IMG/VR virus record: IMGVR_UViG_3300032829_000004
Span: 33,803-97,802 of that record
Direction: 5' to 3' (one strand)
DNA length: 64,000 nt
From: a virus
In this document: one piece after another, positions 1 through 64,000 of the stretch
Layout of the letters: each line of letters starts with the position of its first letter
How positions within the stretch are numbered: the stretch's first letter is position 1
The notes under the pieces: model-generated
The model's database searches: none
What the model saw: only the letters and a program-made list of their open reading frames with translations
What the model was told of the DNA's origin: nothing
Program-made: the position numbers and the translations under genes

Positions 1-271
1 CCGGGGCGGCACCATCCTGCAGATGATCGGCGCCGGGCCGGAACTGCTGCCCGCCGCGGTGGAGCGGAACCCGGCCAAGGTCGGCAAGGTCATGGCCGCG
101 ACGGGAATACCGGTCATCTCCGAAGAGGAGATGCGGGCCGGCCCGCCCGAGTACCTGCTTGTCAGCCCTTGGTTCTTCCGCGACGTTTTCACTGCCCGCG
201 AAGCGGAGTACCTGAAAGGGGGCGGCAGGATGGTGTTCCCGCTGCCGCGTTTCGAGGTCGTCGGCGGATGA
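1..271 (+). CDS. NDP-sugar C-methyltransferase, C-terminal part (5' truncated by window)
   Basis: ERNPAKVGK...GIPVISEEE...PEYLLVSPWFF...GGRMVFPLP, typical C-terminal domain of this family. Confidence 0.75.
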   Translation, partial: RGGTILQMIGAGPELLPAAVERNPAKVGKVMAATGIPVISEEEMRAGPPEYLLVSPWFFRDVFTAREAEYLKGGGRMVFPLPRFEVVGG

Positions 272-966
272 TCTCGGTCCTGTGCCCGTCACGGGGACGC
301 CCGGAATCCCTCAGCGGCTCGATCGGTTCCCTGCTCAGCCTTGCCTCTGACATGACCGGGGTTGAGATCCTGGTCGCCGCCGACCCGGACGACCATGCCA
401 CCGCGGGCGCGGTGCCCGCGGTTGCCGCCTGCTGGACCGCCCCGGAACGTTACGGGTACGCGCAGCTCCACCGCTACTACAACCACCTGGCAGCGCTTGC
501 CCGGGGCGAGTGGCTGCTGCTGTGGAACGACGACGCCCGGATGCTCACCAGGGACTGGGACAAGGTCATCGAGGGCCAGGAGCCGGGCGTCCTGTGGCCA
601 GGGTCCAACCAGGGCCCGTACTTCTTCCCCGCGTGGCCGAAGGCGTGGTCGGACGCGTGGGGCCACGTGTCGCTGTCCCCGAACGTGGACGTGTGGCTGT
701 CCGAGGTCGGCTCCCGGCTAGGCCTCGCCCGTCCGGTCCCGGTCGAGATCGTGCACGACCGGAAGGACATCACCGGCGGCCATGACGACCTGACGTACGC
801 TGAAGGGCGCGCGGTCATGGGCGCCTACTCCAACCATCCCGACTACGATTCGGCGGCCAACCGGGAAGCCAGGATCAGGGACGCTATCGCGGTGCGGCGC
901 CTCCTGGAGGGGGTGTCCTCAGCCTCAGCTACAGCGCCTCGAACCGTTCCAGCCGTACCGGGGTAG
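268..966 (+). CDS. Glycosyltransferase family 2 (GT-A fold)
   Basis: MISVLCPSRGRP, ADPDD, YYNHLA..ARGEWLLLWNDD; ATGA overlap with upstream gene. Confidence 0.8.
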   Translation: MISVLCPSRGRPESLSGSIGSLLSLASDMTGVEILVAADPDDHATAGAVPAVAACWTAPERYGYAQLHRYYNHLAALARGEWLLLWNDDARMLTRDWDKVIEGQEPGVLWPGSNQGPYFFPAWPKAWSDAWGHVSLSPNVDVWLSEVGSRLGLARPVPVEIVHDRKDITGGHDDLTYAEGRAVMGAYSNHPDYDSAANREARIRDAIAVRRLLEGVSSASATAPRTVPAVPG

Positions 967-1243
967 AGCACTTCCCGCACAGGAGCGGCTCCATCGCATG
1001 CCAGGTCCGCCAGAACGGATGGCTGGCGAACGTGATCGCCTGCCTGTGCATGTTGCACACCGGCCACGGCTCGGCGGACCCGCAGGTGCCAGTGTTCTCC
1101 TCGTGGTCGAACAAGGCGAGCCACTTCGCCGTATCCGCGCACGGCGGGTCGGCCATCGAGAAGAAGCACGGAACATGGCCCTCGAACATGGCCAGGGCCG
1201 CTGTGCGGGATTCGACGGTGCTGCCGGCCGCGGCGGAAGTCAT
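929..1243 (-). CDS. Hypothetical Cys/His-rich (zinc-binding) protein
   Basis: CxxH and CxxC motifs; TAGATT 6 nt upstream of ATG (leaderless). Confidence 0.55.
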   Translation of the reverse strand: MTSAAAGSTVESRTAALAMFEGHVPCFFSMADPPCADTAKWLALFDHEENTGTCGSAEPWPVCNMHRQAITFASHPFWRTWHAMEPLLCGKCSTPVRLERFEAL

Positions 1244-1421
1244 GACCGGAATCTACCGGCCGCCGCCAGTCCTGGCGTCCCGGGACCGGGGAGGCCCGCA
1301 GCGGGGACCTCTTGCGGTCTTTGCCCCGCCATGCCGCCGTGAAGCCGGACCGCGTCAGCGGCGGGGCGGGCCTCTCCTTTCTTCTCCCGTCACTTCCGGT
1401 CCCCGCCGGCCAGTCCGTGAT

Positions 1422-1814
1422 CTAGCCGGCAGCCGGGGAGCAGTACGAGCGGAGTGCCGCGGCATCAGCCGTCCACTGGCCCACCGCCGCAGTCATCCCG
1501 GTGCCCGTGGCGAATGCGAACCCGATGTTGAGCGCGTCGGCCGCGAGACTGTCGGCGAGCATTCCGGCGGTCGTTCCTTTCCGGCCGCCGAGCGCGACCG
1601 AGTCATCAGCGGTCTGCGTTTCCGTCGCGGGGGCTTCCGCGGGGAGCGCGGCCAGCGCGGAAGCACAGCCGGGCGGCATCGCCGCTGCCGTGGCTTTCGC
1701 CGTGACGGCGGCTTTCGCCGTGACGGTGACTGCCGACACCGGCGTGCCGGGCGAGCAGGCGGCAAGCAGGACGGTGAGCGTGAGCAGGGGGACAGCACGG
1801 CGTGCACCCATCAT
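1422..1814 (-). CDS. Putative lipoprotein
   Basis: Signal peptide with LAAC lipobox; GGAAGG SD. Confidence 0.65.
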   Translation of the reverse strand: MMGARRAVPLLTLTVLLAACSPGTPVSAVTVTAKAAVTAKATAAAMPPGCASALAALPAEAPATETQTADDSVALGGRKGTTAGMLADSLAADALNIGFAFATGTGMTAAVGQWTADAAALRSYCSPAAG

Positions 1815-1966
1815 GAGGGCAGCGTCCTTCCTAGGGGTGACCTGGGTTGCCGGCGGCTGCGGCCTGCGCGCGGCGTGTGACAAGGCGTGACGCTACCAGT
1901 TGACCGGGGCGGACACAGGAAGCCGCGCTTCCCCTTCACTCATCCGAATACAGCCCGGAGGCAGCC

Positions 1967-2326
1967 TTGGCCGACACTGACCCAGCCGTCTCGTATGCCG
2001 TCCGGGACCTGATAGCGGAGCTCCGCAACGACCTGCGGGGCGACATCGCCGCACTGCGCGCCGAGATCGCAGCCCAGCGGCAGCACCTGGAAGACAGGTT
2101 CGACCGGATAGACGCCAAGCTCGACGGGAAAGCCGACCGGGCAGCGGTCGACGCCCTGGCCGTGCGGGTCACGACGCTCGAAGAAGACAGGCGGGTCCGC
2201 GAGGAACGGGACCGTGTTGAACGCGAGCACCATCAGGCCGGGGTCGACTGGCACCGGTGGATCTGGCCCACCCTCGCGGCCATCGCGGTCGTCATCGTCG
2301 GGATTCTCCAGATAGTGCTGAAATAG
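1967..2326 (+). CDS. Coiled-coil protein with C-terminal TM helix (lysis-cassette membrane protein)
   Basis: GGAGG SD with TTG start; heptad region then WIWPTLAAIAVVIVGILQIV. Confidence 0.7.
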   Translation: MADTDPAVSYAVRDLIAELRNDLRGDIAALRAEIAAQRQHLEDRFDRIDAKLDGKADRAAVDALAVRVTTLEEDRRVREERDRVEREHHQAGVDWHRWIWPTLAAIAVVIVGILQIVLK

Positions 2327-2329
2327 GGG

Positions 2330-3511
2330 GTGCCGGTGACCGTTCCCGCGCACGTGCAAGCGGAGTCGCATCACTACGTGATGCACTTCCCGCCCCACCC
2401 GGCCAGGGCCGACGACCCGCATTACGCCGACTTCGACCACTACCACCGCAAGACGCGGGCGACCGCACGGTGTTACATCGGTGAGCGGATCGGGTTCGGC
2501 GACTGCAAAGACGCGCAGTGCAAGCCGTGCCCGCCTCCTGAAGACGGCGGCGAGCAGCCGGGGCTCGAGCTGCACCATGCCCACGTCGAGTTCAGCCTCC
2601 AGAACGGCGTCGACCTTGCCGCACTCGAGAAGGACTACCCCGGCATCTCCGACCCGTCTCAGGTCGGGGCATGGGTCGAGTCGGAGGCGAACTTCCGGTG
2701 GCTCTGCGTCGCCGAGGGATCGCCCGTGCTGATGGCGGACGGCACGACGCGCCCGATCGAGTATGTGCTACCCGGCGAGCAGGTCATCGGCAGAGACGGA
2801 CTGCCTCACCTTGTCGAAGTAACCAGCCGGAAGAGGTATCGCGGCGAGCTCGTATCGTTCGGCTGCGCGTCGTTCACGCCTGAGCACCGCATTCTTAGTC
2901 ATCGAGGCTGGCTCTCTGCGGCCCATGTTTTCCGCCAGGTCTGGATGCATGGCCCGGACGTGATCGCGCTGCGATGCGAACAGAACCAGATTCGCTCTGG
3001 CGTTGTCGGCGCGGTTCCCGTTGAGGTGGTGAACGCGCTCTCGCGGCAGCAGCGGGCGCCCTATCCAGTCTTCCATGACCACGACGTGCTCCATGCGATG
3101 CCGGCTGCCGTCCCAGATGCGGATGTAGCCCTTCGCGGTGACCCAGGCCGTCCGGTTGCCGACGTTCCACTTCGGGAGCTTGTTCAGCTCCGTGAGGCGG
3201 CACTCGTTGGTGCAGTAGCGCCCGACGTTCGGGCGGGAGCGCCAGTGCGCCGGTCGGTGGAAGGTCTTCCCGCAGGAGGCGCAAGCCCAGAGATGGGATG
3301 GGTCACAGCGATGCCCAGCCGGACGGCCGCTTTTACCGGATGGGTTCACGACCTAAGTGTAGCGCATAGCCACTCTTTTGTTGTGGGCGGCATCGCGGCT
3401 CATAACTGTGCCTGGCATCACAGGGGGGCGGCCGGGGCGCATACGGCGTCGCATTCCGATTGGGAGGCGAGCCAGTACGTGCAGGGTCTGATTTCGCAGG
3501 CGGCGAAGTGA
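2330..3511 (+). CDS. HNH-like His/Cys-rich protein interrupted by an intein
   Basis: Extein LELHH...NFRWL|CAWHHRG; 125 aa + 234 aa intein + 34 aa. Confidence 0.8.
   Translation: MPVTVPAHVQAESHHYVMHFPPHPARADDPHYADFDHYHRKTRATARCYIGERIGFGDCKDAQCKPCPPPEDGGEQPGLELHHAHVEFSLQNGVDLAALEKDYPGISDPSQVGAWVESEANFRWLCVAEGSPVLMADGTTRPIEYVLPGEQVIGRDGLPHLVEVTSRKRYRGELVSFGCASFTPEHRILSHRGWLSAAHVFRQVWMHGPDVIALRCEQNQIRSGVVGAVPVEVVNALSRQQRAPYPVFHDHDVLHAMPAAVPDADVALRGDPGRPVADVPLRELVQLREAALVGAVAPDVRAGAPVRRSVEGLPAGGASPEMGWVTAMPSRTAAFTGWVHDLSVAHSHSFVVGGIAAHNCAWHHRGAAGAHTASHSDWEASQYVQGLISQAAK
2705..3406 (+). mobile_element. Intein (234 aa)
   Basis: Block A CVAEGSPVLMADG, block B TPEHRIL, block F VHDLSV..HSF, block G GIAAHN followed by Cys+1. 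Confidence 0.9.
2768..3349 (-). CDS. HNH homing endonuclease with N-terminal zinc finger, antisense within the intein
   Basis: CASCGKTF...YCTNEC; GYIRI...EHVVVME..IGRPL...ERVHHLNGNRADNARANLVLF...H. Confidence 0.85.
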   Translation of the reverse strand: MNPSGKSGRPAGHRCDPSHLWACASCGKTFHRPAHWRSRPNVGRYCTNECRLTELNKLPKWNVGNRTAWVTAKGYIRIWDGSRHRMEHVVVMEDWIGRPLLPRERVHHLNGNRADNARANLVLFASQRDHVRAMHPDLAENMGRREPASMTKNAVLRRERRAAERYELAAIPLPAGYFDKVRQSVSADDLLAG

Positions 3512-4266
3512 CCGGCATCCCCGTCCAGGGCCTGTCGCCGGCAAAGGCTGGAACGGGCGTGACCAGGTCGATTGTCGTTCACCAGGTCCGCGTCGCGGAT
3601 GAGGGCCGCTGGCAGTGGCGGGGTTCCCGCCTGACCTGGCAGCCTCCGCACCGGTACGGGTTCGAGGCGGAGTTCGACCCGTTCCCCGCCTACCCCCACG
3701 ATCCTGACGCGGCCCGCAAGGCGGCCGATCATGTCGCCGCGTGCTGCCCTCCGCTGTGGGACGTGAACCTGTACCTCGCCGACCGCGAGGAGACGTCCCG
3801 GTCCAACGGCCACTCCAACGTCCACGAAGGCGGCCGGTACGAAGGCTCCGAATGGGTGCAGGACGAGCCGTCCGGGATGATCCTGCTGTCCGCCAAACGG
3901 ATACCGCCGCACCCTGCGATGACCCGCCACCTGGTGGCCCACGAGTACGGGCACAACGTCGAGTACATGCTGAACTCGCTGCGCGGCGGCAGGCACGTGG
4001 CATCATGCGACGACCTCGAACGCGAGTACGCGGAAATGCGCGGCCTCCCGCCGTCGTCGGTCCACCACGGGGAAGGCGCGACCTGGCACGACTCCGCCTG
4101 CGAGATCATGGCGTGCGACTTCCGGATCGTCGTCTGCGGCACCGAGGCGGAGTTCTGGCCCCACCCCGGCATCCCACGGCCGGAAGAAGTACCCGCCGTA
4201 CGGCAGTGGTGGGTCGGCGCGACGGGACAGCTGGCGGATGGCCTGGCCGCGAAGCAGGCGGCATGA
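3508..4266 (+). CDS. Putative zinc metalloprotein (HExxH)
   Basis: LVAHEYGH plus downstream EIMA; GTGA overlap. Confidence 0.65.
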   Translation: MTGIPVQGLSPAKAGTGVTRSIVVHQVRVADEGRWQWRGSRLTWQPPHRYGFEAEFDPFPAYPHDPDAARKAADHVAACCPPLWDVNLYLADREETSRSNGHSNVHEGGRYEGSEWVQDEPSGMILLSAKRIPPHPAMTRHLVAHEYGHNVEYMLNSLRGGRHVASCDDLEREYAEMRGLPPSSVHHGEGATWHDSACEIMACDFRIVVCGTEAEFWPHPGIPRPEEVPAVRQWWVGATGQLADGLAAKQAA

Positions 4267-4339
4267 CCTCCAAGGCCCGTGCTGGGGCGCTGGTCTTCCC
4301 GGGCGGCGGGGACGGGACTCCCGAATGGCAGGCGGCTTC

Positions 4340-4708
4340 ATGAGGCAGCACGATGCGGTCACCCATCCCCGGGACCTGATCGCCACGGAGAAGCGCGCGG
4401 TCGCCAGGTTCAACGACTGGGCGGCCACTCATCTCGCCGCGTTCTTCGGCCTGGTGTGGACGGTGTGGTTCTTCGCCGCCTGGCCGCTGGCGTCGCTGCT
4501 GCTGCCGAAGGGCCTCCAGTCGGTGGCGTTCTTCATCTCCTCCGGCTGGATCCAGCTATGGGCGCTGCCGCTGCTGAACTACGTCTCCAACCGGACCCAG
4601 GAGATGCAGGGCGCGCAGTCCGACGCGCAGCACCTCGCGCTGACTCACATCGCGAACACGGTTGACGACATCAAGGCCGCTCTCGCGGCAGGGAAGGACC
4701 CGGCATGA
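4340..4708 (+). CDS. Two-TM membrane protein, holin candidate (DUF1003-like)
   Basis: RFNDWAA...FFGLVWTVWFF...WIQLWALPLL; directly upstream of the endolysin. Confidence 0.65.
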   Translation: MRQHDAVTHPRDLIATEKRAVARFNDWAATHLAAFFGLVWTVWFFAAWPLASLLLPKGLQSVAFFISSGWIQLWALPLLNYVSNRTQEMQGAQSDAQHLALTHIANTVDDIKAALAAGKDPA

Positions 4709-5622
4709 CGGCCAGCGCGCAGGGCGCGGACACTTCGGCCTACCAGCAGCCGCTCACCGCCGCCGTGCTGAAGGCAGCGGGCTTGTCGTTTGCGTTCGCG
4801 AAGGCCGCCAACGGGACGGCGGGGGAAGACCCGGATTTCGCCGTGTCCTGGCAGGCGATCGCCGAGGCAGGCCTGCACCGCGGTGCCTACCATGAGCTGA
4901 CCGGGGAGGACCCGCTGCTCCAGGCGGGCACTTTCATGGCCGTCGTCGCCGGCCGGGGGCTGAAGGCGGGGGACATGCTCGCCGTCGTCGCCTCCGACTA
5001 TGCCGTGGCCGGGCGGCAGGCGAAGGCGTTCCTCGACGCGGTGAAGGCGGCGGCGGGACCGGAATGCCCGGTGCTGCTCTACTCGGACCTGTCGGCGCTC
5101 CCGTCACTGGCGGAATGCTCGGGGTACCCGCTGTGGCTCGCGTATTACGCGGACTCGGCTCCCGCCTCGGTGGCCCCGTGGGACCGGTGGACGTTCTGGC
5201 AGTACCAGGCGGGCGGCGGGGCTGACGGCGGGGACCGTGACGCGTTCAACGGCACCGTGGCGGAGCTCGACGCGTGGATCGCATCGTACGCGCACCCGGA
5301 ACCTCCGGCGGACTGGACGTTCGGCCCGGTACGGGACCTGACCGTGGAGGGCGCGGGGCCGCACTCGGTGAAGCTCGCCTGGGAATCCCCGGCCGTGCCG
5401 ATGCCCGCGGCGGTCGGCCACTACCAGATCGTCGTGCGGAAGGACGCGCAGGACGTCGGAAGCTACCCGAGGGTCACGCCCACGGGGGCAAGCCCCGAAA
5501 CGTGGCAGGGCGGCAGCCTCCAGCCGGGCACCGCCTACGAGGCCCTGGTCCGCGCGGTCGCCCGGGACGGCGGCCACGCCTCCCCGTGGGCGGCGGCGGC
5601 CTTCACGACGGCAAGCGCCTAG
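4705..5622 (+). CDS. Endolysin: GH25 muramidase with C-terminal fibronectin type III domain
   Basis: GADTSAYQ, FAFAKA, RGAYH, YPLWLAYY, WTFWQY, DRDAFNG; FN3 LAW...Y...LQPGTAYEALVRA. Confidence 0.85.
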   Translation: MTASAQGADTSAYQQPLTAAVLKAAGLSFAFAKAANGTAGEDPDFAVSWQAIAEAGLHRGAYHELTGEDPLLQAGTFMAVVAGRGLKAGDMLAVVASDYAVAGRQAKAFLDAVKAAAGPECPVLLYSDLSALPSLAECSGYPLWLAYYADSAPASVAPWDRWTFWQYQAGGGADGGDRDAFNGTVAELDAWIASYAHPEPPADWTFGPVRDLTVEGAGPHSVKLAWESPAVPMPAAVGHYQIVVRKDAQDVGSYPRVTPTGASPETWQGGSLQPGTAYEALVRAVARDGGHASPWAAAAFTTASA

Positions 5623-5701
5623 CAGTCCGGCCTGAGATGCCCGCCCGCGATCACCCTGCCGCACTCTGCGGCCGGGTGCACCAGGCCAGTTCAGGAGGCG
5701 T

Positions 5702-7546
5702 GTGACCTCTTACGAGATTTCCCAGCTGTCCCAGCTGTCCGCCCTCGCGGCGGGAGACCTGGCACCAGTCGTCGACGTGTCGGACACGTCGACTCCCCCG
5801 GCAGGGCCGGGCGGCAGCGACAAGTCGGTTCCGGCGGCCCAGCTGGGAGACCAGCTTTCCTCGCTCGCGAAGGGCACCGCGTCGAACGCCGGCCTGACGA
5901 GCTTGTGGGCGGCGATAGCGAACCGCAACAGTGCGCGCTGCGAAATCATCGTGCTCGGCGACTCGATCACGGAGGGGCAGGGCGCGTCCCTGTGGGCTAA
6001 CCGGTGGGTGGTGCAGGCGCAGGCCGCGATCCGCGCCGCCTACCCGACGACGGCGAACGGGTCGGGCGGCGGGTACGGGTTCATCCCCATCCAGTCCGCC
6101 GGCTCGGACACGTTCACGTGGCCTGTCACCCAGACGGCCGGCGCGGTGACCGAGTTCGACCTGGGTCCGGTCCGCAACAGCACCGTCACCAGCGCGACGG
6201 GCTCGACCTGGACGTACACGGCCACGCCTGGGACGACGTCGGTCAAGATCATGTACTACGACGTGGGCTATTCCGGCAGCTTCACGTACAAGGTCAACTC
6301 GGGCAGCACCACGACGGTGTCCAACACGATGACCGGGAAAGAGCTGCTCACCTCCTCCATCCCGATGGTGGCCGGGGACGTCCTGACGATCGTGTTCACC
6401 GCCGGAACCGGGATCGTGCTGGACGGGCTGCTGCACTTCGCCGGCGACGAGAACTCCGGGATCACGCTGCACGGCTGCGGCCACTTCGGCTGGTGCGCCG
6501 GGACGGAAATGAGCATCGGGTGGAACCAGCCGGAGACGTACAGCCTCAACTGGGCGCAGTGCTACGCCAACGGGTTCCCGACCACCCCGGCGGCGCTGAT
6601 GATCATGCTGGGCGTCAACGACGCCCGGATCACCTCCGTCGGCTCCGGCGGCGGCCGGACCGCCGCCCAGTTCGCCAGCGACCTGCAAGGACTCGTCTCC
6701 ACGATCCGGGGAGCGGCGACGGCGCTGGCCACCCTGCCGCTCATCCTCGTCATCCCGTACCAGGCGAATGAGACGGTGCAGGACGCCGGCGGGTGGGCGG
6801 CGTACGCGGCGGCCATAAGGTCAGTCGCCGTCGCCGATGCCGTCGGGGCGATGGTGATCGACCTCAACTACCGGATGCCGACGGTCGCCAGCGACTACGA
6901 CGGCGGGATCTTGTACATCGACGACTACCACCCGACCGACCTGGGCCACCTGCTGCTCGGAAAGCTCGCCGCGGGCGCCGCAGAAGGACTGCCGCCGGAG
7001 GCGGTCACCACTCCGGCGCGGTGGTCGGCGGCCGAGCCGCTGGCGAGCGGGGAGAGCATCCTTCCCCGGTTCGCGCTGAACGGGAGCCTGGCCTATCCGG
7101 CGGGGACGCTCGCACTCGCCTCCTGGGTAGCGGCGACGTCCGGCACGGCCACCGCGGTGCGGGTGGCGACGACCGGCACCGCGGGCTCCGGCCTCACCTA
7201 CGCGGCCGTGGGCGTCTACGAGCTTGACAGCAGCGGGAACGGGCAGCTGCTCGCGTCCACGGGCGACGTGCACGCCACCGCGTTCACCAGCGCCTACACC
7301 GTCTACGACCTCACGCTGACGAGCAGTTTCGCCCGGAACGCGGGGCAGCGGTATGCGCTGGGGATGCTGTTCACGGGCACCACCCCGCCATCCGTCGCGG
7401 CGGTCGGCTATCCGAACTACGGGTTCGGTTCCGTCGCCCCGTGGGCGTGGGGCGGGATCACCGGGCAGTCAGCGCTCCCCGCCACGTTCCTGGCCTCCTC
7501 TCTGGCGTACACCGACGGGCCGCCGGCGGCGACGGTGCACCCGTGA
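5702..7546 (+). CDS. SGNH/GDSL hydrolase domain protein, probably tail-associated
   Basis: VLGDSIT, LGVND, DDYHP catalytic blocks; Thr/Ser/Gly-rich beta regions. Confidence 0.75.
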   Translation: MTSYEISQLSQLSALAAGDLAPVVDVSDTSTPPAGPGGSDKSVPAAQLGDQLSSLAKGTASNAGLTSLWAAIANRNSARCEIIVLGDSITEGQGASLWANRWVVQAQAAIRAAYPTTANGSGGGYGFIPIQSAGSDTFTWPVTQTAGAVTEFDLGPVRNSTVTSATGSTWTYTATPGTTSVKIMYYDVGYSGSFTYKVNSGSTTTVSNTMTGKELLTSSIPMVAGDVLTIVFTAGTGIVLDGLLHFAGDENSGITLHGCGHFGWCAGTEMSIGWNQPETYSLNWAQCYANGFPTTPAALMIMLGVNDARITSVGSGGGRTAAQFASDLQGLVSTIRGAATALATLPLILVIPYQANETVQDAGGWAAYAAAIRSVAVADAVGAMVIDLNYRMPTVASDYDGGILYIDDYHPTDLGHLLLGKLAAGAAEGLPPEAVTTPARWSAAEPLASGESILPRFALNGSLAYPAGTLALASWVAATSGTATAVRVATTGTAGSGLTYAAVGVYELDSSGNGQLLASTGDVHATAFTSAYTVYDLTLTSSFARNAGQRYALGMLFTGTTPPSVAAVGYPNYGFGSVAPWAWGGITGQSALPATFLASSLAYTDGPPAATVHP

Positions 7547-7664
7547 CAGCCCGTGCGGGAACTGTGCACCCCCGGCACGTCTAACTACTGCAAGTACGAA
7601 TGCACACCTGCGGCACAGGGTGCCCCGAACGCCAAGCAGCCTAGCGCGGGACGGCCGGGATCGT

Positions 7665-8093
7665 TTACGCGGACGGCACCCACTCGGGCCGGTAGTCCGG
7701 GTGGTCGGACCAGGCGGCGGCGAGGTCGCGCACGTCCAGTTCGTGCGAGTCCGCGCGCAGCGGCCAGCCAGGGTCGGCGGGACCGTACCCGGCACCTTCG
7801 TTTACCGCGCCGACAGTCACCTGATTGCGGGCGAATTCCCAGCGGGCCAGGATGCGCCGCTTGGCCGTGACCTCGCGCAGTACCCGCGCCGGGTCGTGGC
7901 GGGCGATGTGCTCCGCCTCGTTCAGGGTGGGGGTTCCCTCGTCGTAGACCAGGGGCTGGCCGGTGGCATAGGTGACGATCCATGAATCATGCTCGTCTTC
8001 GGCGGCCTTCCACGGCGACGGCGACTCGCATGCCTTCGCGGTCGCCTCGTCCTCGGCAAGCCGGGCTTCTACGAACGCGGCCAGTTCTTCCAT
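7665..8093 (-). CDS. DUF6221-like phage protein
   Basis: LAAFVEARLAEDE...HIARHDPARVLREV.AKRRIL...WSDHPDYRPEW. Confidence 0.75.
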   Translation of the reverse strand: MEELAAFVEARLAEDEATAKACESPSPWKAAEDEHDSWIVTYATGQPLVYDEGTPTLNEAEHIARHDPARVLREVTAKRRILARWEFARNQVTVGAVNEGAGYGPADPGWPLRADSHELDVRDLAAAWSDHPDYRPEWVPSA

Positions 8094-8162
8094 GCCCCTC
8101 ATTCTCCAGTCCAATGCCAGCGGTCCGGGGCTTTCCCACTGCCACGCTCGAAGGGAACCGTC

Positions 8163-9212
8163 TTGACTGACCTCGCACGCACGCCCGGCAAACGGGGCAG
8201 GCTTCCCGCGAAGCGCCTCGCGATGGGCTACCTGCACGAGTACGCGAAGACCCCTCTTCCCGTCCCCGCCTACCCGGTCGACGTCCGCGCGGGCATCCCT
8301 GACGATGCGTGGCTCATGCTGGGGAACGGCCCCGACCCGTCGTGCACGACGCACCCGGACGGCGTCGGCGACTGCGGGTTCGCGGGCCGCCAGCACTACC
8401 GGATGGCGAAAGCCGCCCACTACGGCGAGACCGAGACGTGGGAGACCAGCGACCAGCTTGTCGCCGAGTACCTCGCCTACGACGGCGGCCAGGACCAGGG
8501 TGTCGTCCTCGCCGACGTGCTGCTCGCCTGGTACAAGGCGGGAAAGATCAAGGCCTTCGCCCCCGTCGACCACGCCGACCCGGCCGCCGTCGACTCTGCG
8601 ATGCAGGCGTTCAGGGGCGTGTACGCGGGCGTCGACCTGACCTGCGATGCGGACCAGCTGTTCAGCGACGGGCAGCCCTGGACGGTCGCGGACGGCGAGC
8701 AGCCCGACCCGGCCGAGGGCCACTGCATCGTCAAGGTCTACGCGGACGGCAGAGGCCTTGACGGCTGGGTCACCTGGGGCGCGTTCCAGGAGTCCACCCG
8801 CGACTGGACGAAAGCCTGCCTCACTGAGGCATTCGTGATCATCACCAGCGAGGACGAGGCGGCCAAAGTCGACATGACCGTGCTCCTCGCAGACATCGAA
8901 GCCCTCGGAGGCACCGGGGGCTCAGTACAGCCGAAGAAGGGAAACACCGTGTTCGAGGTAATCAAGGCCAAGCTCGAGGCCATCTGGCACACCATCGACG
9001 GGGAGGCGAAGGCCGACCTCGAGAAGGCCCTCGCCGACGTCGAGGCGGAAGTCGCGAAGGCACAGCCGATCCTCGCCGAGTTCGAGACCGCGCTGAAGGC
9101 GGCCGTCGCCGCGGCCGAGCCGGAAGTCAAGGCGGAGATCGAGGCGCTCCTCGCCAAGCTCCTCGCCGACTTCGCCCCGCTGCTCGGAAAGGCACCTGCC
9201 TCCGGCATGTAG
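8163..9212 (+). CDS. Papain-like cysteine peptidase-family protein with C-terminal amphipathic helical extension
   Basis: WLMLGN...GDCGFA, DQGV, GHCI, VTWG; AAGGGA SD with TTG start. Confidence 0.6.
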   Translation: MTDLARTPGKRGRLPAKRLAMGYLHEYAKTPLPVPAYPVDVRAGIPDDAWLMLGNGPDPSCTTHPDGVGDCGFAGRQHYRMAKAAHYGETETWETSDQLVAEYLAYDGGQDQGVVLADVLLAWYKAGKIKAFAPVDHADPAAVDSAMQAFRGVYAGVDLTCDADQLFSDGQPWTVADGEQPDPAEGHCIVKVYADGRGLDGWVTWGAFQESTRDWTKACLTEAFVIITSEDEAAKVDMTVLLADIEALGGTGGSVQPKKGNTVFEVIKAKLEAIWHTIDGEAKADLEKALADVEAEVAKAQPILAEFETALKAAVAAAEPEVKAEIEALLAKLLADFAPLLGKAPASGM

Positions 9213-9247
9213 GCTCTCTCCGGGATCGCAAGTCCACGGAACCAGGG

Positions 9248-9286
9248 GCGCCCCCGTTCGGCCTTCGGGCGAGCGGGGGCGCTTTT
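9248..9286 (+). terminator. Intrinsic terminator
   Basis: GCGCCCCCGTTCG-GCC-TTCG-GGC-GAGCGGGGGCGC-TTTT. Confidence 0.7.
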
Positions 9287-9336
9287 CGCGTTGTCCCGCT
9301 GTGCTCGCGACCGCTGGAACGCACGCGAGACGATGA

Positions 9337-9382
9337 AGCCCCCGCACTGGCCTCAAGGTCAGTGCGGGGGCGTTTCGCTTTT
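9337..9382. terminator. Second hairpin terminator between convergent operons
   Basis: GCCCCCGCACTGGCC-TCAA-GGTCAGTGCGGGGGC then T-rich tail. Confidence 0.65.
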
Positions 9383-9408
9383 GCGGGCTAGAGTCCCGGC
9401 GCTGAAGC

Positions 9409-9675
9409 TCAGCCTTCGGTTGCGGCCGACAGCACCCGGAGCCACTTCTGCTGTTCCCACCTGCAGATCAGGGACACCAGGGGCGTGCTGCCAGGAATCG
9501 GAAGCCCCGCCAGCCGGTACACCGACCTTTCCAGGTCATCCACGATCAAGGGCGGCAGGTTGTCCTGGTCCGCCAACTCGAGCGCGCGGATGAGGATTCC
9601 GCCGACCGCGTCCGCCGTTGCCCGCGCGTTCTGCAGGTTGCCGAGAACATCCTGTTTGAATGCACTGCTGGCCAT
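9409..9675 (-). CDS. Hypothetical protein
   Basis: GGAGG SD with ATG. Confidence 0.55.
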   Translation of the reverse strand: MASSAFKQDVLGNLQNARATADAVGGILIRALELADQDNLPPLIVDDLERSVYRLAGLPIPGSTPLVSLICRWEQQKWLRVLSAATEG

Positions 9676-9740
9676 GCGATTACCTCCGTTTTGATGACGG
9701 CCCGGGGACTGCCGGGCCAGGGAATCAGAGGGGTTGCGGC

Positions 9741-10043
9741 TCATAACAGCGGCACTCCCTGGTCTGCCGAGACGATCCGGTTGCAGTCGTCGCAGACGAC
9801 AAACTGATCCTCCGGGCCTCCGTCACCGAACCGCCGCCGGTACTCCGCTTGCGCCTCGTCTTCCGGCACCGTCTTCTCCAGCTCGCGGCGGCACACGAAG
9901 CACCGGTACCAGCCCGGCGCGAGCGGCAGGTCCGGAATCCGCCCGGCGTCCATCGCGGCGAAAAGCAGGCCCGTGCGCCTTTTCAGGTAGGCCTCGCTGA
10001 CCTTGCACGGGTCGACGGGGGCGAAGATGTCCGGGAACATCAC
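9741..10043 (-). CDS. Hypothetical zinc-finger protein
   Basis: CFVC...CDDC. Confidence 0.6.
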   Translation of the reverse strand: MMFPDIFAPVDPCKVSEAYLKRRTGLLFAAMDAGRIPDLPLAPGWYRCFVCRRELEKTVPEDEAQAEYRRRFGDGGPEDQFVVCDDCNRIVSADQGVPLL

Positions 10044-10381
10044 GCCCCCTGCGGTGCGGGCCGTAGCACCGGACCAGGCTTGGGCATGTTCCGGGCGAGC
10101 GCGGCGAGCCGTGCCCTCGCCTTGTGGCCGAGCTGCCTCAGTGACCGTTTCCGCCGGCCGCCCCTGCGGTTCAGCCAGATCCACAGCCACGCCGCCGCGA
10201 CCGCCGCGTCAGCGGGTGCCAGCACCCAGTGGCCTGTTACGGCTTCCAGGGCCGACTTCAGGCCGGCCGTGACCGCGACCGCCAGCGCCCATCCCCGCCG
10301 GGACGGCATGGCAGACGCCGCGATCACGCACCCGGTCTCCAGGATGGCCGCGCACACGGTGACCGCAGTCATGCCCGTCAC
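10040..10381 (-). CDS. Small membrane protein
   Basis: Three hydrophobic segments, basic tail, coupled overlap. Confidence 0.6.
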   Translation of the reverse strand: MTGMTAVTVCAAILETGCVIAASAMPSRRGWALAVAVTAGLKSALEAVTGHWVLAPADAAVAAAWLWIWLNRRGGRRKRSLRQLGHKARARLAALARNMPKPGPVLRPAPQGA

Positions 10382-10596
10382 CGCCGGGCCGCCTTCGCGT
10401 CAGGGCAGTCCGCGAGCATGCTCTGCTGGCTCCCCGGAATGTGGCCGGGGCAGCGGACGTCAGGATGGAAGCGCAGGAGCCGCCTGCGCCTGCGCCGGAC
10501 GCGTACCGCCTGGTAGATCAAGGCGCCTGCCGCTCCGGAGGCGCCTCCCGCGAGGAAATGGCCGGCCGCGCCGAGAAGGTCATGTGTCATGCTCAT
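10378..10596 (-). CDS. Small single-TM protein
   Basis: ATGA overlap; TM segment followed by poly-Arg. Confidence 0.5.
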   Translation of the reverse strand: MSMTHDLLGAAGHFLAGGASGAAGALIYQAVRVRRRRRRLLRFHPDVRCPGHIPGSQQSMLADCPDAKAARR

Positions 10597-11603
10597 GAAC
10601 GCCCCGCCTTCAGCGTGTACCCTTCGACCGCGTTCCCGGTGCCGCCCCAGTCCATTTCCCAGCCGAGGTCGATCGCGTCGAGCCACTCGTCATCGCGGAG
10701 GAACCCGCGCCGGATCGAGTCTCCCCAGAAGTCGTTCAGCTTCAGGTTGTGGACGCTCACGGTCCCGCCGGTCACCCTTGGGGCCGTGTAGATGACCAGC
10801 CGCCACCCTTCCCCGGCCGGGCAGTGGTTCGTGGTTTCCCACTCCATGACATGCCACATCCGCCCGTCGACCCGGGTCGTGTAGTAGCCGTACGGCGAAC
10901 GGGGCTGCCAGTCGCCGGGGTGGGCGAGCCACACCATGATCTCGGTGTCCGCCTTGGACAGCACAGTTGAGCACCGCGACTGGAACGACGTCGAGCGCGG
11001 GGAGGCGGAAAACCACGTGTCGAACGCGAAATTCCCCTCGTAGCCGGGTGCCAGCCAGCCCTTCACGCTCGCGACCGGGTCCCAGTTGCCCGCCACCCTC
11101 GCCGGGTAGAGGAGGCACAGGCCCGCCTTCCGGTCCGCGTACGACGGGCACGAATCCCCGCCTACCCCGAACCCGGAGCCGACGTAAGGGAAGCTTCCGT
11201 TGCCAGGAGCCTGCGTCACGACAAGCTGCGCCTTGCGCGGGTCCGGGACCTCAACGCACGACCCTGCCGAATCGTGGGCGACGAGACGCGGGTCCGTCTC
11301 CAGCCACGTCCAGGCGTTAGTCCCGCAAAAGGGCTTCCCCCACGTGCGGACGTCCTGCGCCCCGGCCGGCCCAGGTGCCCCGTACAGTGCCAGTGCCGCC
11401 GCGGCGAGCAGCATCAGCATGGCGGCACCCCGGCGGGCCGCGCGGCGGGGAACCCGCCACGCCCTCGGGGCAGGAGGCGGCGGGGAACAGGAAAGGGAGC
11501 GTTCCGCCTGGAGCAGGGCGATCCGTTCCAGTTCCGCCAGGCCGGCCAGCTGGTCGCCCTCGCACGCGGCGGCGGGGAATCCCTGGGGGAGAGTGGCGGT
11601 CAC
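10593..11603 (-). CDS. Glycoside hydrolase family 12 (endoglucanase-like), secreted or anchored
   Basis: NFAFDTWF, TEIMVWL, LGWE motifs carrying both catalytic Glu; signal-like segment; alternative start 11420. Confidence 0.75.
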   Translation of the reverse strand: MTATLPQGFPAAACEGDQLAGLAELERIALLQAERSLSCSPPPPAPRAWRVPRRAARRGAAMLMLLAAAALALYGAPGPAGAQDVRTWGKPFCGTNAWTWLETDPRLVAHDSAGSCVEVPDPRKAQLVVTQAPGNGSFPYVGSGFGVGGDSCPSYADRKAGLCLLYPARVAGNWDPVASVKGWLAPGYEGNFAFDTWFSASPRSTSFQSRCSTVLSKADTEIMVWLAHPGDWQPRSPYGYYTTRVDGRMWHVMEWETTNHCPAGEGWRLVIYTAPRVTGGTVSVHNLKLNDFWGDSIRRGFLRDDEWLDAIDLGWEMDWGGTGNAVEGYTLKAGRS

Positions 11604-11693
11604 GCGGCGGCCCTTTCAAGCCGGGCCGGGCATGCCGGGTCCTTCATGCTCATCCTGATCCCATCCTTCTGTTTCAAGGACGCCGCAGGTCAG

Positions 11694-11749
11694 AGCCAGT
11701 CAAGTATAGAGTGGTTGCGGGTCCGCAATCATCCTAGACCGTAGTGGCT
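11694..11749. other. Putative attP site of the serine integrase
   Basis: Imperfect 27-bp inverted arms around a central GT at 11721-11722, adjacent to the integrase stop codon. Confidence 0.7.
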
Positions 11750-13344
11750 TTCCCTGCCTGCGGCATCGCGCCTTCCCACGGGTCCGGTTCCCATACCGGC
11801 AGCACCTCGATCCGGGCAGGCATGAGCTTCCACCAGCCCGCGCGGTCCCGTGACCGCTCGCCGGCCCGGTACACCGTGATCCGGCGCACCAGGCTCCGCA
11901 GGATCGCGTTCAGCTGCGCCGCCGGCAGCCGGTCCCAGTCGGCCGCCAGGGCGGGCAGCACCGGGATGAGGTCCGCGGACGGCTCCGCCGCCAGCGCCTC
12001 CCTGGCGGCTTCCAGGTCCGCCGCCGCCTGGTCCCGCTCCGCCCGCTTCACCGCCGCCGCCTGCTTCCACGTGTCGTCGCCGAGAACGTCCCCGCCGTCC
12101 CTGGCACGCTGAAGGGCAATGTTCACCAGCTGCCTGTCGTGCTCGGCCAGGGCCGCCTCGAGCCTGGCCACCGTGCCGGCCGAGTCGCGGCGCTCCGCCG
12201 ACCTGGCAAGGTCCCTGGCCGCCGCGTCCACGTCCGCCGCCCACGCCTCCACGGCCTCCCGGGCGGCGTCCGCGATCCGGGTCACCGACAAGGACGGCTT
12301 TCCCTCGCAGTCGTCGTACTGCCTGCCCCGAGAGCAGGAGTACAGGGTGGCGCCGCCGCTGGCGTACCCGGACGGCGTCATCGCCGACCGGCAGTGCCCG
12401 CACCTCACCAGGCCCGTCACCGGGTAGCGGGCGGCCCGCGCGCGGGGCGGCAGCTTGGCCGTCTCGGCGCGCCGCCGCCGGTACGCCTGCCATTCCGCCG
12501 GGGTGATCACCGGGTCGTGCGCCCCCTTGACGTAGGCGCGGCGCGGGCAGCGTGCCCTGCTGCCGCACTTGCACGCCGGGTCGTGCAGCAGCAGGAGTCC
12601 GGCGCCGAACCCGGAGTCGAGCACGTCCCTGACGGACTGCGCCCGCCACCTGCCCCCGTAGGAGGTCTGCCAGCCCGCCGCGTTGAGCCGTCCCGCGATC
12701 ACCCTGAACCCCTCGCCGGCGATGCTGGCACGGTAGGCGTCCGCCAGGGCGGGGCCTTCCGCGGTGCCCGGAACGTACCTCTCGGTTTCTCCTTTGACGC
12801 GGCGGGTGCGCTGCGGGTCGTCCTCGTCGCGGACGCGTCCTTCCCGCCGGTAGCCGAACCGGGGGCGGCCGAACGGGGGGAGTCCTTCCCGGACCCGCCA
12901 GCCGTAGGTTTCCGCCCAGATTTCCCCGGCCCGGTCGGATTCGTAGGCGGACACTTCCAGCAGGACGCCCCGCTGGAACTTGCCCGTCGCGGTCGTCGTG
13001 TCCACGTCCTCTGTCGCCGACACGAGCCGGCCGCCGGCTTCTTCCAGTTCGGCGAGGTAGACGTGGTTGCCGAGCCGCTGCCGGCCGAACCTGGAGAACT
13101 TCCAGACGATGACCGCCTGCGCCTCGCCGGACTTGACCCTGCCGATGGCGGACAGGATCTTCCTCTTGAACGTGCGGCCCGACACGTCCAGGTCCTCGAC
13201 CCAGTCGATGACCGCGTACCCGCAGCGGGCCGCGCACGCCTCGATCGCTGCCCGCTGCGTCTGCGGGGAGATCATCTCCTCGCGTTTCATCGACACCCGG
13301 ACGTACCCGATCGCGGGGACCGGGGGAGAGGCGTCAGGCGGCAT
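11734..13344 (-). CDS. Large serine recombinase (integrase)
   Basis: GYVRVS catalytic Ser, DLDVSG, KFSRFGR, recombinase domain, CGHC zinc ribbon, coiled coil. Confidence 0.92.
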   Translation of the reverse strand: MPPDASPPVPAIGYVRVSMKREEMISPQTQRAAIEACAARCGYAVIDWVEDLDVSGRTFKRKILSAIGRVKSGEAQAVIVWKFSRFGRQRLGNHVYLAELEEAGGRLVSATEDVDTTTATGKFQRGVLLEVSAYESDRAGEIWAETYGWRVREGLPPFGRPRFGYRREGRVRDEDDPQRTRRVKGETERYVPGTAEGPALADAYRASIAGEGFRVIAGRLNAAGWQTSYGGRWRAQSVRDVLDSGFGAGLLLLHDPACKCGSRARCPRRAYVKGAHDPVITPAEWQAYRRRRAETAKLPPRARAARYPVTGLVRCGHCRSAMTPSGYASGGATLYSCSRGRQYDDCEGKPSLSVTRIADAAREAVEAWAADVDAAARDLARSAERRDSAGTVARLEAALAEHDRQLVNIALQRARDGGDVLGDDTWKQAAAVKRAERDQAAADLEAAREALAAEPSADLIPVLPALAADWDRLPAAQLNAILRSLVRRITVYRAGERSRDRAGWWKLMPARIEVLPVWEPDPWEGAMPQAGKATTV

Positions 13345-13750
13345 CGGCCGCGGCCTTCGCTTCGAGCTCGGCGACGCGCGCCGCGGTCCCCTCGGCGATG
13401 ATTTCCGACATCGGCACCCGCAGGTCGAACGCGACCTTGCGGAGCCGCTCGTACAGTCCGGCGTCGAACCGGAGTATTGTCGCCCGGAGTTTCCTGGGGC
13501 CGGCCGGATCGCCGTCCGCTGGAATCAGCCTGTTGTAAACAGGTCCTTCTGCATGTATGGCCACCGCCTCGGCAGCCAAGGCCGCCGACCTTTCCGGATG
13601 CCACTCGACGACCTCGCGCTTCACGTCACCCCACCACGGCTTCTCGCGGGCGTGGGTGCTGAGCCTTGCTCTCGGCGAGACCGCCACGCCGACATACAGG
13701 AGGCGCTCGTCCGCGTCATAAAGGCGGTAGACCGCCGTGCGCCTACTCAC
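13334..13750 (-). CDS. GIY-YIG nuclease domain fused to ribbon-helix-helix
   Basis: TAVYRLYD..LLYVG...R...E..AI..E.PVYN; C-terminal TILRFDAGLYERLRKVAFDLRVPMSEII. Confidence 0.75.
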   Translation of the reverse strand: MSRRTAVYRLYDADERLLYVGVAVSPRARLSTHAREKPWWGDVKREVVEWHPERSAALAAEAVAIHAEGPVYNRLIPADGDPAGPRKLRATILRFDAGLYERLRKVAFDLRVPMSEIIAEGTAARVAELEAKAAADAA

Positions 13751-13943
13751 TCGCCCGCCCTTCCTGCCCAAGCGGCGCAATTGCGGCCAAAGCTGCACGG
13801 TGCCACTCAACAGGCACTATCACGGCGGTCGGAGTGTCGTACCGGAGGATCGTGACATGCGCGCCGCCGTGTTCGACTGCGTTGAGCAGTTCGCGGAAGT
13901 TGCGGCGCGCCTCGTCGCTGTGCATCCGGCGATCTTCATCCAT
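13743..13943 (-). CDS. Phd/YefM family antitoxin-like protein
   Basis: SDEARRNFRELLNAV...VTILRYDTPTAVIVP. Confidence 0.8.
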   Translation of the reverse strand: MDEDRRMHSDEARRNFRELLNAVEHGGAHVTILRYDTPTAVIVPVEWHRAALAAIAPLGQEGRASE

Positions 13944-13949
13944 CGGGTG

Positions 13950-13973
13950 AGTCTATAGAGTCATATGACTCTA
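13950..13973 (-). promoter_or_regulatory. Leaderless promoter (TAGACT) with adjacent perfect 18-bp palindromic operator
   Basis: TAGAGTCATATGACTCTA at 13956-13973; TAGACT 6 nt before the ATG at 13943. Confidence 0.65.
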
Positions 13974-14009
13974 AGGCGGCTCTATCGGCAACTGCGGTCG
14001 CCGGAAATG

Positions 14010-14240
14010 TCAGGCGGCGCCGCCCGTTGCCGCCGCGAGAGCCTTCCCGTAGGCGAGGGCGTGCGGGGCGGACGGAACCGACCGGCCTGCTTCCCATGCG
14101 CTGACCGACTGGCGGGAGACGCCCAGCGCGAGAGCGATCTCCGATGCCGACACTCCGGCCGCGGCCCGGGATTCTTTCGCGGTGCCCGTGCGGAGATCGG
14201 CCCGGATGCGGGCGACGGCGGCGAGATCGGAGGGGCGCAC
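14010..14240 (-). CDS. XRE-family HTH protein
   Basis: RAAAGVSASEIALALGVSRQSVSAWEAGRSVP. Confidence 0.8.
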   Translation of the reverse strand: MRPSDLAAVARIRADLRTGTAKESRAAAGVSASEIALALGVSRQSVSAWEAGRSVPSAPHALAYGKALAAATGGAA

Positions 14241-14339
14241 GGTGGAAACGCTACGGCAGGGGAGGGGGTAAGGGAAACGGCGGAAAGTCTGTGTCAGGAC
14301 TTCGGCAAGCATATGTAAGGCGTAAGCCCGTAATTCCGG

Positions 14340-14373
14340 CTGGCTCACGATAAGATGCATTATCGTGAGCCAG
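14340..14373. other. lox-like recombination/operator site (13-8-13)
   Basis: CTGGCTCACGATA-AGATGCAT-TATCGTGAGCCAG, perfect arms, overlapping the recombinase start. Confidence 0.7.
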
Positions 14374-15408
14374 AATCCGGGGCGCGAAATCGTCCCGTCC
14401 GGAATCCGGCCGCCGGCCGCGAATCCCGGCGGACGGCTGTCCCCCGCCGCCGTCACCGCGGTGACTGCCGGCACTCCCGTCAACACCGGGCGCACGTACC
14501 GGGCAACCCTGCAGCGGTACGCCAAATGGAGCGAGCAGACAGGGCTCGGCGGCCTGCCCGCCACCGCCGGGGCGCTCACCGAATACGCGGCCTACCTCTC
14601 CGGCGTGCGCGGCCTGAAGCCGGCCAGCATCGAGACCGCCCGCTGGGCCATCATCAAATGGCACAGGATCGCCGGGTACCCGCCGCCGGAAACCGCCGGC
14701 CTGGTCGCCGTCCTCAACGGCTACCGGGCGCGCCTCGCCGGAGCCGGCGACCCCAGGGCGAAGACGAGGAAGGCGACCGCCGCCGAACGGGACGCCCTCG
14801 CCGCGATGCTCGCCGCCATCGACCGGAAAACCCCGGCCGGGCAGCGGGACGCGGCCATGATCCTCGTCGGCTTCGGGATCGGCGCCCGCCGGGGCGAGAT
14901 CGCCGGGCTGGACATCGGCGGCCTCGACATCCGCGACCGGGGAATGCAGGTCAGCGTCTACCGCCAGAAGGTCAGGAAACTGGACGACCCGGTGGTGAAG
15001 CGGCGCACCTTCGCGGCACTCTGCCCGGTCGCAGCCGCAGAGGCGTGGACCGGGACGCTCGCCGCGCACGGGCGCACCAGCGGCCCGCTGTTCGTCCGCA
15101 TCGACAGGCACGGGAACCTGGCCAGCCCGGTCGTCCGCGACGGCCGGCAGATCGGCGACCCCTCGGGGCGCATGACCGGCCAGGCGATCGCCGACGTGAT
15201 CCGGCGCCGCGCCCTCGCGGCCGGACTCGGCGGCCGGTGGTCAGGGCACAGCCTCCGCCGCGGGCTCGCCACAGAGATGCACAAGGCGGGCGCGGAGCGG
15301 CGGCTGATCGAGCGGCAGGGCGGATGGTCGGCCGGGTCCGCCGCGGTATCGGGATACATCGAGGACGCCGAGCGGTGGCTTTACGACGCACTGGACGGCG
15401 TCCTGTGA
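14365..15408 (+). CDS. Cre-like tyrosine recombinase
   Basis: RDAAMILVGF..GARRGE, GHSLRRG, GGW...GYI. Confidence 0.88.
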   Translation: MSQNPGREIVPSGIRPPAANPGGRLSPAAVTAVTAGTPVNTGRTYRATLQRYAKWSEQTGLGGLPATAGALTEYAAYLSGVRGLKPASIETARWAIIKWHRIAGYPPPETAGLVAVLNGYRARLAGAGDPRAKTRKATAAERDALAAMLAAIDRKTPAGQRDAAMILVGFGIGARRGEIAGLDIGGLDIRDRGMQVSVYRQKVRKLDDPVVKRRTFAALCPVAAAEAWTGTLAAHGRTSGPLFVRIDRHGNLASPVVRDGRQIGDPSGRMTGQAIADVIRRRALAAGLGGRWSGHSLRRGLATEMHKAGAERRLIERQGGWSAGSAAVSGYIEDAERWLYDALDGVL

Positions 15409-15960
15409 CCGCCCCGGACGACTGCGGCAGGCTGACCAAGGCCGGAACGCCTTGCAAGATATCCCGCATGGCCGCTGACGGCTGGTACCTGAGGCGCTCC
15501 CATGTAGCCGAGTCGTGCAGCATTCACGCCACCCCTGAGGAGCGGGCCGAATTCGCCGCCATCGGGGAAGAGATCATGGCGGAAGACGAACGTCTCCGGC
15601 TCGCCTATCATCAGGCCCTCCCGGTGGAGTGCTGGAACTGGCCGGTCACCGACGATGACCGCCGGAGGGCCGCGGAGGCCCGCGATTGCGCGGACCCGGA
15701 AATGGCGAGAGGCATCGCATGGGACCTGCTGGCGGACTGGCAGGATGACCGGTGCGCCGTCTGCAAAGGCTGCTCCGACGTCCTTGACCATGACCACGAG
15801 ACCGGCCTCGTACGCGGGTGGCTGTGCCGGTTCTGTAACAGCCAGGAAGGACACGGCTATATCCCCGGCGGCCGGTACGAGCGCTACCGGGCCAAGAACC
15901 CGGCCAGTATTCTCGGCTTGGCCATCCGCTACTACAGCCCGTTCGCCGGATGGGCGGGGC
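15405..15960 (+). CDS. Endonuclease VII-like protein (3' end uncertain; frame stays open to 16862)
   Basis: CAVC...DHDHETGLVRGWLCRFCN; GTGA overlap. Confidence 0.65.
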
Positions 15961-16127
15961 GGAGCTTAGGGTCACAGGCAAGCCGCCGATTTATACCGGC
16001 GCGGCCCGTATCCGTCCCGCGTGGGGCGGATATCGCGGCTATCCGCGCGGATAAACGGGGCGGGGCACGCGCGGCGGGTGATCAGGTCCCGCACCGGTCT
16101 TCAGGTCGCAGTGCCCCGCAGCTTAGG

Positions 16128-17399
16128 CTATGCCGCCTGCGGCGGCAGCATCCGTTCGCTCAGTTCGCGGAACGCTCCCTCGGCCCGCTCGTGCCGCTTG
16201 CAGACCTCGATCACCTCGGCAGGGGCGATGTCCCTGAACGGCCCCGCAAACGGCTTGCCCTTTTCCAGGGTGGTGCCGTAGTAGCGGGCGACGAGGCGCG
16301 CCGCCTGGTCCGTGTCCGCATAGCCGAAGTGCTCGACGAGGTCGACGCGGCCCGGCCGGATCACGGCACCGTCGAGAACCTCGGGCGTGTTGGTGGTCAG
16401 CACGGTGAGCAGGCCGTGCGGAGTCGCGATCCCGTCAAGGGCGTTCAGGAGGCCGGAAAGCGTCACCTGGTCGGCACTGTCGTCCCGGGCGGTCGCGGCG
16501 TGGAACACGTCGACGTCCTCCAGGAGCAGCATCGAGCGGGGCGCGATCCGGCTGGCCATGCGGAGCAGCTCGCCGTCCTTCTTGACGTCGGCGAGCGGCA
16601 GGTACCAGACGTCCATCCCGAAGTGACTGGCGATCGCGCGGGCCACCGACGTTTTCCCCGTGCCCGGCGGTCCTTCGTACAGGTGGCCGCGGTGCCAGGG
16701 GATGCAGCGGCGGGCGTAATCCCGCTCGGCGTCGAGAAACCGGCTCACGTCTCCGGCGAGCCGTTCGATCTGGCCCGCGGGGAGGATGACGCTGTCGAGG
16801 CCGCGCTGCGGCAGGTCGTCCAGGCGCTCCCAGTCGCCCCACTTGTCGAGCATCCGGAATGAGGGCTTGCGGGCGGCGCCCTGGCTGCTGCGGAGCACCC
16901 CTTCCATCTCGGCGACGAGAGCGCGCCGGCCGGCGAGAGAGGAGGCGGTGAACACGATCTCCGGCGGTTTCCAGTGGCCGTCGTCGTCAGCCCTCGTGCC
17001 GTCGGTGACGACCACCTTCACCCGGTGGCCCGCGACGGTGATGACCTGCTCGCGGGTGCCGTCGTAGCGGAGGCGCAGCGCGGGGGGCGCGGGGCGCTCG
17101 CCCGGAGCCGGGATGTCCGAGTACCGCTTGGTCGACCAGGCAACCAGGGCGCGCTGCTCCTTCGGCGCCAGCAGTCCCAGGACCCATTCGTGCAGGTCGT
17201 CGTAGATCCCGTCACTGCCGGGGACCTTAACGGTGTACGTGGTGCGCTCGTGGACCTTGCCCCGCGCCCAGCCGATCACGGGGCGCGCGGCCTGCCCTGC
17301 GGCGAACGCCATCGCCAGCCGGGGGGCGCGGTCGCGCAGGACCGCGATCAGGTCGGAGGCGCTCCCGTGCTCGGGAGAGGAAGCGATCTCAGCACTCAC
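16128..17399 (-). CDS. BCS1-like AAA+ ATPase
   Basis: GPPGTGKT, LLLEDVD, VTLSGLLNALDG, TTN, RPGRVD. Confidence 0.85.
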   Translation of the reverse strand: MSAEIASSPEHGSASDLIAVLRDRAPRLAMAFAAGQAARPVIGWARGKVHERTTYTVKVPGSDGIYDDLHEWVLGLLAPKEQRALVAWSTKRYSDIPAPGERPAPPALRLRYDGTREQVITVAGHRVKVVVTDGTRADDDGHWKPPEIVFTASSLAGRRALVAEMEGVLRSSQGAARKPSFRMLDKWGDWERLDDLPQRGLDSVILPAGQIERLAGDVSRFLDAERDYARRCIPWHRGHLYEGPPGTGKTSVARAIASHFGMDVWYLPLADVKKDGELLRMASRIAPRSMLLLEDVDVFHAATARDDSADQVTLSGLLNALDGIATPHGLLTVLTTNTPEVLDGAVIRPGRVDLVEHFGYADTDQAARLVARYYGTTLEKGKPFAGPFRDIAPAEVIEVCKRHERAEGAFRELSERMLPPQAA

Positions 17400-17581
17400 G
17401 GGACTTATTTTGCCGCAAGTGGCGCGGTGCCGGGCCAGAGCCGCCCGGCCCGGCACCGCCCCATCAGGCGGGAAGACAGGGACCGGCTTCCGAGCTGCCG
17501 GCGCTCGCCCGGCACCAGCCGCATAGCGGGGGCCTGGACTATCCCATCCCTGAACGTCTCCCCTAACGGGAATCCTGCGGG

Positions 17582-17758
17582 TTAGCTTAGCGCGGCGATG
17601 TCCTCGGCAAGGAAAAGGCCGCTAGTCACAACGTGGAGTGCCGAGACGAGGCACGGGTTCCTCTGCCACCGGACGAATGCCCGGCTAAGGTTGTTTTCGT
17701 CAGCGATGAGCTGCATTGCGATTATGGCCGTGGTCGCGACCGCCAGTGCGTTCTTCAT
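17582..17758 (-). CDS. 58-aa hydrophobic protein absent from the ORF track
   Basis: MKNALAVATTAIIAMQLIADENNLSRAFVRWQRNPCLVSALHVVTSGLFLAEDIAALS; purine-rich SD-like sequence. Confidence 0.5.
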   Translation of the reverse strand: MKNALAVATTAIIAMQLIADENNLSRAFVRWQRNPCLVSALHVVTSGLFLAEDIAALS

Positions 17759-17874
17759 GGGGACTTTCGCCTTCTCAGGAACGGGGCCCGCTGTTCGGGT
17801 CCTTCGGCTGGACGCTATCGATTAGGCTCCCGTAAATTACGGAACGCTTGTCAAGCGTAGTTACTTAAATGTTA

Positions 17875-18273
17875 TTAAGTTTGTTTCCCGAAGAGTTCCC
17901 CGGCCCGCATCCGCCGCCACACCTCCAGCGCCTCCTGGCGGACCGTCATGCCCGGCGTCTCCCCGCTCCCCCCGTGGCAGCGGCACCGGCCCTCGTGATG
18001 GGCAAGCGAGCCGGCAACGCTCATGAACTGGCATTCCTTGTGCACATGGCGGATCTGCGTCCCCGCCGGGACCGCCTGCCCGGAATCGCCAGCCGCCTCG
18101 TCGAACTCGTCATTGCAGTACAGGCAGGACTCGCCCGCGGGAAATGCTTTGCGCATCTCCTCGATGAGCCTGCCGTCCTCGTCATAACAGACGTAAGACC
18201 AGTAAGGCGGCCCGAACCATCCCCAGTTGGCGCGGCGCACCTCGACCGGGAGCCCGTCATAGGAAGTGGTCAC
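17875..18273 (-). CDS. Hypothetical Cys/His-rich protein
   Basis: CLYC, HKEC, CRC; coupled operon. Confidence 0.6.
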   Translation of the reverse strand: MTTSYDGLPVEVRRANWGWFGPPYWSYVCYDEDGRLIEEMRKAFPAGESCLYCNDEFDEAAGDSGQAVPAGTQIRHVHKECQFMSVAGSLAHHEGRCRCHGGSGETPGMTVRQEALEVWRRMRAGELFGKQT

Positions 18274-18803
18274 GACGGCTTTTCCTTCCGCAGTTCCCGC
18301 AGGTACCCGAACACGCGCTCCTGCTGCTCGCCATCGAACCCGGTCCCGCGGAGCGCCTCGGATACGAGCTGGTCAGACTCCGTCGCCTCGGCCGCCTCGA
18401 GCCACTGGAGCGCCATCGACCGGGCTTCGGCCGCCATGACGGAACCCCGCTTCGATCCCCGGCCGATCAAGACAACGGCATTCCCCGTCTTAGTCGACCC
18501 GGCGGGAACCAAGTCGACGGTGCCGGGGGTGCCGAACTTCCTCCCGCCCCTGCCGTCGAGCAGGTCCGTGACGATCGCGGACGCGGTCGCGCCGTCCAGC
18601 CTCAGCTTCGCGACCAGGAGCATCATCATCTCCGCGTATGCGGAGCACGACACCAGGTCCAGCGCTGACCGGCGGACCTCGGCAACCGGGGCGTACCACT
18701 GGAAAGCACCCCACGTGAACAAGCAGGCAGGCTCGTCATCCGGGCCGCGCGTCGACTCCACCCACAGCGCCTCGCCGTCATCGTCAGCCGTGGCGGCGCC
18801 CAT
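18270..18803 (-). CDS. Hypothetical protein
   Basis: Coupled ORF, GC3-rich codons. Confidence 0.6.
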   Translation of the reverse strand: MGAATADDDGEALWVESTRGPDDEPACLFTWGAFQWYAPVAEVRRSALDLVSCSAYAEMMMLLVAKLRLDGATASAIVTDLLDGRGGRKFGTPGTVDLVPAGSTKTGNAVVLIGRGSKRGSVMAAEARSMALQWLEAAEATESDQLVSEALRGTGFDGEQQERVFGYLRELRKEKPS

Positions 18804-19249
18804 CAGTATCCTCCGCTCAGCGCGCGGAGCATGTTCAGCCCGGCCTGCGCCTCGTCCATCGCGCTGATCTTCTCCACTTCCGGCTTGCCGAGCGCGACGA
18901 CGCCTTCGCCTACGCGGACCGTCGCCACGCAGTCAAGCGACTCGTACTCGCCTCCGCAGTGGACGACCAGGAGCATCGACCTGGCCACCGTCACGAGCTG
19001 GCGGAGCTGGGCCGCCACGTCCTCCGGGTCATAGCCCCGCTCGGCCAGGTTCCCAGCACGGTTCACCGTCTCCGCCGGCCAGTCGTTCAGGCCGCAGGCC
19101 GACGGCTGGTCCCGGTTGAACGAGAGCGGGCCGAAACGGTCCCACGCCGGGTCGCGGGGGCCTCCGCCCGTGACGAACCGGTAACTGTAGCCGAGGTACT
19201 CGCGGAGCGCCGCAGCGTCCCCCGCTGTCATCGTGCCCGACATGCTCAC
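18803..19249 (-). CDS. Hypothetical protein
   Basis: Coupled ORF; start approximate. Confidence 0.5.
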   Translation of the reverse strand: MSMSGTMTAGDAAALREYLGYSYRFVTGGGPRDPAWDRFGPLSFNRDQPSACGLNDWPAETVNRAGNLAERGYDPEDVAAQLRQLVTVARSMLLVVHCGGEYESLDCVATVRVGEGVVALGKPEVEKISAMDEAQAGLNMLRALSGGY

Positions 19250-19259
19250 CGTGCGCCAG

Positions 19260-19799
19260 TTACCCAAGATGATCGCTCTCCGCCCGTGCGCGCCATTCGG
19301 CCGCCCACTGGAAGTCAAGCCCGGCGAGCCGAGCGCATTCCTGGTCCTCGGGCCGGTCGCCGACCATGAGGCCCATGTACGGCGGGTAATACTCGCCGTG
19401 CCGTGCCGCCACTTCGAGAGCCGCTTCGATCACCAGCCCCGGCGACGGCTTGCGGCACCAGCAGCGGGCCATCTCCGGACTGGCAGCGTCCGGATGGTGA
19501 ACGCAGTAGGCGATCTTGTCGAACAGCCGTTCCGCCTGCTCGTAGGTGGCGCGCATCGCCGCCGCGACGTTCGCGTGGGTGACGATGCCGAGCGCGACGC
19601 CGCCCTGGTTGGAGACGCCGACGACCCGGCCTCCCCCCGCTTTCCAGCGGCGCATCATCTCGACGGCGGCAGGGAAGACCTCGACGTCCTCCGCACCGTT
19701 CACGAACCGCCCCAGCTCGTCTTTGCCCTTGCGGACCGTGCCGTCAAGGTCCAGGTACAGGACCGGGACGGCCTTCTCGGGGACGTGCAGCAGGGTCAC
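19260..19799 (-). CDS. HAD IIIA phosphatase, GmhB/HisB-N like
   Basis: LDLDGT, SNQGG, CWCRKPSPG, MVGDRPED. Confidence 0.85.
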   Translation of the reverse strand: MTLLHVPEKAVPVLYLDLDGTVRKGKDELGRFVNGAEDVEVFPAAVEMMRRWKAGGGRVVGVSNQGGVALGIVTHANVAAAMRATYEQAERLFDKIAYCVHHPDAASPEMARCWCRKPSPGLVIEAALEVAARHGEYYPPYMGLMVGDRPEDQECARLAGLDFQWAAEWRARAESDHLG

Positions 19800-20200
19800 T
19801 TGCGCTTCCTCCTGTTCTTCAGTCGCCTCTGGTATTCGTGCCCGTCGACCGCGAGCGGGCCGGGATTGCCTGCCGGGTTGCACCTGGAACAGCGGCGCTT
19901 ATGATGGCGCGGCTTCCACGCCGCGTACAGGCTGTGGACCTCGCGCACCGCCCTGTCGACCTCGGCGCCGAACGCCTCCCAGTTGCCAGAGAACCAGGCT
20001 GCCGGCGCGATGATCTCCGCTTCCGCGAATGACGGGCTCCGCCGTGCCGGCGTCAGCAGCCGCCCCCCGTCGCAGATGACCAGCGCCGGCGGTTCCGGCC
20101 GCCACCTCATCGAGTCCCCGGTCTCCCCGTAGTCGACGGTCCCGTAAGCCGCGAGAGCGCCGTCGGCCGGCGCGGGCGCGCTGTCCTTCATGCCGGTCAC
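19796..20200 (-). CDS. Hypothetical protein
   Basis: Coupled ORF; tail LAVDGHEYQRRLK resembles that of 55660-56010. Confidence 0.55.
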   Translation of the reverse strand: MTGMKDSAPAPADGALAAYGTVDYGETGDSMRWRPEPPALVICDGGRLLTPARRSPSFAEAEIIAPAAWFSGNWEAFGAEVDRAVREVHSLYAAWKPRHHKRRCSRCNPAGNPGPLAVDGHEYQRRLKNRRKRK

Positions 20201-20520
20201 TGTCCCGTCTCCCCTGCGATCTCAGGGGCGAAGAACTGCGGGAGAGGCTCAGGCCCGCTGTACCGGCGGCAGGCACAGGGCGCGTAGTCGTACCCTGTCC
20301 AGCTGCCCCCGCTGCTGTACCGGGCGACCTGCACCAGCGAGTTGCACGCCCCAGTCTGCGGGTCGTGCAACGAATAATGGTGGGTGCAGCCGCACACCGC
20401 CTCGACAGGCTTCGGGGCCTGGCGGCGGGGCGGGAGGCTCCGCAGGATCACGCCGGCGATGATTCCGGCTAGCAGGATCAGCGCGCCCTCAATCATCACT
20501 GGCCTCCGTAGCGGGCTCAC
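20197..20520 (-). CDS. Membrane-anchored zinc-binding protein
   Basis: N-terminal TM; CGCTH..H..C...CACRRY. Confidence 0.6.
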   Translation of the reverse strand: MSPLRRPVMIEGALILLAGIIAGVILRSLPPRRQAPKPVEAVCGCTHHYSLHDPQTGACNSLVQVARYSSGGSWTGYDYAPCACRRYSGPEPLPQFFAPEIAGETGQ

Positions 20521-20815
20521 GGGCCGCCTTCCCCGCCTCGTAGGCGCGGCGGATCATCCCCGCCAGCGACACGCAGTCCGCGACCTCCCGCCAGGCAACA
20601 CCCTGAAGGAAGCCGAGATCCCAGGCACCGAGAGCAACCCCGGAAGCCTCGCAGGCATCCGTCATCACCTTCAAGCGCGCCGGAATGCTCGCACCGTAGC
20701 CGGGGGCGGCGTCGAAAGCGGCCCGGATCACGGCGGCTGCCCTCGTGGCGCGCGCCTCGCGCTCGGTGTCGAACGGCCCGTACTCGTCAGCCACGGGGAA
20801 CCTCCGCGTCAACAT
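20489..20815 (-). CDS. Hypothetical protein
   Basis: Coupled ORF. Confidence 0.55.
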   Translation of the reverse strand: MLTRRFPVADEYGPFDTEREARATRAAAVIRAAFDAAPGYGASIPARLKVMTDACEASGVALGAWDLGFLQGVAWREVADCVSLAGMIRRAYEAGKAAREPATEASDD

Positions 20816-20921
20816 AGCGCCATTCGATCCGGGTCACCATGCTGCCCGGAGTGCAGCCCTTGTGGCTGCCGCAGAAGAAGGCCGCGAACTCTGCCGGGGT
20901 CATGTGCGGGAATCCCGACAT
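20787..20921 (-). pseudogene. C-terminal remnant of an ASCH-like phage protein
   Basis: GFPHMTPAEFAAFFC.SHKGC.P...VTRIEWRY with no N-terminal part. Confidence 0.4.
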
Positions 20922-21163
20922 CAGCCTCGGCACGGGAACCACCGGCGGAACGCCCCGTCCGACATGACCCCGGCATCCCCCGGGCCGTACCGGATGACCC
21001 ACCAGCCCGCGGGGACATCGAAGACGAGGCCGTTCGCGGCGCGGACCCGCAGCGGCTCCCCCTCGAGCGCGGCGTCTCCGGCGACCAGGCGGGCACGGGA
21101 GTCCGGTGTGCCGTCATGAGGGGCGGCGTCCTCGGCAGTGACCGTGGCACTCACCAGGGGCAT
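20921..21163 (-). CDS. Hypothetical protein
   Basis: Coupled ORF. Confidence 0.5.
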   Translation of the reverse strand: MPLVSATVTAEDAAPHDGTPDSRARLVAGDAALEGEPLRVRAANGLVFDVPAGWWVIRYGPGDAGVMSDGAFRRWFPCRG

Positions 21164-21173
21164 CGTCAGATTG

Positions 21174-21596
21174 TCAGGCACTGGGCGCATCCTTCCCGGT
21201 CAGGGCGGCCAGTATGGCCGTCACCTCGTCGCACGGCCACGGGAGCCGCTCGCCGTCCGCGCTCTCGGTGCACGAGCAGACCACACCCTCGGGCTTGCCC
21301 CTGCACAGCAACTCTCCGGGCTCTTGGTCGTCCTCGAAGTGGAGGGGGTCGTCCGGGTCGTGAGGGCACGCACCGGGCTCGTCGTCGGTCGCCGCGTTGC
21401 CGTAGAGCGGGACTCGCTCGTGGTGGCTCAGGGCCGCCTCCACGGCTTTCAGGAGCTTCTCCGAAGTGGCCCACAGCGCTCCGGCGGCGAACGATGCCCG
21501 TGCCTCGTTCAACGGCAGCGCGGCGAACTCGCGGGGCATCGCGTCGATCGCCTCGCGGGCCTCCGCCAGGGCGGAGGACAGGCTGCCGTCAGCCAC
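21174..21596 (-). CDS. Hypothetical protein
   Basis: CxC...WPC motif common in actinophage early genes. Confidence 0.6.
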   Translation of the reverse strand: MADGSLSSALAEAREAIDAMPREFAALPLNEARASFAAGALWATSEKLLKAVEAALSHHERVPLYGNAATDDEPGACPHDPDDPLHFEDDQEPGELLCRGKPEGVVCSCTESADGERLPWPCDEVTAILAALTGKDAPSA

Positions 21597-21945
21597 GGAA
21601 CACCTCCACCCCGAGCGCGGCGGCGAAGGCCTTCACGACCGTCTCCGCCTGCTCGCCGTTCATGTAGCTGAGCTTGTAGCGGTTGGAACCGATGGCGACC
21701 GCAAGCTCAAGAACGGCCATCTCCGTCGTGGATGCGGCGGCCCGGTGCGACTCGATGAACTCACTCGCCTTGCGCCAGCTGATCCAGGTTTCGGCCGGGT
21801 CCTCAATGGCGCATGCCGACGTGAAGTCCCGGCGCCGGAGCCACCGCCCATCCGAAATCAGCAGTTCCACGGCGGCCCGGACGTGCGGGTCGTGGTCCTT
21901 CGTCCAGCGGCGCAGGCCTGCGGCGAGCGAGTCGAAGTCAGCCAT
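21589..21945 (-). CDS. Hypothetical protein
   Basis: Coupled ORF. Confidence 0.6.
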   Translation of the reverse strand: MADFDSLAAGLRRWTKDHDPHVRAAVELLISDGRWLRRRDFTSACAIEDPAETWISWRKASEFIESHRAAASTTEMAVLELAVAIGSNRYKLSYMNGEQAETVVKAFAAALGVEVFRG

Positions 21946-22333
21946 TGCCGGCCTCGGCGCCTGCTGCGGGCACGGGGGCCGGGGCGAGCGGGAAGCAGTG
22001 CGTCTTGCCGTCGTCCGGGAGCATGATCGTCCACGGGGCGGGGAACAGCCCGTACGCAGCCCAGTCGCAGCCCCGACCCGCGTACTTCCTGTCCTTCGCG
22101 AGCGCGCCGGCGGTCCGGCCGATGCACTCCTGCCCGAGTATGTCCGATGCCGTGACCGCGCTGCCGTCCCGCCCGGTGCGGGGATGCGCGGCCAGGGCCT
22201 CGCTGAAGTCCTGTCCCGTTGCGATGTCGCCGCAGGCCGGGCACTGAAACGCCCAGTCCATGGGGTTGCCGCCGAAGCGTTCCGTCGCCTCGGCGACCAG
22301 TTCCGCCTGGGTCAGCGTCCGCCGGTTTCCCAT
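21938..22333 (-). CDS. VVA0879-like phage protein
   Basis: WAFQCPACG...QECIGR...GCDWAAYGLF. Confidence 0.7.
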   Translation of the reverse strand: MGNRRTLTQAELVAEATERFGGNPMDWAFQCPACGDIATGQDFSEALAAHPRTGRDGSAVTASDILGQECIGRTAGALAKDRKYAGRGCDWAAYGLFPAPWTIMLPDDGKTHCFPLAPAPVPAAGAEAGNG

Positions 22334-22710
22334 CAGTCGCCTCCGTCTGTTGATGTGTTCACGCCGTCTGCTGATCTGTTCATGCCTGGCCGCTTGACGT
22401 GCGGCCAGCCGCCGCCCCTCAAGATCCGGCCGATGTTCTGTCGCGCCACCCCGAACACGGCCGCTATCGACGCCTGCGTCCGCCCCTCGGCCCGCAGGTC
22501 GAAGATCCGCCGCACGTCGTCCTCGGACAGTTTCGCGAGCGCGTTAGCCGATCCCCGCCGGGGCGGGCTGTGCCCTGGCACGTAGCGGAGCGGCTGCCCC
22601 TTGACCTGGCCCCTGCGACTGTCGGTCCGCTTCGCGATGCTGACCTCAATGCCGCAGCCGCAGGCGCACAGGCGCGCGGCCTCTTCCCCGTTCAGGGCGT
22701 CCCCGCTCAC
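22333..22710 (-). CDS. Zinc-finger plus HTH protein (homing-endonuclease accessory domains, no nuclease)
   Basis: CACGCG...YVPGH; AKLSEDDVRRI...TQASIAAVFGVARQNI. Confidence 0.65.
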   Translation of the reverse strand: MSGDALNGEEAARLCACGCGIEVSIAKRTDSRRGQVKGQPLRYVPGHSPPRRGSANALAKLSEDDVRRIFDLRAEGRTQASIAAVFGVARQNIGRILRGGGWPHVKRPGMNRSADGVNTSTDGGD

Positions 22711-23240
22711 CGCTTCTCCGGCCCGGCATCGGGCACTCCCGCTCCTTCCGGCCGCGCCCACCACGGGCCGTGCTCGTCCATGGACCGCCCCAGGGCTTCC
22801 AGGACTTCTTCGTATGACGCCGGATGATGGAGGCTGATGGAACTGCGCACCGCACCGCCCGTGTCCGTTAGCCGCAGACGCCAGCTCTCGGACTCGCCGG
22901 CACCTGACCGGATTGCCCGGCCGACGACCAGGTCGGCCGCCGCCGTGCGGGCGATGATGTTGAGGTGGCCTGGCTCGTCGGCCGCGCCGAGCAGCAGCTT
23001 CGGGGGCGGCCCGTCGAGCCGCCTCGCCCGCTTAGCCAGCATCTGCCTGGCATCCATCAGCCCGGACATGGCCTGGCTGATCCCGTTCTCAGCCGTGACC
23101 GCATCACGCGGGGGCATGTCCGGGTCGTCTGATTCCATGAGGTCGCGGAACTTGCGGGACAGGAACGCCGCGTGGCTGACGGCGTCGCGGGCGGCCTTGT
23201 CGAGTTCGCGGACCAGCTTCGCACGTTCACTGGCGTCCAT
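22707..23240 (-). CDS. Hypothetical protein
   Basis: Coupled ORF. Confidence 0.55.
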   Translation of the reverse strand: MDASERAKLVRELDKAARDAVSHAAFLSRKFRDLMESDDPDMPPRDAVTAENGISQAMSGLMDARQMLAKRARRLDGPPPKLLLGAADEPGHLNIIARTAAADLVVGRAIRSGAGESESWRLRLTDTGGAVRSSISLHHPASYEEVLEALGRSMDEHGPWWARPEGAGVPDAGPEKR

Positions 23241-23575
23241 CAGTCGTCCACCGCCCGGCGTGCCTCGTAGCTGGGCTCAGCCTTGCAGGGCGTGCAGCCG
23301 CAGTCCGGCCCGTGCTTGACGCGCACCTGCCCGTTGCGCGCGGACATGCGGATGTAACCGGTGGCCATGTCCTGAGCCCGGTTAAACTCCCGCCAGTCCG
23401 AAGCGCGCTGTCCGGTTTTCTCCGGCACGTGCGAGATGAAGTTCAGGTGGTCGGCAAGCTTGCCCCAGAACAGCCAGTCGTCGTCAAGGACCCGGTGCTC
23501 CGCACGGATCAGCTGCTCGGCGTATCGGATCTTCTCCGCAGGGCCGAGCATCTCGGGATCAGAAGCGCTGCTCAT
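23240..23575 (-). CDS. Hypothetical protein
   Basis: Coupled ORF, C-terminal CxCxxC. Confidence 0.55.
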   Translation of the reverse strand: MSSASDPEMLGPAEKIRYAEQLIRAEHRVLDDDWLFWGKLADHLNFISHVPEKTGQRASDWREFNRAQDMATGYIRMSARNGQVRVKHGPDCGCTPCKAEPSYEARRAVDD

Positions 23576-23579
23576 CTGC

Positions 23580-23879
23580 TCAGTCCTCTCCTGCCGCCGT
23601 GGCGGCCCATACGTGGTGCACCGGGCAGCCCCCACGAAAGCCGCCCCGCTCGGGTAGTCCGGGCGGGCAGATGCACTCGCCTGCCGGCTGCTCGCCGGGG
23701 AACTGGTAGCCGTCCATCTCCGACTCGGGCAGCTCGCCCGCCTGTATGCGCAGCGCGGTCTCCGCTGCCGACATGAGAGGCAGCGCGTCCAGGTCGGATC
23801 GCAGGACGTGCAGCGCCCGCTCTAGCAGCGTCTCGGCCCTGTGCCCCCAAAGACGGGCGCGGTCCTTGTTAAGCGCCAC
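23580..23879 (-). CDS. Hypothetical protein
   Basis: CIC...CPVH. Confidence 0.55.
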   Translation of the reverse strand: MALNKDRARLWGHRAETLLERALHVLRSDLDALPLMSAAETALRIQAGELPESEMDGYQFPGEQPAGECICPPGLPERGGFRGGCPVHHVWAATAAGED

Positions 23880-24090
23880 GGGGAGCCTCTGTTCCTGGCG
23901 CCGTGGCGGCCGAGGTAGGGAGCAGCGTCAGGTCGGCGGGCAAGGTCGCCTGCGACTGCACCCGCCCCCCGTAGGCGACGTAGACGACTTCCTCGCCAGT
24001 GCCCGTGATGACCCCGTCCTCGGCCCAGGGAAGCCCTGCGCAGTACGTCACGCTGTCGCCGACGTGGTTGCGTGCCTCGTCAAGCGTCAT
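23869..24090 (-). CDS. Small SH3-like hypothetical protein
   Basis: VGDSVTY...GVITG...VYVAY. Confidence 0.55.
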   Translation of the reverse strand: MTLDEARNHVGDSVTYCAGLPWAEDGVITGTGEEVVYVAYGGRVQSQATLPADLTLLPTSAATAPGTEAPRGA

Positions 24091-24479
24091 CACTCGCACT
24101 CCTCGTCGTCCGGTGTTCCCTCGGCCCATGACAGCTCGAAGTCGAGCAGCCCGAGCCTGGCCGCATCCTCGACGTCGTCCGCGCGCCCGCCCCCGTCGAG
24201 GAGGTTCAGCCACTCCTCGACCTCGGGCAGGGTTTCTGCCACCCAGTGCCGGTAAGGCGGGTGCTTCTCCTGCGCGGCGACGAGACCGACGTCCACGGAG
24301 ACAGTCACGGCATCCGGGCCGATCGCGTCCGCGATCGCGCGGGCGGCAGCCGACCCGGTCAGGCTCGCCGCGACATGCCTGCGGACATGCTCCGGGGAGA
24401 CCCGGACGACCGTCGTGTTGCGGGGCCACGCGGGCACGGTCTCCGCCAGGACCGGAACCGGGTCGCACTTACCGGCCAT
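24090..24479 (-). CDS. Hypothetical protein
   Basis: Coupled ORF. Confidence 0.5.
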   Translation of the reverse strand: MAGKCDPVPVLAETVPAWPRNTTVVRVSPEHVRRHVAASLTGSAAARAIADAIGPDAVTVSVDVGLVAAQEKHPPYRHWVAETLPEVEEWLNLLDGGGRADDVEDAARLGLLDFELSWAEGTPDDEECE

Positions 24480-24798
24480 TGCCGCCATCCTCGGGAAGCG
24501 CCCTGACGACGAGAGGCCCGAAGAAGCCGCCCTCGCTCCGCTCGACCGCGTACCCGGCTGCCTCGATCGCGTCGGCGTACCGGCCTTCAAGCTCCGCCGA
24601 GGCCCGCCTGTCGGCCTCGGTGGAGTTGTACTTGCCGTCCTCGTGATACACGGTCACCGTTCCGCCGCTGCCACGGGCAACGAAGCCGCAGGTACGGCTG
24701 TGCCATCCGGGGACTGCGGTCGCGTGCTTCACGGACCGCTCGAAGCCGGCCTTCTGCAGCAGCGCGGAAATACCCTGCGCTGTAGGCTGCCTGGACAT
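24469..24798 (-). CDS. Hypothetical protein
   Basis: AAGGAAGG SD; coupled. Confidence 0.55.
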   Translation of the reverse strand: MSRQPTAQGISALLQKAGFERSVKHATAVPGWHSRTCGFVARGSGGTVTVYHEDGKYNSTEADRRASAELEGRYADAIEAAGYAVERSEGGFFGPLVVRALPEDGGNGR

Positions 24799-24799
24799 T

Positions 24800-25033
24800 T
24801 CAGCCTTCCTTTTCGATAGGGATCTCGGCCGGACCGCGGCATGCCGCCGCGCCTTCCGGGTCGGTGACCGGGTTCACGGCGGTCAGGTGCGTGTACCCGG
24901 TCGCCTCCAGGTCGTGTTCCATCCCCTGCGGGCAGGTTGCCAGGTGGAGCGAGCGGCCCTTCAGGTCGCCGCCGGGGATGACCCGGTACACGAAGCAGCG
25001 GAGGCCGCAGAACTTGCAGTAGGCGCCGGGCAC
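24800..25033 (-). CDS. Small zinc-binding protein
   Basis: YCKFCG.RCF...HLATC. Confidence 0.6.
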   Translation of the reverse strand: MPGAYCKFCGLRCFVYRVIPGGDLKGRSLHLATCPQGMEHDLEATGYTHLTAVNPVTDPEGAAACRGPAEIPIEKEG

Positions 25034-25035
25034 GG

Positions 25036-25272
25036 TCAGTCCTCCTCTGCCAGCCGGACCTTCGCCGGGTCAAGCGTCGCGACCCGGCGGTTGCGCTTCT
25101 TCGCCGACGGTGCGCCGCTGAGGCGGGTCAGTTCACCGGCCACGAGCACCCGGCCGGGCAGGCTGCTCACCAGCACCTTGTCGACCCGGAGCCGGTAGGG
25201 AAGCGTCCTGGTTGCGTCCGCGCCGGCAGGGACGATGATCTCGACTCCCGGCCTGATGTCCTCGGGTGCCAT
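25036..25272 (-). CDS. Hypothetical protein
   Basis: GGAGG SD. Confidence 0.55.
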   Translation of the reverse strand: MAPEDIRPGVEIIVPAGADATRTLPYRLRVDKVLVSSLPGRVLVAGELTRLSGAPSAKKRNRRVATLDPAKVRLAEED

Positions 25273-25273
25273 G

Positions 25274-25417
25274 TCAGGCCTCCGCTTCCGTGATCTCGCG
25301 CAGCTTCTCCCCGTACTGGCGGACAGCCGCGCTCAGCTCCTCCTCCGTCGCGAACACGGAACGGTCTCCGAGCAGGAAGCCCAGGGCCGCACTGCTGAAC
25401 TCGTCCATCTGTGCCAT
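25274..25417 (-). CDS. Small hypothetical protein
   Basis: AGGAG SD with ATG. Confidence 0.45.
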   Translation of the reverse strand: MAQMDEFSSAALGFLLGDRSVFATEEELSAAVRQYGEKLREITEAEA

Positions 25418-25418
25418 G

Positions 25419-25640
25419 TCAGGCGCTCCTCTCCCATGCGATGCGGATCTTGCGGGCGAGCTCCGCGCGGCCCTGGCCGGCGAGGTCCAGGCACAGGCGG
25501 CGGGTGAGGGCTTCGGCGACCTCGGCGCACTTCGCGGCGAACGCGGGGCTGGAGGCGTCGGCGGCGGGGTTGACCCGGGCGACGAGCACGGCGGCCTGCT
25601 CGCGGATGTGGGCGACGACGCCTGCGGCGGTACCAGGCAT
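25419..25640 (-). CDS. Hypothetical protein
   Basis: Closely packed in operon. Confidence 0.45.
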   Translation of the reverse strand: MPGTAAGVVAHIREQAAVLVARVNPAADASSPAFAAKCAEVAEALTRRLCLDLAGQGRAELARKIRIAWERSA

Positions 25641-25641
25641 G

Positions 25642-26013
25642 TCAGGCCGCCTTCGCGATCGAGCGGCGGGAAGCGATCGACAAGACCCGCGCGGCCAGCT
25701 GGTGGTAGCAGCGGCGGTCCTTCGCCCCGGCCGCGCACGTGCAGCTCGAGCCGTCGGTGGCGTACGTGTCCGTGCCCTTGCTGGACACGGCCAGGTACAG
25801 GCCCGGTGCCTGGGAGACGATCCCGCCGTCCTTGATCAGCTCGTCCGCCTTGGCCTGCTGCGCGTCGGTGAAGCCCTCGCGGACCTCGGCGATGGCGGCC
25901 TGGCGGATCTTCGCGGCGCACTTCGGGCCGTAACCGGTGCTCGCGGTGAGCTTGCGCCCGCAGCGGAGGCAGCGCCGGGTTTCGCATGTGACATGCGGAA
26001 GTTCGTTGCGCAT
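25642..26013 (-). CDS. DUF6011-like zinc finger plus SWIM zinc finger protein
   Basis: CLRCGRKL...GYGPKC; CTC...CYH; TAGCAT 7 nt before ATG. Confidence 0.7.
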   Translation of the reverse strand: MRNELPHVTCETRRCLRCGRKLTASTGYGPKCAAKIRQAAIAEVREGFTDAQQAKADELIKDGGIVSQAPGLYLAVSSKGTDTYATDGSSCTCAAGAKDRRCYHQLAARVLSIASRRSIAKAA

Positions 26014-26073
26014 GTAACCGATGCTAGCGTGCACAGAAGACAAGCGCAACTCAGTTGCGCTACTATCCCTGGC

Positions 26074-26325
26074 ATGAACGAAAACGAGCACGTGGCCGCG
26101 ATCGAAGCCGCCACGAGCCGGTACAGCGAGGCCCTCGCGGCACTCGAACAGGCCCGCAAAGAGGCTGCCGACACCGTTCTCGCCGCACTCAGAGACAAGG
26201 TTCCCCCGACCACCGTCACGGAGAAGTCGCCGTTCACCGCCACCTACGTGCGGCAGATGGCGCGCGAAGCGGGCATACCGGCAGCGACGACCCGGCGCAG
26301 GCCGCAGCGGCGTTCGGCGTCGTAG
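26074..26325 (+). CDS. Small HTH-like regulator
   Basis: Helical N-terminus then SPFTATYVRQMAREAGI; TACTAT 7 nt before ATG; palindrome AGCGCAAC-TCA-GTTGCGCT upstream. Confidence 0.65.
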   Translation: MNENEHVAAIEAATSRYSEALAALEQARKEAADTVLAALRDKVPPTTVTEKSPFTATYVRQMAREAGIPAATTRRRPQRRSAS

Positions 26326-26330
26326 CCCGG

Positions 26331-26633
26331 TCATCCCGCTACCCTCTCCACGGCGGTACCCGAGTCCTCGACGCCCCACTTCCGCCGCCTGTACTCGGCC
26401 ACCTTCGCCGCGTCCTCCTCGCCCAGCCGGTACGGTTCCCTGTCCAGCGGCCCGTCGCGGGGCAGCTCCTGCCGGCACGCGGGGCACCGCCAGTCCTCCA
26501 GGGCGCCGATCATCACGCCGCTGCCCGTCGTCCGGAGCGAGCGGCGGTTGATTCGCACCGTGGCAACGGCGATGTAGCGGATCGGATGGCCGCAGAACGG
26601 GCATGAGACGCGAGTCTCCAGGGTGACGATCAC
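26331..26633 (-). CDS. Zinc-ribbon protein
   Basis: CPFC...CPAC. Confidence 0.6.
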   Translation of the reverse strand: MIVTLETRVSCPFCGHPIRYIAVATVRINRRSLRTTGSGVMIGALEDWRCPACRQELPRDGPLDREPYRLGEEDAAKVAEYRRRKWGVEDSGTAVERVAG

Positions 26634-26805
26634 GCCGCGCCGCCGGACCCGCCGAGCACCAGCTGCCCCGAATGGTGGGCCATGAGGACTGCTGCTTCCC
26701 GGACGGTGCGGGGCTTGCGGGGGCGGGGCGCGGGCCTGCCCTTCAGGTTCCAGGCCCGCAGCCTCCGCTCCAGGTCCGGTTCCGTGCCTGGCTTGCGCTT
26801 GCCGG

Positions 26806-27054
26806 TCACGGCCTGCCCCCGGTGCCCGCCGTCTCCCTCGCGCACCGTCCCGGGTCGTGCGCGGGCATCATGCCTTCCAGGTCGGACGGGACGGGAAAAT
26901 ACCCGTGCCAGCGTCCCGCGGCGGCATGCTCCCGGCAGCAGGCCAGGAACGCGGCCCCGTCCCGCTCGGCCATGACGCGGACGGTCCCCCACGTGCGGAC
27001 GAACGTCCCCGGCGCTACGCCGAGCATGGCCAACGGCATCCGCCCCGCCGTCAC
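26806..27054 (-). CDS. Hypothetical protein
   Basis: GTGA overlaps at both ends. Confidence 0.45.
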   Translation of the reverse strand: MTAGRMPLAMLGVAPGTFVRTWGTVRVMAERDGAAFLACCREHAAAGRWHGYFPVPSDLEGMMPAHDPGRCARETAGTGGRP

Positions 27055-27272
27055 CGGTCCCCGCCTTCCCCCGCGAGCAGCGCGCGGACCTCGGGCTCGC
27101 GGAACCTTCGGTGCCCGCCGGGAGTCCGGACCGCCGTCAGCCTGCCTTCCTTCACCCACCGCATCACCGTCTTCGGGGCCACGCGGAACATCGCGGCGAC
27201 TTCAGCCGGGGTCATCAGCGGCTCCTCGGCGGCGAGGTCCGGAACGGGAGGCGGAGGGGTCTTACCGGGCAC
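27051..27272 (-). CDS. bldC: BldC-like MerR-type HTH DNA-binding protein
   Basis: LMTPAEVAAMFRVAPKTVMRWVKEGRLTAVRTPGGHRRFRE closely follows the BldC signature. Confidence 0.75.
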   Translation of the reverse strand: MPGKTPPPPVPDLAAEEPLMTPAEVAAMFRVAPKTVMRWVKEGRLTAVRTPGGHRRFREPEVRALLAGEGGDR

Positions 27273-28086
27273 CTGCCGTCACCTCCTCCGGCTGGTCGCA
27301 TACCTTGCAGCGGTGGGCGAAGTCCGCCGACTCGCGGCACCGGCCGATGCACGCCTCGCAGAACCGGCCGAACGGGCCTGCCTGCGGTACGGCGACCCGC
27401 TGTTTCCCGCAGGCCGCGCAGGCGGGCACGGGCGGGTGAAGCCGTTCCCAGCATCCGTCCGGGCACGGTTCGACCCGGCACAGCGGCTCGTGGCCGTAGC
27501 CGTCCAGGCCCCCGCCGCAGTTGCACCCGTCCGTGTCGACCAGGCCGTGCTCGCACCGGCCGCAGGTGACGGCGAGGGCGAGGACCGCCGCGGCGTTCAC
27601 CCGCGCGTCCTCCGCCCGGCCGGACGGCTTGCGGGCTTCCCCGTCCATCGCCTCCCGGCAGCGGGCGGCGACCGCCTCGAGCCGCGCCTCCTTCACGGCG
27701 AGATCTTCCCGCAGGCGCCCCGCCAGCAGCTCCAGCGCGTAGAGCTCCCCGCCGGACGGCTCCATCCCGGCAGGCGGGGCGGGCTCGTGCTCCGCCTCGA
27801 ACTCTCCCGCCTTCCACCGCCGGATGCCCAGGAGGCCCGGCACCCGGGCCGCCCAGTCACCCGGGGGCAGGAGAATGTGCTGCCCGTCAGACGCCCTGCG
27901 GACCCAGATCATGCCCTCGCGTTCCTCGCCGTGCAGGGCGGGAAGCGCCTCTTCCGGCTGCGCCCCCCACTCCGCCAGCAGTGCCCGGACTCCGGGGGTC
28001 CCGTCCCACCGGACCGCCTCAGTATCGGCGTCGCGGCGCCGGAACCGGGCGGCGCAGCAGGGGGATGTTTCAGTTTCCGCTGTCAT
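27262..28086 (-). CDS. Multi-domain Cys-rich hypothetical protein
   Basis: EAVRWDG domain, coiled coil, several CxxC. Confidence 0.55.
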   Translation of the reverse strand: MTAETETSPCCAARFRRRDADTEAVRWDGTPGVRALLAEWGAQPEEALPALHGEEREGMIWVRRASDGQHILLPPGDWAARVPGLLGIRRWKAGEFEAEHEPAPPAGMEPSGGELYALELLAGRLREDLAVKEARLEAVAARCREAMDGEARKPSGRAEDARVNAAAVLALAVTCGRCEHGLVDTDGCNCGGGLDGYGHEPLCRVEPCPDGCWERLHPPVPACAACGKQRVAVPQAGPFGRFCEACIGRCRESADFAHRCKVCDQPEEVTAGAR

Positions 28087-28378
28087 CGCTGCCTCTCGTG
28101 TAAGGGATCTCGTACAGGTGCCAGACCAGGCCGTCCGGCGTCCGCGGGCAGGTGCCGGCCCATTTCGCACCCTCAGGCAGAGGGTGGCCGGTGCCGAAGA
28201 CCTGGAAGGCGCGCGGCCGGGCCGGCTTCGCCTCGTCATGCTCGGCCCAGAACTCGACTCCCGTCCCGTCGCCGAGCGCGCCGGCGTGCACCGGGTCGCC
28301 GGCCAGGCCGACCGTGACCGGGCCGCCAAGGCCGACCTCGTACCGGAGCATGCGGCGCCGGGGCTCCCGGCCGGTCAC
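28070..28378 (-). CDS. Conserved-type phage hypothetical protein
   Basis: VEFWAE...FQVFGTGHPLP...GT...LVWHLYE. Confidence 0.65.
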   Translation of the reverse strand: MTGREPRRRMLRYEVGLGGPVTVGLAGDPVHAGALGDGTGVEFWAEHDEAKPARPRAFQVFGTGHPLPEGAKWAGTCPRTPDGLVWHLYEIPYTRGSDDSGN

Positions 28379-28755
28379 CGCCCGTCCTCCGTCCCGGCCG
28401 TCTCGAGCGGCCCGTCCGGTTCCATCGGAACGCCGGCGTCCGCGAGCACCCTGAGAGCGGCACGGCGAGCATCTGCGGCATTCTGGCCACCCCGGAGAAG
28501 CTCCCTGCGGACGCCCCGGACCAGGGCCTGGTAGCGCTCGAGCCCCGTGCTGACGGCGGCCAGTTCCGTGCGGACACGCTCGCGCGCCTTGGACGGGAGC
28601 GCATCGCCGAGGAATTCCGCGCGCTCCGGCGGCAGGCAGAACGACGTGACCTGCAAGCCGTAGTCCACCGTGATCCTGGCGGCATGCGGAGCGTGTCCCG
28701 GGATTTCGCAGATCGAGATGACGAGCTCGCCCAGTTTCGGCGTCGGGGCGGTCAT
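28375..28755 (-). CDS. Hypothetical protein
   Basis: Coupled ORF. Confidence 0.5.
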   Translation of the reverse strand: MTAPTPKLGELVISICEIPGHAPHAARITVDYGLQVTSFCLPPERAEFLGDALPSKARERVRTELAAVSTGLERYQALVRGVRRELLRGGQNAADARRAALRVLADAGVPMEPDGPLETAGTEDGR

Positions 28756-29804
28756 AGCGACGCCTCGCAGTCGTCGTAGTCGCCGTCCTCGGCGGCCATG
28801 TCACGGGCATGCTGCCTGGCTTCGCGGTCCTGCTCTGCGGCGACTCCAGCGGCATCGTCGCCGACATGCTCAGGGGACGGGCCGCCCATCCCGCCGGCGT
28901 GCGCCTGCAGGTCTGCGGCGCGCTGCCTGTCCTCGCGCCAGCGGCGGAACTCCGCCAGCTCCTCGTCGTCCCAGTCGCCCAGCAGGCCGCGCTCAGCCGG
29001 GGGCGGGGGGACGGTCACGGTCCACGGGCCGAACGTCACCGGCCGGCGCGCGACACCCCCGCCCACGATCCACTCGCGGTGCTCCTCCGCGTCGGCCTCG
29101 TCCTCGCTGGAATGCCAGCCCGCGCACTCGTCCGGGCTCTCCCCGCCCCAGAACACGACCCACTCGGTAAGGGACGGCACGGGCTGCGGTTCCGGCTGCC
29201 ACATGTTGCCGTCCCGGTCACGATGGGTCTCGTGCGCGCGGATCACGCGGCAGCGCATGCCCCACGGGCTGACCTCATCGCACGGCGGTACCGTGGCCAG
29301 CGTGGCGTCCAGTTCACCGGGCCTCATCTCGTCGCTCGCAAGGTCCAGCTCGGGCGCGGGCTGCGGCTCCGGGTGGTGCGTGGTGTCGGTGCACTGCTCG
29401 TTGCAGACTGGCCACAGCGCTTCGACCATGGTGGCTGCGCATCCGGTGGCGTACGCGGCCTCAGGGTGGCCGCTGTCATCTTGCTGGCTGCTGATGCGCC
29501 GCAGGGTGATGACAAGCTGCGTGTTCAGCCTGAGCAGCTCGCGAAGCTGACTTAGCTCGTCGCCGGGCGCGGACTGCGGCTGCTGAGCAGCGTCCTCTGC
29601 CGCCTGGTGGAGCGCGGCCTCGGCGTAGTCGCGGCGCAGCGCGGCCTCTGGCGGCAGCGGCTTGGCCTGGTCGCCGAACGGGAGCGGGTCGGCGAGTCGT
29701 TCCAGTGCGCTGACCGTGCCCGCGAGTGCGCCCTGCCGCGCCGCTGCGGCCCGGAGCGCCTCGCGCACCTCGTACGCCGCCTGTCCCGGCGTCCCGGCGG
29801 TCAC
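28752..29804 (-). CDS. Mosaic hypothetical protein
   Basis: Segments joined by QQPQ/PEPQP linkers. Confidence 0.55.
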   Translation of the reverse strand: MTAGTPGQAAYEVREALRAAAARQGALAGTVSALERLADPLPFGDQAKPLPPEAALRRDYAEAALHQAAEDAAQQPQSAPGDELSQLRELLRLNTQLVITLRRISSQQDDSGHPEAAYATGCAATMVEALWPVCNEQCTDTTHHPEPQPAPELDLASDEMRPGELDATLATVPPCDEVSPWGMRCRVIRAHETHRDRDGNMWQPEPQPVPSLTEWVVFWGGESPDECAGWHSSEDEADAEEHREWIVGGGVARRPVTFGPWTVTVPPPPAERGLLGDWDDEELAEFRRWREDRQRAADLQAHAGGMGGPSPEHVGDDAAGVAAEQDREARQHARDMAAEDGDYDDCEASL

Positions 29805-30190
29805 AGGTCGTCCTCGGTGTACGACCGGTACGGCTGCCCGTCGGGGTCGCAGACGCCGAGCGCTCCGGCGCGGTCGCGCCATTCCTGCTCGTCGGCGGTG
29901 TCGGGGAACGACTGGAGCATGTCGCGGACAAGGTCGTTGAGGCCGTCGATGTTGGCGAGCATGGCGTCTTCCAGGCTCGTCGTCGGCCGTCCCGCCCCGG
30001 CGGGCTCGCGCTGCGGCTGCTGCGCGACGACGGCGGCACGGAGTGCCGCAACAGCGATCTGCGTGGGACTCTCACGCAGGATCATGTGAGTGCCGATAGC
30101 TTCGGCCACCGCAGCGACTACCTCGGCCGAAGGCTCGTCCGCCTGTCCCGGCGCGGCGGCGGTCGGCGTTCCGGGGCTGGTCTCGCTCAC
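29801..30190 (-). CDS. Hypothetical protein
   Basis: GTGA coupling. Confidence 0.5.
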   Translation of the reverse strand: MSETSPGTPTAAAPGQADEPSAEVVAAVAEAIGTHMILRESPTQIAVAALRAAVVAQQPQREPAGAGRPTTSLEDAMLANIDGLNDLVRDMLQSFPDTADEQEWRDRAGALGVCDPDGQPYRSYTEDDL

Positions 30191-30579
30191 AGGTCGCCTC
30201 GCTCGGTGTCCGGGATGGCGTTGCCGGTGTCGTCGTCCAGTTCCTCGGCGGGCGCGAACGGGTCTGGGCCGGACGCGAGCGCGCCAGGCGACAGGGCACC
30301 GCCACCCGGCGCCGGCCGCCTGCGGCTTGCGAGCGCGCGCCGCACCGCCTCGGCATAGGCGTCGGCAGGCTCCCAGGTGACGGTTTCGGTCTGCTCGATC
30401 ACGTGGTGCGCGCCGGGGTAGTCGATCTCGCTGCGGTTCGTGAACACCGCCCGGTGCCACGTGCCCGGCTTGCCGTCCTGTGGCTCGTCATGGCCGCGTT
30501 CCTGCGAGCACCACAGGTCGACCGCGCCGTACTTGACCGCCCGGCATGTCTCAGTGACCGGGGTTCTTCTCTCAGTCAT
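30187..30579 (-). CDS. Hypothetical protein
   Basis: C...C...H...H motif. Confidence 0.5.
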   Translation of the reverse strand: MTERRTPVTETCRAVKYGAVDLWCSQERGHDEPQDGKPGTWHRAVFTNRSEIDYPGAHHVIEQTETVTWEPADAYAEAVRRALASRRRPAPGGGALSPGALASGPDPFAPAEELDDDTGNAIPDTERGDL

Positions 30580-30620
30580 CAGGGTTTTTCTCCCAGTTCG
30601 TCTCTGATGGGTGCAGGGTC

Positions 30621-30654
30621 CTCCCCGTCCCTGCCGGGGAGCAGGGACGGGGAG
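30621..30654. terminator. Perfect 14-bp intergenic hairpin
   Basis: CTCCCCGTCCCTGC-cgggga-GCAGGGACGGGGAG; no clear U tract. Confidence 0.4.
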
Positions 30655-30674
30655 AGACTGATGGGGCTCTCCGG

Positions 30675-31025
30675 CTACTTGTCGTCGTCCCACGCCTGCA
30701 TGGCGGCGCGGACCTGGTCTGCAAGTTCCCGGCCCTGGGATGACTTCAGCCGGGCGCACAGGACGGGGCACGCCTGCACCTCGGTGTCCTTCCCGGCGTA
30801 AAACAGGGTTCTCACCAGGGCCGTGGCGAGCGCCCCCTCGGCTTTGCGGGAGTCTTCCTGGATGCCGTTCCCGGCGGCGACGGCGGCGTCCAGTTCCGCC
30901 TGCACTTGCGCGCGGGACATCGCAGGAGGGTTGAGGCAGTGCCGGTCCCACGGGCAGGTCGCGCAGATGAGCGCCGGCGCGGTGCCGGCGGCGAGCGCCT
31001 CGGACACCTGGCGGTAGTCGGTCAT
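30675..31025 (-). CDS. Hypothetical zinc-binding protein
   Basis: CATCPWDRHC...CP. Confidence 0.6.
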   Translation of the reverse strand: MTDYRQVSEALAAGTAPALICATCPWDRHCLNPPAMSRAQVQAELDAAVAAGNGIQEDSRKAEGALATALVRTLFYAGKDTEVQACPVLCARLKSSQGRELADQVRAAMQAWDDDK

Positions 31026-31336
31026 TCAGGGTTCCTTTCGTTCGTGTCCGGGAGCACTGGCTGCCCTCCGGTAGTCCTGGCCCTGGCCGTGATCTCCGCC
31101 TTGACCGCTAGGTACTCGGCGCTTCCCGGCTTCCCCGCGTCGGGCACCCTGGCATCGCTGCCGCGTGCCTGCCTCCAGTCCGGTGACGGGCGTGCCATTG
31201 TCGGCCTCCACCCGCGACCGCGCAGGGCGGCGATGAACTCGGCGGCGAAAGGCTCATCGTCCGCGTCACCCTTATTGCGGAGACGGTGCACGAGAGCGTC
31301 GATCGCGGCGCGGGTCTCGGCGTCGGGGTCGGTCAA
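31022..31336 (-). CDS. Hypothetical protein
   Basis: GGAGG SD with TTG. Confidence 0.5.
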   Translation of the reverse strand: MTDPDAETRAAIDALVHRLRNKGDADDEPFAAEFIAALRGRGWRPTMARPSPDWRQARGSDARVPDAGKPGSAEYLAVKAEITARARTTGGQPVLPDTNERNPE

Positions 31337-31884
31337 GACGCCTCCCCGGTGAGAGTCATCTGAGACAGGCGGCGTCCGGTGCGTTCCCAGCGCGCGAACG
31401 TGCCGTCCAGGCCGCACCCGGCGAGGATCCGCGCGTCGTCCTCGCCGTAGGCGACAAGCACCGACGGAGCACCGGAGTTGCCCGCCGAGGCACTGCCGTC
31501 AGGCCGGCAGAACCGGATCCGCCCGTTCAGGAACAGCGCTCCTGAAGCCGCCCCCCACACCGTCTCCGCGAACCACGACGTTTCGGTGCGGGCGAACACG
31601 AGGGCGGTGCCCCGGCCGTGAGCGGCGAGCCGGCCCAGCCACCGGCCCGTCGCGGGGCCGTAGGGCGGGTTCAGCCACACGCGATCGTGCGGCGGCCACT
31701 CGGCGGCCAGCCCGTCGTCAGGCCGGCCGATGTGCCGGGCGGCGGTCGGCCACGGGCGCGGTTCCGGGGCCGCGCACGGATCCAGGCCGAACGGTCCCAG
31801 CGCGTCAAGGATCCACGGCGGGGTCAGCCACGTGTCGGTCAGCATCCGGGCCGAGTGATGCGCCCCCATCGCCCCGGCGGTCAC
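31333..31884 (-). CDS. Phage DNA N6-adenine methyltransferase (Dam-like)
   Basis: WLTPP, LDPCA, VWLNPPYG, LVFARTET.WF. Confidence 0.85.
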   Translation of the reverse strand: MTAGAMGAHHSARMLTDTWLTPPWILDALGPFGLDPCAAPEPRPWPTAARHIGRPDDGLAAEWPPHDRVWLNPPYGPATGRWLGRLAAHGRGTALVFARTETSWFAETVWGAASGALFLNGRIRFCRPDGSASAGNSGAPSVLVAYGEDDARILAGCGLDGTFARWERTGRRLSQMTLTGEAS

Positions 31885-32099
31885 CGGGATTCCCCGTCGT
31901 CAGCCCACGCGACCAGGACCGCCCCGAGTTCCCTTGCCAGTTCCCGGTTCAGGGCCGGGTGCCCCCCGTTGAGTCCCGTCTGCGGGGTGCGGGTCAGGAT
32001 CACCAGGAGACCGGAAGGGGCCTCCACGGCAGTCACCTCACGGCCTAGAGCATCGGTCAGGGTGGCGATCTCGGCAGGGGGACGGATGTCAGCGGGCAT
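31881..32099 (-). CDS. Hypothetical protein
   Basis: GGAGG SD. Confidence 0.5.
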   Translation of the reverse strand: MPADIRPPAEIATLTDALGREVTAVEAPSGLLVILTRTPQTGLNGGHPALNRELARELGAVLVAWADDGESR

Positions 32100-32400
32100 T
32101 CGCGGTCCTCCCGTCGCGCTTCTCGCCCTGGTCGCAGGTTCCGGGGTGCCCGCGGTACAAGACGCATCCGGGCATGAGGCAGTCCGCCAGCCAGTCGATG
32201 CGCCTTGCTTCGCCCCAGCGGAGCCACGCGGTTCCCGGCTCGTCGGCCAGCGATGCCTGCCAGCTGGCGCAGTCGCCCTCGTGGCGGCTTTCGAGCCTGC
32301 ACTCGGCCGTGGCGGTAATCCCCTCGAAGCGGATTCCCAGGCCTATGTCGGCGGCGCGGACGATCCGGCCGAGTTCGGCGTCGGTCAGTTCCGTGGTCAT
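32089..32400 (-). CDS. Hypothetical Cys/His protein
   Basis: Repeated CxLxxxHxGxC. Confidence 0.5.
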   Translation of the reverse strand: MTTELTDAELGRIVRAADIGLGIRFEGITATAECRLESRHEGDCASWQASLADEPGTAWLRWGEARRIDWLADCLMPGCVLYRGHPGTCDQGEKRDGRTANAR

Positions 32401-32408
32401 GCCGCAGT

Positions 32409-32708
32409 TCACGCGTACCTCCGGCGGGTCTCGGGACGGTCCTGCCGCCTTCGGTCGGCGATGGGGATGACCTCGGCAAGCGGGCAGGCGTGGGGCGAGT
32501 ACAGCTCGTCGTCGAAGGCGAGCTGCGTTCCGGCGGGAACCGGGGCGCACCAGGGCAGGCGGTTTCCGTCGAGCGTGACCGTGAACGACCCGCCGGGCGT
32601 GCCGTTGAGGGCGATCACGTTCATGTCGTCATCCCAGGCGAAGTACGCCGGGTGCCCGCATTCGGGGCACGGCGCTTCGCCGAGAACAGGAACGTCGATG
32701 CTGGTCAT
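32409..32708 (-). CDS. Hypothetical zinc-binding protein
   Basis: CPECG...H.CP. Confidence 0.55.
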   Translation of the reverse strand: MTSIDVPVLGEAPCPECGHPAYFAWDDDMNVIALNGTPGGSFTVTLDGNRLPWCAPVPAGTQLAFDDELYSPHACPLAEVIPIADRRRQDRPETRRRYA

Positions 32709-33793
32709 GACACCTTTTCCCAGGCCGGGGCTTGTCCGGAGCAGTTCGGGCACCGCTTGATCAGGGGCTTGCCGTTCACGGTGACCTCGACCGTGCGGTC
32801 GATCTCGTCGCATTCGCCGCACCATTCCGGCCGTCCCGTCTTCGGGGGCGGTGCCGGCCGTTTCGGGAGCCAGCGGGCAACGGGGTCGCGTTCGTCCGCG
32901 ATCGCTTTGAGCACGTAGCCGAGCGGGTGCGGAACGGGCGGCCGGGCCTTGCGGAGCACCTCGGCCGCGAGGGCGCCGGCGGTCGCGTCGTCAATCTCGA
33001 TCCGGGTCGCGGCGGCGAAGGCGGCGATCACCTGAAGCCGGAACTCCGCGCTTCCTGGCTGCGGGTCGTCCTCGCGCGCGCCCGCGTTGACAACCCTTGA
33101 CTGACTGACTTGATCTCGCGCGGACTGATTAGAGTCAAGATCAAAATCACGCGCGCGCGCACGCGAGGGCCGTTGCGTAACGCGTTGCGTTCGCTGTTCG
33201 TAACGCGTTACGTTCGCGTCGCTGACCTGCTGTTTCTTGCCGCCGGTGCGCTTTTCTCGCGTTACGGTCACCGGTTCCGCGACCGGTTCGGGTGTTGCGT
33301 GACCTGCGGGCAACGCGTTACGGATCGCCTCCGCCTGCTCCGCTTTCCGCCGGTCCCTGAGTCGCTGCGACCGTTCCCTGCCGGACTCGCGGACCTTCGC
33401 CTTCTTCGCCTCGACCTCGTCGGCGTTGACCACCGTGAGGCCGCGCCCGGGAATGATCTGCATCCCGTCCTTCTTGCCGCGCCTGACGATCCCGGCCGCG
33501 ATGAGCGGTCCCATGTCCCTGTCAGCGTCGTCGGTGAACTCGGCGAGCATCGTGGACGGCACGAATCCCGAACGGGACTTGCGTGCGGACCAGGCGCCGG
33601 CTTGCGTCACGAACGAAACCGAGAGGTGGGGGATGGCGTACTCGCGGACGGTCTCGTCAAAGCCGTCTTCGACAATCAGGGGCATTAGCGTCGCCTCGGC
33701 TCGAGGTGACGGCGGGAAGCTTGCAACGGGGTACTCCGGCCGGAAGCGGGGGGTTAACGGCAGCGGGAAGCGGGGAGACCGCCAGTCCGTCAC
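32705..33793 (-). CDS. Putative replication initiator protein
   Basis: N-terminal AGAWSA...GFVP domain, charged helix RERSQRLRDR, internal DNA repeats, C-terminal WCGEC...RCPNC; alternative start 33685. Confidence 0.65.
   Translation of the reverse strand: MTDWRSPRFPLPLTPRFRPEYPVASFPPSPRAEATLMPLIVEDGFDETVREYAIPHLSVSFVTQAGAWSARKSRSGFVPSTMLAEFTDDADRDMGPLIAAGIVRRGKKDGMQIIPGRGLTVVNADEVEAKKAKVRESGRERSQRLRDRRKAEQAEAIRNALPAGHATPEPVAEPVTVTREKRTGGKKQQVSDANVTRYEQRTQRVTQRPSRARARDFDLDSNQSARDQVSQSRVVNAGAREDDPQPGSAEFRLQVIAAFAAATRIEIDDATAGALAAEVLRKARPPVPHPLGYVLKAIADERDPVARWLPKRPAPPPKTGRPEWCGECDEIDRTVEVTVNGKPLIKRCPNCSGQAPAWEKVS
33095..33325. repeat. Iteron-like repeats and adjacent AT-richer tract (putative origin)
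   Basis: (T/C)AACGCGTT(A/G)CG at about 33175, 33199 and 33310, half-site at 33258; CTGACTGACT...TCAAGATCAAAATCA. Confidence 0.55.
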
Positions 33794-33999
33794 GGGGCAC
33801 CCCCTCCCGACATGGGGGTCCAGTCACCGGGAAGGCCGAGCAGGCGTGCCGGCCGCCAGGGGCCGGGATTCACCTGGCAGACAACCGGGGGGAAGTCGAT
33901 GAGCGTGCCGTCAGGGGTGACGGTCACGCGGAAGAAGCCCAGTCGGGCCACGAGCGCGGCGAGCCGGGCGCACAGCAGCCTTGCCGCGCGGGCGATCAT
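33790..33999 (-). CDS. Small hypothetical protein
   Basis: Coupled at both ends. Confidence 0.45.
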   Translation of the reverse strand: MIARAARLLCARLAALVARLGFFRVTVTPDGTLIDFPPVVCQVNPGPWRPARLLGLPGDWTPMSGGGAP

Positions 34000-34574
34000 C
34001 CGCCGCCCCCGGCACCGGCGTAGCAGGCGTCCGTGAACGCCTCGTCGCGGGGCAGTGCCCGGAACGGCCACGAGGCGGCGAGCGCCGCCGGCCAGAACGT
34101 CATCCCGCCCGCGTGGAAAGGCTCACGGCGGGCGAACCGGCCCCGGCCGTGCCTCTCCGCCTGTCCGCCCCGGTACGCCTCGAAGGCGCGGGCGTCCAGG
34201 TCGATCACGTAACCCCACCTGGCCTGCGGATGGCGCGGCCAGTCGGCGGCGTCCGCGACCGCTCCCGCCTCCAGGATCAGGGCGGGATTCCCCATCGTGC
34301 CGCGCAGCAGCGCATACCAGCTCGCCGGGTCCCCGCCGCGCGGTTCGGCGTACCGGGCGAGTCGCACGGCGTCAGCCGGGTCCGGGCGGCTCTCCGGGTC
34401 GACCGTCCGCAGTGCCCGCGCCCGCGCCTCCACGATCCCGGCCTGGTTCACCGCCGCGTCACGAACCCAGCGGAGCACGGTCACGCCGAGATGCTCCGGG
34501 TAGGCGGCGGCGTGGACGTAGGAAGTCTTCTCCCGGCCGTCGATGACGAAGGCGATGAAGCCGCGCGTTCCCAT
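33996..34574 (-). CDS. Hypothetical phage protein
   Basis: MGTRGFIAF...YVH...YPEHLG...WGYVIDLD. Confidence 0.65.
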   Translation of the reverse strand: MGTRGFIAFVIDGREKTSYVHAAAYPEHLGVTVLRWVRDAAVNQAGIVEARARALRTVDPESRPDPADAVRLARYAEPRGGDPASWYALLRGTMGNPALILEAGAVADAADWPRHPQARWGYVIDLDARAFEAYRGGQAERHGRGRFARREPFHAGGMTFWPAALAASWPFRALPRDEAFTDACYAGAGGGG

Positions 34575-34578
34575 GCGG

Positions 34579-35136
34579 TCACTGACCTGCCTCGAGCCGG
34601 GCGAGCCGGGCGCGCAGCTCGGCGACTTCCTCGGCCGTCCGCTTGCGGTCCTCGGCCTGGCTGTCGGCGATCTCCCGGACGGTTTCCTCGAGCCGGGCCT
34701 GCTTGCCCTCGAACCGCTTGTTGAAGTCCATCTGGAGCACGAAGGCGTGACCGATGGTTTCCAGCGCGGCGCGGACCTGCGGCTCTACGCCGTTGAGGTC
34801 TACGTTGACGGCCTTGGAGTGGCCCCGTGCCAGCGACCGGCCGGCTTTCTTCTGGTGACGGCGGGCAAGCTCGATGTTCGTCCGGGCTTCCACGGGCCGG
34901 TAGCCTTCGCCGCGCACCACGTCGATCGCCCGCTTGTCCTTTTCCTCGTGTTCTTTGGCCGCGCGGATGACAGCCTGCCGGATGGCCATGCGGTGCTTCT
35001 CGGCGTCAAGCCCGAGCGCATCCGCTAGCTGCTGGTAGGTGATGACCGTCCCGGTCGGCGTCTTCCTGATCAGCTCGTAGACGGTCTTCCAGCGTGCTTT
35101 CGCGCCGACCGGCTCGAACGGCTGCCGTTCTCCCAT
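34579..35136 (-). CDS. Winged-helix-like plus coiled-coil protein directly after the pentamer array
   Basis: GAAAGGGA SD; GTVITYQQLADALG...VRGEGYR; C-terminal heptads. Confidence 0.7.
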   Translation of the reverse strand: MGERQPFEPVGAKARWKTVYELIRKTPTGTVITYQQLADALGLDAEKHRMAIRQAVIRAAKEHEEKDKRAIDVVRGEGYRPVEARTNIELARRHQKKAGRSLARGHSKAVNVDLNGVEPQVRAALETIGHAFVLQMDFNKRFEGKQARLEETVREIADSQAEDRKRTAEEVAELRARLARLEAGQ

Positions 35137-35161
35137 CGCGTTCCCTTTCCGTGTTGCTTCC

Positions 35162-35598
35162 CTGCCTAGCCACGCCTCGCCTTGCCGGGCCGTGCGTCGG
35201 CCCGCGATGCCAAGCCACGTTTGTCCAGCGCGGGCGTGCCGGGAGTCGAACCCGGCCGGAGACCATCCGCCCTGAAAAACCCCTGCCTTGCCCGGCCAGG
35301 ACTCGCCTAGCCGCGCCTCGCCGAGCCCCGCCGGACCCAGCCATGCGCGGGCGTCAGGGACTCGAACCCTGATGTCTGCCGGTCGCCCTTCCCTGCCTTG
35401 CCTGGCCTGGCCCAGCCATGCCGCGCCGCGCGCTGCCATGCCCTGCGGTGTCACGGTTCGTCCCGCGCGGGTGCCGGGGGCTTGAACCCCGGAGCCTGCC
35501 GGCCACCCTTTGAAACCCTTGCCGCGCCAGGCCTGGACAGGCCATGACTAGCCGCGCCCGGTCAGGCCGCGCCTTGCGTTGCCGTGCCAGGACAAGCT
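35162..35598 (-). ncRNA. Downstream GGC-NN pentamer array (4 tracts, 3 tRNA-like hairpins), putative guide RNAs
   Basis: Tracts of 16, 15, 13 and 14 pentamers; hairpins at 35469-35508, 35349-35388, 35232-35272. Confidence 0.8.
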
Positions 35599-36170
35599 CA
35601 GATCTTCTGGACCGTGGCCGTGAACCGGCCGTACCTCGGCCGCCAGTCCCCGATGCCGATGAGCTGCCCGGCCACTTCGGCGATCTGCCGCAGCTCGTCA
35701 AGGTCCATCACGTTCTCGTCGAGAATCCCGTCGGCGGCGGTCTTCCACGTGCGGAAGATCGGGCGGCACCGGGTGACCCGCTGCATGCCGACCTTCGCCG
35801 ATGAGAAGTGCCGGAAGTTCTCGTCGGCCCACAGCGCCTCGGCCTCGCGAGGGCCGGAGTAGGCGATCGGGTTGACGTTGGTGGCGATCAGCACGCCTTC
35901 CTTGACGCGCGGCCCTTTCTTGTGCTTCTTCGCCGCGTCGTACAGGCACCGCCAGATGTTGTCGGCAGGGATGTAGGGGCCGATCTCGGGGTCGTGGTAC
36001 AGGCCGCCGGTCCACTCGACGCGGGCCAGCTGCTCGTAGTCGTCATCGGTCTTGTTCCGCTTGCTGGTCAGCTTCTTGACGGCCTTCGCGGCCGGGTCCA
36101 GCGGGTTGGACAGGCGCGCGTTGTGCATGAGAAGCGCGTCCGTGCCGGTAAGAGTGATCCTGAAGTCCAC
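35598..36170 (-). CDS. Stand-alone RAMP/Cas7-like RNA-binding protein (Vipr-like), 190 aa
   Basis: AGGAG SD with GTG; N-terminal strand FRITLTGTDALLMH, PYIPADNIWRCL, RCRPIF..W, C-terminal Gly loop GIGDWRPRYGRF. Confidence 0.75.
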   Translation of the reverse strand: MDFRITLTGTDALLMHNARLSNPLDPAAKAVKKLTSKRNKTDDDYEQLARVEWTGGLYHDPEIGPYIPADNIWRCLYDAAKKHKKGPRVKEGVLIATNVNPIAYSGPREAEALWADENFRHFSSAKVGMQRVTRCRPIFRTWKTAADGILDENVMDLDELRQIAEVAGQLIGIGDWRPRYGRFTATVQKI

Positions 36171-36190
36171 TGTTCTCCTTTGAGTTGTCC

Positions 36191-36781
36191 TTGCCTTGCC
36201 TAGCCCCGCCACGCCCAGCGAAGCCGGGCCTAGCACAGCCATGCCATGTCTTGCGTGACCGCCGGGGGCTCGAACCCCAGTGCCTGCCAGTCGGCCGTAA
36301 AACTCCCTGCCTCGCCGCGCCCAGCCGAGCGCTGCCGGGACCAGCACTGCCGTGCCATGCCCAACCAGGCGCGGGTGCCAGGGTCTCGAACCCTGGTGAC
36401 TGCCGGTCACCCTTCATAAAGCCCCTGCCTCGCCTTGCCGCGCCTTGCCCGGACAGGCCTCGCGTTGCCGAGCCTCGCGGGGCCATGCCGCGCCTCGCCG
36501 CGCCATGCCTTGCCGCGCTCCGCCATGCCCAGCCGTGCCAAGCGCGGGTGCCCCGGACCCGAACCGGGGTGTATGCCGTTCACCCTGTGAAACCCCTGCC
36601 TCGCCAAGACCCGCCGTGCATCGCCTCGCCACGCCAGGCATTGCCCGGCCTTGCGTGCGGGCCGGGGGCCTGAACCCCGGTGCATGCCGTTCCCGCGTGA
36701 ATCCCTTGCCCTGCCTAGCCCGGCCCCGCGTTGCCACGCCTAGCCGTAGCCAAGACACGCCCCGCCCCGCCTAGCCATGCG
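36191..36781 (-). ncRNA. Upstream GGC-NN pentamer array (5 tracts, 4 tRNA-like hairpins), putative guide RNAs
   Basis: Tracts of 15, 12, 24, 13 and 13 pentamers; hairpins at 36657-36696, 36546-36585, 36373-36412, 36257-36296. Confidence 0.8.
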
Positions 36782-36787
36782 CGTCCG

Positions 36788-36873
36788 ATGATGCCACAAC
36801 ACTGTGGCATGGTCAATCCGGCCATAATGTTGTGGCATGATGCTACACTGGTGTTGGCCACATGCGTGTGGCA
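36788..36873. promoter_or_regulatory. Divergent promoter region with three GCCAYA-N4-TGTGGC operators
   Basis: Minus strand TTGACC-17-CATCAT ending just before the first pentamer; palindromes at about 36791, 36821 and 36857. Confidence 0.7.
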
Positions 36874-36883
36874 ACATGACCGC

Positions 36884-37141
36884 GTGGACCCGGAGCCGGA
36901 GATGACCGAACTGCTTGACGCCGTTGCCGACGTGCGCGCCCAGTCGCAGCGCGTCGCCCGGCTCGCCGCCGCCCTCTACGAGGCCAGCAAGACGCACAAG
37001 CAGAACGAACTGGTCCGCAAGACCGGCCTCACCCGCGAGACGATCCGGCGGCACGTCGAGGACGAGAAGATCCGGCGCGGCGAGATCGCCCCCACGGCGC
37101 GGTACCTGGCAGCCCAGAAGCGGGCGCGCGGCGACTCCTGA
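36884..37141 (+). CDS. Small HTH regulator divergent from the array operon
   Basis: QNELVRKTGLTRETIRRHV. Confidence 0.7.
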   Translation: MDPEPEMTELLDAVADVRAQSQRVARLAAALYEASKTHKQNELVRKTGLTRETIRRHVEDEKIRRGEIAPTARYLAAQKRARGDS

Positions 37142-37143
37142 CC

Positions 37144-37290
37144 TCACCGCTTCAGCACCCTTCCCGCCCGCTGGACTGCCCGCTTTACCGCCCACCCGGC
37201 CGTAACCCACAGCAGTCCGAGTACCGCGAGCAGTGGCCACCACCCGGCGAGCGCTATTCGTGCCGCCCACGATGCGGCTTCACCGTTCAC
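37144..37290 (-). CDS. Small membrane protein
   Basis: Single TM, GTGA overlap. Confidence 0.45.
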   Translation of the reverse strand: MNGEAASWAARIALAGWWPLLAVLGLLWVTAGWAVKRAVQRAGRVLKR

Positions 37291-37550
37291 CGGAGCCTCT
37301 TCTCCCGCCGCGCCGTCTTCCCACCGCGACCCGGCATGGGGGCCTTGCCGTCGAGGAACGCCTTCTCGCGCCTCGACCACGACACCGGGCCGCGGGGCAG
37401 CAGTTCCCTCGCCGAGCAGCCGATCAGGATCGCCGCGGCAAGCCCGTATGCGGTCATCGGACCCCACAAGCCGAGCAGGCCGAGGCAGACGGCCAGGAAC
37501 GCGGACGCGGCGCCGGCAAGGCAGAGGGCGGCGGGGATGAGACGGGTCAC
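37287..37550 (-). CDS. Two-TM membrane protein
   Basis: Two hydrophobic helices and basic tail. Confidence 0.55.
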   Translation of the reverse strand: MTRLIPAALCLAGAASAFLAVCLGLLGLWGPMTAYGLAAAILIGCSARELLPRGPVSWSRREKAFLDGKAPMPGRGGKTARREKRLR

Positions 37551-37620
37551 GCAGCACCCCCCGCAGCCTGGCGGCGCGCGTCCGCCCCGGCATGAATGCG
37601 CTCGAGCTGGACGGGCGCGG

Positions 37621-38097
37621 TCAAAGCAAGCCCCCGGTCACGCGAACCGTGACGGTTTCCCTGTGTGCCGCCTGCCGGGCACGGGACTCGCCGACGGTGT
37701 TGACGGCGACCGCGAACAGCGCGAGCTGCTCCATGTCCGCCTGCCCGGGGACATCCGCCCCGGCGGGCGCCGGGTCCGCGCGCAGCCTGGCGAGGTCTTC
37801 CGGCCGGTGCCTGAAACCGCCGCACGGGCAGTCAAGGCACGGGTCCGCCCTCGACGATACGGGAGACGGGCGGACGGGACCTGAAGGCGGGTGCCTGCCG
37901 GACTCGTGCGAGCAGGCGCACACTTCCCCGGCTTGTTCCGCCGTCGCGAACGGCATCCGGTCGCAGACTTCCAGGTGCCCCGGAGACGTGGAGGTGTCGT
38001 GGACCCACGGGTAGGTGCCGTCGTCCTCGGGGCCGTCTCCGAGCCACACGAAAACGCCCCGCCCGTGCGGGCAGGCCGCGGTGATGCAGAGGCTCAC
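37621..38097 (-). CDS. Cys-rich hypothetical protein
   Basis: CACSH...H...CLDCPC..F. Confidence 0.55.
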   Translation of the reverse strand: MSLCITAACPHGRGVFVWLGDGPEDDGTYPWVHDTSTSPGHLEVCDRMPFATAEQAGEVCACSHESGRHPPSGPVRPSPVSSRADPCLDCPCGGFRHRPEDLARLRADPAPAGADVPGQADMEQLALFAVAVNTVGESRARQAAHRETVTVRVTGGLL

Positions 38098-38350
38098 GAT
38101 CCGCTCCCGGCGTCCACGACCCCGCGTGCGGCGAGCTCGGCTTCCAGTTCCGCCAGCCGCGCGCCGTCGACTACGGCGGCGGTCACGGGCTCCGGCACGG
38201 GGGCCGGCTTCCGCCTCGGCCTAGGCCCGGACCCCGTGCCGGGCGTGAGCACGTCGAACCCGGTTCCCCGGTACACGTACCCGCCGGGGGCGGGGAGCCC
38301 GTTGCGGGGCACGGTGCCGGGCATGACCCGGATGCCCGCGCTGCTGTCGC

Positions 38351-38740
38351 TCACGTCCCGCTCCTGTGCGTCATCCGGCAGCCGAGAGACCCCGCCGGGT
38401 ACTCGCACCCAGGGCACCGTGGCCGCGACGGGTCGGGCATCGGGGCCAGGTAGCAGCCGTCAAGGTGGTTCGGGGGCAGCGCGCGGCAAGCCGGATTCGG
38501 GCAGCGGGCCGCTTCGAGCCGCGCCCTCTCGGCCGCCTCGCGCCGTTCCCGTTCCGGCCGCGGACGGGGCACTGCGGGCAGCGTGGCACCGGGGGCGATG
38601 ACTCCGAGCCGCGCCAGGCGTTCCAGCACCTTCTCCGGCCGTCCCCGCGACGGGCGCCCGAGTGCCGCCCCGTAGACGTAGGGCCTGAAACCGTCAGGCG
38701 GGGCGCACGGCCCCGTGGCGGTGAATGCGGGGATCTTCAC
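38351..38740 (-). CDS. Hypothetical zinc-finger protein
   Basis: CPNPAC...H..C; CPGC...C...H. Confidence 0.5.
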   Translation of the reverse strand: MKIPAFTATGPCAPPDGFRPYVYGAALGRPSRGRPEKVLERLARLGVIAPGATLPAVPRPRPERERREAAERARLEAARCPNPACRALPPNHLDGCYLAPMPDPSRPRCPGCEYPAGSLGCRMTHRSGT

Positions 38741-39155
38741 GCCGCACCACCCCCAGGGGGCATGCGGCGGGCCATTCCGGGCGCGTAGCCGCCTCCGGGC
38801 CGTTTTACCGGCCACTTGCCGCGCCCGGCCCGTTTCGCTGCCGCGTTAGCGCTTTCCGCCTTCTTCCACGCGGCACGGGCGTCCTTCCCTGCCAGTGGGG
38901 TGGTTCCGGACGAGGCGGCGGCCTCCCGAGCGCTCTCCGCCTCGTCCGGGCTCAGGGCCGGGCCATCCCCGCATGGGGGGGTTGGGGACGGCCCGGCATC
39001 CCCGCGGCCGGTGGCCTGCGGGGGACTGTCCCGGCCGCCGCGGGGGGGTGCGGCTTCCGGGACGGCGGCTGGAGCAGGGGGGGTTAGCTCCGCCGCGTCA
39101 AGGCCCCGGCCGGGAAGGGCGGTCCCGGCCGGGGGGTCTGGCGGGAAGAAGGGGA

Positions 39156-39560
39156 TCATGCGGTGCTCCGGGCGGTGACCGGGGTGACCGCCAGCGACGG
39201 ATCGAACCGCGCCGGCACGGGCCTGTCCGTCACGAACCAGTTCTCCGGATCGTGCGGGAAGGCCTCGATCCCCGCCAGCCAGCCGGGGCTGGCAAGCTCC
39301 CGGAACGGCGACGCGAGCCACGGGACGCACCCCGCCGTGCGCAGCGCCAGGTAGCGGAACTCCATCCGGTCACATCGGAGCGTGTGCGAGGTGAGGCCCG
39401 TCGCCTCCCGGTCGGGCGCCGGGAGGGCGGTCAGCCACAGCAGGCGCGGCAGGCCCGTAGCCGGGTGCTGTGGCTGCGGCATCAGCAGGGGGCGCAGGGC
39501 GGTCCGCTGGATCTGGCGTGCCGAATGCCGGCAGGTGAAATGCCACAGCGAGTCAGCCAC
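39156..39560 (-). CDS. Hypothetical phage protein
   Basis: LWHFTC...LLWLT...GLTS..L.CDR.EFRY. Confidence 0.6.
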   Translation of the reverse strand: MADSLWHFTCRHSARQIQRTALRPLLMPQPQHPATGLPRLLWLTALPAPDREATGLTSHTLRCDRMEFRYLALRTAGCVPWLASPFRELASPGWLAGIEAFPHDPENWFVTDRPVPARFDPSLAVTPVTARSTA

Positions 39561-39792
39561 GTCCCGCCTCCCTCGCGGAAAGGACGGGCCAGCCCAGGCC
39601 ACGGGCGCATTTCCCGCGCGCCCGCTGTTCCTGCTTGCGCCGCCTCCCGTAGTCCCGCCGCGCGGCCCGGCAGGCTTCGCACGGCTCGGAGCCGCGCAGC
39701 ATGTGAACCTGGTAGCCGCCGTTGGTGCCGTGCCTGATCGGCTCGGCCGCCCTACCCACGGGACTCTCCCCGGTCGAGCCGTTCGGCGGCAA
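39553..39792 (-). CDS. Small zinc-finger protein
   Basis: HGT..GY..H..RG.EPCEAC. Confidence 0.55.
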   Translation of the reverse strand: MPPNGSTGESPVGRAAEPIRHGTNGGYQVHMLRGSEPCEACRAARRDYGRRRKQEQRARGKCARGLGWPVLSAREAGRG

Positions 39793-40075
39793 GCGCGGCG
39801 ACCGCGGCCAGTTCCGGCCGTTCCAGTGGTACGCCCCGGCTTTCCGTGGCCGACCGGATCGCCTCCAGTCCCCCGGCGACGGCGAGCGTTATCCGGCCGA
39901 GAGCGGCATCGTGCGGGAACTGCTCCCGCAGCAGGGCCGCCAGGCTGTCCGCGAGGACGAACAGCCGGTCGCCTTCACCGCATAGCGCGGCCAGTTCGGC
40001 GCGCATGTCCCTGACTGCGGCAAGCGACTGGTCGGCTTCAGCGTCCAGGTAGGTTTTCGAGGGCACCTCAGGCAT
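39752..40075 (-). CDS. Hypothetical protein
   Basis: GGGAG SD. Confidence 0.5.
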   Translation of the reverse strand: MPEVPSKTYLDAEADQSLAAVRDMRAELAALCGEGDRLFVLADSLAALLREQFPHDAALGRITLAVAGGLEAIRSATESRGVPLERPELAAVAALAAERLDRGESRG

Positions 40076-40592
40076 TGCCGTGCTCCCGTTTCCACCCGGC
40101 GCGCAGTGCCGCGCGGGCACCTGCCCGGCACCCGTCGCACGCGTCCGGGCTGACGGCTGTCAGCCCGCAGCGCCCGGCGTGGATCGCGCGGGCGAGCGTT
40201 TCCACCTCGGCGGTGTCCTGTTCCGGCTCCGCGTCGGCCAGCGCCACGGCCACCGCGGCGCACGTCCGGGTCATCGCCCCGGACAGGGTCTCGACGTTCC
40301 CGCCGATCGCGAACGACACGCCGCCGTCCTCCGCCCGCCGGACCCGCAGCCCCTGGAGCCCGACCCAGCCGTCCCTGTCCCGCAGGACGGACACGTCCGG
40401 CCTGCCGAGCATCACCGGCGGCTCCTGGCCGCACGCCCGGTACAGCGCCACCGTGAGGTCAAGGATCTCCAGCGGGTCCACGCACACCGATACCTCGACA
40501 CCCTTCTCGCTGGTCACGTTGAGGCATCCGTCTCCCTGCCCGCACTCCCCGACTTCCAGGCGCGCACCGTCATGGTCGGTGATGGGCTCCAT
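40068..40592 (-). CDS. Hypothetical protein
   Basis: Coupled ORF. Confidence 0.55.
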   Translation of the reverse strand: MEPITDHDGARLEVGECGQGDGCLNVTSEKGVEVSVCVDPLEILDLTVALYRACGQEPPVMLGRPDVSVLRDRDGWVGLQGLRVRRAEDGGVSFAIGGNVETLSGAMTRTCAAVAVALADAEPEQDTAEVETLARAIHAGRCGLTAVSPDACDGCRAGARAALRAGWKREHGNA

Positions 40593-40990
40593 CACGCCGC
40601 CCCCTCGCCCGTCATATTCACTGGCTCCCACTTCTCGCATCCGGGCCACCAGGCCCTGATGTCTGTGGCCGCCCCGTGCGTCTCGTACGGGCCGCGCCGG
40701 AACGTCTTGGTGTAGATCTCGCCCGACCGGCCACGGGTGCATTTGAGCCACCCGTCCTGCCGCTCGATGAACGTGCAGCCGCCGCAGCGCGGGCCTGGCG
40801 CTTTCCGGTCGTCAGCCGGGGGCGCGTCGGGGTGCAGCCGCAGGGGCGTGCCGTGGACCAGGGCGAGCGGGTGGCGCCCGTTCGCGAGGGCCTGCGCCTG
40901 GCGGAGCGTCCGCCTCCGGTCGCCTGACAGCTTCGGGCCGGGCTCCGCCAGCGGCACCGGGTCCACGTCGAACAGGGCCGGCTCGCTCAA
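40592..40990 (-). CDS. Hypothetical Cys-containing phage protein
   Basis: RCGGC...KC...ATDIRAWWPGC. Confidence 0.6.
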   Translation of the reverse strand: MSEPALFDVDPVPLAEPGPKLSGDRRRTLRQAQALANGRHPLALVHGTPLRLHPDAPPADDRKAPGPRCGGCTFIERQDGWLKCTRGRSGEIYTKTFRRGPYETHGAATDIRAWWPGCEKWEPVNMTGEGAA

Positions 40991-41311
40991 CGCCACCCCG
41001 CCTCTCTTGCCGCGTCCACGGCCGGCCTGCATGGCTGCCTCCGCCGTGCACGCCGTCTCCGCCCGGCTTCCGCCAGGTCCTCGAAAGCCGCGATGACCGC
41101 GACCACGGACCACGCCGCGGTGAACGCGGCGAGCATCAGCCCGGCCAGGAGCAGGTCCCGTGCCCGCCTCACCGCGTGCCCCGCAGTGACCTGTTCGCCG
41201 CCCGCACCGCGAGCGCTTCCCCCTGCCGCCCTGCGACGGCCCCCGCTATCGCGATCACCGGCACCCAGGCGACCGCTTTCGCGACCCGCCATCCCGTCGC
41301 AAACCGCGCCT

Positions 41312-41671
41312 TCATGCCGCGTCCCTCCGTGCCCTGATCCGCCGCGCCCACTCGGCGGCAAGCTCCTCGTACTCGCCGCCCAGGTTGTCGCTGAACGCCT
41401 GGAAGCCGTGGCGGACCGCCCACCAGTCGGCGTCCATCGCCAGCGGTTTCCGCGACAGGTGCCGGGAGTACCTGTCGTAGCCCGAGTGCGCCCCGTCCCG
41501 GCCGCCGCGCAGCTCCAGCGGGCACCGCTGGCCGAGGATGCACTTGTCGCCGTCGGCCAGATCGAGCGTCTCGAGGTCGATCGCGGGCATGGCGTCCTCG
41601 CGCCACCATCCGGGGTCGCGCCGGTCAAGGACCGCCTCGCCCCGGTCGACCCTTTCCGTGATCGTCCTCAT
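41312..41671 (-). CDS. Hypothetical protein
   Basis: LDL...CILGQ motif; ATGA overlap. Confidence 0.55.
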   Translation of the reverse strand: MRTITERVDRGEAVLDRRDPGWWREDAMPAIDLETLDLADGDKCILGQRCPLELRGGRDGAHSGYDRYSRHLSRKPLAMDADWWAVRHGFQAFSDNLGGEYEELAAEWARRIRARRDAA

Positions 41672-42291
41672 GCCGCCACTCCAGCCGGGGGCTCGAACGA
41701 ATAGGAACCGTCTTCCGAACGCCACGCCAGGACCCCGGACCCGTGCCGGGAATGCAGCATCATCGGCACTGCGCGCGGGTCGGAGCCCTGCGGGAGCCAG
41801 AAGCCGCGTGCCCGCATCTCCGCGTTCCGCGACTCGGCCGCCCCGTGGCAGCCGTCGTGCGGCGTGCCGCACAGAAGCGCCCCGTTCGCGGCCGTCGCGA
41901 GGACCGGATTCGACGTGCCGCCCATGCCGCGCGCCACGACATGCTGCACCTGGCCGCCGTAACGGCCGAGGTGCTTCCCGCATGCTTCGCATGCCGCGTC
42001 CTCGACGGCCCCGTTGCCGGCCCTCTTGCGGACCAGCAGCTTCACCCTCGCGGGGAACCCTGTCACCGGGCGGGGTGCCGGAACCGGCACCGGCCGGGGT
42101 GCCTGCGGGACGCGGACATGCCACTTCCCGCACTCCCGGTTCAGGCACTGGCGCACCTCGGCACCAGGCAGCCCCGCGTTCGGCGATTCTCCGGCGGCTT
42201 CCTCCGACTCGTACCCTTTCCCGCACGGCAGGAGAGGGGCACGGCGGGACAGGCCGGAGGCAGCCGCCAGGGGCTGCCTCCGGGAAGGCAT
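41668..42291 (-). CDS. HNH endonuclease-like protein
   Basis: CEACG...QH...RGMGG...N..LLCG....GCH. Confidence 0.7.
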   Translation of the reverse strand: MPSRRQPLAAASGLSRRAPLLPCGKGYESEEAAGESPNAGLPGAEVRQCLNRECGKWHVRVPQAPRPVPVPAPRPVTGFPARVKLLVRKRAGNGAVEDAACEACGKHLGRYGGQVQHVVARGMGGTSNPVLATAANGALLCGTPHDGCHGAAESRNAEMRARGFWLPQGSDPRAVPMMLHSRHGSGVLAWRSEDGSYSFEPPAGVAA

Positions 42292-42302
42292 CGGAGTGTT
42301 CC

Positions 42303-43223
42303 TCACTCGGGATCGCCGTCCCATCCGGGCGGGTCCTCCACGGGAACCCTGCTGTCCCCGTACTCCGCGTCTTCGGGTTCGACCCGTCCGGGAACAACGC
42401 GGTGCTCGGTGACTTCCGCCGCGTTGGCCTCGGGGTTGAGGTCAACGCGGACGCCGTCGTCTACCTGCATGCCGATCGCCATCTCGGCGGACTTCGGCAG
42501 TACGTGGAAAACCTGGAGGATGGTGGTCTTCCTGCCCATGCCGGCGAAGTGGTCGACCCAAGGGCCGGTGAGCTTCCCGTTCCTGTCGCGCGGCCCGAAC
42601 CTGTCCCGGTGGGCTTCCATCGTGGCCAGCGAGGTCGGCTCGGTGATCTGGACGCCGCCGTTGACGAGGCGGGCGATCGAGTAGAACGCCCGTATCGTCT
42701 CCCGCTTCCCGTCGAGAGCCGGCTTGTGGACGAGGTGCGGACCTTCCTCGTCCCGCCAGTAGTCGAAGTCCCGGTCCTCGGCGTACACGACCGACGCGAA
42801 GATGTCCTTGAGTTTCCCGGACCGGTGGCCGAGTTCGATGTACCCCTGGTAGCCGATGACGAGCTGCGCCTTCTGGCACCTGTCGCGGCCGTCCCAGAAC
42901 GGGAGCGGCCACGCGTGGCCGAGACCGGGGACGCCGGGGCGCAGGCCGAGCTGCGCGCAGGTCATGAGCGCGCCCAGGACGCTGGCCGGCTCGCATTCGC
43001 TGAGCTTCCGGATGGTGCGCAGGCAGGTGAGCGCGTCGCGGATCAGCTGGGCCGCCTCCGCGCCCTTCGGCATTGCCCGCTGGTACTCCGGGGCCATCCG
43101 CTCGATCTGCTGCCTCAGCGTCTGGATGCCGTCTTCCCGCTCCCCGTCACCGCCGGGGGTGCTGCCGTTCCGGTCGCCGCGGCCGTTCTGCGCGGCGGCG
43201 CGCGCCGCTAGATCGCGTCCCAT
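42303..43223 (-). CDS. recT: RecT-family ssDNA annealing recombinase
   Basis: SVLGALMTCAQLGL.P...GHAW.LPF...AQLVIGYQGYIEL..RSG...M..KT. Confidence 0.9.
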   Translation of the reverse strand: MGRDLAARAAAQNGRGDRNGSTPGGDGEREDGIQTLRQQIERMAPEYQRAMPKGAEAAQLIRDALTCLRTIRKLSECEPASVLGALMTCAQLGLRPGVPGLGHAWPLPFWDGRDRCQKAQLVIGYQGYIELGHRSGKLKDIFASVVYAEDRDFDYWRDEEGPHLVHKPALDGKRETIRAFYSIARLVNGGVQITEPTSLATMEAHRDRFGPRDRNGKLTGPWVDHFAGMGRKTTILQVFHVLPKSAEMAIGMQVDDGVRVDLNPEANAAEVTEHRVVPGRVEPEDAEYGDSRVPVEDPPGWDGDPE

Positions 43224-43225
43224 GC

Positions 43226-44218
43226 TTACGCTGCCTCCTTCTTGACGCTGAACTGGCGGTAACTGGTGGTCTCGATGACCTCGGCGGCGGCGGCGGGATG
43301 CTTTTCCCGCAGGATCGCGACGTTGTCCTTGGGGACCTGAGTCCGGTTCCGGTGCCCCCAGGTCGCGGCCGGCTTCCCCTCGTACAGGGCGGTTTCCGCG
43401 TCCCCCATCACGCTGGTGATGACGGCCTTGATCTCTTCCTTGCGGTCCCCGGCGGCCTTCGCGGCGGCGCTTTCCTTCCTGTACTCGCGCAGGAGGTCGT
43501 ACTGCGCGGCTGTGAGCTCGACGGTCTTGCCGGGCACGACGTCCGGGTACAGGCGGGCGATCAGCTTCGCGGCGGCCTCGCCGCCTTCGAGCGCCGGGGG
43601 CGTGCTGTTCCGCACCAGCTCCCAGAACTGGGCCTCGATCGTGACGAGGTCGGCGATGAACGCCTCGTCGCGCTCCACCCGCCGGATGACCGGGGGTTCC
43701 CCGCCGACCTGCGCGCACACCCAGGCATGCGAGAGGCCGGTGACGGCTAGCGCGTGCTGGGCCTGCGCTTCGGCGCCGTCGGCGACGGTCTCCCCGAGGT
43801 CGTCTTCCCACTCGGCGCGCCGGTGGTAGTTCGTGTTCTTGATCTCCAGGACGCCGCCGTCGGCGGTGAGCCGGTCCACCGAGACCCGCTGCCAGTGCCT
43901 GTCCTGGTGGCGCAGGAGGCCGCAGCGGCGGGTGCGGATGCCGGTCCGCTCGGTGAACCACTCCGCGATCGGGGCCTCGGCGATCTGCCCCCAGCGCATC
44001 CGGCCGGACTGCTCCCGCTCCGGCAGGGCGCCGGTCTTGTCGAGGAAAACCTCCATGCGCGTCTTCCACGGGTCCAGGCCCAGGACGGCAAGGGCGTCGC
44101 TTCCGCCGATGCCCTGCCGCCGGAGGGCCAGCCACTCCTCACGGGGCGCGTCAGCGCGGGCCACGAGCACGCCGGCCGGGGTGACCTTGCGGGGCTTCCC
44201 GGTGATGACGGCGGTCAC
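43226..44218 (-). CDS. YqaJ-like viral recombination exonuclease
   Basis: WLALRRQGIGGSD, WG...E, DR...LEIKN, QAQH.L.VTG. Confidence 0.9.
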   Translation of the reverse strand: MTAVITGKPRKVTPAGVLVARADAPREEWLALRRQGIGGSDALAVLGLDPWKTRMEVFLDKTGALPEREQSGRMRWGQIAEAPIAEWFTERTGIRTRRCGLLRHQDRHWQRVSVDRLTADGGVLEIKNTNYHRRAEWEDDLGETVADGAEAQAQHALAVTGLSHAWVCAQVGGEPPVIRRVERDEAFIADLVTIEAQFWELVRNSTPPALEGGEAAAKLIARLYPDVVPGKTVELTAAQYDLLREYRKESAAAKAAGDRKEEIKAVITSVMGDAETALYEGKPAATWGHRNRTQVPKDNVAILREKHPAAAAEVIETTSYRQFSVKKEAA

Positions 44219-44976
44219 AGTCCGCTCCCCGGGTAGCCGAGGGCGGGGGCGACGTCGGCGGCCTGCCAGGCCCGCGCCCAGCGCTGCCGGATTTCCCGGG
44301 CGTCATGGCTGATTTCCGCCTCGGCGGCTGCCGCCGCGGCGATGACTGCGGACAGGTTCTCGGCTGCCGTGCGCCGGGTCGGCCAGGGCGCCCAGTTCCC
44401 GGACGGGCCGTCGGCGTCCAGGCCGAGCCAGCCGGCGGCGTGCGCGGTCTGCCGGAACAGGGGGAGGCCGCCCCGGTGCCGCATGTCGGCGGTGAACCGG
44501 TCTGCCCGCCCCGGCTCGGCGTGCGGGGTGCGCAGCGGCTCCGCGGTGTACGGCGGGCGGACGAGCACGGCGGCGTTCGCCGGCCCGGGGTCCCGGTCGG
44601 GGAGGTTCCGCAGCCCGTCGAGGACTTTTTCGAGGAGTTCGCGCGCCTCGGGGACGTGGCGGCGGACGGGGCGGGCGTGCTGCCCGCCGGCCGCCGGGAT
44701 CGGCGCGGTGACGGCGGGCGGGGCGGGGCGGAACACGGGGCCGAGACGCCGGCGGAACACCGCCGTCTCGTCGCCTCCTGACTGCGGGGCGTAGGGCCAT
44801 TCCCCGGCAGGCCGGCCGCCGGCCGCCGGGGCCGGGAGCGGGGAGAGCGTCCCGTCCCCGGTCAGGTACTGGAACGGCCGGTCCTCGGCCGGCAGCGCCT
44901 CGATCGCCTCGGTGACGGCATGCCGGGCCGGGGGCGCGGGCCTGCGTCGGCGGAGGGGGAACAGGGTGACGTTCAC
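44215..44976 (-). CDS. Pro/Ala-rich hypothetical protein
   Basis: GTGA coupling at both ends. Confidence 0.45.
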   Translation of the reverse strand: MNVTLFPLRRRRPAPPARHAVTEAIEALPAEDRPFQYLTGDGTLSPLPAPAAGGRPAGEWPYAPQSGGDETAVFRRRLGPVFRPAPPAVTAPIPAAGGQHARPVRRHVPEARELLEKVLDGLRNLPDRDPGPANAAVLVRPPYTAEPLRTPHAEPGRADRFTADMRHRGGLPLFRQTAHAAGWLGLDADGPSGNWAPWPTRRTAAENLSAVIAAAAAAEAEISHDAREIRQRWARAWQAADVAPALGYPGSGL

Positions 44977-45332
44977 GCCGCTTCCCCGCTTCCCGCCTGC
45001 GCGTCCCGGACCAGGCCGAGGTAGCCCCTGACGGTCGGGTCCGGGTGGGACACGTGGGCTTCCACGCTGACCGCCCCGAATTTCCGGACGGCGATCCGCA
45101 TGCCGAGGGGGCCGGCGGTGACCTCGGTGCCCCATTCGGCGGCGAACGCTTCCAGGGCGGCGAGCTTCTCCTCGCGGGTGCCTGCCGGCAGGGGCACGTT
45201 GAAGACGGGGGTGGGTTCCCAGTCCGGCCGGTGGATTTCGAGCCAGGCGGCGAGGTCCGCCAGGCCGGCGACGACGGCGTGCCTGCGGTCCGCCCCCGTC
45301 ACCGCGTCGTCTTTCAGGGTGGTGATGGTCAT
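44973..45332 (-). CDS. Hypothetical protein
   Basis: GAAAGGAAG SD. Confidence 0.6.
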   Translation of the reverse strand: MTITTLKDDAVTGADRRHAVVAGLADLAAWLEIHRPDWEPTPVFNVPLPAGTREEKLAALEAFAAEWGTEVTAGPLGMRIAVRKFGAVSVEAHVSHPDPTVRGYLGLVRDAQAGSGEAA

Positions 45333-45420
45333 TCCGGGTTGCTTCCTTTCCTTGCGGTTACCATTGGCTTGCCGGTTGCTTCCGGCCCCCGGCCGTCGTG
45401 AGCGGCCGGGGTTCTTGCGT

Positions 45421-45669
45421 TCAGGCGGCCTGCGCGGCGTCTTCCCGCCGGCCGTGAAGCTGCTCGTACCTGGCTGCGATCGCCTCCGGGCTGCCGAGGG
45501 GGTGGCCCGGATACCAGGCGGCCTGCGCGGCGGCGAGCGCGCCCCGTTCGGCCGCGAGGACGGCCACGTCGGCGAGCGCGCGGGCGAGGACTACTCCCGC
45601 TGCCGCTACGGCCTGGTCGTACCTGGCGCGGGTTTCCTCGTCGGGGAGGGAGTCGCGGCAGGCGCTCAT
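45421..45669 (-). CDS. Hypothetical protein
   Basis: ATGA overlap. Confidence 0.5.
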   Translation of the reverse strand: MSACRDSLPDEETRARYDQAVAAAGVVLARALADVAVLAAERGALAAAQAAWYPGHPLGSPEAIAARYEQLHGRREDAAQAA

Positions 45670-46325
45670 GCCGTCCCGCTTTCCGTCGCGTCGAGGGCGG
45701 CCTGCGCCTGCTCCCATGTCGCGTTCTCGTCGCCGCCCACCGCGGACAGCAGGCGGCGGAGGTAGTCGAACCGTTCCTTGTCCTTCCGGGCGTGGCGCTC
45801 GGTCCACTCGGCGCTTTCCTCCGCGTACTTGCGGAGCTCGGCGAGAGTGGAGAGGAAACCGAACTGGTCGGCGGGGAAGTAGGCGAACAGGGGAAGCTGG
45901 CCGCCGCTCTCCTCTTCCGCGATCCGGGCCAGTTCTCTTGCGGCGTCGCGTCGCTTCTCGTCCGGGTCGCGCGGGTCGAACGGGTCGGTGTCGGCCCCGA
46001 GGGTCACTTGGACGGGCGGGAAGCCCGCGCGGGCGAGTTCGTCCCAGTTCTTAAATCCGTGAGCGGACTCACGGATTTCAGCTTCGCTGCGGTAGGCGCG
46101 GGCGCACTTGAGGCGGCGCTGGATCTCCTGCTCGGTGATCCGGTAGCCGTCGGCCTTCGCCTCGGCGAGCAGTTTGGCGAGCGCCCCGTGGCGCAGGTTG
46201 CCGGCGGGAGTCGTCATCTTGTCGTCGGCGAGGAGCCGGCTTCCGAATCGCCAGCGCTCGATGATGCCGCCCGTGTCGCTTGCGGCGATGTGGCGCTCGA
46301 GCCGGAGGTAGCGGGTGTACTTCAT
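45666..46325 (-). CDS. Hypothetical protein directly downstream of cro
   Basis: ATGA overlap; phage-like composition. Confidence 0.65.
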   Translation of the reverse strand: MKYTRYLRLERHIAASDTGGIIERWRFGSRLLADDKMTTPAGNLRHGALAKLLAEAKADGYRITEQEIQRRLKCARAYRSEAEIRESAHGFKNWDELARAGFPPVQVTLGADTDPFDPRDPDEKRRDAARELARIAEEESGGQLPLFAYFPADQFGFLSTLAELRKYAEESAEWTERHARKDKERFDYLRRLLSAVGGDENATWEQAQAALDATESGTA

Positions 46326-46588
46326 GCCGCCCGCCTGGCCAGCTCGGGGTTGACCAGCTTGTCGGATGTGGTGCCGCACGCGTCGGCGATGGCGGCCAGG
46401 GTGACCGGGCTGACGCTCCGCGTGCCTTTCTCGATCTCTGACAGGTAGCTGGGCGAGATGCCGGCTGCGGCGGCTACCTGCCGCTGTTCGAGCCCTGCCA
46501 GGACCCGGGCGAGGTAGACCGCCTGGGGGTTCTGGGTGGTAGGCGTGAGGCAGGGCATGCCCGCGCCGTCCCGTCTGTCTCGCTTCAT
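46322..46588 (-). CDS. Cro-like XRE HTH regulator
   Basis: ARVLAGLEQRQVAAAAGISPSYLSEIEKG; first gene of the leftward operon. Confidence 0.8.
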   Translation of the reverse strand: MKRDRRDGAGMPCLTPTTQNPQAVYLARVLAGLEQRQVAAAAGISPSYLSEIEKGTRSVSPVTLAAIADACGTTSDKLVNPELARRAA

Positions 46589-46596
46589 GCCAACGG

Positions 46597-46731
46597 AGAC
46601 TAGCGCGAACTAGCGCGCAGTGCAAGCGTAGTCCAGGTTAGTGCTTACGATGTTGGTACATGTCTTTACAGTTCGGCGTCTGTGTGTTCTAATGGTCGAT
46701 AGTTCGCGCCACTTCGCGCTAGGATTCCAAC
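46597..46731. promoter_or_regulatory. Immunity switch region with repeated (T)AGCGCGAA-type operator motifs
   Basis: CTAGCGCGAACTAGCGCG near 46600 and inverse AGTTCGCGCCACTTCGCGCTAG near 46701; TAGGAT 6 nt before cI ATG. Confidence 0.6.
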
Positions 46732-47268
46732 ATGACGGACAGCCCCGCCCGGCCGCCCGAGGCGGAACTCCTCCGCCGCGCCCGCAGGCGCCTCCGCCTG
46801 CCCCTCCGCGAGGCCTCGGCCGCCGCCGGCCTCAGCGAAAGCCGCCTGCGCCAGATAGAGGCCGGCTACCAGACAGTCAGCAAGGGCGTCCAGATCCCGA
46901 CGTCAGCGACCGACGTCACGCTCGCCCACCTCGCGAAGGCCTACGGAATCACCCCGGAGGAGCTCGAAGAGTCCGGGCGCGCGGACGGCGCCGAAGTCCT
47001 CCGCGAGATCCTCCGGCCGCAGGCCCCCGCCGCGCCGGCCCTGCGCCCCGTCTCCTCGCCGCCGCCGCCATCGCCCGGTTCTCCCGCCGAGGAATACCTT
47101 GCCGAGCTTCTCGCCCGCTACCAGGATGACGACGTGGTCCAGGCGATCGGCGCGCAGAAGGGGACAGCCAAGGCCGCGTCGGTGAAGGTGGCCGAGATCC
47201 TCGAGTGGCTGGACTTCCAGAGCCGCATCTCGGGTCAGGGGCCGGCGGGAAGCGGTTTCGCGGGGTAG
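46732..47268 (+). CDS. CI-like immunity repressor (XRE HTH)
   Basis: REASAAAGLSESRLRQIEAGY; divergent from cro; leaderless. Confidence 0.8.
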   Translation: MTDSPARPPEAELLRRARRRLRLPLREASAAAGLSESRLRQIEAGYQTVSKGVQIPTSATDVTLAHLAKAYGITPEELEESGRADGAEVLREILRPQAPAAPALRPVSSPPPPSPGSPAEEYLAELLARYQDDDVVQAIGAQKGTAKAASVKVAEILEWLDFQSRISGQGPAGSGFAG

Positions 47269-47452
47269 GGCGATTGTAACGAATCGGTAATATTGCCGTC
47301 CGCTAACACATGATCACCTTTTGCAGTCCCTTTGCCCGGGTGTAGACCCTTCTAAGCGCGCCGGCACGCCCGCCCCCCCGGGCAGGCCGCGCGCAGGGAG
47401 GGAAGCGCGAGGGGACCCCCGCGGCGACGCGGGGCAGGAGGGGAGCAACCGT

Positions 47453-47734
47453 ATGCGCAGCAGCATTGCCAGGCAGGAAACGGGAACCGGGGGAATCACG
47501 GGCGGCCATTCGGCGCGGGCCGCACTGGAGGCGCTCGCCGCGGCGGCACGCGCCGTCCAGTCAGCGGCCGGCACGGGAAGCGACGCACTGCTCGCCGGGG
47601 CGCTCATCCGCCTCGCGGAGGCGACAGTCGCGGCGGAGGAACTGGCCGCCGCCAAGATCGCGGTCGACGTGGTCGCCCAGGCGGCGTACGCGGCCGGCGC
47701 CGCCGGGTACAGGCGGCACCTGCGCTCCGTCTAG
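47453..47734 (+). CDS. Hypothetical Ala-rich protein
   Basis: GGAGGGGAG SD. Confidence 0.5.
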   Translation: MRSSIARQETGTGGITGGHSARAALEALAAAARAVQSAAGTGSDALLAGALIRLAEATVAAEELAAAKIAVDVVAQAAYAAGAAGYRRHLRSV

Positions 47735-48507
47735 GGCTTGCGGGCCAGGACCCCGGCAATGTGCCCCGGGGTCCTGCCCGTCAGCCTCCTGGCCGCCCAT
47801 CCCGGCTTCCCCGGGATCGCCCGCACGTCCTTCACCCCGGGCGGCACGATCTCCAGCCCGGCATCCTCAAGCCATCCCGTGACGTCTTCCGCCGTGTGGC
47901 TCCGGATGCGGGCCGGGGTGTACATGTCCAGCAGGCCGTCCGCCCGGGTGGCGTCGGAGCCGACGATGCCGAGCGACAGGGCGAGCACCGACCCGGAGGG
48001 GAGCGCCTTGGCGAGCCGGGCGATCCCCGCCGCCGCCCCTTCCGCCGGCACGAAGTGCAGCAGCAGGCCGGCGATGACGCAGACAGGCTCCCCTCCGGCG
48101 AGCATCGCCGCGACCGGCTCCAGTTCCAGCATGCTGCGGGGGCGGGGCGGGGCGGGGACCAGGGTGATGCCCTTCCCGGACAGCAGTGCCACCGCCCAGG
48201 CGTGCGCCGCCTCGTCAGGGCTGACGTAGATGACCTGCGCGGCCGGGCAGGCGGCCCGGACGGCGTCGTGGACGTCGCGGCCCGGGAGCGCCGTGACGGG
48301 GCCGCAGCGGATGAACCGGGCGACACCCCGTTCCGCCGCCCACGCGGCGGCCCGGCAGTGGAAGTCCTGCGCCGCCCGGATGTGGCCGGGGACGGCGGGG
48401 AACCTCGCGGCGATCGCCCGGCCAAGCTCCCGGTCGGCGCGGCGATGCCAGGCACCGCCGAGCATCCAGTCGTACACGCCGTGGGCGGTCGCCTCGCCGT
48501 CGTTCAC
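47731..48507 (-). CDS. Actinobacterial SAM-dependent methyltransferase (possibly degenerate)
   Basis: VYDWMLGG...ADR, LLLHFV, LPSGSVLALS, GLEIVPPG; SAM motif atypical (RCGP). Confidence 0.7.
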   Translation of the reverse strand: MNDGEATAHGVYDWMLGGAWHRRADRELGRAIAARFPAVPGHIRAAQDFHCRAAAWAAERGVARFIRCGPVTALPGRDVHDAVRAACPAAQVIYVSPDEAAHAWAVALLSGKGITLVPAPPRPRSMLELEPVAAMLAGGEPVCVIAGLLLHFVPAEGAAAGIARLAKALPSGSVLALSLGIVGSDATRADGLLDMYTPARIRSHTAEDVTGWLEDAGLEIVPPGVKDVRAIPGKPGWAARRLTGRTPGHIAGVLARKP

Positions 48508-48623
48508 CGGGGCGTCCGCGGCGGCCGCGGGCTTCCGTGACTCCGGATCACGGGGCGGTGACGGGGCGGGATCATCACGGCAACGCCGGCGCACCGCCCC
48601 CCGCCCCCCCGCGTCGAACAGGC

Positions 48624-48959
48624 ATGACGAACCCCATCATTCCCGCCGCCCTCGCCGCGGCCTCCATCGCAGTCCTCGCCGCGTGCGGCAGCAGCGCCCC
48701 CGCCCCGTCCGCCTCGTCCCCCGCGGTCCCCGCAGCCGAGCAGGCCGCCGTCACCACGATGACCGCCCACTGCACCGAGAACGCCCCTCAGCTCGAGGAG
48801 ATGCTGGACGCCACGCACGGGCTGGAGGTGAAAGCGGGCATCACGGACGAGACAGTGCCCCAGCTGGCCGCCCACCTCGCCACAGTCGTGTCCGCCTACA
48901 AGGCGCCCGTCTCGTGCGTCCAGGCGTTCGCCGCCTACGTCACGATGCGGGAAGGCTAG
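48624..48959 (+). CDS. Putative lipoprotein
   Basis: LAAC lipobox. Confidence 0.65.
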   Translation: MTNPIIPAALAAASIAVLAACGSSAPAPSASSPAVPAAEQAAVTTMTAHCTENAPQLEEMLDATHGLEVKAGITDETVPQLAAHLATVVSAYKAPVSCVQAFAAYVTMREG

Positions 48960-49177
48960 CCGCCGGCCCGCGGCCCCCGTTCCCCGGCGGGGGCCGCCAT
49001 CCCTATCCCTGCCCGCCGCGCTCACGTGCCCCTCCTGCAATCGCACACCCAGTGCCCACTTTGCACCATCCGGCCCCGCCACGCCATGACTCACGGGTAA
49101 CTTGAAGGGACGAGCGGCCACCAGGACGCAGGAGTCCGGACGTCCCGGTACGTTCCGCCGCCTCCTACGTTGCCCGG

Positions 49178-49432
49178 ATGGACTTTTCCGGGGTGAGACG
49201 GCACGGTGCCGACAGGTGGCTGTACCAGCAGATCGCGGACGTGATCGCCGCCGCGATCGACTCCGGCGAGCTGGCCCCCCGCCAGCAGGTGCCTACCGAG
49301 AAAGACCTGATGGACGCCACCGGGGCATCCCGCCAGGCGGTCCGGCACGCGATCGGGGACCTGCGCCGCCGCGGGTACTTGTACACGGTCCCGCAATTGG
49401 GAAGTTTCGTCACCGAACGCAAACCCGAATAA
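49178..49432 (+). CDS. GntR-family winged-helix regulator
   Basis: LYQQIAD...GEL.P...VPTEKDL...SRQAVRHA...G.FV. Confidence 0.85.
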   Translation: MDFSGVRRHGADRWLYQQIADVIAAAIDSGELAPRQQVPTEKDLMDATGASRQAVRHAIGDLRRRGYLYTVPQLGSFVTERKPE

Positions 49433-49535
49433 TAGGCGTTTTCCTGGGATAAAATTAAGAAAGCGGCTACGGGGGCCATCTCACTGGCCTTCCCGTAGCC
49501 TGACCCTCCCCCTGGTTTCCGCAGGAACGAGAGCT

Positions 49536-50123
49536 ATGACCAACCCTACGGGCGCACCCGTGCGCACCGCCCTCTACCGGTTCTACGCGGCAAACGAAAC
49601 CCTGCTGTACGTTGGCATCACCAAGCGGCTCGGGACCCGGTGGGGAGAGCATGCTAAGGCGCAGCCTTGGTGGCCACTGGTCGATCGTCAGACCGTGCAG
49701 TGGCTTCCCGCCCGCGAGGCGGCACAGTCTGCCGAGGAGAGAGCCATTGCGACCGAGAACCCCGTGTTCAACATCGCCGACTCTCCCTGCAAGGGCTGGA
49801 CTTTCGACGAAGGAACAGGCTTCTACGTCAGCCTGAAGCGCCAGCGGCGTCCCCGTCCTCAGCATCGTGATGAGCTTCCTCCCATGTTCCACGGCGACGG
49901 CTGGCACTGGCCGCATGAGCGCGTCGCCCGCGCGCTCGAGAACGCGATCCTGTCCGGCGAGTACCCGCCCGGCTCCCGACTTCCCTCGCAGGACCGGATC
50001 GCCGCCGAGGCGGGAGTGTCGAAACACACCGTCTCCGCCGCGATCGCGCTGCTCCGTGACCGGGGAATCGTCTTCACGCGCCCTCGCCTGGGAACCTTCA
50101 TCAGCGCGCACCGGGCCGGGTAG
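49536..50123 (+). CDS. GIY-YIG nuclease-GntR wHTH fusion
   Basis: TALYRFY..LLYVGIT...E..AI..ENPVFN; GEYPPGSRLPSQ...GVS..TV. Confidence 0.8.
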   Translation: MTNPTGAPVRTALYRFYAANETLLYVGITKRLGTRWGEHAKAQPWWPLVDRQTVQWLPAREAAQSAEERAIATENPVFNIADSPCKGWTFDEGTGFYVSLKRQRRPRPQHRDELPPMFHGDGWHWPHERVARALENAILSGEYPPGSRLPSQDRIAAEAGVSKHTVSAAIALLRDRGIVFTRPRLGTFISAHRAG

Positions 50124-50658
50124 GCGCCTCCTGGCCGCTGATGCCCGCGTCCTGGCTGCGCGGAGGCGCGTGCGTCCGGGGCTGGCCGGTGCCAGGGGCG
50201 CGGGCGGCGTCGCGGTGGGCGTCGTAGAGGGCGATCAGTGTTCCGCCTGCACCGAGCATGGTGTCCGCGTAGGCCCAGAAGTCGCGGGATTGCCGGAGGC
50301 GGCCGGTTTCGGCCTGGCGGATGGTGCTGATGCTGACGCACAGGAGTCCGGCCAGCTGGGGCTGCGTGAGGCCGGCGGCGCGGCGGCGGCCGGCGAGCGC
50401 GCGGGACAGGGCGCGGGCCGTGGCGGCGGCGGGCGCGTCGGGGTCGGGGACGCGGGGGCGTGAGCTTGGGCTGAGCCCGGGGTCGAGTTCGCCGGTTTTG
50501 GCAAGGACTCGGAGGGCACGCCGGCAGGTGAGGACCGAGTAGCCGGTGCGGCGGGCGAGTTCGGCTCCGCTAGGGGCGAGGCTGCCCGGCTTGAGAGTGC
50601 CGTCGGCGATCAGGTCGCGGACGAGGGCAGCAGCCTGGAGGTATTTGAACTGGGCCAT
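50101..50658 (-). CDS. GntR wHTH-XRE HTH fusion regulator
   Basis: YLQAAALVRDLIADGTLKPG..PS..EL; RRAAGLTQPQLA...TIRQAETG. Confidence 0.75.
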   Translation of the reverse strand: MAQFKYLQAAALVRDLIADGTLKPGSLAPSGAELARRTGYSVLTCRRALRVLAKTGELDPGLSPSSRPRVPDPDAPAAATARALSRALAGRRRAAGLTQPQLAGLLCVSISTIRQAETGRLRQSRDFWAYADTMLGAGGTLIALYDAHRDAARAPGTGQPRTHAPPRSQDAGISGQEAPTRPGAR

Positions 50659-50684
50659 TGCCGGGCCGGGCTCCGCGTTCACCG

Positions 50685-50933
50685 TCACGGGGCGGTCCCC
50701 GTGACGGCCAGGTACTTGTCCATCTTCTCGCGGGCCTCGGCGAGCTGCTTCCGCATGCCCGCCTCGGTGGCGTCGTCGATGGTCATGGAAATGCGCGTGC
50801 CGTCCCAGCAGGACGCCTTCCCGGTCCTCGTAGCCCACAGGTGCCCGTGACTGGACTGCCACACATGCCAGCCGGGGAACTCCGCCTCCAGGGCCTCGCA
50901 CGCGGTGTCCTGCCGTGCGCCCGCGGCCGTCAC
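50685..50933 (-). CDS. Hypothetical protein
   Basis: EFPGWHVWQS..G.LWATR. Confidence 0.6.
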   Translation of the reverse strand: MTAAGARQDTACEALEAEFPGWHVWQSSHGHLWATRTGKASCWDGTRISMTIDDATEAGMRKQLAEAREKMDKYLAVTGTAP

Positions 50934-51346
50934 CCGGCCACGCCCTCACCGGTCACGAGCTTCCCATCGTCCGTCCCGGCCCGCGTCCCGGAGAACCTGA
51001 CCGCGGTGAGCAGATGGGGCCGGAGCTCGTCCGCCGTCGATGCCTCGTAATGCCCGGCGGTCATCCCTAGCGGCAGGTTGGCCCAGTCGGCCCGGAAGAA
51101 CCGGAACCTGACCGAGATGGTGAACAGGCCGCCGAACTCGGCTTCGAGCGCATCCGCCTGCGCCCGCAGGACGGGGTCCTCGTCGGTCGGGGCGGCGGTA
51201 TGCGTGCCGTCTTCCCCGTGGCCCGGTCCTGTCTCCTCCCCGGTAGCCTCGTGCACCGCGCGGCGCAGAGACGGCCACACCCCGGCACCCCCGGACAGCC
51301 TCACCGGCTCTTTGCACTTCCTGCACCAGTAACTCACGGCATCCAC
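50930..51346 (-). CDS. Hypothetical protein
   Basis: CRKC; LEAEF segment similar to neighbour. Confidence 0.5.
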   Translation of the reverse strand: MDAVSYWCRKCKEPVRLSGGAGVWPSLRRAVHEATGEETGPGHGEDGTHTAAPTDEDPVLRAQADALEAEFGGLFTISVRFRFFRADWANLPLGMTAGHYEASTADELRPHLLTAVRFSGTRAGTDDGKLVTGEGVAG

Positions 51347-51468
51347 GGTCCCACGATCATCACTCCGCACTCTGGGTGATCCTCAGTGCGGGAAACGCTA
51401 CGCCGTGACCTGTGCCGATGTCTGTGTCCGTTTGGCCGGCTACCGGCGGGTAACGGACAACCGGCAGG

Positions 51469-52680
51469 TCACAGGGGCAGGCGCACCGCGTCCGCCAGCA
51501 CCCGCACGCGCTCCGGCGGCTTCCGCTTCCACCGCTTCCGCAGCACCGCCACCGTGTCCCGCGCCCCCCGCTGCCGGGCCAGCCATTCAGGCTGGGCGAT
51601 CCTCACCCTGTCAAGCTCCGCGATCGCCGCGTCCGACTCCGCGTCATCCCGCCCCGCCTCCCACTCGGCCGCGTGCGCGGCGGCGACGTCCAGCCGCGAC
51701 CGGTGCCAGTTCCTCGGCACGGGGAAACCGGACCCGTCCATCGCTCCCGCGATCGCGAGCGTCTGCCGGAACTTCCGCTGAACCCCGGCGATCTCCGCCG
51801 CCGCCATCTCCACCGTCCGCACCCCGAACGGGTCCCACGGGTCAGACGGCCGGACATAGTCGTCCCCTACTGCAGTGGCGGCAGTCCGCGCCCAGCGCAG
51901 CGCGTCCTGCGCCTCGCCGGGCCTGTTGTCGCGTGCCGCGCACGTCGCCACGAGCACCTGGAGCCTGCCCCACGCCGCGATCTCGTCCCGGCCCATCCGC
52001 CACATCGGCCGGTCCAGCCGGTCCGACATGTCCGACGCGAGCGCCGCGCACCCGGCGAGGTCGCCCGAGCGGAGCCGCGCCCATCCCGTCCAGTGCGCCA
52101 CCGCGAACTCCCCGCCGGGGTCGCCCGCCGCATCGTCGCCGGCCAGGCGCAGCACGTCGAGCGCCGCCTCCGGCTGCCACACCTGGCCGAGCATGTACGC
52201 GGCGGCGAGCCTCGCCCGCGACCGCAGCAGCCGCGCCTCCCTGCCGCCCCCGGCGGCGAGCGCGTCCGCGTCCGCGAGGAGCCCCGGCAGCATCTCCCGC
52301 AGGTCCCCGAACCGGGCGGCGAGAATGTGCCCCGTCGCCTCCCTCATGCCAGAGGAGACAGCCGCCTCGTCCGGCTCCCCGCCGCCTGCGTCGTGCTGCC
52401 CGGCGGCTGCGAGCCGCACCTGCTCCCACGCCTCCGCGTCGCCCGCGTCCGGCGGGTCGGCGTCCGGCTCGCCGAGCAGCTGCGACGTCTGCACGTTAAG
52501 CACCTCGGCCAGCACCCTCACCCCGGGAAGGCGCAGAGACGGGTAGGAGCCTTGCTCGATTTTCTTGACCTGGGACAGCGAGACGCCAGCCTTCGCGGCA
52601 AGCTCCGGCTGCGTCAGGCCCCGGCGTTCCCGCGCGGACGCGACCCTCTGCCCGACGGCAGCCAGCGTGATATCGTCCAT
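51469..52680 (-). CDS. Large XRE-family regulator with helical-repeat C-terminal domain
   Basis: RERRGLTQPELAAKAGVSLSQVKKIEQG. Confidence 0.85.
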   Translation of the reverse strand: MDDITLAAVGQRVASARERRGLTQPELAAKAGVSLSQVKKIEQGSYPSLRLPGVRVLAEVLNVQTSQLLGEPDADPPDAGDAEAWEQVRLAAAGQHDAGGGEPDEAAVSSGMREATGHILAARFGDLREMLPGLLADADALAAGGGREARLLRSRARLAAAYMLGQVWQPEAALDVLRLAGDDAAGDPGGEFAVAHWTGWARLRSGDLAGCAALASDMSDRLDRPMWRMGRDEIAAWGRLQVLVATCAARDNRPGEAQDALRWARTAATAVGDDYVRPSDPWDPFGVRTVEMAAAEIAGVQRKFRQTLAIAGAMDGSGFPVPRNWHRSRLDVAAAHAAEWEAGRDDAESDAAIAELDRVRIAQPEWLARQRGARDTVAVLRKRWKRKPPERVRVLADAVRLPL

Positions 52681-53134
52681 GTGACCTCGTTCGCTGATCT
52701 GTGAACCCTAGACAAGTCCACAGTAGCGCGCGAGGTCTAGTCTTGCCTGGCAGTGATGCTGCTGTTACTGCTGGTGCGCGGGTATCTCCGCCCGCCATGC
52801 CCCGTTGCGGAGCTGAACGCCCCCGTCCGACCCGTACGCGGGCAGCCTCCCCTCTGCGATTCACTATGTTTCATATGCCCGGATGCCGTCGATTATGTCC
52901 GGGTATGGCTGTCCTGTTACGGGGAGAGATAAGCGCATTCGCATGCGCATTCAGATGCAGATGCGAATGGGCGTGCAAGGTGCCCCCCTTTACCGCCACG
53001 GCTTTCTACCCAGGGAAGTTTTTGAATGAAGGGGCTTTCTCCGGGTTACCCGCCGCACGGCTCCCCATCCGCCTAATGTGGCTACAGGGGGGGACTGCGC
53101 CCGTCCCCCGTGCGAATGCGCATGCGGAGGAAAG

Positions 53135-53344
53135 ATGAGCTTCAAGCCGGTAGGGGAAGCGGCCCAGGACAAATGCCTGCACTCCTGGGGCGGTGATCAT
53201 CTCCGGGCGCACCCCCGCATGCCCCACCTGTGCCTCCTGCTAGACAAGGGGCATTTGGGGGTGCACCAGTGCGCCGCCTGCGAGGAGGAGGAGTTGACTG
53301 CTGCTGCGGCCCCCCGTGATCCGGGCACCGGTCCCCTGCTTTGA
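53135..53344 (+). CDS. Small Cys/His zinc-binding protein (acidic paralog)
   Basis: GGAGG SD; C...H.C...GH.G.H.C..C. Confidence 0.6.
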   Translation: MSFKPVGEAAQDKCLHSWGGDHLRAHPRMPHLCLLLDKGHLGVHQCAACEEEELTAAAAPRDPGTGPLL

Positions 53345-53354
53345 AGCGCGCCGT

Positions 53355-53624
53355 TTAATCTTCTTTCCCGCAGGCGGTGCACTTGTGCTTCCCTGGATGC
53401 CCCTTGTCCAGCAGGCACACGTGGAACATGCCGGGATGCTGCGCGATATGATCATTGCCCCACGCATTCAGGCACTTGTTCTGCGCAGCCTTCCCTACCG
53501 GCTTGAGGTTCTGCTTCCCCCCGGGGCTGCCGCCGCGCTTGTCGCCGCCGCCCGACCCCGCTTTCGGGCATCCGTTGAGGTGCTGCCCTTTCTTCGCTCC
53601 GCAACTAGAGCATTCCCCTGCCAT
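53355..53624 (-). CDS. Small Cys/His zinc-binding protein (basic paralog)
   Basis: TACGCT 6 nt before ATG; extra N-terminal CSSC..H...C. Confidence 0.65.
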   Translation of the reverse strand: MAGECSSCGAKKGQHLNGCPKAGSGGGDKRGGSPGGKQNLKPVGKAAQNKCLNAWGNDHIAQHPGMFHVCLLDKGHPGKHKCTACGKED

Positions 53625-54111
53625 GCGAACAGCGTAAGGCGGTGAATCTCCGCAAGAGGGGCGATCTCCGGGAATTCAGCCCGGTCCGGGCTGCAATCCA
53701 GCACCCGAAATCGTTTTTGGCACCGGAAAGAAAATGGGGGTGCGTGCCGCTTGTGCCAGCGCTGGCAGGGCCGTGCCGGACGGGCCGCCGCCGTCCCGCC
53801 TGCCCGATAGGCTTAGACCGCGCGCTCGCGCCTCCCTCTTCTTCCCGCTAGGAGCCTCCCTCTTTTGGATGCCCCGGTGGCGGCTGCACTGTCGCCTTCC
53901 CTTGCCCGTCTCGCCATCGCGGTGACGGGCGTGACGGGACCGGCGGGGGTGCGGGACAGGCTGATCCTGGCGGAGGCGGGGGAACTCCCGGAGGGGGATG
54001 CGTATGCGCTCGGCGTTGACCTTGACGTGCTCGCGGGCCTGCTTGCGGGACGGTAGGCACGTTTGCGTAGCCCCCCTTTACAGGGCGTCCCCTTCACTGT
54101 AAAGTGGGGGT

Positions 54112-54501
54112 ATGCAAACGACGGACGGCATCCTCAACCCGCTCGGCCTCACAGTCTGGACCGAGCGCCCCTGGGACCTCACCCCCTACAACGAGGCACA
54201 CCGCCCGGACGACCTCGCGGCCATCACCGCGAGCATGGAGGCGGACGGCTGGCAGGGCCTTCCCCTCGTCATCGACGACCGCGGCCTCGAGTCCGGCGGG
54301 CAGCTCCTGACCGGCAGCCACCGCCAGCTGGCCGCAGGCGAACTCGGCATCGACATCCCCCTCGTGTCCGTCACCGAGATCGCAGACCGGGCCGGGATCG
54401 ACATCAGCGCCTACGACAACGGCGAAGGCCAGACCGACTGGGAGCAGTTCTTCGCGGCGCTCCCCGCCGAGATCCGCGAGCAGACCGGGTTCGACCTGTG
54501 A
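54112..54501 (+). CDS. ParB/Srx N-terminal domain protein
   Basis: SMEADGW...PLVI...LLTGSHR..AA..LG. Confidence 0.7.
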   Translation: MQTTDGILNPLGLTVWTERPWDLTPYNEAHRPDDLAAITASMEADGWQGLPLVIDDRGLESGGQLLTGSHRQLAAGELGIDIPLVSVTEIADRAGIDISAYDNGEGQTDWEQFFAALPAEIREQTGFDL

Positions 54502-54833
54502 GCCGCCTTGCCGCGGGAACGGGCGGATACGAGGCCGAGCCGTCCGAAGCCCGCGCGCTCGCCGCCGCCGAGCTGGAGCCGGTCTTCGAAGGCTGGCCCG
54601 GCGACCTCGACGCCCAGCTGAGGGCGATCACGTCCAGGCTGGTCACCATGCAGGCCGTCGTCGACATAATCGCGGCCGAGCGGGCGCGGATCGTCGCCGC
54701 GATGCACGCGAATGGCAAGGGCAGGTCCTACCAGCAGATCGCGGACGCGCACGGCATGTCCCGCGGGCGCGCGCAGCAGCTCGCCGAGGCCGGGCGGAAA
54801 GCAGGCGGCTTCCGCGCCTCCGAAGCCGGCTGA
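54498..54833 (+). CDS. HTH protein
   Basis: SYQQIADAHGMSRGRAQQL. Confidence 0.7.
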   Translation: MSRLAAGTGGYEAEPSEARALAAAELEPVFEGWPGDLDAQLRAITSRLVTMQAVVDIIAAERARIVAAMHANGKGRSYQQIADAHGMSRGRAQQLAEAGRKAGGFRASEAG

Positions 54834-54839
54834 CCGGGC

Positions 54840-55364
54840 ATGGGACGCCCCAGGCTCACCGGGTGGGAGCCCGCGTTCCTCGCCGCGCTCGACGCGGGCG
54901 CGACCGTCGGCGAGGCCGCCGCCAAAGCCGGCGTCAGCCCGGCAACCGTCGACAAGAAGCGCTGGGAAAGCCCGGAGTTCGCCGCCCGGGTCGCAGAGGC
55001 CAGTCCCCGGCTCCGCGCGGCGGCACGGAGAGCCGGCCCGCGCACGTTCGGCGCGGACGCGGCGGCACGGGTGCTGGACGGGCTGCGGCGCGGTCTCACG
55101 CTCAAGCGGGCCTGCGAGGCGGCCGGTGTTCACAGGCAGACGGTAATGCGCGTTCGGCGCATCGACGACGAGTTCGACGAGGCGGTCGTCGCCGCGGCGG
55201 CGGAAGGCGGGGGATCGGCCGTGTCGCGGCTGCCGCGCCTGGCCTGTCCCGGCGAGTGGTGCGGGACGGCAACCGGGTACGACTACGGCTGCTCCCGCGA
55301 TCCCTGCCGCGCGGCCGTCACGAAACGCGAGGCTGCGCGCCGCCGCCGCCGGGTGCAGCGCTAG
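54840..55364 (+). CDS. Tandem HTH protein with C-terminal zinc finger
   Basis: Two A...AGV...TV repeats; CGTATGY.YGC...C. Confidence 0.65.
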   Translation: MGRPRLTGWEPAFLAALDAGATVGEAAAKAGVSPATVDKKRWESPEFAARVAEASPRLRAAARRAGPRTFGADAAARVLDGLRRGLTLKRACEAAGVHRQTVMRVRRIDDEFDEAVVAAAAEGGGSAVSRLPRLACPGEWCGTATGYDYGCSRDPCRAAVTKREAARRRRRVQR

Positions 55365-55404
55365 ACCCGGCACCGCCGCGCCTGATCGCGGACCCCGGCG
55401 AGGA

Positions 55405-55647
55405 CTAGCCCCCGAACGGCCTGACCGTGATCTCGTATCCCGGCACCTGGACGGCGTGCCCGAACACGATCCTGAAGTTTCGGACGGCGTCGTCCTCGGT
55501 GGTGACGACGTTCATGAGCGGGAATTCCCTGCCCGGTGCCGTTGCCGTGATCTCCACCGGCCGGGTGCCGGGAGGCGGCAGTTCGGGGAAGAGAACGCAG
55601 TCCTCGCGAAGGTCCACGAAATCCACGGTAAGGCGGGATGCCGACAT
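55405..55647 (-). CDS. Hypothetical protein
   Basis: Compact ORF. Confidence 0.5.
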   Translation of the reverse strand: MSASRLTVDFVDLREDCVLFPELPPPGTRPVEITATAPGREFPLMNVVTTEDDAVRNFRIVFGHAVQVPGYEITVRPFGG

Positions 55648-55659
55648 TCCGGGAAGGGG

Positions 55660-56010
55660 TCAGCGCCTCCGCCAGCGCCGTGCGCGGAGCCTTCGCTGAT
55701 ACTGGCGCCCATCAACGGCGAGCTTCCCGCCGCCGCCCCGGCGCGGCACTTCCCGCACCACCCGGTGATACGTCATCACGGCCAGCAGGGACGAGGCGGC
55801 ATCGGAGGGCTGCCACTGCACCCTGACCGCCCACTCGGCCACCGTGCGCCGGACCTGTTCCCGCTCGCGCTCCGAGAGCATCCCCGCAGCCGTTTCGATC
55901 AGCATGAACGCGTCAAGCCACTCGGTGAAGCTGAACAGTCCCTCGCGTGACAGGCGGACGGCCTCCTCCCGTATCGTGCAGCCGGCGTTGCCGGGGATGA
56001 CCGTGCTCAC
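55660..56010 (-). CDS. Hypothetical protein
   Basis: GTGA overlap. Confidence 0.5.
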   Translation of the reverse strand: MSTVIPGNAGCTIREEAVRLSREGLFSFTEWLDAFMLIETAAGMLSEREREQVRRTVAEWAVRVQWQPSDAASSLLAVMTYHRVVREVPRRGGGGKLAVDGRQYQRRLRARRWRRR

Positions 56011-56516
56011 GCGGGCCTCGCGGTGACGGTGGCCCCGGCAAGGTCCCAGCCGGCGTCGGGCGGGCAGGCGGCGGCGGCGAGCGTCATCGCCCGCGCTGCG
56101 GCCCGGCCGGGGTCGGCCGCGGTAACGGTCGCCCCGACGCGCACGGTCCTCGCGTCCGCCGCCCAGAAGACTTCCGTGCCGGTGACCGCCGGGTCGTCAT
56201 CCTCCTGGACCTGCGCGCGGCGTTCCGCCCTCCGGACGTCCTCGGAGCGGATCGGGGCGGCCATGCCGAGCACCACGGTGACGTCGTACCGGCGGACGGG
56301 CAGGACCCTGGACCGCCTGCCCTGCTCCAGCGAGATCAGCCCTTCGGCGGCGAGCATCCGCAGTGCCACGCTCGCGGTCTCCGCGGACACGTCGTGCCGC
56401 TTCCCCAGTTCGACCCTGCTCGGCACGGTCCCGGTCCCGGCGTAGTCGCCGCGCAGGATCTCCTCCCGGAGCCGCCGTGCCACCTCGACGGCCGACGCCG
56501 CGTCCCTGGGCGTCAT
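56007..56516 (-). CDS. GntR-family regulator divergent from the transfer operon (KorSA/TraR-like position)
   Basis: VARRLREEILRGDY...VPSRVEL...VS..T...AL..L..EGL. Confidence 0.75.
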   Translation of the reverse strand: MTPRDAASAVEVARRLREEILRGDYAGTGTVPSRVELGKRHDVSAETASVALRMLAAEGLISLEQGRRSRVLPVRRYDVTVVLGMAAPIRSEDVRRAERRAQVQEDDDPAVTGTEVFWAADARTVRVGATVTAADPGRAAARAMTLAAAACPPDAGWDLAGATVTARPA

Positions 56517-56668
56517 GAGCGCTTCGGCGAGCTGTGGATCGTCACCCGCTACATGGTAGGGATCACCGAGTTCGGTGGGTAGCACGCGTTCCCCCTTGAC
56601 TGTGCCGCGTCATCGTCTACTCTTCACTGTGTAGGCCACAATGCACAGTTAATCAAGTGGAGCACCCG

Positions 56669-56872
56669 ATGACCGAACCGCCGCCCTGGTACGCGGGAAC
56701 CGCCGCCCGCGCCCCCGCGCCCATGACCGCGCAGGATCTCGACGACTGGTGCGCCTCGGTCGATGCCGGGTCCGCTGTCGGCGGGACACGGCGGGGCGAG
56801 ACCCCCGAGTCCGTCATCCAGCACGGCGAAGCCGTGATCGGCGTCATCAACGCCCGCAGGAGGCGGGCGTGA
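56669..56872 (+). CDS. Hypothetical protein
   Basis: GGAG SD; downstream of TTGACT-16-TACTCT. Confidence 0.5.
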   Translation: MTEPPPWYAGTAARAPAPMTAQDLDDWCASVDAGSAVGGTRRGETPESVIQHGEAVIGVINARRRRA

Positions 56873-57168
56873 GCGCGGGCGCCCGTCCCGGCGGCATCGC
56901 CCTGCCGCCCCTGAGGTCGCCCGCGGACCTGGCCTGGCAGGACGACGCCCCCTGCACGCAGGCAGACCCGGAACTGTTCTTCCCGGAGAAGGGCGGCTCG
57001 ACCAGGCAGGCCAAGCGGGTCTGCATGGCCTGCGATGTCCGGGCCAGATGCCTGGAGTACGCGCTGGCGAACGGCGAGCGGCACGGGATCTGGGGCGGGA
57101 AGACCGAGCGGGAACGGCACCGCATCGCCGCGGGCCGGCCGCGCGGGCGGAACGGGCTGGCGGCATGA
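56869..57168 (+). CDS. whiB: WhiB-family Fe-S transcription factor
   Basis: C..ADPELFFPEKGGSTRQAKRVC..C.V...CLEYAL...GIWGG. Confidence 0.92.
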   Translation: MSAGARPGGIALPPLRSPADLAWQDDAPCTQADPELFFPEKGGSTRQAKRVCMACDVRARCLEYALANGERHGIWGGKTERERHRIAAGRPRGRNGLAA

Positions 57169-57623
57169 CGGCGGCGGCGTGGGGCGGGTCGTCCGCCGGG
57201 GTCATCGTGATCGGGGTGTGCGCGGTCCTGCTCTGGTTCGCCCGCCGGCATGCGCACAGGATTCACCAGCAGGCCAGCCCGTGGCTGTACCGGCTGCTGA
57301 TCTTCGGCATGTACGTGGGCGGCTGCGCGGTCGCCCTGACCGCCCTGGGCGGGTACGTGATCGGCTTCGAGATGTCCGTCGCGGGCCTTCTCGGCGGGGT
57401 CCGGTCCGGTGCCGGCTACGAGGTCGCGGTGATCGGCGGCTTCGTCGTACTCGGCGCGGCGCTCGCCGGCGCGGTCCTCGAGCCCGGCCCTGCCGTCGCC
57501 TGGTTCGCGCTCGCCGTCCCGTTCGTGTGCGCCCTGTCCGGCGGGCACCTGCACGGCGTGCTGACCGTGTTCCCGGTGACGGAGTGGGCGTCGCAGGTTT
57601 CGCAGTGGCTCGGCGGGCGGTGA
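57165..57623 (+). CDS. Multi-TM membrane protein of the transfer operon
   Basis: About four hydrophobic helices; ATGA overlap. Confidence 0.7.
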   Translation: MTAAAWGGSSAGVIVIGVCAVLLWFARRHAHRIHQQASPWLYRLLIFGMYVGGCAVALTALGGYVIGFEMSVAGLLGGVRSGAGYEVAVIGGFVVLGAALAGAVLEPGPAVAWFALAVPFVCALSGGHLHGVLTVFPVTEWASQVSQWLGGR

Positions 57624-57627
57624 CGGC

Positions 57628-58569
57628 GTGCACGGCGGCGGCCTGTACCTGTTCGCGCTGCTGCTCATCGGCGTCCCGTCGCTGTTCGCGGCCCGGATGG
57701 CCTTCCGTGCCCGCGCCCGCAGGGGCGGCAGGCCCGCAAACGGCGGCGGTCTCGTCTCCGGGTGGCTCTCCCACCGCCGGGCGCTCAGGCTCGAACGGGT
57801 CAGGCACGAGAACGCTGCGGCCCGTGACAAGGCGAAGCACGAGCACCGGCTCAGGGAGCAGGCGGAACGGGACGCACGGGCGGGGCACGCCGGCGACGGC
57901 ACCCCGAGGCGGACCGTGCGGGGGAAGGTCGTCCGCCTCGGCGACGGGCCGGCGGCTGGCAGCGCGCCGCCCGGCGCCGCACGCCGGCCTTCCCCGCCGC
58001 AGGACGGCACGCCCCCGCCTCCCGGACCGCCTCCGGCCCCCGCGGGCACCGGAGGACCGGAACACCGCCCGCACCTGGAACCCCCGGCGCGGGGCGCGGA
58101 AAGCCGGGAGGGAGGCTCTCCCGGTACCCGCCCCGAGCCGGGCCTAACCGCACCCCCGCCCCTGGAAGGGAAGATCGTGAGCACGCAGCCCGCGTCCCAG
58201 CACGCGGCATCGCAGGCGCCCGGCGTCGAGCAGGCAGTCGAGGGGATGCGCGTCATCCTCGCCCACGCCATGTCCGGCAACATCCAGTCCAAGCGGGCCG
58301 CCGTCCTCGCGCTCGCCGAGGTCAACCGCAGGTCCGGCCTGGTCGCCCTGACTCTCGCCCGGCACATGGCCGAACCAGGCCGGCACTACGGGCCGGAAGT
58401 CACCGAGCGGGTCGCCGCGGCATCCGCCCACTGCACCGCGTCCGCGACCGTCCTCGCCGAAGCCGACATGGCGCTGCTGATGCTGCTGAACTCTTCCCTC
58501 GCCGAGACGATGGCGTCCGGCCGGCAGGTCCCGCACCACGACGAGCTGTCCGAGACGGGGAGCCGCTGA
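57628..58569 (+). CDS. Membrane-anchored Pro-rich TraA-like protein
   Basis: N-terminal TM, Pro linker, helical C-terminal domain; directly upstream of TraB. Confidence 0.6.
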   Translation: MHGGGLYLFALLLIGVPSLFAARMAFRARARRGGRPANGGGLVSGWLSHRRALRLERVRHENAAARDKAKHEHRLREQAERDARAGHAGDGTPRRTVRGKVVRLGDGPAAGSAPPGAARRPSPPQDGTPPPPGPPPAPAGTGGPEHRPHLEPPARGAESREGGSPGTRPEPGLTAPPPLEGKIVSTQPASQHAASQAPGVEQAVEGMRVILAHAMSGNIQSKRAAVLALAEVNRRSGLVALTLARHMAEPGRHYGPEVTERVAAASAHCTASATVLAEADMALLMLLNSSLAETMASGRQVPHHDELSETGSR

Positions 58570-60689
58570 TGCCCGCCGCCGTGGAGAAGCGCCCCGCCGG
58601 GGACGTGGTGCACGTCCCCGGCATGCCCGCGCGGAAACGGGAATCGGAAGCGCTCCCCGCGAAAGCGTGGAGGTCGGCGCGCCGCAACAAGGCCGTCTCG
58701 GTTCCCGCCGCGGTCCCCGTCGTGACGTGGAGCGCGGCGGAGATCATGCACGCGTCCGGCACCGGGTGGGAAGCCGCCGCGGCGGGGGCCGCCGCGTCCG
58801 CCGCGGTCTGGTGGCTGGCCCCGCACAAGTGGACGGACAGGGACGGGAAACCCCGCTGGCCCGAAGTCTGGTATGCCCGCGCCACCGTCGCCGTGTTCTC
58901 CGCCTGGACGTCCGCGACTGCGGTCGCCGGCCCCGTCTCCCTTCCCGCCGCGGTCTCCCTCGCCCTCCTGTCGGCCGCCTGGGGCTACCCGTACTGGCGG
59001 CACAACAGGGTCCGCGGCTCGAAGGACAGGCGCAGGCTCCTCGAGGACTGGCGGCAGTTCTGGTACGGGCATTCCTTCGCCTGGGGAGTCGGCGGCTCGA
59101 ACGTGATCGAGGCCGAGGAGAAGCGCTCCCAGATCCGGCTCCGCGTCCAGCTCATCCCGGGCCGCCAGTCCGCGCACAGCGTCACCGGGTCGGTCCACCT
59201 GATCGAGTCGGCCCTCCAGGGGTACGCGGGGATCGGGAGGGTCCGCGTCGAGCCGGTGCGGGAGAACGCCAGCCAGGTCGACGTGTTCATGAAGCGGGAG
59301 AACCCGCTGCGGGAGACCGTGGAGTGGGACCCGTCGCTGGCGCCGGCCTCGGTGCACGACACCGCGCTCCAGGGCCTTGACGAGACCGGCGAGTGGCGGC
59401 GCGTGCCCCAGCTCATCTCGTCGTTCGTGCTCGGCGCGACCCGCACCGGCAAGAGCAACGACCTGCTGCTCCACGTCGCCCAGCTCGCGGGCTGCCCTGA
59501 CGCCCGGACGGTCGTGATCGACCTGAAGAGGAGGTCCGCGCACGCCCTGCTGCCCGTGCAGGCCGCCGACTACGTGATCACGACGGTGGACGAGGCCCGC
59601 GCCTACCTGGCGATGGTGGAAGCGGAGATCGCGGCCCGCTCGGCGGGCGCCTACGACGGGGAGGAGCAGCTCCGCGCCACCCCCGCGACCCCCGCGGTCA
59701 TGACGTTCTGCGACGAGGTGAACCCGCTGGCGTCGGCCGCGGGGGGCGACGCGGCGTGCGCGAGGCTGCTCGCCGTCATCGCGTCCCAGGGGGCGGGGCT
59801 GGCCGTGTTCCTCCGGGTCTACACCCAGTACGGGGCGCTGCACGAGTCAGTGCGGTCCGAGCAGGTCCGGATGAACCTTGACATGCGGGTCTGCTACCGG
59901 GTGAAGGAGCCGGACCACGGCCAGTTCGCGATCGCGAACTATCACCTGTTCGACGCGTCGAAGCTGGAGGAGAAGGGCACGCACCTGCTCCAGGTGGGGA
60001 AGGACTCCTACCCGGAGCACATCCGCGCCCCGCTCATGTCCCATGACCTTTTCCGCGCCGCGGTGCCGGAGGCCCTGGAAAGGCGGGGTCCCCGGCGGCA
60101 GCTGATGCTGTGGTGCGGCGCGGAGCCGTCCGTCGTCCCGGGCCTGACGTGGCAGGAGTGGTGGGATCGCCGCTGGCTCCGCCTCGACCCGCGTTTCCGT
60201 GAGATCTCGCCTCAGTACGCCAGCGCCGCGGAGGAGTTCGGCGAGCCGGAAGAGGCATCCCCTGCCCCTGCCGCGCCCCCGGCTCCCGCCGGCGTGCCCG
60301 GTGATGACGAGGACGGCGCGGCGGCCGCGGCGCGGATCGCCGCGGAGACGGAAGGCCCGGACGCGGAGCCTGTTCCCGGCGCGGCACCGCGGGCAAGCGA
60401 GATCACGGCGCGGAACCAGGGCCGGTTTTTCGCCCTGCTCGCTTCCGCTCCCCCTGGCGGGGCCAGGACGGCGGACCTGACGGCGGACTCGGGGGTGTCG
60501 TCGGGCTGGGCGTACAACACGCTGAACCGGCTGCTGGACCGGGGCGCGGTGACCCAGCCGGGACGCGGCCGGTGGGCGCCTGTCCCGGGCAGGGACGGGG
60601 CGGCGGAGGCTGCGGCTTTGAAGGCGGGCGACGACGCGCTGATCAGGGGGGCGGAGGGCCGCTACCCGCACCTGCGCCCCGTCGGGTGA
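58569..60689 (+). CDS. traB: TraB-like FtsK/SpoIIIE DNA translocase
   Basis: N-terminal TMs, Walker A GATRTGKS, Walker B FCDE, TQY, C-terminal winged helix. Confidence 0.8.
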   Translation: MPAAVEKRPAGDVVHVPGMPARKRESEALPAKAWRSARRNKAVSVPAAVPVVTWSAAEIMHASGTGWEAAAAGAAASAAVWWLAPHKWTDRDGKPRWPEVWYARATVAVFSAWTSATAVAGPVSLPAAVSLALLSAAWGYPYWRHNRVRGSKDRRRLLEDWRQFWYGHSFAWGVGGSNVIEAEEKRSQIRLRVQLIPGRQSAHSVTGSVHLIESALQGYAGIGRVRVEPVRENASQVDVFMKRENPLRETVEWDPSLAPASVHDTALQGLDETGEWRRVPQLISSFVLGATRTGKSNDLLLHVAQLAGCPDARTVVIDLKRRSAHALLPVQAADYVITTVDEARAYLAMVEAEIAARSAGAYDGEEQLRATPATPAVMTFCDEVNPLASAAGGDAACARLLAVIASQGAGLAVFLRVYTQYGALHESVRSEQVRMNLDMRVCYRVKEPDHGQFAIANYHLFDASKLEEKGTHLLQVGKDSYPEHIRAPLMSHDLFRAAVPEALERRGPRRQLMLWCGAEPSVVPGLTWQEWWDRRWLRLDPRFREISPQYASAAEEFGEPEEASPAPAAPPAPAGVPGDDEDGAAAAARIAAETEGPDAEPVPGAAPRASEITARNQGRFFALLASAPPGGARTADLTADSGVSSGWAYNTLNRLLDRGAVTQPGRGRWAPVPGRDGAAEAAALKAGDDALIRGAEGRYPHLRPVG

Positions 60690-60879
60690 CCACGGGCTGT
60701 GACGGTTTTCCATTTCTCCACGGCGGACCGTCCCGGCCCCCGTACGCGCGCAGGCGCGTGCGCGCACGCGCGGGGCAGTGGAAATGGAGAAGTGGAATTC
60801 CACGGTGGAAAACACGGACAGTGACCGGAGCGGGGGAGCCGTGCGGTTCCCCGGACGTGATCATGAGGAACGGGAGACC

Positions 60880-61848
60880 ATGACAGGCATGGCAAAGCAC
60901 TCGGCGCCCGCCGCAGCTGAAGACGGCAGGCCGCACCGTGACCGCCTGCTGCCGGTCCTGTTCCTGATCGTGGGGTGCGGCCTCCTCGAGGTGTGGGCGT
61001 CGTGGCTGACGCTCGGCAGCGTCTCCGGGTTCCCGAAGCTGGGCCGGATGACGACCGGGTGGATTCTCCCGGTGACCACGGAGGCGTACTGGTCGATCGC
61101 CGTGGTGGCGTGGCTCGCCGACCCGGCCGGGCCGAAGTCGAGGAAGTTCGCCATGTGCACGGCCGGCGTGGTGTTCGCGCTCAGCCTCGCGGGGCAGGAG
61201 CTCGGCCACGTGACTGCCGCGTCGCACAGGCCGGCCCCGATGGGTCTCGTCATGTTCGTGACCGCGCTGCCGCTGGTCGCGGTGGCGCTCGGCGCGGTCC
61301 TCATCCACCTCCGGCAGGCCGACCGGGAGGAAGCCGGCGTGGCAGCGCGGGCTGCGCGCGAGGCCGCGCGGCGGGCAGCGGAAGATGCCGCGGCGGCCGA
61401 TGAGCGGACGTGGCTGCGGCGGGAACTGGAGGCGCTGAGTGCCCGGCGGGACGAGGACGTGAGCGCTCTGCGGGCGGAGCTGGACGAGGCGGCGAGCGCT
61501 CTCGCGAGCGCCCGCCGGGATGCCGCGGAATCGCTCAGGCGAGCGGAAGCGCTGGAGCGCAGGCTGTCCGCCGCGAGCGATCGCGGCAGGCCCCGCAAGG
61601 CGCCCGCGCCTGACGACCGCAAGAGCGCTCAGGCAGGCATCAGGGACGGGGACCTTACGACGGAGCTGCTGGCCTACATGGAGCTGAAGGACAACCCTGA
61701 GATGCGGAAACCCCGCAAGGGCGGCGACCTGGCGAGGAAGCTGGGCGTCTCCGGCGCGACGGCGCGCAGGTACCGCGAGAAGTTCCTGAACCCCGACGGA
61801 TCGCTCAGGGAGCTTCCCGTCGAACCGCTCGCCAGTCAGTCCGGGTGA
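60880..61848 (+). CDS. Spd-like spread protein (4 TM, coiled coil, C-terminal HTH)
   Basis: LPVTTEAY motif, heptads, GDLARKLGVSGATARRY. Confidence 0.65.
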   Translation: MTGMAKHSAPAAAEDGRPHRDRLLPVLFLIVGCGLLEVWASWLTLGSVSGFPKLGRMTTGWILPVTTEAYWSIAVVAWLADPAGPKSRKFAMCTAGVVFALSLAGQELGHVTAASHRPAPMGLVMFVTALPLVAVALGAVLIHLRQADREEAGVAARAAREAARRAAEDAAAADERTWLRRELEALSARRDEDVSALRAELDEAASALASARRDAAESLRRAEALERRLSAASDRGRPRKAPAPDDRKSAQAGIRDGDLTTELLAYMELKDNPEMRKPRKGGDLARKLGVSGATARRYREKFLNPDGSLRELPVEPLASQSG

Positions 61849-61912
61849 GCGATCGGGCGAGCGCGCGCCTGAGCGATCCGTCCCTGAGCGGTCGGTGACC
61901 GGTGAGCGCTCG
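61844..61912 (+). repeat. Short direct repeats (S)TGAGCG(A/G/C)TC, candidate clt locus
   Basis: GTGAGCGATC, GCGAGCGCGC, CTGAGCGATC, CTGAGCGGTC, GTGAGCGCTC. Confidence 0.45.
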
Positions 61913-62021
61913 CGGGGATGCGCGGCCCGGGTCATTCAGGACCGCGTTCAAGGTCATTTCGGGGGCGGGCGGACCAAGATCGTTTAGCCCGGAGCAAGAT
62001 CGTTTACGGAGGGAGGGTTCA

Positions 62022-62144
62022 ATGCTGGCAGCCATCATCGGCGGCGTCCTCGTCGCCGCGGTCATCGCCGTCTCGGCGTGGGCGGTGTATCACGAGAGCC
62101 TGACGGTTCCGCCACGGGGTCTGCGGCGCCGCTGGCGCTCATAG
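62022..62144 (+). CDS. 40-aa single-TM protein
   Basis: GGAGG SD; hydrophobic helix. Confidence 0.5.
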   Translation: MLAAIIGGVLVAAVIAVSAWAVYHESLTVPPRGLRRRWRS

Positions 62145-62174
62145 CCCCACTCCGGGATCGTTTAGAAACGCGGC

Positions 62175-62213
62175 AGCCCGGCCCCCCGCATCGTCGCGGG
62201 GGACCGGGCTTTC
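62175..62213. terminator. Hairpin terminator between convergent genes
   Basis: AGCCCGG-CCCCCGC...GCGGGGG-CCGGGCT-TTC. Confidence 0.55.
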
Positions 62214-62262
62214 GTCGTCAGCAAGGTCATCTTCGGGGGAGGGCAACCTATTTCCCACATCC

Positions 62263-62532
62263 CTATAGGGATGTAGCGGGCGCTGCGGCCGATTCCCTGC
62301 CCTCGATCCGGGCCACCCCGTGCTCGTCGCACCATCCCCAGCCCGCTTCGGCGAGCGGCCCGTTCCCCGGCGGGGACAGGTGCCCGCAGGCGAGGACGAG
62401 GTGCGGCCTCCCCTTGAGCCTGCCGTCGCGCAGTTCCGCGCAGGCACGGCCGGCTTCCAGGCGTCCCTCTTCGGCGGCTTCCGCGCGGTGCCAGCGTTCC
62501 CGCTGCTCTCGCGCAGCGTCATCGGCTTCCAT
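62263..62532 (-). CDS. Hypothetical protein
   Basis: AGGAG SD; LACGH...WCDEH. Confidence 0.55.
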   Translation of the reverse strand: MEADDAAREQRERWHRAEAAEEGRLEAGRACAELRDGRLKGRPHLVLACGHLSPPGNGPLAEAGWGWCDEHGVARIEGRESAAAPATSL

Positions 62533-62603
62533 CGTGTTCTCCTGCCTTCAAGATCGTTTAGCCGGGGGAGCGGCCCGCCCCCGGAGGGGCGGGCTGCCCG
62601 GGT

Positions 62604-62876
62604 TCAGGCGGCCCAGGCGAGGCGGTGCTTGTCCTCGCCTCCGACCCTGACCGCCGCTTCCCGGTCGGCCAGGGTGAGGTTGGACTGGCAGGACTGGGGG
62701 ACCAGGTCGACGTGCCCTGCGGTGTAGAGCCGGGTCATTTCGGCGTCCAGTTCGGCGCGGGGGATGTCGGCGAGGGCTTCGCGGATGATCCGGAGGCTGG
62801 CGTACTGGGTGCCGTTCTCGGCGGCGATGAACTTCGCGATGTTCCTGATCCGGTCCGCGGTGGTCCTGGCGGTCAT
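62604..62876 (-). CDS. Small winged-helix-like protein
   Basis: YASLRIIRE.L.D..RAELD...V.LVP. Confidence 0.6.
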   Translation of the reverse strand: MTARTTADRIRNIAKFIAAENGTQYASLRIIREALADIPRAELDAEMTRLYTAGHVDLVPQSCQSNLTLADREAAVRVGGEDKHRLAWAA

Positions 62877-62897
62877 CTTCGTTCCCCTTCGCCCGTT

Positions 62898-62956
62898 GTT
62901 CCCTGCTGACACTCTTATTCTTGCCTACTTTTGGCCACATGTCAAGCCGGACGGGA
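62898..62956 (-). promoter_or_regulatory. 59-bp promoter repeat, copy 1
   Basis: TTGACA-17-AAGAAT; 58/59 identical to 63440-63498. Confidence 0.75.
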
Positions 62957-62969
62957 GAACTGGCTTTCG

Positions 62970-63176
62970 CTATTTCCCTGACTTCCTCCTGCGCCGCGTC
63001 CGCGCCGACGCGTCATCGTCCGCCACCGGCGGACGGCCCATCGGCCACTCGATCCCCCACGTCCGCAGCGTCCGCAGCGGCACGCCCAGCTCCGCAGACA
63101 CCTCCTGCTGCGTCATGCCCTGAGAAGCGAGAAGCCGGGCTGCCTGGACCCGGCTCTCGTCACGCGTGCGGGGCAT
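62970..63176 (-). CDS. Small HTH protein
   Basis: GMTQQEVSAELGVPLRTLRTW...GRP. Confidence 0.65.
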   Translation of the reverse strand: MPRTRDESRVQAARLLASQGMTQQEVSAELGVPLRTLRTWGIEWPMGRPPVADDDASARTRRRRKSGK

Positions 63177-63421
63177 CAGCCGTAGATCTCGGCGTCCAGG
63201 TCGCTGGCGAACGTGCCGTCGTCCGGCCGGGAAATGCCGGACAGGGCCGACGCCGCGATGTCGCCGTCGTCCCAGACGTGCCCGTCCGGGCCGCGCAGTG
63301 CCGTCGCGCCGTGCTCGCGGGCGAAGTCGAGCATCCCCGCGTTGGTGTAGCCCTGGCGGTCCTCGGTGTGCCCGTCCTTGTAGGTGAGGGTGTAAACGCC
63401 CGACTCGTGCCTGCGTCCCAT
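63176..63421 (-). CDS. Hypothetical protein
   Basis: GGGAG SD. Confidence 0.55.
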   Translation of the reverse strand: MGRRHESGVYTLTYKDGHTEDRQGYTNAGMLDFAREHGATALRGPDGHVWDDGDIAASALSGISRPDDGTFASDLDAEIYG

Positions 63422-63439
63422 GATCGTTCTCCCTGTCTC

Positions 63440-63498
63440 GTTCCCTGCCGACACTCTTATTCTTGCCTACTTTTGGCCACATGTCAAGCCGGACGGGA
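63440..63498 (-). promoter_or_regulatory. 59-bp promoter repeat, copy 2
   Basis: Direct repeat of 62898-62956. Confidence 0.75.
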
Positions 63499-63627
63499 AA
63501 AGAGAAGATGATCTTGAAAGCCCGCAGCCGAAGATGATCTTGAAGAAGATGACCTTCGAGGCCACGCCCACGGCACCTCTCGCGCGCCACGTCGACACCA
63601 CCCGCCCCGGTCGGTGATCATGGCTGC

Positions 63628-64000
63628 ATGGCGGCACGGCAGCGGTACCAGGCACCACCCGTCACGGACGGGGAACAGCGGGAATGCGCGCGAGGCCCAT
63701 GGTGCTCGGCCTCCACCCGCGACGAAGAGGGCACCTGGCATCCCGCCCGCTCCTACGCCCCGTTCTGCCCCGCCGACACCAGCAAGATCACCGCCGACGC
63801 CGAAGCCCTCCCCGCCGCCTGGGAACGACTCGCCGCCCGCATCGGCGACCCCGTCCGATCCGGCCACGCGATCCGGAGACCGCCCGGCTCCCGCGTCCTC
63901 GTCGACCCCGAGCACGACGCGCTCCTCCGCGAGACCGCGGACATCACCGCCGGGTGGGCCGCCAGGGTCCGCGCCGTCCCCGGCCTCCGCCTCGCCCGCC
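63628..64000 (+). CDS. Hypothetical protein, 3' truncated by window
   Basis: MAARQRYQ...CARGPWC...FCPAD..., open to the window end. Confidence 0.55.
   Translation, partial: MAARQRYQAPPVTDGEQRECARGPWCSASTRDEEGTWHPARSYAPFCPADTSKITADAEALPAAWERLAARIGDPVRSGHAIRRPPGSRVLVDPEHDALLRETADITAGWAARVRAVPGLRLAR

Follow-up and report, generated by a model that had tools for sequence, protein, structure and literature searches.

The window, by which we mean the whole stretch of DNA that was analysed, comprises the rightmost 64 kb of a virus record that is 97.8 kb long and has direct terminal repeats. The GC content of this soil phage is 71%, and the locus is present in wetland metagenome runs, with no RNA run among those listed. 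The locus is situated in a block of plus-strand genes, immediately upstream of the genes for a GH25 endolysin and a GDSL lipase. A precursor ORF of 393 aa extends on the plus strand from the GTG at 2330 to 3511, stop codon counted, and the predicted protein P0001 is 100% identical to it. The precursor consists of an N-extein (2330-2704), which contains an ELHH motif and ends with NFRWL, an intein of 234 aa (2705-3406) and a C-extein (3407-3511 including the stop codon), which begins with CAWHHRG. Removal of the intein leaves a phage protein of about 159 aa. The intein precedes an invariant Cys in the context WL/C..HHR, where the slash marks the junction.

The extein belongs to an HNH-like yet unclassified protein family. 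It was assigned to no Pfam or NCBIfam family, a sequence-profile search of the PDB gave no significant match, and the single lead from the atlas, HNH_2, was weak (19% of one cluster, rank 29). The term HNH-like extein therefore describes the layout of the motifs only, and we treat the protein as HNH-like but unclassified. The intein-less proteins P0026 and P0036 carry a long His/Lys-rich N-terminal extension; such proteins have a length of 221-307 aa. One extein allele (L159:432-710) is broken after QNGVSL by unrelated sequence and another one (L065:3001-3426) contains an in-frame stop; both may be decayed or recombined copies. A 53.9-kb contig from a 2025 rhizosphere run, which is 92% identical to the window over 2330-3448, shows a compensating +1/-1 indel pair (2447/2455) in the N-extein.

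Landmarks and predicted fold of the intein

Motifs, alignment and AF2/Foldseek analysis identify a class-1 intein, which starts with Cys1 (2705-2707) and ends with His-Asn (3401-3406), followed by the +1 Cys (3407-3409). Block B reads TPEH (2876-2887) and block F reads VHDLSV with the Asp at 3350-3352. A search of 5.8 billion proteins provided 24 full-length homologues with the intein that could be aligned. Cys1 is present in every aligned homologue and the block B His in nearly every one. Blocks A and B belong to the N-terminal Hint lobe (2705-2935), which is predicted with a pLDDT of 77-93 at precursor residues 123-200, and substitutions within this lobe are mostly located at sense codon position 3. 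Blocks F and G lie in the C-terminal Hint lobe (VHDLSVAHSHSF...HN; 3293-3406), which shows a pLDDT of 64-82 and is kept in all aligned homologues. The sense-frame linker between the lobes (2936-3292) lacks structure and arises by translation through the strand opposite the HNH core, which is described below.

In the AF2 model of the precursor, residues 123-200 and 320-358 are folded (pLDDT 64-93), and residues 219-317 have a pLDDT below 50 and are devoid of secondary structure. Using the folded part as query, Foldseek retrieved the mini-inteins Ssp DnaB, Mtu RecA and gp41-1 (E 4e-6 to 1e-4, TM 0.63-0.78), and in these matches the mini-intein target spans the gap left by the unstructured linker. 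According to the model, the disordered insert occupies the position at which the endonuclease is usually found in the Hint fold. The Pfam profile Hom_end_hint scores 28.4 bits, below its cut-off of 32.1. The original prediction had seen no nuclease in the sense frame between blocks B and F, and the finding of a poorly conserved linker that is predicted to be disordered agrees with this.

Intein-less alleles, of which there are hundreds, show the sequence NFRWLC(A/V)(W/F)HHRG at the junction in the alignment; the insert is therefore located exactly before that Cys. The empty allele L003 on a 92-kb viral contig shares 91% (aa) and 86% (DNA) extein identity with the window, and its junction peptide is identical to that of the window except for one D/E difference seven residues upstream of the junction. 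With the landmarks present and the empty site visible in the intein-less alleles, the proposed complete intein at the Cys of NFRWL/C could be confirmed. Judging from the conserved catalytic residues and the open frame, the intein is probably capable of protein splicing.

A zinc-finger HNH gene on the opposite strand

The minus strand of the intein contains an ORF of 193 aa plus stop (3349-2768) with a GTG start codon at 3349-3347, which encodes a zinc finger and a probable HNH_3 nuclease. Its coding part (3349-2771) runs in codon register with the sense ORF. The protein of the window scores 23.5 bits (4e-5) against Pfam HNH_3, which is just below the cut-off of 24.8, and it matches PHROG HNH families with values down to 7e-13; the relatives L242 (44.5 bits) and L163 (32.3 bits) are above the Pfam cut-off. 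The motifs follow the order HH...N...N...H. The zinc-ligand residues C23, C26, C46 and C50 as well as H107, H108, N116 and N120 are invariant, H130 is near-invariant, and the catalytic and zinc-ligand residues are all conserved down to 38% identity.

An AF2 model of the HNH protein shows a strand-strand-helix arrangement with a pLDDT of 78-89 for residues 70-135 and tails with values of 36-51. The best fold match of the core in the PDB is I-HmuI (1u3e), which is weak (E 0.3, prob 0.8), and a sequence-profile search of the PDB with the HNH protein revealed nothing significant. The folded core (about residues 20-143; 3292-2921) lies almost exactly within the sense linker (about 2936-3292), so the folded parts of the two proteins abut and do not overlap; the parts overlapping the Hint lobes are the low-confidence N- and C-terminal tails. 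For the HNH proteins P0046-P0050 an exact sense-protein partner was sought and none was found.

To compare both frames at the DNA level we used codon alignments of the window, L002 from IMG/VR and L242 from a Dormibacteria MAG. Both frames are open in all three instances, and the HNH protein of L242 is 38% identical. The sense GC3 of the N-extein is 0.87-0.90, and between 3050 and 3290 the GC content of the codon positions is reversed, with a sense GC1 of 0.9-1.0 and a GC3 of about 0.5. In the codon alignments of these instances, changes in the exteins and Hint lobes peak at sense position 3 (0.38-0.77 between the window and L002), whereas in the middle they peak at sense position 1 (0.36 vs 0.20 for the same pair), which is position 3 of the antisense frame. 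The fraction of differing residues in the middle is 0.24 in the antisense and 0.43 in the sense frame, and the flanks show the reverse. The 92% identical rhizosphere contig displays the same codon-position flip among the differences listed.

A second test at the protein level asked if a sense residue can be the reverse-complement partner of the opposite invariant HNH residue, using 24 further intein-bearing proteins and 23 invariant HNH residues. In the true register 514 of 540 cells (95%) are compatible, compared with 5-24% in shifted registers, and 22 of the 24 proteins remain compatible at 19-23 of the 23 positions. The 95% compatibility indicates that the antisense HNH is conserved across the whole intein-bearing family, in which the sense proteins share only 38-65% identity. 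Taken together, the substitution patterns show purifying selection on the antisense frame in the middle region. Residue conservation and register compatibility thus substantiate the original assignment of the codon-aligned antisense frame to a zinc-finger HNH protein, and the comparison of selection in both frames among the homologues places the constraint on the middle region in the antisense frame.

An open frame has little weight of its own at this base composition. In the genes of this phage, a codon-aligned antisense frame is open over 143-193 codons in 44-57% of comparable stretches; as suggested originally, the reverse complement stays free of stop codons because of the high GC content. 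A single open sense frame is therefore not significant alone, and the evidence for the antisense gene comes from conservation across homologues and not from the openness of one frame. We considered that the antisense ORF may be a chance or decayed open frame without function, and the locus a mini-intein with a long junk loop. The tendency of GC-rich DNA to keep antisense frames open and the Pfam score of the window below the threshold would fit this explanation. It was rejected as highly improbable: the substitution pattern, the preservation of the catalytic and zinc-ligand residues in distant relatives, the confidently folding core and the conserved 5' element described below are all at odds with a chance ORF.

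The sense frame is continuous in 28 of 28 intein-bearing alleles, a sample that favours open frames since most homologues were found as full-length predicted proteins; the sense-frame stops that would have spoken against the original interpretation did not occur in these mostly full-length predicted proteins. Two of them (P0013 and P0016) have lost the HNH core by an in-frame deletion, as expected late in a homing cycle. These data also bear on the idea of a fractured gene with a split intein, the halves of which are translated separately and trans-splice, so that the open sense frame would be accidental. Genes fractured in this way, with a nuclease gene lying between the two parts of the intein, have been described (PMC2677866), and the chance of openness calculated above applies to each lineage at this GC content. 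Nevertheless, the region is open in every intein-bearing allele, including the two with in-frame deletions, the search of 5.8 billion proteins contained no truncated N-terminal fragments of at least 216 aa, and in the published fractured genes all three ORFs are located on one strand and are delimited by stop and start codons (PMC2677866). With a continuous sense frame in 28 alleles and an antisense nuclease, we rejected the split intein as very unlikely.

Distribution, free-standing relatives and a shared 5' element

The layout of an intein with an antisense HNH gene is kept in about 30 related genes. Only 1 of the best 80 of 459 IMG/VR matches contains the intein, and a metagenome scan revealed almost only intein-less alleles among the matches listed. 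Neither protein and DNA searches of the INPHARED phages nor scans of viral contigs that used the intein or the HNH protein as a single query produced a match. In an extein-only tree of 174 sequences with 28 carriers, the intein state needs 24 changes, compared with 27-28 after shuffling. For 23 of the 28 intein-bearing exteins the nearest intein-less relative is closer than the nearest intein-bearing one, and the identities of extein and intein show almost no correlation (rho 0.14). Compared with the window, P0003 shows 90% identity in the extein and 50% in the intein; the corresponding values of P0002 are 67% and 62%. This scattered distribution is the pattern that would be expected of homing with loss.

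The closest IMG/VR relatives of the nested HNH protein are L163-L166 and L167 with 45-46% identity, and a large gap separates them from the next matches. In these contigs the HNH gene is free-standing. It converges on an intein-less allele of the gene that carries the intein in the window, and overlaps the 3' end of this allele. In L163-L167 the HNH gene lies about 70-105 nt from the point of intein insertion, with a stop codon about 70 nt away from it. A tree built from 44 HNH_3 proteins placed the nested copies, the free-standing copies and P0051 in one group apart from 33 others, with an SH-aLRT value of 89, which is not strong. The relationship to free-standing HNH genes claimed originally is supported by this grouping with L163-L166, L167 and P0051.

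Nuclease genes adjoin intein-less alleles in other contigs as well (L055:3431-3937, L106:1034-1588, L069:3481-4005 and L062:2366-3214); this set includes HNH_3 genes downstream on the same strand, an endonuclease VII-like gene in convergent orientation and one divergent gene upstream. To judge from these neighbours, homing nucleases seem to favour this phage gene. A related observation concerns L168 (IMGVR_UViG_3300044673_000235, 2-4492), where a 1497-aa ORF is opposed by two HNH_3 genes on the other strand (1532-3004 and 653-1168). The sense protein contains the antisense signature 'V..PVDMVD.L' and intein blocks were not seen; it may be an antisense nuclease insertion that is read through without splicing.

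The HNH cassette has a conserved 5' element of 24 nt on the minus strand (3374-3351; AGTGGCTATGCGCTACACTTAGGT). It includes a -10-like box, TACACT, at 3361-3356, 6 nt before the GTG start codon of the HNH gene. On the plus strand the same element forms the block F codons LSVAHSH, among them CTA, AGT and GTA. These three are rare in this phage, with shares of 2-6% in their synonymous families. Upstream of the HNH start, the pattern AGTGGCTATG-GCTA--CTT(T)AGGT is common to the window, L002 and the free-standing L163. The L163 element matches at 22 of 24 aligned bases, though the GC content of the L163 phage is 47%, and parts of the element are present in L167 and L242. Across all of IMG/VR the pattern occurs only in these contigs.

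A TANNNT box is located exactly 6 nt before the HNH start in the window, in L002, in L242 and in the free-standing L163. The same geometry of TANNNT, 6 nt and a start codon is found at the 5' ends of at least five further GC3-supported ORFs of the window, at 1241-1255 (minus strand) and, on the plus strand, at 36825-36839, 46720-46734, 49166-49180 and 54100-54114; in total the window contains 10 matches to this arrangement at 5.5 expected. Its position at GC3-supported ORF starts suggests that leaderless transcripts may be common in this phage. We infer that the 5' element acts as a leaderless-type promoter of the HNH gene. A scan for consensus sigma-70 sequences at the locus detected no promoter.

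The shared element has implications for the direction of transfer. Because block F is a universal intein motif, its presence upstream of the free-standing genes suggests that the sampled free-standing HNH copies descend from a nested copy. The original prediction assumed that a free-standing HNH gene had invaded a mini-intein, but an escape from the intein fits the shared block F element at least as well. The original event may still have occurred in the opposite direction, from a free-standing HNH gene into the intein. As a tentative extension, to which we give somewhat less than even odds, the HNH cassette would shuttle autonomously between a free-standing state beside the target gene and an antisense state nested in the intein, with its leaderless promoter doubling as block F.

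Bonocora and Shub as well as Zeng and coworkers reportedly described in 2009 homing endonucleases that are free-standing, act on the gene next to them and take part in collaborative homing with introns. The HNH genes of L163-L167 resemble such enzymes in that they abut an intein-less target gene; the partner here is an intein and not a group I intron, and the case presented here is known from sequence. The HNH gene could be an autonomous selfish cassette that mobilises itself and only shelters in the dispensable loop of the intein; the intein would then be no more than a passenger in collaborative homing, and the enzyme would strictly speaking not be the intein's own endonuclease. The free-standing occurrence of the same HNH lineage with its 5' element beside intein-less alleles (L163-L166, L167), the apparent possession of an own promoter and the other HNH genes adjoining this gene in other phages (L055, L106, L062, L069) are in favour of this idea. 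However, the persistence of compatible HNH positions in 22 of the 24 further intein-bearing homologues (19-23 of 23 each) argues that intein and HNH travel together, and functionally a selfish cassette would differ little from an intein with its own nuclease gene. We therefore consider it unlikely.

Proposed mechanism and relation to known systems

The explanation that we prefer, with a probability of about 0.8, is that a contiguous class-1 intein has its homing endonuclease encoded separately, by a gene on the other strand, with the HNH cassette belonging to a lineage tied to one target gene, which is either nested in the intein or free-standing and abutting the 3' end of intein-less alleles. 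The mRNA of the plus strand would be translated into the precursor, in which the two Hint lobes would fold around a floppy linker of about 120 residues; excision of the intein would then yield the ligated phage protein. The same DNA, read in reverse and in codon register, would provide the zinc-finger HNH_3 nuclease, probably expressed from its own leaderless-type promoter, which would lie opposite the block F codons. In co-infected cells this nuclease would make a cut or nick close to WL/C in alleles that lack the intein, and recombinational repair would copy the intein together with the nuclease gene into the cut allele; both steps are deduced from the distribution.

Antisense nucleases within inteins have been published. 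A preprint by Gosselin, Arsenault and Gogarten (bioRxiv 10.1101/2025.01.02.630785) describes antisense LAGLIDADG nucleases in the Synechocystis DnaX and Chloroflexus SpoVR-like inteins and antisense LAGLIDADG or VSR-like nucleases in inteins of actinobacteriophages, and credits the antisense LAGLIDADG case to Gorbalenya 1998 and Gogarten 2002. In this preprint HNH nucleases appear only in frame, and free-standing nucleases are proposed to invade inteins. A 2026 preprint (10.64898/2026.09.14.751524) assigns the DnaX nuclease to an overlapping '+2' frame, so published accounts of the DnaX case differ. The original remark that no intein example was known can therefore not be maintained in view of the antisense LAGLIDADG and VSR-like nucleases (10.1101/2025.01.02.630785), and the novelty of the locus is lower than first assumed. 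The observation itself is real, and the mechanism is largely the one proposed originally.

The locus shares several properties with the published antisense-nuclease inteins: a nuclease ORF encoded between the splicing blocks by the other strand, a sense frame free of stop codons, a sense product of the nuclease stretch without recognisable structure, and a sporadic distribution suggesting ongoing transfer; an origin from free-standing nucleases has been proposed for those as well. It differs from them by the combination of HNH_3 and zinc finger, by the host gene, which encodes a small HNH-like protein beside lysis genes, and by the documentation of sister cassettes that stand free at the same target gene, together with a shared 5' element overlapping block F. 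Inteins with the nuclease in the intein polypeptide likewise have Hint lobes flanking the nuclease and a homing-type distribution, whereas the nuclease described here is separate and needs its own signals for transcription and translation on the opposite strand.

Two further systems are comparable in part. In fractured genes (Dassa et al. 2009, PMC2677866) a free-standing nuclease gene is likewise located between the N and C parts of a split intein, but the three ORFs share a strand, and stop and start codons interrupt the host gene, whereas the host frame analysed here is continuous and the nuclease is antisense. The ShiLan domain of phage methylases (Arsenault et al. 2025, PMC11855218) is an out-of-frame HNH insertion; like our locus it has a zinc-finger HNH in an alternative frame of an insertion that is stop-free in the host frame, but the nuclease is on the same strand (frame 3) and an intein splicing domain is lacking.

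The locus is thus the HNH-type form of the published antisense-nuclease arrangement in a new host gene, and it adds this member to a small published set of inteins with opposite-strand nucleases. It is also another case of overlapping genes that escape annotation. New are the sister cassettes that stand free beside the same target gene, and the shared 24-nt 5' element; the sister cassettes and the overlap of block F with the putative promoter are the parts worth following. This overlap is a compact example of a constraint acting on two strands. With nested and free-standing copies that occur at a single target gene and have a 5' element in common, the model of intein origin, be it 'free-standing nuclease plus mini-intein' or its reverse, becomes directly testable. 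If the cassette indeed shuttles between both states, the family would represent a natural snapshot of inteins and homing endonucleases joining or parting, in which both states and the boundary element are preserved.

Follow-up and report, generated by a model that had tools for sequence, protein, structure and literature searches.

A probable type II-like VIPR locus with nine guide tracts in a temperate phage of high-GC actinobacteria

Results

The locus lies in a 64,000-nt window (positions 33,803 to 97,802) of the IMG/VR record IMGVR_UViG_3300032829_000004, a complete virus record with terminal repeats that represents a 97.8-kb phage encoding a tail protein, a serine integrase and a RecE-like exonuclease. 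Nine periodic tracts on the minus strand (35162-36781) flank a 190-aa gene, vipr, and the co-oriented order runs from a promoter with three operator palindromes through five guide tracts, vipr and four more guide tracts to vap (Table 1), with no terminator-like site between the promoter and vap. The first-pass annotation had placed the 5-nt periodic tracts correctly on this strand and had described the gene between them as lone, which the vap gene downstream of vipr contradicts.

Table 1 Features of the locus, listed in the order in which the minus strand is read
Feature	Position	Strand	Description
divergent 79-aa gene	36902-37141	+	weak helix-turn-helix signals; candidate local regulator of the array promoter
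three palindromic operator-like sites	36793-36875		GCCACA-N4-TGTGGC; one copy between the -35 and -10 hexamers
sigma-70-like promoter	36788-36816	-	TTGACC, 17 nt, TG-CATCAT; ends some 7 nt upstream of vr1
vr1 tract	36706-36781	-	15 GGY/NN pentamers (7+8), one extra base after repeat 7
tail 1	36656-36705	-	tRNA-like minihelix, acceptor-like stem GCGGG/CCCGC and T-arm
vr2 tract	36596-36655	-	12 pentamers
tail 2	36545-36595	-	tRNA-like minihelix
vr3 tract	36425-36544	-	24 pentamers
tail 3	36372-36424	-	tRNA-like minihelix
vr4 tract	36307-36371	-	13 pentamers; guide with predicted natural target in XRE-HTH/Peptidase_M78 genes
tail 4	36256-36306	-	tRNA-like minihelix, stem GGCCG/CGGTC
vr5 tract	36191-36255	-	13 pentamers, no tail; ends 20 nt before the vipr GTG, directly upstream of an AGGAG ribosome-binding site
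vipr	35598-36170	-	190 aa, GTG start, minimal RAMP
vr6 tract	35519-35598	-	16 pentamers; shares its first base with the end of the vipr stop codon
tail 6	35468-35518	-	tRNA-like minihelix
vr7 tract	35393-35467	-	degenerate 5' repeats, then 11-12 clean pentamers (11 at 35393-35447)
tail 7	35348-35392	-	tRNA-like minihelix
vr8 tract	35283-35347	-	13 pentamers
tail 8	35231-35282	-	tRNA-like minihelix; weak, non-significant Rfam tmRNA match
vr9 tract	35162-35230	-	degenerate 5' part, then 11 pentamers (35162-35216), no tail; ends 25 nt before the vap ATG
vap (Vap1-like accessory gene)	34579-35136	-	185 aa; N-terminal winged helix and long C-terminal helix (model)

The tracts hold 128 in-frame pentamers, whose first three bases are GGC (93), CGC (16), GTC (8), TGC (4), AGC (2), GGT (2), GAC (2) or GCC (1). 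Positions 1-3 are conserved, GGY accounting for 74%, and positions 4-5 (NN) vary freely. The third base is a pyrimidine (C or T) throughout the 128 pentamers, as the first-pass annotation had it, and its descriptions of the tract boundaries also held: CGC opens seven of the nine tracts, and every tract closes with GGC-AA or GGC-AG followed by GG. Its count of about 135 pentamers was somewhat high, the actual figure being about 128-131. A GGC followed by another GGC five bases on occurs 62 times in 1047 non-coding bases at the locus, compared with 2.3 per kb genome-wide, and under an equally loose definition no run of more than 8 repeats was found elsewhere in the window. The NN bases have a GC content of 0.45 against 0.71 for the genome, and the NN strings are unrelated between this phage and its relatives. 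Tract length ranges from 11 to 24 repeats, where a VIPR array calls for at least 4 tandem YNNGG units, and tracts of 17-28 repeats are also present in relatives of this locus.

Seven of the nine tracts carry a conserved 3' tail of 45-53 nt with the features of a tRNA-like minihelix, in which an acceptor-like stem is stacked on a 5-bp T-arm with a TTCRANY loop and an invariant closing G-C pair, and which includes a GG-containing linker. The separators had earlier been taken for 40-nt hairpins; they are longer, two-helix modules and follow only the seven tailed tracts. Each tail ends exactly at the start of the next guide (...CCCG / CGCNN), one base after the acceptor 3' strand. In an alignment of 22 tails from seven phages, 99.1% of the cells pair and nine of the ten pairs show compensatory changes, compared with at most 58% pairing in slid alignments and none of 500 shuffles reaching the observed value; RNAalifold returned the same helices. 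Single-sequence folding of the tails was no better than that of shuffles (z -0.3 to -1.2), so the structural assignment draws solely on covariation. ARAGORN detected no tRNA or tmRNA gene in the window, and an Rfam search at E up to 1 returned only beta_tmRNA at a non-significant 14.8 bits (gathering score 84), which together ruled out the tails as tRNA or tmRNA genes. The same tail type occurs in the culturable isolates Gordonia phages MakoManhole and Trine and Mycobacterium phage LittleE.

The promoter was the sole promoter-like site in 34300-37400, where shuffled sequences gave a mean of 0.1, and the three copies of the operator palindrome beside it were the only ones in the window at 0-1 mismatch. 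The product of the divergent 79-aa gene matched Pfam HTH_11 and HTH_26 below their cut-offs (E 0.0015-0.0045), and its position makes it a candidate regulator of the array promoter. For the Vap1-like protein, the Pfam match to DNA_binding_1 was likewise below the cut-off (E 3.5e-5), and the AF2 model (pLDDT 87.4) gave weak Foldseek matches (E at least 0.011), nearly all of them to wHTH regulators. This protein is homologous to the one encoded after vipr at six loci used for comparison, among them those of MakoManhole, LittleE, prophiBWHA-1, LESphi2 and the SUSP1-clade phage bumzen.

VIPR (Viral Interference Programmable Repeat) systems were described in 2026 (bioRxiv 10.64898/2026.04.26.720920, 10.64898/2026.04.26.720927, 10.64898/2026.10.15.759431) as a phage mode of RNA-guided DNA silencing that combines one small Cas7-like protein with guide RNAs made of GGY/NN pentamers; the discovery paper lists 667 systems, and type II has been characterised in Escherichia phage SUSP1 and a Pseudomonas fulva prophage (10.64898/2026.04.26.720920), with structures available (10.64898/2026.04.26.720927). 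The 190-aa protein matched the SUSP1 Vipr protein (PDB 36pp_D) over residues 4-187 at E 1.3e-34 in a phmmer search of the PDB, and phrog_4652 at E 1.8e-57; it is 37% identical to SUSP1-clade Vipr and 40% to the Vipr of one Pseudomonas phage. All six contact residues are kept, with H16, K32, R136, D175, W176 and R177 aligned to SUSP1 H17, K33, R138, D177, W178 and R179, the residues that hold G1, G2 and Y3 or touch the backbone of the target, K33 being a backbone contact (10.64898/2026.04.26.720927). The codon GC of vipr at positions 1, 2 and 3 is 0.62, 0.44 and 0.94.

The AF2 model of Vipr reached a pLDDT of 96.9, and its top Foldseek matches in the PDB were all of the Csm3/Cas7 type (probability 1.00, E about 1e-5), which bears out the initial call of a RAMP/Cas7-like protein; Pfam gave only a chance-level match and no Cas7 family. 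With the Cas7 and Csm3 proteins of class 1 CRISPR systems (PDB 9g9e_D, 7uzw_B, 6ifl_F, 5yjd_A) Vipr shares an RRM core, a glycine-rich loop and a thumb, although the TM-scores are only 0.45-0.54 and the identity 10-15%. Both families polymerise along a guide RNA at a fixed step with periodic base flipping, whereas VIPR advances 5 nt at a time and displaces three guide bases, and Cas7/Csm3 advances 6 nt and displaces one. The first-pass proposal that one protomer binds each GGY was right that protomers bind GGY and wrong in assigning a single one, since cryo-EM of the published system showed that two neighbouring Vipr protomers hold each GGY jointly (bioRxiv 10.64898/2026.04.26.720927). Arrays accompanied the vipr homolog, on the vipr strand, at all 19 homolog loci fetched, which came from very different phages, and a tail-less tract before vipr, as in the vr5 layout, was present at eight of these 19. 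The nearest cellular homologs of Vipr, in a Streptantibioticus MAG (75%) and Planomonospora venezuelensis (66%), allow the host only to be guessed.

We decoded the guides with the published pairing rule NN-x-NN-x, in which one base is skipped per repeat (bioRxiv 10.64898/2026.04.26.720920). A scan of IMG/VR with the vr4 core (twenty specified bases) returned 46 exact matches on 46 viral contigs. All 46 sites fall on AHELGHLVM/IH (HExxH) codons, where each skip coincides with a wobble position and the guide is antisense to the coding strand, and 34 of them match at least 80% over all 13 vr4 repeats. The encoded proteins combine HTH_3 and Peptidase_M78 domains and are XRE-HTH/Peptidase_M78 (ImmA/IrrE-type) regulators; the phage itself contains no M78 domain. 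Since the GC of the target contigs spans 0.38-0.70, most of them cannot share the host of this phage, and the match identifies the motif that vr4 reads but not the rival element at which it is aimed. With each skip at a wobble base, a target gene could not evade vr4 through synonymous substitution. In the closest relative, the guide at the syntenic position decodes to RF[DE][IM]AHE[IM]GH[IM], is the only one among 42 guides of relatives to spell HExxH, and lands three codons upstream on the same genes (22 of 28, where the best shuffle reached 21).

Eight of the nine guides were left without a target after scans of nine patterns other than vr4 in IMG/VR, JGI metagenomes and genomes. Exact one-nucleotide-skip scans of IMG/VR returned no match for vr2 (11 repeats), vr3 (14), vr6 (13), vr8 (11), vr7 (10) or vr5 (10); the vr6 and vr8 cores had none in JGI metagenomes, and vr6 with up to three mismatches had none in 301 Streptomycetaceae genomes. 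No self-target in the phage genome stood at 80% or above shuffled guides, and the same was true of the VIPR loci of relatives as targets and of the relatives' guides against this phage.

Discussion

The locus is a true member of the VIPR family, and the category itself is already published. The first-pass assignment to the GGY/NN-guided VIPR systems is supported by homology to SUSP1 Vipr with the contact residues intact, the Cas7/Csm3 fold, the Vap1-like partner and the arrays at every homolog locus, the co-occurrence that it had proposed to look for. We consider it very probable that a complete temperate phage of high-GC actinobacteria carries here a type II-like VIPR system, whose mechanism is carried over from the SUSP1 and P. 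fulva work; the designation type II-like reflects Vap1 homology (pairwise E 7e-5) and Vipr similarity rather than the authors' Vipr phylogeny. Shared with those type II systems are a homologous Vipr with the same GGY- and target-contact residues, a homologous Vap1-like winged-helix gene downstream of vipr, GGY/NN tracts with conserved 3' tails upstream and downstream of the genes, carriage by a phage without self-targets, and a guide predicted to read codon positions 1-2 of a regulator of a rival element. The present locus differs in its Vipr sequence (37-40% identity), in its nine guides rather than three or four, four of them between vipr and vap, in one tract that reaches 24 repeats, where tracts in the SUSP1 and P. 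fulva clades are reported to have 9-16 (bioRxiv 10.64898/2026.04.26.720920), in two tail-less tracts abutting start codons, and in the divergent small HTH gene and three operators at the promoter. Its tails are GC-rich tRNA-like minihelices, whereas the SUSP1-clade locus has an AT-rich pseudoknot; in SUSP1 the tail remains on the mature guide.

By analogy with the characterised systems, Vipr protomers would polymerise along each GGY/NN tract, flip out GGY and present NN, and the NN bases would pair with double-stranded DNA that reads NN-x-NN-x. The resulting R-loop or triplex would block transcription, and the Vap1-like winged-helix protein would enhance silencing. The vr4 guide is predicted to have its natural target in ImmA/IrrE-type regulators of other temperate elements, where it would read the antisense of the A-H-E-L-G-H-L-V-M/I-H codons for the zinc-binding HExxH site and would silence the lysogeny-switch regulator of the rival element.

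Two readings would deny the locus this identity. GGC-rich simple repeats are plentiful in high-GC genomes, and the tracts might be non-functional pentanucleotide microsatellites made by slippage beside an unrelated gene; conserved positions 1-3 with free positions 4-5 are not a product of slippage, however, and the arrays recur at all homolog loci with unrelated NN strings, while one such string decodes to a conserved catalytic motif with matches on 46 contigs, by which this reading is effectively refuted. The alternation of conserved and variable segments, together with a best structural match to Cas7/Csm3, would also fit a degenerate or miniature CRISPR-Cas remnant (type III or IV-like), in which the 45-53-nt modules would be the repeats and the pentamer tracts the spacers. 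We regard such a remnant as barely credible: the variable segments have a strict 5-nt internal periodicity, the protein groups by sequence with SUSP1 Vipr and draws no Cas7 family from Pfam, and neither Cas1 nor a CRISPR-like repeat array was found in the whole 97.8-kb phage, in keeping with the earlier statement for the window, nor any other cas gene adjoining vipr. Class 1 CRISPR-Cas loci differ further in having a CRISPR array, Cas1/2, Cas6 and a large subunit, and their guides are acquired, whereas VIPR guides are hard-coded.

The other two concern what the guides act on. The vr4 match could be a coincidence arising from an abundant motif, with the true target elsewhere, as the GC range of the contigs, most of them not from the host of this phage, might suggest. 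The 46 loci matched by vr4 are not shared targets of the remaining guides, and full-length vr4 had no site at up to three mismatches over its 13 repeats in 101 sampled Streptomycetaceae genomes, a filter so strict that only three of the 46 IMG/VR sites would pass it. Twenty specified bases matched exactly, in frame and with every skip at a wobble position, while no match came from nine other guide patterns that were at least as long, and the nearest relative's syntenic guide independently spells the same motif region; chance is an unlikely explanation. Less likely still is a VIPR-like apparatus that acts on RNA, in which gapped pairing of the vrRNA with rival mRNAs would affect translation or stability and not transcription. 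Its appeal lies in the antisense orientation of vr4 at all 46 sites, which would permit pairing with mRNA, and in the RNA targets of the closest structural relatives, Csm3/Cas7 of types III and VII, but a strand bias cannot be established from one guide, K32 is conserved and corresponds to K33, which contacts the target backbone, and the published homologs bind dsDNA, forming an R-loop triplex, and silence irrespective of the strand targeted. DNA silencing by a VIPR system is the reading that we retain.

Within that reading, the tails probably act as processing punctuation and 3' caps. Structured modules with a tRNA-like fold punctuate other transcripts, among them mitochondrial tRNA punctuation, the MALAT1 mascRNA, the tRNA-like domain of tmRNA and engineered tRNA-gRNA arrays. 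The present tails resemble these in setting an acceptor-like stem on a canonical T-arm between functional RNAs of one precursor, and differ in lacking D and anticodon arms. A second parallel is provided by the hammerhead ribozymes that intersperse the vrRNA arrays of type I and V VIPR (bioRxiv 10.64898/2026.04.26.720920): these too are structured RNA modules between guides that could define guide ends, yet they self-cleave, whereas the tails have no ribozyme signature and any cutting would need host enzymes. Vipr could also bind the two tail-less tracts, which sit in the 5' leaders of vipr and vap, and so exert feedback on translation. We raise only tentatively, as possible rather than expected, a combined model for this actinophage clade in which the tails recruit host RNase P and/or RNase Z to cut a long precursor into guides, and Vipr filaments formed on the tail-less leader tracts of vipr and vap restrain their own translation, tying the supply of protein to the guide load. 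If this were true, the enzyme-cut tails would be a natural counterpart of the engineered tRNA-gRNA arrays.

Three points go beyond the text of the published VIPR papers: the tRNA-like tails with their covariation, a reading that is our own, the tail-less guide tracts in the leaders of vipr and vap, and the match of vr4 to HExxH codons. The category is unchanged by them, and a well-supported further member will be useful mainly to VIPR researchers. For the family, which has been characterised so far in Escherichia and Pseudomonas phages, the locus places the same machinery, with its contact residues intact, in a complete temperate phage of high-GC actinomycetes. The tRNA-like tail suggests that guide arrays may be processed by host enzymes, and its presence in culturable Gordonia and Mycobacterium phages makes these ideas testable at the bench. 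The decoded vr4 target illustrates how a guide that reads codon positions 1-2 and skips the wobble base would be aimed at a motif unable to change without loss of function.

Nine GGY/NN tracts surround a Cas7-like gene

Reading of 34300–37400 combined with a scan of all five phases on both strands identified nine tracts of strict 5-nt periodicity on both sides of the 190-aa vipr gene, in the arrangement described by the first-pass annotation; no comparable run was found elsewhere in the window by the same scan. The tracts were numbered vr1 to vr9 from 5′ to 3′ on the minus strand. The periodic array itself was confirmed, but its size was not, as the earlier estimate of about 135 pentamers fell to 128 in-frame pentamers after boundary refinement. 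Positions 1–3 of these read GGC in 93 cases, CGC in 16, GTC in 8, TGC in 4, AGC, GGT and GAC in 2 each, and GCC in 1. The proposed invariant pyrimidine at position 3 was present in 128 of 128 pentamers, and positions 4–5 were free to vary. A GGC with a second GGC at +5 occurred 62 times in 1047 non-coding bases, compared to 2.3 per kb genome-wide. The tract boundaries also agreed with the earlier description: CGC opened seven of the nine tracts, and all nine ended with GGC-AA or GGC-AG followed by GG. One irregularity was a single extra base after repeat 7 of vr1.

With 24 repeats, vr3 is well beyond the published range of 9–16 per tract in the SUSP1 and P. fulva clades, and so are tracts of 20–28 repeats in three relatives (L010:3656–3795, L008:2384–2483 and L011:2352–2456).

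Features of the VIPR locus and the phage integrase (window coordinates)
Feature	Position	Strand	Remark
Large serine integrase	11737–13344	−	phrog_95, E 9e-78
192-aa gene	33996–34574	−	phrog_30528 (unknown function)
vap (Vap1-like), 185 aa	34579–35136	−	downstream of last tract
Nine repeat tracts (vr1–vr9)	35162–36781	−	
vipr, 190-aa gene	35598–36170	−	flanked by tracts
Palindrome GCCACA-N4-TGTGGC, three copies	36793–36875		overlaps array promoter
Divergent 79-aa gene	36902–37141	+	weak HTH signals; adjoins array promoter

Vipr is a RAMP related to SUSP1 Vipr

A Pfam search with the Vipr protein returned nothing meaningful, PHROGs assigned it to phrog_4652 (E 1.8e-57), and its sole match in a PDB sequence search was 36pp_D, “SUSP1 Vipr protein” (E 1.3e-34, residues 4–187). 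In the cryo-EM structures of SUSP1 Vipr, G1 of the repeat is read by H17 and D177, G2 by R138 and W178, and Y3 by R179, with K33 contacting the target backbone (bioRxiv 10.64898/2026.04.26.720927); the aligned equivalents in our protein were H16, D175, R136, W176, R177 and K32, respectively. For the AlphaFold2 model built from a 71-sequence alignment (mean pLDDT 96.9), the top Foldseek matches in the PDB were without exception Csm3/Cas7-type RAMPs from effectors of types III, III-D and VII (TM 0.45–0.54, E about 1e-5, probability 1.00), in line with the RAMP/Cas7-like fold that had been anticipated.

The family is very large, with 702 matches in a word-indexed search and, at E up to 0.001, 2,592 clusters at 50% identity. 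The nearest named homologs came from a Streptantibioticus MAG (75%) and Planomonospora venezuelensis (66%), and the nearest ones in isolated phages from MakoManhole (57%), LittleE (51%), Trine (48%) and prophiBWHA-1 (44%). GGY/NN tracts lay on the vipr strand in all 19 homolog loci fetched from phages, IMG/VR contigs and genomes, which bore out the prediction that homologs co-occur with 5-nt periodic arrays. The NN strings of these relatives were unrelated to those reported here, with a best overlap of 67% over 9 repeats.

VIPR systems consist of the Vipr RAMP, a Vap accessory protein, and vrRNAs in which 9–16 GGY/NN repeats precede a conserved tail at the 3′ end; their NN bases recognize dsDNA by pairing according to a one-base-skip rule, which silences transcription in competing phages and satellites (bioRxiv 10.64898/2026.04.26.720920, 10.64898/2026.04.26.720927 and 10.64898/2026.10.15.759431). 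The same three preprints divide VIPR into seven types on the basis of the Vipr tree, how the array is laid out and which vap genes are present, and report that the SUSP1 system protects its phage from a satellite with guides that follow codon periodicity, so that there is no synonymous escape. The features by which VIPR can be recognized from sequence, namely Vipr, the repeats, the tails, the accessory gene and the viral setting, are all present in this locus, which among the types most resembles type II. The first-pass annotation had suggested this identity, which the homology to SUSP1 Vipr, the aligned contact residues and the co-occurring arrays now support.

The locus resides in a 97,802-bp virus record with direct terminal repeats, an estimated completeness of 100% and a GC content of 0.71. 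The genes of the phage include those for a tail protein, a RecE-like exonuclease, an FtsK-like protein and a large serine integrase, which identify it as temperate. Neither Cas1 nor a CRISPR-like repeat array was found in the record, as expected from the earlier reading.

Organization of the transcription unit

The 185-aa vap product aligned with the post-vipr genes of MakoManhole (Gordonia), LittleE and prophiBWHA-1 (Mycobacterium), LESphi2 (Pseudomonas) and bumzen (SUSP1-clade), sharing with them the block G-x-G-Y-R-x-V-E; its pairwise BLASTP E value against the bumzen protein was 7e-5. The AlphaFold2 model (pLDDT 87.4) combined an N-terminal winged helix with a long C-terminal helix, and its weak Foldseek matches (E at least 0.011) were nearly all wHTH regulators. 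The gene fits Vap1 of type II systems. An identical Vap protein (34582–35136, minus strand) was also recorded from a contig of 97,816 bp, which exceeds the present assembly by 14 bases and is presumably the same phage assembled in another collection.

The single σ70-like promoter in 34300–37400 was on the array strand and ended about 7 nt ahead of the first tract. It was overlapped by three copies of a palindrome absent elsewhere in the window at 0–1 mismatch, which together with the adjoining 79-aa gene have the look of a repressor/operator switch dedicated to the VIPR operon. No terminator-like site was found within the array on its own strand, making a single precursor plausible. The 192-aa gene is probably co-transcribed with vap, since it begins 5 nt past the vap stop codon.

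tRNA-like tails and tail-less tracts

A 45–53-nt module followed seven of the nine tracts. When 22 of these tails, drawn from MakoManhole, LittleE, Trine, prophiBWHA-1, two IMG/VR relatives and the present phage, were aligned, the alignment supported an acceptor-like stem of 5 bp, a linker of ~12 nt in which one G is invariant, and a T-arm composed of a 5-bp stem and a TTCRANY loop with an invariant closing G-C pair. Pairing was retained in 99.1% of cells, with compensatory changes at 9 of 10 pairs, a value attained by none of 500 shuffles, and slid controls gave at most 58%; RNAalifold independently found the same helices. Single-sequence folding energies were no better than those of shuffles, so the support for the structure is comparative. 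The opening CGC of the next tract begins one base beyond the end of the acceptor 3′ strand.

T-arm tails were present in 8 of the 19 homolog loci, in contrast to the AT-rich tails of the SUSP1 clade, which are without a T-loop, and the plain hairpins of other relatives. The tail analysis in the three VIPR preprints covers five SUSP1-clade tails only, and the word “tRNA” is absent from their main texts. In Mycobacterium phage Send513, a 52-nt stretch (L017:1500–1552, record about 41814–41865), also found in Rope, Zenon and Nilo, was 90% identical to tail 7 and formed the same minihelix. It stands alone directly after gp53, with no preceding GGY/NN tract and no Vipr match in the record, indicating that the module also occurs outside VIPR arrays in actinophages. 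In Gordonia phage Trine, gp40 (L004:3091–3894), annotated “hypothetical protein”, lies immediately downstream of the Vipr homolog and overlaps both a GGY/NN tract of 13 repeats and T-arm tails at 3102, 3223 and 3332; this gene call probably mistakes a vrRNA array for a coding sequence.

The tail-less vr5 ended 20 nt ahead of the vipr GTG, just 5′ of an AGGAG, and vr9 ended 25 nt ahead of the vap ATG; a tract ended 17–44 nt ahead of the vipr start in 8 of the 19 homolog loci. vr6 started on the final base of the vipr stop codon. These positions suggest that binding of Vipr to its own transcripts may matter.

vr4 matches an ImmA/IrrE-type motif

For target searches, guides were converted to NN-x-NN-x as in the VIPR preprints. 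Within the phage genome, no self-target reached 80% or exceeded shuffled guides. The GC content of the NN bases was 0.45, compared to 0.71 for the genome, a low value expected if NN reads codon positions 1–2 (vipr GC at positions 1, 2 and 3 was 0.62, 0.44 and 0.94).

Searches for exact matches to vr2, vr3, vr5, vr6, vr7 and vr8 in IMG/VR, and to the vr6 and vr8 cores in JGI metagenomes, were all negative. The central ten repeats of vr4 had 46 exact matches in IMG/VR, every one antisense to the codons A-H-E-L-G-H-L-V-M/I-H with each skipped base at a wobble position, about 200 residues into ~365-aa proteins. Pfam assigned these proteins HTH_3 and Peptidase_M78 (ImmA/IrrE type) domains, and their relatives in named phages are annotated as cI-like repressor, ImmA/IrrE metallo-endopeptidase or XRE regulator; the phage itself encodes no Peptidase_M78 domain. 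Over all 13 repeats, 20–24 of 26 bases matched, with at least 80% at 34 of the 46 sites.

The guide syntenic to vr4 in the nearest relative decodes R-F-[D/E]-[I/M]-A-H-E-[I/M]-G-H-[I/M], and was the only one among 42 relatives’ guides to spell HExxH. On the vr4-matched genes it falls three codons upstream, with 22 of 28 bases matched versus a shuffled maximum of 21, and lends the vr4 target independent support. The target contigs spanned a GC content of 0.38–0.70, the other guides here showed no convergence on the 46 loci, and a strict full-length vr4 search found no match in 101 Streptomycetaceae genomes; the match therefore names the motif read rather than the actual rival element.

Implications

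VIPR has already been described, and this locus adds another member of that kind. By homology to systems 37–40% identical, Vipr would form a filament on the GGY bases of the guide, the NN bases would pair in a gapped fashion with dsDNA, and the outcome would be silencing. Specialists may find three leads worth following here: the tRNA-like tails, the tracts in the vipr and vap leaders, and the M78 target.
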